DNA from: Octopus sinensis
Taxonomy: Eukaryota
Assembly: GCF_006345805.1 (NCBI RefSeq)
Contig: NW_021825879.1
Span: 1 to 14,258, forward strand
Direction of reading: 5' to 3'
Length of the DNA: 14,258 bases
The notes beneath the pieces were generated by a model. The model made no database searches, was not told the DNA's origin, and worked only from the letters and a program-made list of their open reading frames with translations. This document shows positions 1 through 14,258 of the stretch, one piece after another. The stretch's first letter is position 1, and every line of letters starts with the position of its first letter. The position numbers were made by a program, and so were the translations under genes.

Positions 1-100
1 ATATAATATATATATATATATATTAACAAATAAAACATATGCATATATATATATACATATATGTACTACCTACCTCTACATGTATATATACACGCATATA
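1..100. repeat. (TA)n / (TACA)-type microsatellite
   Basis: Alternating TA/CA dinucleotides read directly. Confidence 0.9.
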
Positions 101-101
101 T

Positions 102-428
102 GAGTACATGACACAAAAAAAAACGTCGAACACAATGAGAAACGAAAACATAGACACAAACCCAAGGAACTGAGCATTTTTCTTAAACAACAAAAAAATT
201 GAGTACAGGGCAAATAACACAAGGAAAAAAACCCTTCTTTAGTCGCCATGGTTTCATCTACTCTACGTTTCGAAGGTGAAGGCGAGACGTATCTTCGATA
301 GAAACTTTCCTTCCTGCGAAAAGCAAATCAAATAAAATTTGAGATCTTTTTGCAGAGGGGTAAAAGTGGTAACAAAAACAGGACAGTAACGACAGTACAA
401 AATATAAGCAGTAAAAGACAGGACAAGT
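102..428 (-). mobile_element. Fragment of an interspersed octopus repeat, possibly a Penelope-like terminal region
   Basis: Non-microsatellite block bounded by TA/TG repeats on both sides. The sequence (gacacaaaaaaa..cgtcgaacacaatgagaaacgaaaacatagacacaaa) resembles a repeat I recall recurring in Octopus assemblies. The family assignment is unverified. Confidence 0.4.
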
Positions 429-489
429 GTATATATATGTGTGTATGTATGCATATATACATATATATGTGTGTATGTATATATGAATG

Positions 490-524
<35 letters not shown>

Positions 525-547
525 TTTTTTTCTTTTTTTTTCTTTTT

Positions 548-1017
548 AGTTGTTTCAGTCATTTGACTGCGGCCATGCTGGAGTATTACGTTAGTCGAAT
601 AAATCGACCCCAGGACTTATTCTTTGCAAACCTACTTATTCTTTGTAAGCCTAGTACATATTCGATCAGTCTCTTGTGTCGAACCGCTAAGTTACGAGGA
701 CGTAAACTCACCAGCATCGGTTGTCAAGCGATGGTGGGAGTATAAACACAGACACACACACAAACATATATACATATATATATATATTCAGTTGGTAGAC
801 GGAAACTGAAAGAAGCCCGTCATAATTTACACATATATATTTATACTTATATATATGTTGTGACGGGCCTCCTTCAGCTTCCGTCTACCAAATCCACTCA
901 CAAGGCTTTGGTCGGCCCGAGGCTATACTAGAAGACACTTGCTCAAGGGGACACGCAGTGGGACTGAACCCAGAACCATGTGGTTGGTAAGCACGCTACT
1001 TACCACACAGCCACTCC
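548..1017 (-). mobile_element. tRNA-derived octopus SINE (near full length, with internal microsatellite)
   Basis: The minus strand starts ggagtggctgtgtggtaag, with Pol III A box TGGCTGTGTGG (1003-1013) and B box GGGTTCAGTCC (961-971). It continues through a body, an internal (TA/TG)n, and a tail ending cagcatggccgcagtcaaatgactgaaacaac. Homologous halves recur at 5561-5716 and 7341-7515. Confidence 0.9.
792..891. repeat. 31-bp inverted duplication inside the SINE
   Basis: 792-822 (ttggtagacggaaactgaaagaagcccgtca) is the reverse complement of 861-891, with 3 mismatches at 869, 872 and 878. The spacer also pairs (831-839 with 850-858). Confidence 0.92.
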
Positions 1018-1056
1018 AACAAAAGAGATGGCGTGTTCCACGAAGGAAATAATATA

Positions 1057-1776
1057 AGGAAATGTGTTGTTGAAGATGCACCTAAATTTACATAAATACC
1101 AAACTAGTTTCAACCATATTTTGTCTTTACCAATTATAAAGTCTTAAAATTATGAATTACAAAAACATCTTACTTACAAAAAGTGTCAATATTCACAAAT
1201 TAAAATGTGTCAATATTGACAAATTATCCAAAACAAGTAAATTTATCATTATGAATTCGGAGGACAGGTGTAAATTTGAATTTACAATAATAATGTATAT
1301 CAATTATCAATAATAATGTATATCAATTTGTTTAGAATGTACAAAGTTCATTAATGTCAGCGGTGATCGACAAGTCATAATGAGTTAAAAGTGGAGGGAA
1401 AAAACGGAAGGAAGAAATGAAAATAGTAGAAAAAGGAATTTAGTTTACAGCTTCTCTGATCCTCTTTCCGCAGACGCTTTCGCTTGCAATGGTATATTTT
1501 GGAATCAGAGTTTTTTACAAATTTTTTCAGCGATTTTTGATCCATTCAAACTCACACCTGTCCTCCTGATTCATAATGCTGAATTTACCTGTTTTGAACA
1601 TGTTAATTTGTCAACAGGGAAACTTTTAAAGATGTTTTTCTCATTCATAACTTGAACATTTACATTGATAAAGAAAAAAATATTGTTGAAACTAGTTTGG
1701 TATATATGTAAATAAATGTATTTTAAACATTTACGAGCTTTTGAAATTTAGGTGCATTTTCAACTACACATTTCCC
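1057..1776. mobile_element. Non-autonomous DNA transposon with ~225-bp imperfect TIRs and TA target site (Tc1/mariner-type MITE)
   Basis: 1057-1281 is the imperfect reverse complement of 1544-1776 (e.g. accaaactagtttcaac / gttgaaactagtttggt; ggaggacaggtgt / acacctgtcctcc; ggaaatgtg..tgcacctaaattt / aaatttaggtgca..cacatttcc). TA flanks both ends (1055-1056, 1777-1778). The right arm has 34 extra bp (1710-1743). Confidence 0.8.
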
Positions 1777-1815
1777 TATATATATATATAATATATATAT
1801 ATAAATATATATATA

Positions 1816-1890
<75 letters not shown>
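1777..1890. repeat. Long (TA)n microsatellite
   Basis: Nearly pure TA run. Confidence 0.97.
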
Positions 1891-1893
<3 letters not shown>

Positions 1894-2171
1894 CAGCGTG
1901 GAACGTGTTTGTAAGCCATTTAAGAAACACAAAAAGCCGTTCGATTCACTTCAACATTTAAGTTTAATTTGTCAAAATATTTTCGTCGCTAAAATCCGTG
2001 ACCTGTTTCACTGACAAAAATCCGTACTGCATCTCTATTGATTTTTGTCAGTGAACAGATCGCGGATTTTAGCGACGAAAATATTTTGACAAATTAAACT
2101 TAAATGTTGAAGTGAATCGAACGGCTTTTGTGTGTTTCTTAAATGGCTTACAAACGCCTTCCACGCTGCAA
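1891..2171. mobile_element. Palindromic fold-back element / MITE (~132-bp arms, 17-nt loop)
   Basis: 1891-2022 pairs with 2040-2171, with about four substitutions and two 1-bp indels. Loop is 2023-2039. The 60 bp that follow (2172-2232) may belong to the same family. No clear TSD. Confidence 0.85.
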
Positions 2172-2257
2172 TTGTTTTCGTTCAAGCACACCATCTCAGA
2201 TCAAATCACTTGCTATGCGAGTACATCTCCGGATATATATATATATATATATATATA

Positions 2258-2533
2258 AGTGGAGGTATGTTGTCAACATAATGTGGCAGTCCCATGGAAG
2301 GGAAGAATACTACTGCTATTTAGCCCTAGGATGCATCGCTTCCTGTCGGCCTTGATACATTTTCTGTGTCCTTATGCTGGCATTGCTGGGTGCAGGTGCT
2401 TATCTCCACCCTTGTAAGCATAAGAATTCTGAAAATGTGTCAAGGCCGACATGAAGCGGTGCTTCCTAGGGCTAAATAGCTGTATATTTCTTCCTTTTCA
2501 TGGGAATGTCACTTTAAGTCGACAACCACCACT
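2258..2533. mobile_element. Fold-back MITE with ~120-bp TIRs
   Basis: 2258-2378 pairs imperfectly with 2417-2533 (core gctatttagccctagga / tcctagggctaaatagc). The spacer holds a further hairpin (2388-2395 / 2404-2411). It abuts (TA)n on the left. Confidence 0.85.
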
Positions 2534-2585
2534 TTATCGTGTGACTACTGTATAAATCTCTCAGAGATTTAGAAATTTATTATTT

Positions 2586-2820
2586 CTAATATATAGATAT
2601 GTGTGTTGTATGTGTATGTATATATAAATATTTACATACGTATATACATATGGATCTATATCTATATATATGTACATATATGCGCATATAAGTATGTATA
2701 TATATGCATATGTATATATGTATATTTATATATGATTATTATGTAAATAATATATATATATATATATCAATGAGTGTATGTATATATACTATGTGTATAG
2801 TATATAGATTGTGCAAATGT
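2586..2820. repeat. Compound (TA)/(TG) microsatellite
   Basis: Alternating dinucleotide low-complexity tract. Confidence 0.85.
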
Positions 2821-3054
2821 AGGTATTAAGTAACTATCACATTAATTTTATGATATTTAATTCATTCAAATTATTAACACATTAAATTAATTAACCTCAA
2901 TTTTGATATTTTCAGCGTCATTAATTAGAATAATACATTTATTCTATGATAATAATTTTGTCGTAACTATTAATTTTTTGTGTTTTGATAAAACTAAATG
3001 AAAATTTATTTGTTTTGTTTTGTAACGACTGTATAATTACCTTTGAACTACCCT

Positions 3055-3175
3055 GTATATATATATGCATGTATATATATTATATACATTTGCTATGTAT
3101 ATGTGTATGTATGTGTGTTTCTGTGTGTGCATGTGTGTGTGTGTGTTTTGTGTGTGTGTGTGTGTGTATGTGTTT
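3055..3175. repeat. (TA)n-(TG)n microsatellite
   Basis: Read directly. Confidence 0.9.
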
Positions 3176-3199
3176 GTGCTTATTTTACAATTCAGCCAT

Positions 3200-3362
3200 A
3201 TAACCACAGACTTACTATTCCTAGACTCTTTTCTTTCTCCCCGGACCTTCTTGGTCTCCTCTTTCTGACGAAGAACCAGGCTCGAAACGTCGATAAACCC
3301 TCTTTTTTCCCATCATAGACTGAGCGACTTTTTCTGCTTTTGCTTCTACTTATGAGTTCTAT
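3200..3362 (+). mobile_element. Penelope-like element terminal-repeat fragment
   Basis: Pyrimidine-rich block between microsatellites carrying ctgacgaag..ctcgaaacgtc, the minimal hammerhead signature of Penelope-like elements. Confidence 0.6.
3255..3300 (+). ncRNA. Minimal type I hammerhead ribozyme, degenerate
   Basis: CUGACGA 3265-3271, extra A, stem II GAAC/GCUC (one A-C mismatch, loop CAG), GAAA 3284-3287, palindromic stem III ACGU, C17 at 3291. Stem I has only 2 bp. Confidence 0.6.
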
Positions 3363-3554
3363 TTGCCTATAAGCACGTGTGTGTATATCTGTGTATGTGT
3401 TTGTGCTGTGTGTCTATGCATGTGTACTAACACGCATGCATACATATATACATATATATGTATATATATGTAAAATATAGGGTAGCTAGTTCTTTTAGAA
3501 ATTTCACAATGTATAAAAAGTCAATAGACAATATTTTGTCAATATAAAATAGTG

Positions 3555-3941
3555 GATGGAAGCACTCCGTCGGTTACGACGACGAGGGTTCCGATTGATC
3601 CGAATCAACGGAACAGCCTGCTCGTGAAATTAACGTGTAAGTGGCTGAGCACTCCACAGACACGTGTACCCTTAACGTAGTTCTCGGGGATATTCAGCGT
3701 GACACAGAGAGTGACAAGGCCGGCCCTTTGAAATACAGGTACAACAGAAACAGGAAGTATGAGTGAGAGAAAGTTGTGGTGAAAGAGTACAGCACGGATC
3801 ACCACCATCCCCTGCCGGAGCCTCGTGGAGCTTTAGGTGTTTTCGCTCAATAAACACTCACAACGCCCGGTCTGGGAATCGAAACCGCGATCCTATGACC
3901 GCGAGTCCGCTGCCCTAACCACTGGGCCATTGCGCCTCCAC
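3555..3941 (-). mobile_element. Full-length tRNA-derived SINE (second family) with 11-bp TSD
   Basis: The minus strand starts gtggaggcgcaatggcccagtggttagg, with A box TGGCCCAGTGG (3919-3929) and B box GGTTTCGATTCC (3875-3886). TSD ataaaatagtg is at 3544-3554 and 3942-3952. Confidence 0.93.
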
Positions 3942-4072
3942 ATAAAATAGTGTACAGTTAAACACAAAGTGTACAGTTAAACAGTTTTACGCGCGAGAAG
4001 AAGCATTCAAAACGACCAAAACCTCATTTCAGAGCAATTTTTAAAAGGAATGAAAAATACAAATTTTTACCT

Positions 4073-4167
4073 TGTTATTTTATTCTTGTCAAAACTAGGT
4101 TTCAAATTTCTTTAGCAAATAAAATAATTTGCTTGGCGGAATCCTCATCAGTGACCGCGCCATAACA
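4073..4167 (-). ncRNA. Extended type I hammerhead ribozyme (minus strand), partly decayed
   Basis: Read on the minus strand: stem I GUCA (4155-4152)/UGAC (4091-4088); CUGAUGA 4151-4145; stem II GGAUU/AAUUU, internal loop, then AGCAAAU/AUUUGCU with loop UAUUUU; GAAA 4103-4100; stem III ACCUAGUU (one change from palindrome ACCUAGGU); U17 at 4092; distal stem I UGUUAU/AUAACA. Confidence 0.7.
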
Positions 4168-4487
4168 CTAACATATAATTAAAAGACAAATAACACGCGT
4201 CTCATCGTTATACATTATAATTTTTCAAACTAAACGTGCAAGCGAAGATTCAGTTAGCAGAAAAGGAATAAACACCGAACTAATCTTCTAAAAATTGCTA
4301 AAAACATATACATAAAATATAGGATAGTGAGCTTTTTTAGAAATGTCACTACCAGTGGCCTAGCATTTATAAAAAGTCAATAGACAACATATTCTCAAAA
4401 TAAAATAGTGGAACTGCCTTCAACAGGCAGTTTTACACGCTAGAAGAAGTAGTTAAAATGACCAAAACCACATTTAAGAGGAATATG

Positions 4488-4488
4488 C

Positions 4489-4538
<50 letters not shown>
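4488..4538. repeat. (TA)n microsatellite
   Basis: Read directly. Confidence 0.95.
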
Positions 4539-5560
4539 AGAAAAAACCTACACTGAACAGGTGAATAATCTATAGTTCCTCCAACCGGATTACAAATTTT
4601 GGTCTATAGCTGTTATTACTGGGACATGTAACGCGCTGCCTAATTACCAATCTTGAGAAATTTATCTTCTCAAAAAGTGAACGGAGAAAGTTGATTAGAA
4701 GACTATAGATTCAAGCCATCGCTAGAAGAGCAAAAATTTGTAAGACTTGTAAGTTTACCATTTGTATAGATATGCGCCTGTCTAGACGTAGAAATACATG
4801 CATGAGGATAGAAACATAAAACAAACATACAACTCTGCACATGCAGGGACTCTGAATATTGCACATATACAAACTCACATGCAAAAATACTCTGTTGGTC
4901 ATGCTAAAATTCCAATGAAAAAGCCTTCGATCTTAGAAAGGGCCTCTTTCTCTATGGGCAAGTAATCTTGAAATAAAACTGAACAATGGCATACATGCAC
5001 ACACACACACATACACACACACACACACACATACAGCGCGAATGAATAGGGGTGGGATAGATGTGCAAATTATTGAGCACGCCAGTGATAGTGTTATTGA
5101 TTAAGTGATGTAGTGATTGAAAGAATGTTTAGGTTTACTGTAGGAGTTCATTTGTAAAAGAACCAACCAATAACAATGTATATATGAGTGAGTGTATGTA
5201 TGAATACAATTGTAGTTATCCGTATTATAAAATGCCCAAGGCTACGTCGTGGGAGATCTTTGCCGTTAAGCCGGACTCTGACTGTAGACGAAGTAAGATT
5301 ACTTTCAAGAGAAATTGAAAATGGTTTGGTCTGTTGGGTAGTATTAGCAATTATAAAACACGTTAAAACAGATTTGTTCCTTTCGACTTGAGAAAAAAAG
5401 AAAACAAGGCCTCGCCTACACAAACTCTATATTCTTGGTTAGAAAAGCCTTTGGATATATCTCTGCTGAAGCAGAACATCAGCAGAATTATATTAGAGAG
5501 CGAAATTTCTTCTTTGTTATTACGATATTAGAGGAAAATACTTTTCAGATTAAAAAAAAA

Positions 5561-5716
5561 GAGGCTGTGTGGTCAGAAACTTGCCGCCGAACCACTTGGT
5601 TGCAGGTTCAGCCCCACTGCATGGCTCCTTGTGCAAGTGTCTTCTACTATAACCTCGAGCCGACCAGAATTCTTCTGAGTGGATTTGGAAGAAGGAAATT
5701 GAATGAAGTCCATCGT
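5561..5716 (+). mobile_element. 5' half of a degenerate SINE (same family as 548-1017)
   Basis: gaggctgtgtggt (A box), ggttcagcccc (B box), then caagtgtcttctactata..gagtggatttgg, collinear with the reverse complement of 861-1017. Ends in (TA)n. Confidence 0.85.
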
Positions 5717-5786
5717 GTATGTATATATATATATATATATATATGGCAGGGTCTGAAATGCCTCGTGAAAATATCTGTTCCGACTT

Positions 5787-5897
5787 GGCTATTTCTTGCT
5801 GAAGAATCTGAGGGCCTATGGAAGATTGGCTTGATTTAATTTAATCAGGTTAGTTTACCATTAAACAGCAGATGAAACGGTGCATCGTACAAGAAAT
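5787..5897 (+). ncRNA. Extended type I hammerhead ribozyme, intact core; predicted cleavage GUA/ after 5889
   Basis: Stem I AUUUCUUG (5791-5798)/CAAGAAAU (5890-5897), 8 bp perfect; CUGAAGA 5799-5805; stem II AUCUG (5806-5810)/CAGAU (5869-5873), a 7x7 internal loop and a hairpin 5818-5836/5843-5861; GAAA 5874-5877; near-palindromic stem III ACGGUGCAUCGU (5877-5888); A17 at 5889. Confidence 0.9.
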
Positions 5898-6275
5898 TAC
5901 AGGGTAAATGTTTTTTAAATTTTCTCCTGTTTACGGAATTAATCTTTATTTGCGGTTGAAGCTTTGGCTGTTATTTCTAGTGGGTGAATGGCCTATTATG
6001 GCCGTCCTTGATTGTTGATGTTGAACTTAAAAATGGTCTATGACTATTTAATTTTTTCCCACTAGGCCGCTGGTGGCAAAAAGAATTCTACAAAATTTTT
6101 TTTGCCACCCTATATTGATTAATTATGAATTTTCTGGTAATTCCGTAATGGAATCGACGGCTTATATTTATTTGCTGCCGATAAATTTGGCGCGAGTGCG
6201 ACGATTTGAAAATTTTAGGTCAGATATTACCTTGGCAGGGTCTGAAATGCCTCGTGAAAATATCTGTTCCGACTT

Positions 6276-6382
6276 GGCTATTTCTTGCTGAAGATCTGAG
6301 GGCCTATGGAAGATTGGCTTGATTTAATTTAATCAGGTAGTTTACCATTAACAGCAGATGAAACGGTGCATCGTAAAGAAAT
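6276..6382 (+). ncRNA. Second copy of the extended hammerhead, with junction deletions
   Basis: Same motif: CUGAAGA 6288-6294, GAAA 6360-6363, nominal A17 at 6375. It lacks one A at the core/stem II junction and the C just after the cleavage site. Confidence 0.75.
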
Positions 6383-6506
6383 TACAGGGTAAATGTTTTT
6401 TAAAATTTCTCCTGTTTACGGAATTAATCTTTATTTGCGGTTGAAGCTTTGGCTGTTATTTCTAGTGGGTGAATGGCCTATTATGGCCGTTCCTTGATTG
6501 TTGATG

Positions 6507-6548
<42 letters not shown>

Positions 6549-6579
6549 TATATACATACATACATATATAAAAAATTTA

Positions 6580-7068
6580 ACTAAATACGACCAAAAAAAT
6601 TAAATAATAATAATACTAAGTAGGTGTAAACACTTGAACAAGATAAAAATAAACAAAAACAAATTACACGAACATGTATAAAGAGGAAATGCAAATATTA
6701 CAGGCACTCCTCCCCCCCCCCACAGACACGCACTAACTAAACATAGACACACATAGAGGTATATGCATGCGCAAATGAAGATACATACAATAGGAATACA
6801 AAATACAAAATGGCTGACCGTTAGTAAGGAGAGACACACAAATAAGAAAGAAGAAAGCAAAGGACCACCGATGAGGTCACAGAAGTGTGACGAAAGAACT
6901 CTGGCCGAAATAAGATTAAGATCAATGTAAAAATACATAACGCTGAAGCAAATTATCACCAAATATATAGTGCGAGTGTTTTTATTGGATAAACTGGCAA
7001 AATGACCATTCCTAAATACAACATCTGTTTCAACACACAATTTCACATCAAGAATCTTCCAAAACACA
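6580..7068 (+). mobile_element. Probable Penelope-like element fragment (terminal repeat with hammerhead plus decayed ORF start)
   Basis: Contains a hammerhead at 6862-6906. It is followed by 7002-7067 MTIPKYNICFNTQFHIKNLPKH, which resembles an I-x-FN...LPKY motif I recall from N-termini of octopus Penelope ORFs (unverified). Truncated at (TA)n. Confidence 0.45.
6862..6906 (+). ncRNA. Compact type I hammerhead, U4C core variant
   Basis: Stem I GGACCA/UGGCC; CCGAUGA 6868-6874; extra G; stem II GUCACA/UGUGAC, 6 bp perfect with GAAG loop; GAAA 6892-6895; minimal stem III AG-AA-CU; C17 at 6901. Confidence 0.65.
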
Positions 7069-7078
7069 TATATATATG

Positions 7079-7124
<46 letters not shown>

Positions 7125-7340
7125 ATATATATATATCACCATATTGATTGTAATTATTGTACTGTATTAATGTATAATATCATTGCTATTGTGTAGTGTT
7201 TTAATAATGTATATGATTCGGTATTATCTGACAGTTGATGATTGATTTAGATATATTTCTCCATTTTCTTATTTTGTATATATATATATATATATTTGTG
7301 CATGTGTGTGTGTGTGTACCTATATGTTTGTGTCTCAGTG

Positions 7341-7515
7341 TATGCGTTTGTCCATCACATACCCGTAAAATTTAGCGGTTCAACTAAAGACACCAATAGA
7401 AGTACAAATCTTTCAGAATAAAGTCCTAGGGTCGAGTTGTTCGACTAAAACCTTTCGTGGCGATACTCCAGCATGGCCGCAGTAAAATAACTGAAGCAAC
7501 GGAAATAGATAGAAG
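7341..7515 (+). mobile_element. 3' half of a degenerate SINE (same family as 548-1017)
   Basis: ttagcggttc, gaataaagtcctagggtcgagttgttcgactaa and ccagcatggccgcagt..actgaagcaac are collinear with the reverse complement of 548-700. Confidence 0.85.
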
Positions 7516-7917
7516 GGATAAATACGATACTGGAGGAGACCCTCCGATGACTTTCTAACAGAAGAAACCTCATCCATAAATATCTCGAGGACCCGGATAC
7601 AATTTTCTCCCTACGGAAAAGTACATCCTTCGTTGGTGGAGGGACAGCTTTGTGAATATCCCAAATCCATTTGCGGTAAGATCTCTGTGTTTAGCACCTT
7701 GTGGGAAGTAAAGAAATAGGTATACTTAGCTTCTGGAATTCATATTCAGTAACATGATCCATATGTTTAGTATACCTTGAAACAGCTGTAATTTAGTAAT
7801 ACTGTCCAAGTGGCTAAGTTTCGGTGACATGCGCAACTGAGACAATACGGTTTAAGGGAAAAAATCTTATCAAAGGTAGAAAGGCAAGGATTGCCTTCGG
7901 GTGTATTTAAAAGAAGG

Positions 7918-8071
7918 TCTATCTATCTATCCGCTCAGTCGAAGTCGACTCTCGGTCACTCGTTGGATCAGTGTCCTCCAGGCAGTTCTATCCTGGGCCG
8001 CTTCTTTCAGATTGGCTATGTCCATTCCGGTATCACTCTTGATGGTGTCAAGCCAGCGGATTCTTGGTCGG
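7918..8071 (-). pseudogene. 5'-truncated RTE-clade (BovB-like) LINE: ORF C-terminus and short repeat tail
   Basis: Minus-strand translation RPRIRWLDTIKSDTGMDIANLKEAAQDRTAWRTLIQRVTESRLRLSG* fits the RTE C-terminal GRP..RW.D..K.D...A.DR..WR motif. The stop overlaps an (ATAG)n tail. Confidence 0.85.
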
Positions 8072-8156
8072 TACACACCTGCTGATAAAAACCTGGAACA
8101 AGACTGTAAGTTGTCAACTGAAAAGTCAAAGTCTATGGAAAAAAGTAAGCTAAGAT

Positions 8157-8533
8157 GTGTGTGTGTGTGTGTGGTTGTGTGTGTATGCATGTATGTATAT
8201 GTCCATGTATGTATATATGTAGGTGTATATATGTATGTTTATATATGTATATATATATCTGTATATATGTATTTAAGCGATAGATCATCCCTTGGAATAC
8301 AATATCTGTGTATCTATCCATATATATATATATATTATATATGAATTATATTATATATATATATATATATATATCTATATGTATATATATGTGTTGTGTG
8401 TGTGGTATGTGTGTGTGTATCTTTATAGGTACGTATACATGTGTGTGCATGTTATAATAGCTACACATGCATATATGCGCATGTGTGTACAACACGCACA
8501 TAAACACACACGTTATATGTATGTATAATATAT

Positions 8534-8579
<46 letters not shown>

Positions 8580-8580
8580 C
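8157..8580. repeat. Compound (TG)/(TA) microsatellite
   Basis: Read directly. Confidence 0.9.
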
Positions 8581-8899
8581 AGGTATATATAAACATATGC
8601 ATATATGTACATCTGTATATACACATATTAAATTCGTATGCATAATTTTCCCGTCTGCCTGAAACATGAAAGGAATAAAACGGAATTACCATTCTTTCAT
8701 AGACATATCCAGCGTTGGAACTAAAACCTTCTAGACCTCATTGATATTTCAAATGAAATTCCATCCCCGACCGTTATTCTTTCATTTCAAAGACAGCTCC
8801 TTTTCTTTTTTTTTTGTCTCTTTTTTTTGTCCCTTTTTTTTCAGCATTTCCGATATCTTTAACTTTTTTCTATCTCCGTCTATCTTTTTCACTCCCTCA

Positions 8900-8975
8900 T
8901 ACATTCATTCATTTATTCATTCACTCAATAACAGAGTCACTTAGTCACTCACTTATCTTCTCTCTCTCTCTCTCT

Positions 8976-9010
<35 letters not shown>
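8900..9010. repeat. (TTCA/TCAC)n followed by (CT)n
   Basis: Read directly. Confidence 0.85.
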
Positions 9011-9014
<4 letters not shown>

Positions 9015-9125
9015 TTTCTATCAATCGTTCCGTAGTATCGATATTTCCCAGTGATGTCTCGGGAAGGCATAATGGCGTTTATCAATATGTCTTCGTCTTT
9101 ATCAAACACTCAGGATTTTCTTTTC

Positions 9126-9390
9126 TATACACACACTCATACACACATATACATAAATATGTAGATGCATACACATTCATATACACATCTACCTACATAT
9201 ATACATACGTATATATATATATATATATACACGTACATACATATATGAACAAATACACACACACATATATATATACAAGTGTATGTATATATATATATGT
9301 ATATATGTATGCATGTACGTATGCATGTATGTATGCATGTATATATATATGTGTGTGTGTGTATGTGTGTGTGTGTCTGTGCGCGCGCGC
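9126..9390. repeat. Compound (CA)/(TA)/(TG) microsatellite
   Basis: Read directly. Confidence 0.9.
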
Positions 9391-9444
9391 TATCATTTCT
9401 ATCCACCTTTCACTATCGGGAGTTGAATAGAATAATACGAAAGG

Positions 9445-9560
9445 AAAAATAAATAAATAAAATAAATAAATAAAATAAATAAGGGAATAAAGAATGTAAA
9501 ATAAAACAGAATAAAAATAACCCTAAAAAAAGTTTCTGATAAAAACAAAAAAAAATTTTT
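9445..9560. repeat. (AAAT)n / A-rich tract
   Basis: Repeated aaat units and A runs. Confidence 0.8.
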
Positions 9561-9728
9561 TTTTTCAAAAAATATATGAAGAAATAAATGTACCCGAACA
9601 GGATGATATTGAATACCTGTGTTGAGTTAATCAAAGCAAACACAATAACGTACAGAGTTACGTAAATGGAGGTGCGTGTGCCGGTTCCTTATTCATATGT
9701 GTATGCGAATAATGAAGGTATAAGATGC

Positions 9729-10810
<1,082 letters not shown>

Positions 10811-11154
10811 GTAAGTGGAAGGCTGCGTAAACTAATACATTTAAACGTATAGGTTTGAACGTGAGACACTACACATCTTCCTATTAAAAGTAGATATTAT
10901 ATAATTTAATTCACCTGCCACATACATACTCTAATTTCCCATTGTGTATATGAATAGCTTTGCTATCGTTAATGGGATGCAATTTCAAAGTTATACGTTA
11001 TAATAATAAAAGATTAACATACATTTTTCCATCGATTTTTTATTTTTTTCTAGTTGATATAATATATATTCTTTACATTTTTTTTTCAACCCGATACTTT
11101 GGTTGTGCAGGAGTTGAAACTAACTCGGAATCTCCTCTTAACGTTTCTCAATTT

Positions 11155-11172
11155 CTCTCTCTCTCCCTCTCC

Positions 11173-11205
<33 letters not shown>

Positions 11206-11231
11206 CTTCTCTCTTTCTCTTTCTCTCTCTT

Positions 11232-11317
<86 letters not shown>

Positions 11318-11460
11318 ATATATCTGGTTCTCTATGTCATTCTACTTCAAGTTTTCTCCCTTATGTTATGTTTACAAGTATACACATGCATATATCTATA
11401 TATATATATATCTTTTTATGTGTGTCTATGTGAGCCTTTTTCTATATATGTATACCCGTA

Positions 11461-11491
<31 letters not shown>

Positions 11492-11767
11492 TCATATATT
11501 TACCTAATTATCAATTTATCTACCTATCTACCTATCTATCTATCGATGAGTATCTCTCTATATATTTATCTATGTATCTGCCAATCTGTTTGACTTTCCA
11601 TCAATGTATCTGTGTGTCGGTCCGTCGCTCCCTCCTCCCACCCATCTAATCTATCCTTCTATCTATTTATCTATCTATCTGTCTATCTATCTATCTATCT
11701 ATCTATCTATCAATTTATCTATATATATATATATATGTTTATGTGTGTGTGTGTGTATCTTTATACG

Positions 11768-11819
<52 letters not shown>

Positions 11820-12019
11820 CATACACACGTTTGCGTGCGTACATACATATAACTGCATGTGCATGTGTGCGTGTGTGTATATTTACAGAGTTCTATACTA
11901 CATAAATGCGCAAGAATCTCCTTCTGTTTATTTGTGTATGCATACATATATATATATAAACTTTTATAAACCTATGTATATATATATAATAAGTGTGTCT
12001 GTATATATATATGAATTTA

Positions 12020-12058
<39 letters not shown>

Positions 12059-12200
12059 ATTTATATATATACACACATGCACACAAATAAACATATACAC
12101 ATACATATTGTTGTGTATGCATATTTCATATTCATCTGTACTCCTATACGTTAATACGCAGTTACTTGAGCGTATATGCATGCATACATAGATGCCTGTC
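11155..12200. repeat. (CT)n, (TA)n, (TATC)n and (TG)n compound microsatellite block
   Basis: (CT)n ~11155-11280, (TA)n 11281-11316, (TATC)n ~11458-11720, then mixed TA/TG. Confidence 0.9.
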
Positions 12201-12530
12201 TTCATACATTCACGCATACATACACGTGTATATACATCTTTATGAGTTGCACATAAAAATACACTTACACATGTATCACTTAGTATTGTATTTCTTTCTG
12301 TTTATCTTAAAGTACCTGTTTGTCTGTGTATTGGTGGGTGTACAACGGTGCATGTGTCTATGTACACTCCTCTCTGTGTTTATAAATACGGGTGTGTGGG
12401 CATCTTTATGGTTGTGGACCCGTTTTTCTGTGCGGTAAGTTAATTAGGTCCGCCAGATTGATATGCACCAAACTAAACTGTTTGTAGGAGCCCATTTTCT
12501 CTGTTTGGTACTTAAATATACATTGCCATA

Positions 12531-12719
12531 TGTACGTATGTATATATGTATATATGTATGTATGCATGCATGTATGTATGTATGTATATATATGTGTGTG
12601 TGCGTGTATATATATATAATAACTATTTTTCTCAATTTCTTTCCTTTACATGCAATTATGTCTGTTTGTTTTATAATTATATATTACATATACATATAAA
12701 CTTACAAATATACATATAT

Positions 12720-12753
<34 letters not shown>

Positions 12754-12934
12754 GCTGCATATATATACATATATATACTGAAATATATGTTATCGTATAT
12801 ATGCATATGTGTTTGTATGTGTATATAGACCAATATACATGAACATATATATGCATATATATGTCTGTGTATAAACACATACCCTGACAGAGACACACAC
12901 AGGTAATAATATATAATATATATATATTAAATAT

Positions 12935-12965
<31 letters not shown>

Positions 12966-13067
12966 GCGTCTGTATGTGTGTGCGCGCGCACATAAAAATA
13001 CAAAAGTATATAATTGTTTTGTGTCTTTAGTTCGTTGTCTTTGTGTGTCTGTGTCTAAGTATGTGTG

Positions 13068-13128
<61 letters not shown>

Positions 13129-13140
13129 GTGTGTGTGCGT
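12531..13140. repeat. Compound (TA)/(TATG)/(TG)n microsatellite
   Basis: Read directly; pure (TG)n around 13072-13125. Confidence 0.9.
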
Positions 13141-14227
13141 GCGTGTTTGTTTTTACGCAAATGCGAGTGTGTATGTTTGCGTGCGCATTATTTATTCAGG
13201 AAATAACCATAACGTTAGTGTTCCTGTCGGAACGGTGGGCCATTATCCACTAGACAGAAGAGAGAAAGATAGAACAGCGGAAAGGAAAAAAAAAATATAT
13301 AAAGAACGACAGTTTCGTTATTCACTTAAATAATAAAAAAATAGCCAAACAAAAAATCCCCAACAAATAATAATAATAATTTCTTTCGACATGACGCAAT
13401 TTGGTTTATTGATTCGCCATAGTGATTCTGAATATTCTAATAGAATAGAGTTGAAGGAAACGTTAACCAAAAACTGATTCCTAAATTGAATAAGGAAATT
13501 TCATACTGACTACATCGTTATATTGTGGGGTTGTCTTTTCTTTGGTTATTTACAGTCAAGGAATTTGGTCACCATTATGCCGTTCGTCTGGTGAAGATGT
13601 TCGCTTCATAAGAACCTTTGTTTCTTTTTCCTTCTAAATGCTTTTTTTTTTTCTTGCGTCACTCAAAATCAAATGCAAGTGTCTTCTCTCCTTAGAATCA
13701 GATTGATCTAATACCTGTGCTTAATAATTTAGAGGTGCAAATTGTGTGGTATTTACGCAGCTTTCATTTTATATATGCCCTTGCTTTTTTAGCTCCCGAT
13801 TTAATGTGTCGTCCAGTTGTCATTCGATGTCCTTATATTACTGAAGTATACACTGTAGCAAGCATTTGGACAACGCTTCCGGACTGAAGATAACTTAATA
13901 TTTTGAAGTGATTTTACTTGTGGGACTGATTCATTCAACACATTTCTTTTGCATGTTTCCTCATCGTCTGTTGAATAAACTCAGCATGTTAATTGATGGA
14001 GTGGTCTTAATATATTGCAGTGATTTGTCGACGTCGTTATTTTGTCGAATAAAATCTCTTACAGTTCTTGTACAGGTTCTGTATGTTCTGAGATCTCGTG
14101 TCGCAGGAATCAAACTTGTCTTCCATCTTTCTAGATTGATAAATAAAATACTACATGGATGGAGATTGCAGAGCGTCAAATGGAATGCAATGCGGTTTCT
14201 GTACTGTCGCGCATAGCGCTGTGAATT

Positions 14228-14258
14228 CGGCGAGCTGGCAGAATCGTTAGCACGCCGG
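14228..14258 (+). mobile_element. 5' head of a third tRNA-derived SINE, cut by the window end
   Basis: cggcgagctggcagaatcgttagcacgccgg has an A-box-like TGGCAGAATCG and matches the start of a SINE I recall from octopus. Only 31 bp are visible. Confidence 0.65.

What the first reader, a model, noticed from the sequence alone, without database searches (positions are those of the whole stretch)
5744..6510. Candidate cephalopod retrozyme: 489-nt tandem monomer with an intact extended type I hammerhead
Seen: 1.57 tandem copies, each with a hammerhead. Copy 1 has every core nucleotide (CUGAAGA, GAAA, GUA), an 8-bp perfect stem I, a near-palindromic stem III and a long stem II. The distal stem II pairs over 19 positions with one mismatch and five G-U wobbles, which works only on the + strand RNA. 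Cleavage after 5889 and 6375 would release a 486-nt monomer. Established: non-LTR retrozymes, and the related newt satellite 2, Schistosoma Sm-alpha and Dolichopoda pDo500 repeats, are tandem non-coding monomers with type I hammerheads; retrozymes yield circular RNAs and are thought to be mobilised by Penelope-like elements. Inference: this is such an element, at the large end of the size range, and the greater-than-unit length suggests reverse transcription of a circular or multimeric template. I do not know of a characterised octopus example.
Basis: partly seen in the sequence, partly recalled or inferred. Interest (0 to 1): 0.92.

Follow-up and report, generated by a model that had tools for sequence, protein, structure and literature searches.

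The report
Hammerhead-ribozyme retroelement inserted in a TA microsatellite
A 767-bp non-coding insert made of 1.57 head-to-tail copies of a 489-bp unit carries a convincing self-cleaving hammerhead RNA motif, so it is most likely an ordinary but uncatalogued member of the known animal "retrozyme" / Penelope-derived parasitic elements, not a new kind of thing.

Summary
Positions 5744-6510 are 1.57 tandem copies of a 489-nt non-coding unit, 97.5% identical. Copy 1 has a complete type I hammerhead at 5791-5897: 8-bp helix I, CUGAAGA, a 68-nt helix II with five G-U pairs, GAAA, a 4-bp helix III with a UGCA loop, and A17 at 5889.

It is the only such motif in the window. None appeared in 300 shuffles. 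Its canonical fold lies 0.5 kcal/mol from the MFE. Hammerhead_1 is the best Rfam match, but at 15.9 bits against a gathering score of 34.

Copy 2 has lost nucleotides 10.1 and 1.1 and gets no Rfam match, so "each with a hammerhead" is overstated.

The insert sits inside a (TA)n tract that forms the tail of a SINE-like repeat. Its layout (281 nt repeated around 208 nt) matches a Penelope-type partial tandem with the ribozyme in the pseudo-LTR.

Unit size, GC content (37%), lack of coding capacity and strong self-pairing all fit published non-LTR retrozymes.

I could not reach any animal genome, so family copy number, core conservation, cleavage, circular RNA and the cephalopod origin remain untested.

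Verdict: probable new member of a known kind with an unusually long helix II. Interest is modest.

The parts
5555..5720 (+). SINE-like repeat whose TA-rich 3' stretch is the target of the insertion
   Evidence: A second copy, 79% identical, lies at 862-1015 on the - strand. The alignment shows both copies run into a TA stretch after ...GAAG.CC.TC. No tRNA is called by ARAGORN.
5718..5744 (.). Left flank: (TA)13 microsatellite, the left half of the target
   Evidence: TRF row 5718-5744. T5744 is shared between the microsatellite and the unit (D3).
5744..6232 (+). Unit 1, a complete 489-nt monomer: X = 5744-6024 (repeated part, the pseudo-LTR) and Y = 6025-6232 (unique part)
   Evidence: GC is 36.6%. 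There is no Pfam domain and the only ORF is a 72-aa GTG ORF. As a circle it folds at -135.1 kcal/mol, z -4.5, 60% paired.
5791..5897 (+). Intact type I hammerhead ribozyme motif (HHR-1); predicted cleavage between 5889 and 5890
   Evidence: Descriptor hit with stems 8/5/4. Rfam RF00163 covers the full model 1-45 at 15.9 bits, E 0.21, and is the best family. The canonical structure is -31.5 kcal/mol against an MFE of -32.0.
5799..5805 (+). Core box C3-A9, CUGAAGA
   Evidence: alignment
5806..5873 (+). Helix II, 68 nt: 5 bp (AUCUG/CAGAU, with A10.1-U11.1), a 7x7 internal loop, 4 bp, an A*A mismatch, 14 bp with five G-U pairs, and loop UAAUUU
   Evidence: Pair list. Validated retrozyme hammerheads have a helix II span of only 13-14 nt.
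5874..5889 (+). GAAA box (G12-A15.1), helix III ACGG/UCGU with palindromic loop UGCA, and A17
6072..6109 (+). 16-bp hairpin inside the unique part Y (GGUGGCAAAAAGAAUU / AAUUUUUUUUGCCACC)
   Evidence: Self-hit on the minus strand. It forms a stem in the circular MFE.
6233..6510 (+). Unit 2, a partial copy covering unit positions 1-281 (second copy of X). It ends at ...GATGGTGA and abuts the (AT)n tract.
6280..6382 (+). Damaged hammerhead copy (HHR-2). The CUGAAGA, GAAA and GUA boxes are kept, but A10.1, C1.1 and two bases of distal helix II are deleted.
   Evidence: Alignment columns 62, 107, 120 and 147. Not found by the descriptor. No Rfam hit at E<=10. Local MFE is -27.1 against -32.0 for copy 1.
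6510..6570 (.). Right flank: (AT)30 microsatellite, the right half of the target
   Evidence: TRF row 6510-6570

Best explanation
This is one insertion of a small non-autonomous retroelement of the non-LTR retrozyme kind, that is, a non-coding derivative or parasite of Penelope-like elements.

Shown:
- A 767-bp insert interrupts a (TA)n tract.
- It consists of a 281-nt segment X, a 208-nt segment Y and X again.
- X carries a complete type I hammerhead motif on the + strand.

Inferred mechanism:
- A master copy elsewhere is transcribed as a multimer.
- The hammerhead cleaves after A17 to release monomers of about 489 nt with 5'-OH and 2',3'-cyclic phosphate ends.
- A host tRNA ligase (RtcB-type) circularises them into a compact, about 60% base-paired RNA.
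- A reverse transcriptase supplied in trans copies more than one turn of this circle, or an uncleaved multimer, from a nick in a TA microsatellite. This most likely comes from a GIY-YIG Penelope-like element with a microsatellite bias.
- The result is a greater-than-unit head-to-tail insert whose ends (unit positions 1 and 281) are unrelated to the cleavage site (146/147).

Read in Penelope terms, the insert is a 5'-truncated upstream copy (X) followed by a full copy (Y-X), so X is a pseudo-LTR containing the ribozyme.

This particular locus is probably a product rather than a source. Its second ribozyme is damaged, so it could not release a monomer efficiently unless the copy-2 deletions are assembly errors.
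For: The tandem structure and its exact phase at the left boundary are shown.

Hammerhead evidence:
- all core nucleotides and the three helices are present
- it is the only hit in the window
- none in 300 shuffles, and none at these stem lengths in 40 Mb of random sequence
- Hammerhead_1 is the top Rfam family, aligned end to end
- the canonical fold is within 0.5 kcal/mol of the MFE
- the + strand is 13 kcal/mol more stable than the - strand, with five G-U pairs

The same descriptor recovers the hammerheads of three experimentally validated retrozymes: coral, mussel and axolotl Ax330.

Class features match PMC7229834: tandem units of 150-450 bp, GC below 45-50%, no LTR/PBS/PPT, and highly self-paired circles. 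The candidate has 489 bp, GC 0.37 (the same as mussel Mg353), 60% paired and z -4.5. Consensus lengths of 51-972 bp and descent from Penelope pseudo-LTRs are reported in bioRxiv 10.64898/2026.07.22.740005.

Partial tandems forming pLTRs, hammerheads in pLTRs, a (TA)n insertion bias that hides target-site duplications, and non-autonomous head-to-tail derivatives are all described in PMC8557442. More-than-unit reverse transcription of circles was proposed in PMC4209133.

The window has no coding capacity.
Against: - Only one locus was seen, and there is no other copy in the 14-kb window.
- No relative turned up in any reachable collection. These collections do not hold animal genomes, so this says little either way.
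- The Rfam score is below gathering (15.9 vs 34 bits).
- Helix II is about five times longer than in validated retrozyme hammerheads, and helix I is 8 uninterrupted pairs, so the canonical loop 1-loop 2 contact is not evident (PMC4209133).
- The 10.1-11.1 pair is A-U rather than the strongly conserved G-C (PMC3088659).
- Copy 2 is damaged.
- TA microsatellite makes up 6-9% of this window, so landing in one is only weak evidence for targeting.
- At relaxed stem lengths (>=5/4/3), chance hammerhead-like motifs would number in the hundreds in a Gb-sized genome (extrapolated).
- No Penelope RT or EN remnant is present in the window.
Confidence: 0.68

Rival explanations
1. This is an internally deleted remnant of an autonomous Penelope-like element, not a member of a dedicated retrozyme family. 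X would be the pseudo-LTR of a coding PLE and Y what is left of its body after deletion. It would be a single dead copy that never made circular RNA as part of its own life cycle.
For: The X-Y-X layout with the hammerhead in the repeated part is exactly the PLE pLTR arrangement (PMC8557442; PMC4209133). Only one locus was seen. Retrozymes and pLTRs are reported to be sister sequences, so the two are hard to tell apart from a single copy.
Against: Y (208 nt) shows no RT or EN remnant, and no Pfam hit exists anywhere in the window. Metazoan PLE hammerheads are usually minimal, lacking helix III (PMC4209133; PMC7229834), whereas this one has a stable 4-bp helix III like retrozyme hammerheads. The whole unit is strongly structured as a circle.
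Confidence: 0.14
2. The element is real, but a microsatellite-targeting LINE (Dong/R4-type) or another non-LTR reverse transcriptase mobilised it, not a Penelope-like element.
For: Cervera and de la Pena leave LINEs open as mobilisers (PMC7229834). If the host is an octopus, Dong-R4 is the most active LINE group there, with 1129 recent insertions against 336 for PLEs (PMC13282606). The insertion lies in a TA microsatellite.
Against: There is no poly(A) or simple-repeat 3' tail belonging to the element. Greater-than-unit head-to-tail inserts and ribozyme-bearing terminal repeats are hallmarks of PLEs, not LINE-driven SINEs. Co-distribution of retrozymes with PLEs is reported.
Confidence: 0.08
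3. The hammerhead is a chance motif inside an ordinary local tandem duplication made by replication slippage or unequal exchange. No RNA-level function or retrotransposition is involved.
For: Chance motifs exist at genome scale with relaxed stems: 3 per 40 Mb at >=5/4/3. The Rfam score is below gathering. No family was seen. Copy 2 is not conserved.
Against: No hit at the observed stem lengths occurred in 40 Mb. The additional 19-position distal helix with strand-specific G-U pairs, and z -4.0 on the + strand only, are not needed for a chance core match. The duplication phase coincides with the microsatellite boundary, which a DNA-level duplication of a resident sequence would not predict. The whole set of retrozyme traits coincides.
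Confidence: 0.06
4. The 1.57-copy structure is an assembly artefact. The true locus holds one monomer or a different copy number, and the five one-base indels between the copies are consensus errors.
For: Five of the seven differences between the copies are single-base indels, four of them in short homopolymer runs. This is the typical error type of long-read consensus. PLE-type tandem structures are known to trouble assemblies (PMC8557442).
Against: There are also two substitutions. The junction Y-to-X at 6232/6233 is clean, and the second copy ends at a different point from the first. Even if this were true, the hammerhead-bearing unit would remain.
Confidence: 0.04

Closest known systems
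Metazoan non-LTR retrozymes (Cervera and de la Pena 2020, PMC7229834), e.g. Mytilus galloprovincialis Mg353 and Acropora millepora Amil224
   Same: Shared features are a non-coding head-to-tail unit of a few hundred bp, a type I hammerhead on one strand, and low GC (0.37, identical to Mg353). There are no LTR/PBS/PPT features. The predicted circle is compact and self-paired. Helix III (ACG...CGU) is stable enough for monomeric cleavage. My descriptor finds the validated hammerheads in three of four constructs, and the candidate, with the same rules.
   Different: There is no sequence similarity. Helix II spans 68 nt against 13-14 nt. Helix I is 8 uninterrupted pairs instead of 6 pairs plus loop 1. 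The 10.1-11.1 pair is A-U. Only 1.57 copies are present, one of them damaged. The unit of 489 nt is above the 150-450 bp quoted there but inside the 51-972 bp range of the 2026 preprint. Expression and circularity are untested.
Penelope-like elements and their pseudo-LTR hammerheads (PMC4209133; PMC8557442)
   Same: Shared features are the partial tandem layout (truncated copy plus full copy) that creates a direct terminal repeat carrying the hammerhead, insertion into a (TA)n microsatellite with no discernible target duplication, and the existence of non-autonomous head-to-tail derivatives.
   Different: There is no RT or GIY-YIG ORF. The ribozyme has a canonical 4-bp helix III rather than the minimal helix-III-less form usual in metazoan PLEs. 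No 30-40-bp tail extension or adjacent inverted copy was seen.
Newt satellite 2, Schistosoma Sm-alpha and Dolichopoda pDo500 hammerhead repeats
   Same: All are tandem or dispersed non-coding repeats of about 330-500 bp with type I hammerheads and a palindromic helix III/loop 3 that permits a dimeric active form (PMC6155905; PMC3088659).
   Different: Those are high-copy families with demonstrated transcription and cleavage. Here there is one locus and no experiment. Helix III here is longer (4 bp), so a dimer is not required.
Rfam RF00163 Hammerhead_1
   Same: The full-length alignment to model positions 1-45 has every conserved core position matched, and it is the best-scoring family for the region.
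   Different: The score is 15.9 bits against a gathering score of 34, because of a 58-nt insertion in helix II and A-U at 10.1-11.1. It is not found in a whole-window search.

Membership tests
Hammerhead ribozyme, type I | Conserved core C3-U4-G5-A6-N7-G8-A9, G12-A13-A14, A15.1-U16.1 and H17 (not G) | tested here: met
   CUGAAGA at 5799-5805, GAAA at 5874-5877, A5877-U5888 and A5889. Copy 2 keeps these boxes.
Hammerhead ribozyme, type I | Three helices around the core, with helix I open and helices II and III closed (type I topology) | tested here: met
   Helix I has 8 bp, helix II 5 bp plus an extension, helix III 4 bp plus a tetraloop. The canonical structure is -31.5 kcal/mol against an MFE of -32.0.
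Hammerhead ribozyme, type I | Base pair at 10.1-11.1, G-C in the consensus | tested here: inconclusive
   It is paired, but as A-U. PMC3088659 calls this the most conserved pair after 15.1-16.1, and even U-U is tolerated there. In copy 2 the 10.1 base is deleted.
Hammerhead ribozyme, type I | Score at or above the Rfam RF00163 gathering threshold | tested here: not met
   15.9 bits against 34, E 0.21 in a 126-nt search. No hit in the whole-window or 1.2-kb searches. Copy 2 gives no hit at all.
Hammerhead ribozyme, type I | Loop 1-loop 2 tertiary contact of canonical metazoan type I motifs (helix I 6 bp, helix II 4 bp) | tested here: inconclusive
   There is no terminal loop 2 at the usual distance. 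A 7x7 internal loop follows 5 bp of helix II, and helix I is 8 uninterrupted pairs. Whether the internal loop substitutes cannot be judged from sequence.
Hammerhead ribozyme, type I | Conservation and covariation of the helices across homologues | not testable with these tools
   No homologue was obtainable. The only paralogue, copy 2, differs by deletions that break pairs.
Hammerhead ribozyme, type I | Site-specific self-cleavage | not testable with these tools
   This needs in vitro transcription.
Non-LTR retrozyme | Head-to-tail tandem repeat of a short non-coding unit (150-450 bp; 51-972 bp in the 2026 survey) | tested here: met
   1.57 copies of 489 nt. No Pfam domain.
Non-LTR retrozyme | A type I hammerhead in each unit, so that double cleavage releases a monomer | tested here: inconclusive
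   The copy 1 motif is intact and the copy 2 motif is damaged.
Non-LTR retrozyme | Low GC content (below 45-50%) and absence of LTR/PBS/PPT | tested here: met
   GC is 36.6%. The only direct repeat is the tandem itself.
Non-LTR retrozyme | Monomer folds into a compact, highly self-paired circle | tested here: met
   The circular MFE is -135.1 kcal/mol, z -4.5, 60% paired. Validated examples are 66-71% paired. This is a prediction only.
Non-LTR retrozyme | Dispersed multicopy family in the genome | not testable with these tools
   No other copy in the window. No animal genome collection is available.
Non-LTR retrozyme | Expression as linear and circular monomer RNA | not testable with these tools
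   No transcriptome access.
Penelope-like element (non-autonomous derivative) | Partial tandem forming a pseudo-LTR that contains the hammerhead | tested here: met
   X (281 nt) is repeated around Y (208 nt), and the hammerhead lies inside X.
Penelope-like element (non-autonomous derivative) | Insertion into a microsatellite, commonly (TA)n, obscuring target-site duplications | tested here: met
   The insert is flanked by (TA)13 and (AT)30. The background is high: 6-9% of the window is perfect TA repeat, so the support is weak.
Penelope-like element (non-autonomous derivative) | Sequence similarity of the 3' end or pLTR to an autonomous PLE of the same genome | not testable with these tools
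   No PLE sequence of the host is available, and none is present in the window.
Penelope-like element (autonomous) | ORF with RT and GIY-YIG endonuclease | tested here: not met
   No such ORF or Pfam match anywhere in the window.

The most novel reading that the evidence does not exclude
The unit may represent an uncatalogued, lineage-specific retrozyme family whose hammerhead replaces the canonical short helix II and loop 2 with a 68-nt, G-U-rich helix. Such a ribozyme would still cleave, with an internal loop taking over the tertiary contact. It would systematically escape Rfam-threshold annotation, so hammerhead and retrozyme censuses in this lineage would be undercounts.

A more speculative extension concerns the five G-U pairs clustered in the 14-bp distal helix. 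They could be A-to-G footprints of ADAR editing of a double-stranded RNA intermediate that were fixed by reverse transcription. That would be direct evidence of an RNA-circle life cycle in a heavily editing host.
Probability: 0.3. Interest if true: 0.55.

Novelty: new member of a known kind. Interest (0 to 1): 0.32.

Why it matters
If confirmed, this adds a mollusc lineage, probably an octopus, to the hosts of ribozyme-bearing circular-RNA retroelements.

It is also a worked example of a greater-than-unit insert sitting in a TA microsatellite. That fits the recent proposal that animal retrozymes are non-autonomous Penelope derivatives.

The practical point is that a hammerhead with a long helix II scores far below the Rfam gathering threshold. 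Genome annotations based on that threshold will therefore miss such families.

It does not open a new question. The class, its ribozyme and its proposed mobilisation are already described.

Tried and rejected
Searches that found nothing useful:
- Rfam at gathering threshold on the whole window: no hit.
- Rfam at E<=10 on 1.2 kb: only microsatellite-driven mir-297-type chance matches, no ribozyme.
- Exact-pattern scans for the ribozyme 3' half and 5' half: viral contigs 0; bacterial/archaeal genomes 0.
- The same scan on metagenomes gave 7 loci that share only the 19-24-nt query word, have unrelated composition, and are chance.

Attempts to reach eukaryote assemblies through the protein index:
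- The 72-aa ORF that spans the Y-X junction gave nothing.
- A LINE-like ORF at 7930-8190 (-) gave nothing.
- Exact look-ups of two window ORFs gave nothing.
- The host taxon and the family copy number therefore stay unverified.

Other negative results:
- Pfam on ten window ORFs: none.
- ARAGORN: none.
- TRF does not report the 489-nt period.
- BLASTN against four experimentally validated retrozymes from the supplement of PMC7229834: no similarity.

Considered and rejected:
- A minus-strand ribozyme. There is no descriptor hit, and the fold z is -1.4.
- The unit being part of the upstream SINE. The second SINE copy continues differently after its TA stretch.
- Pol III A/B boxes in the unit. Inspection by eye found only partial matches in the wrong order.
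Full report
**1. What is in the sequence**

Positions 5744-6510 are a head-to-tail repeat. Copy 1 is 5744-6232 (489 nt). Copy 2 is 6233-6510 (278 nt, unit positions 1-281). The two differ by five single-base indels and two substitutions, 97.5% identity. TRF does not list it, presumably because there are fewer than two copies. No other copy or fragment of the unit occurs in the 14,258-base window. The only further self-match is an internal 16-bp hairpin at 6072-6109. The unit has 36.6% GC against 31.9% for the window. It has no meaningful ORF: the longest is a 72-aa GTG ORF, and no ORF in the window has a Pfam match.

**2. The hammerhead in copy 1**

Reading with standard hammerhead numbering gives:
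- helix I: 5791-5798 (AUUUCUUG) pairs with 5890-5897 (CAAGAAAU), eight Watson-Crick pairs
- C3-A9: CUGAAGA at 5799-5805
- helix II: 5806-5873
- G12-A15.1: GAAA at 5874-5877
- helix III: ACGG/UCGU closed by the palindromic loop UGCA (5877-5888)
- A17 at 5889, with the scissile bond between 5889 and 5890

Helix II has five proximal pairs (AUCUG/CAGAU, so 10.1-11.1 is A-U), a symmetric 7x7 internal loop, four pairs, an A*A mismatch, and fourteen pairs closed by UAAUUU. Five of its 24 pairs are G-U, all in the distal fourteen.

**3. Is it more than chance?**

- My type I descriptor requires CUGANGA, helix II, GAAA, helix III closed by A15.1-U16.1, H17 and helix I. It finds this site and no other on either strand.
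- It found nothing in 300 dinucleotide-preserving shuffles of the window at stems >=4/3/2.
- In 40 Mb of first-order random sequence with the unit's composition there were 64 hits at >=4/3/2, 3 at >=5/4/3 and none at the observed 8/5/4.
- Per window this is far below 0.01.
- Per Gb-sized genome, chance hits at relaxed stems would number in the hundreds. Extrapolating, a handful might reach the observed stem lengths. The motif alone is therefore not proof at genome scale.

The following features add independent weight:
- The 113-nt region folds at -32.0 kcal/mol on the + strand (z -4.0, 0 of 200 shuffles as good) against -19.1 (z -1.4) on the - strand.
- The canonical hammerhead secondary structure costs only 0.5 kcal/mol relative to the MFE.
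- In a narrow, permissive Rfam search the best family is RF00163 Hammerhead_1, aligned over the full model 1-45 with all core positions matched.
- The same descriptor recovers the ribozymes of three experimentally validated retrozymes.

**4. Weak points of the ribozyme call**

- The Rfam score is 15.9 bits (E 0.21) against a gathering score of 34. The motif is invisible in whole-window and 1.2-kb searches.
- The loss of score comes mostly from a 58-nt insertion in helix II.
- Canonical metazoan type I hammerheads have helix I of 6 bp and helix II of 4 bp, whose loops touch (PMC4209133).
- The validated coral, mussel and axolotl motifs have a helix II span of 13-14 nt, against 68 nt here.
- The 10.1-11.1 pair is A-U rather than the strongly conserved G-C (PMC3088659).
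- Whether the internal loop of helix II can supply the tertiary contact cannot be decided from sequence.

**5. Copy 2**

The second copy keeps CUGAAGA (6288-6294), GAAA (6360-6363) and GUA (6373-6375). It lacks A10.1 and C1.1 and two bases of distal helix II (alignment columns 62, 147, 107, 120). It fails the descriptor, gets no Rfam hammerhead match at E<=10 under the settings that found copy 1, and folds 5 kcal/mol less well. "Each with a hammerhead" is therefore overstated, and release of a 486-nt monomer from this locus is doubtful.

Five of the seven inter-copy differences are one-base indels, four of them in short homopolymer runs. That pattern is also what long-read consensus errors look like, so read-level verification is needed.

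**6. Context**

The insert is bounded on the left by (TA)13 (5718-5744) and on the right by (AT)30 (6510-6570). The left tract is the TA-rich stretch that follows a SINE-like repeat at 5555-5720. A second copy of that repeat (862-1015, - strand, 79% identical) runs into a TA stretch at the same point. The microsatellite therefore pre-dated the insertion, and the element split it.

No target-site duplication can be recognised in such a target. Perfect (TA)>=8 covers 6% of the window and (TA)>=5 covers 9%, so the location is only weak evidence (p about 0.06-0.09) for targeting.

The repeat phase begins exactly at the left boundary and runs through the Y-X junction without interruption. This is what one expects if the whole 767 bp was made in one copying event. 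It is not expected from a later DNA-level duplication of a resident monomer (inference).

**7. What it most likely is and how it works**

The anatomy is X (281 nt, with the hammerhead), then Y (208 nt), then X. In the vocabulary of Penelope-like elements this is a 5'-truncated copy followed by a full copy, which creates a pseudo-LTR that contains the ribozyme (PMC8557442; PMC4209133). In the vocabulary of Cervera and de la Pena it is a non-LTR retrozyme: a short, low-GC, non-coding tandem unit with a type I hammerhead (PMC7229834). A 2026 preprint argues that the two are the same lineage, with retrozymes descending from PLE pseudo-LTRs, and reports consensus lengths of 51-972 bp.

The predicted circular monomer is compact: -135.1 kcal/mol, z -4.5, 60% paired. 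Validated retrozymes folded the same way are 66-71% paired.

The inferred life cycle is:
1. A competent multimeric master copy is transcribed.
2. The hammerhead cleaves after A17.
3. A host RNA ligase circularises the monomer.
4. A trans-acting reverse transcriptase copies more than one turn from a nick in a TA microsatellite.

The ends of the insert (unit positions 1 and 281) do not coincide with the cleavage site (146/147). That argues against a cleaved linear monomer as template and for a circle or an uncleaved multimer.

A PLE is the favoured mobiliser, for three reasons: the greater-than-unit tandem, the ribozyme in the terminal repeat, and the (TA)n bias reported for Naiad and Neptune PLEs. 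A microsatellite-targeting LINE is a minor alternative.

None of the RNA steps is shown here.

**8. Comparison with what is known, and novelty**

- 235 Hammerhead_1 loci are annotated in the giant squid genome (PMC6962438).
- Penelope elements are listed among recently active repeats in Octopus vulgaris (PMC13282606).
- I found no paper in the held library that describes an octopus or cephalopod retrozyme.

The element is thus an expected but uncatalogued member of a known class. Its distinctive feature is the very long helix II, which pushes it below the Rfam threshold.

The attribution to a cephalopod rests only on my recollection that the flanking SINE-like repeat resembles an abundant octopus repeat. 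No tool result confirms it.

**9. Limits**

The collections I could scan hold viral, metagenomic and prokaryotic DNA, not animal genomes. All searches for relatives were empty or gave chance words.

Noticed in passing
window 792-891: A 49-nt-arm palindrome (80% complementary). Two 3' ends of the SINE-like repeat (TTGGTAGACGGAAACTGAAAGAAGCCCGTC...) meet tail to tail across a TA-rich centre. This suggests that the TA tails of these repeats are themselves recurrent insertion targets in this genome.
   Followed up: partly
window 5555-5720 (+) and 862-1015 (-): Two copies of a SINE-like repeat, 79% identical, each followed by a TA stretch. ARAGORN calls no tRNA in them. From memory they resemble an abundant octopus repeat, which is the only hint to the host taxon.
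   Followed up: partly
window 7927-8190 (-): An 87-aa ORF ends ...RPRIRWLDTIKSDTGMDIANLKEAAQDRTAWRTLIQRV. From memory this looks like the C-terminal tail of a LINE ORF2. It has no Pfam match and no hit in the protein index.
   Followed up: partly
window 9734-10810: A TA-dominated imperfect microsatellite of about 1.08 kb (TRF period 2, 536 copies, 67% matches). Overall the window has 79 TRF rows and about 68% A+T, and 6-9% of it is perfect (TA)n.
   Followed up: no
window 6495-6569 and 5714-5745: Sub-threshold Rfam matches to mir-297, mir-1277 and mir-3149 (best 40 bits against a gathering score of 90). They are produced by the TA/TG microsatellites flanking the insert and are low-complexity chance matches, not miRNA genes.
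   Followed up: yes
window 6072-6109: A strong 16-bp hairpin (GGTGGCAAAAAGAATT...AATTTTTTTTGCCACC) in the unique part of the unit. It persists in the circular MFE. Its role is unknown.
   Followed up: no
window 11154-11281 and 8959-9011: (TC)n microsatellites of 128 and 53 bp, and further (TG)n/(CA)n tracts (3102-3178, 13042-13150). They were noted only as context for microsatellite-targeting elements.
   Followed up: no
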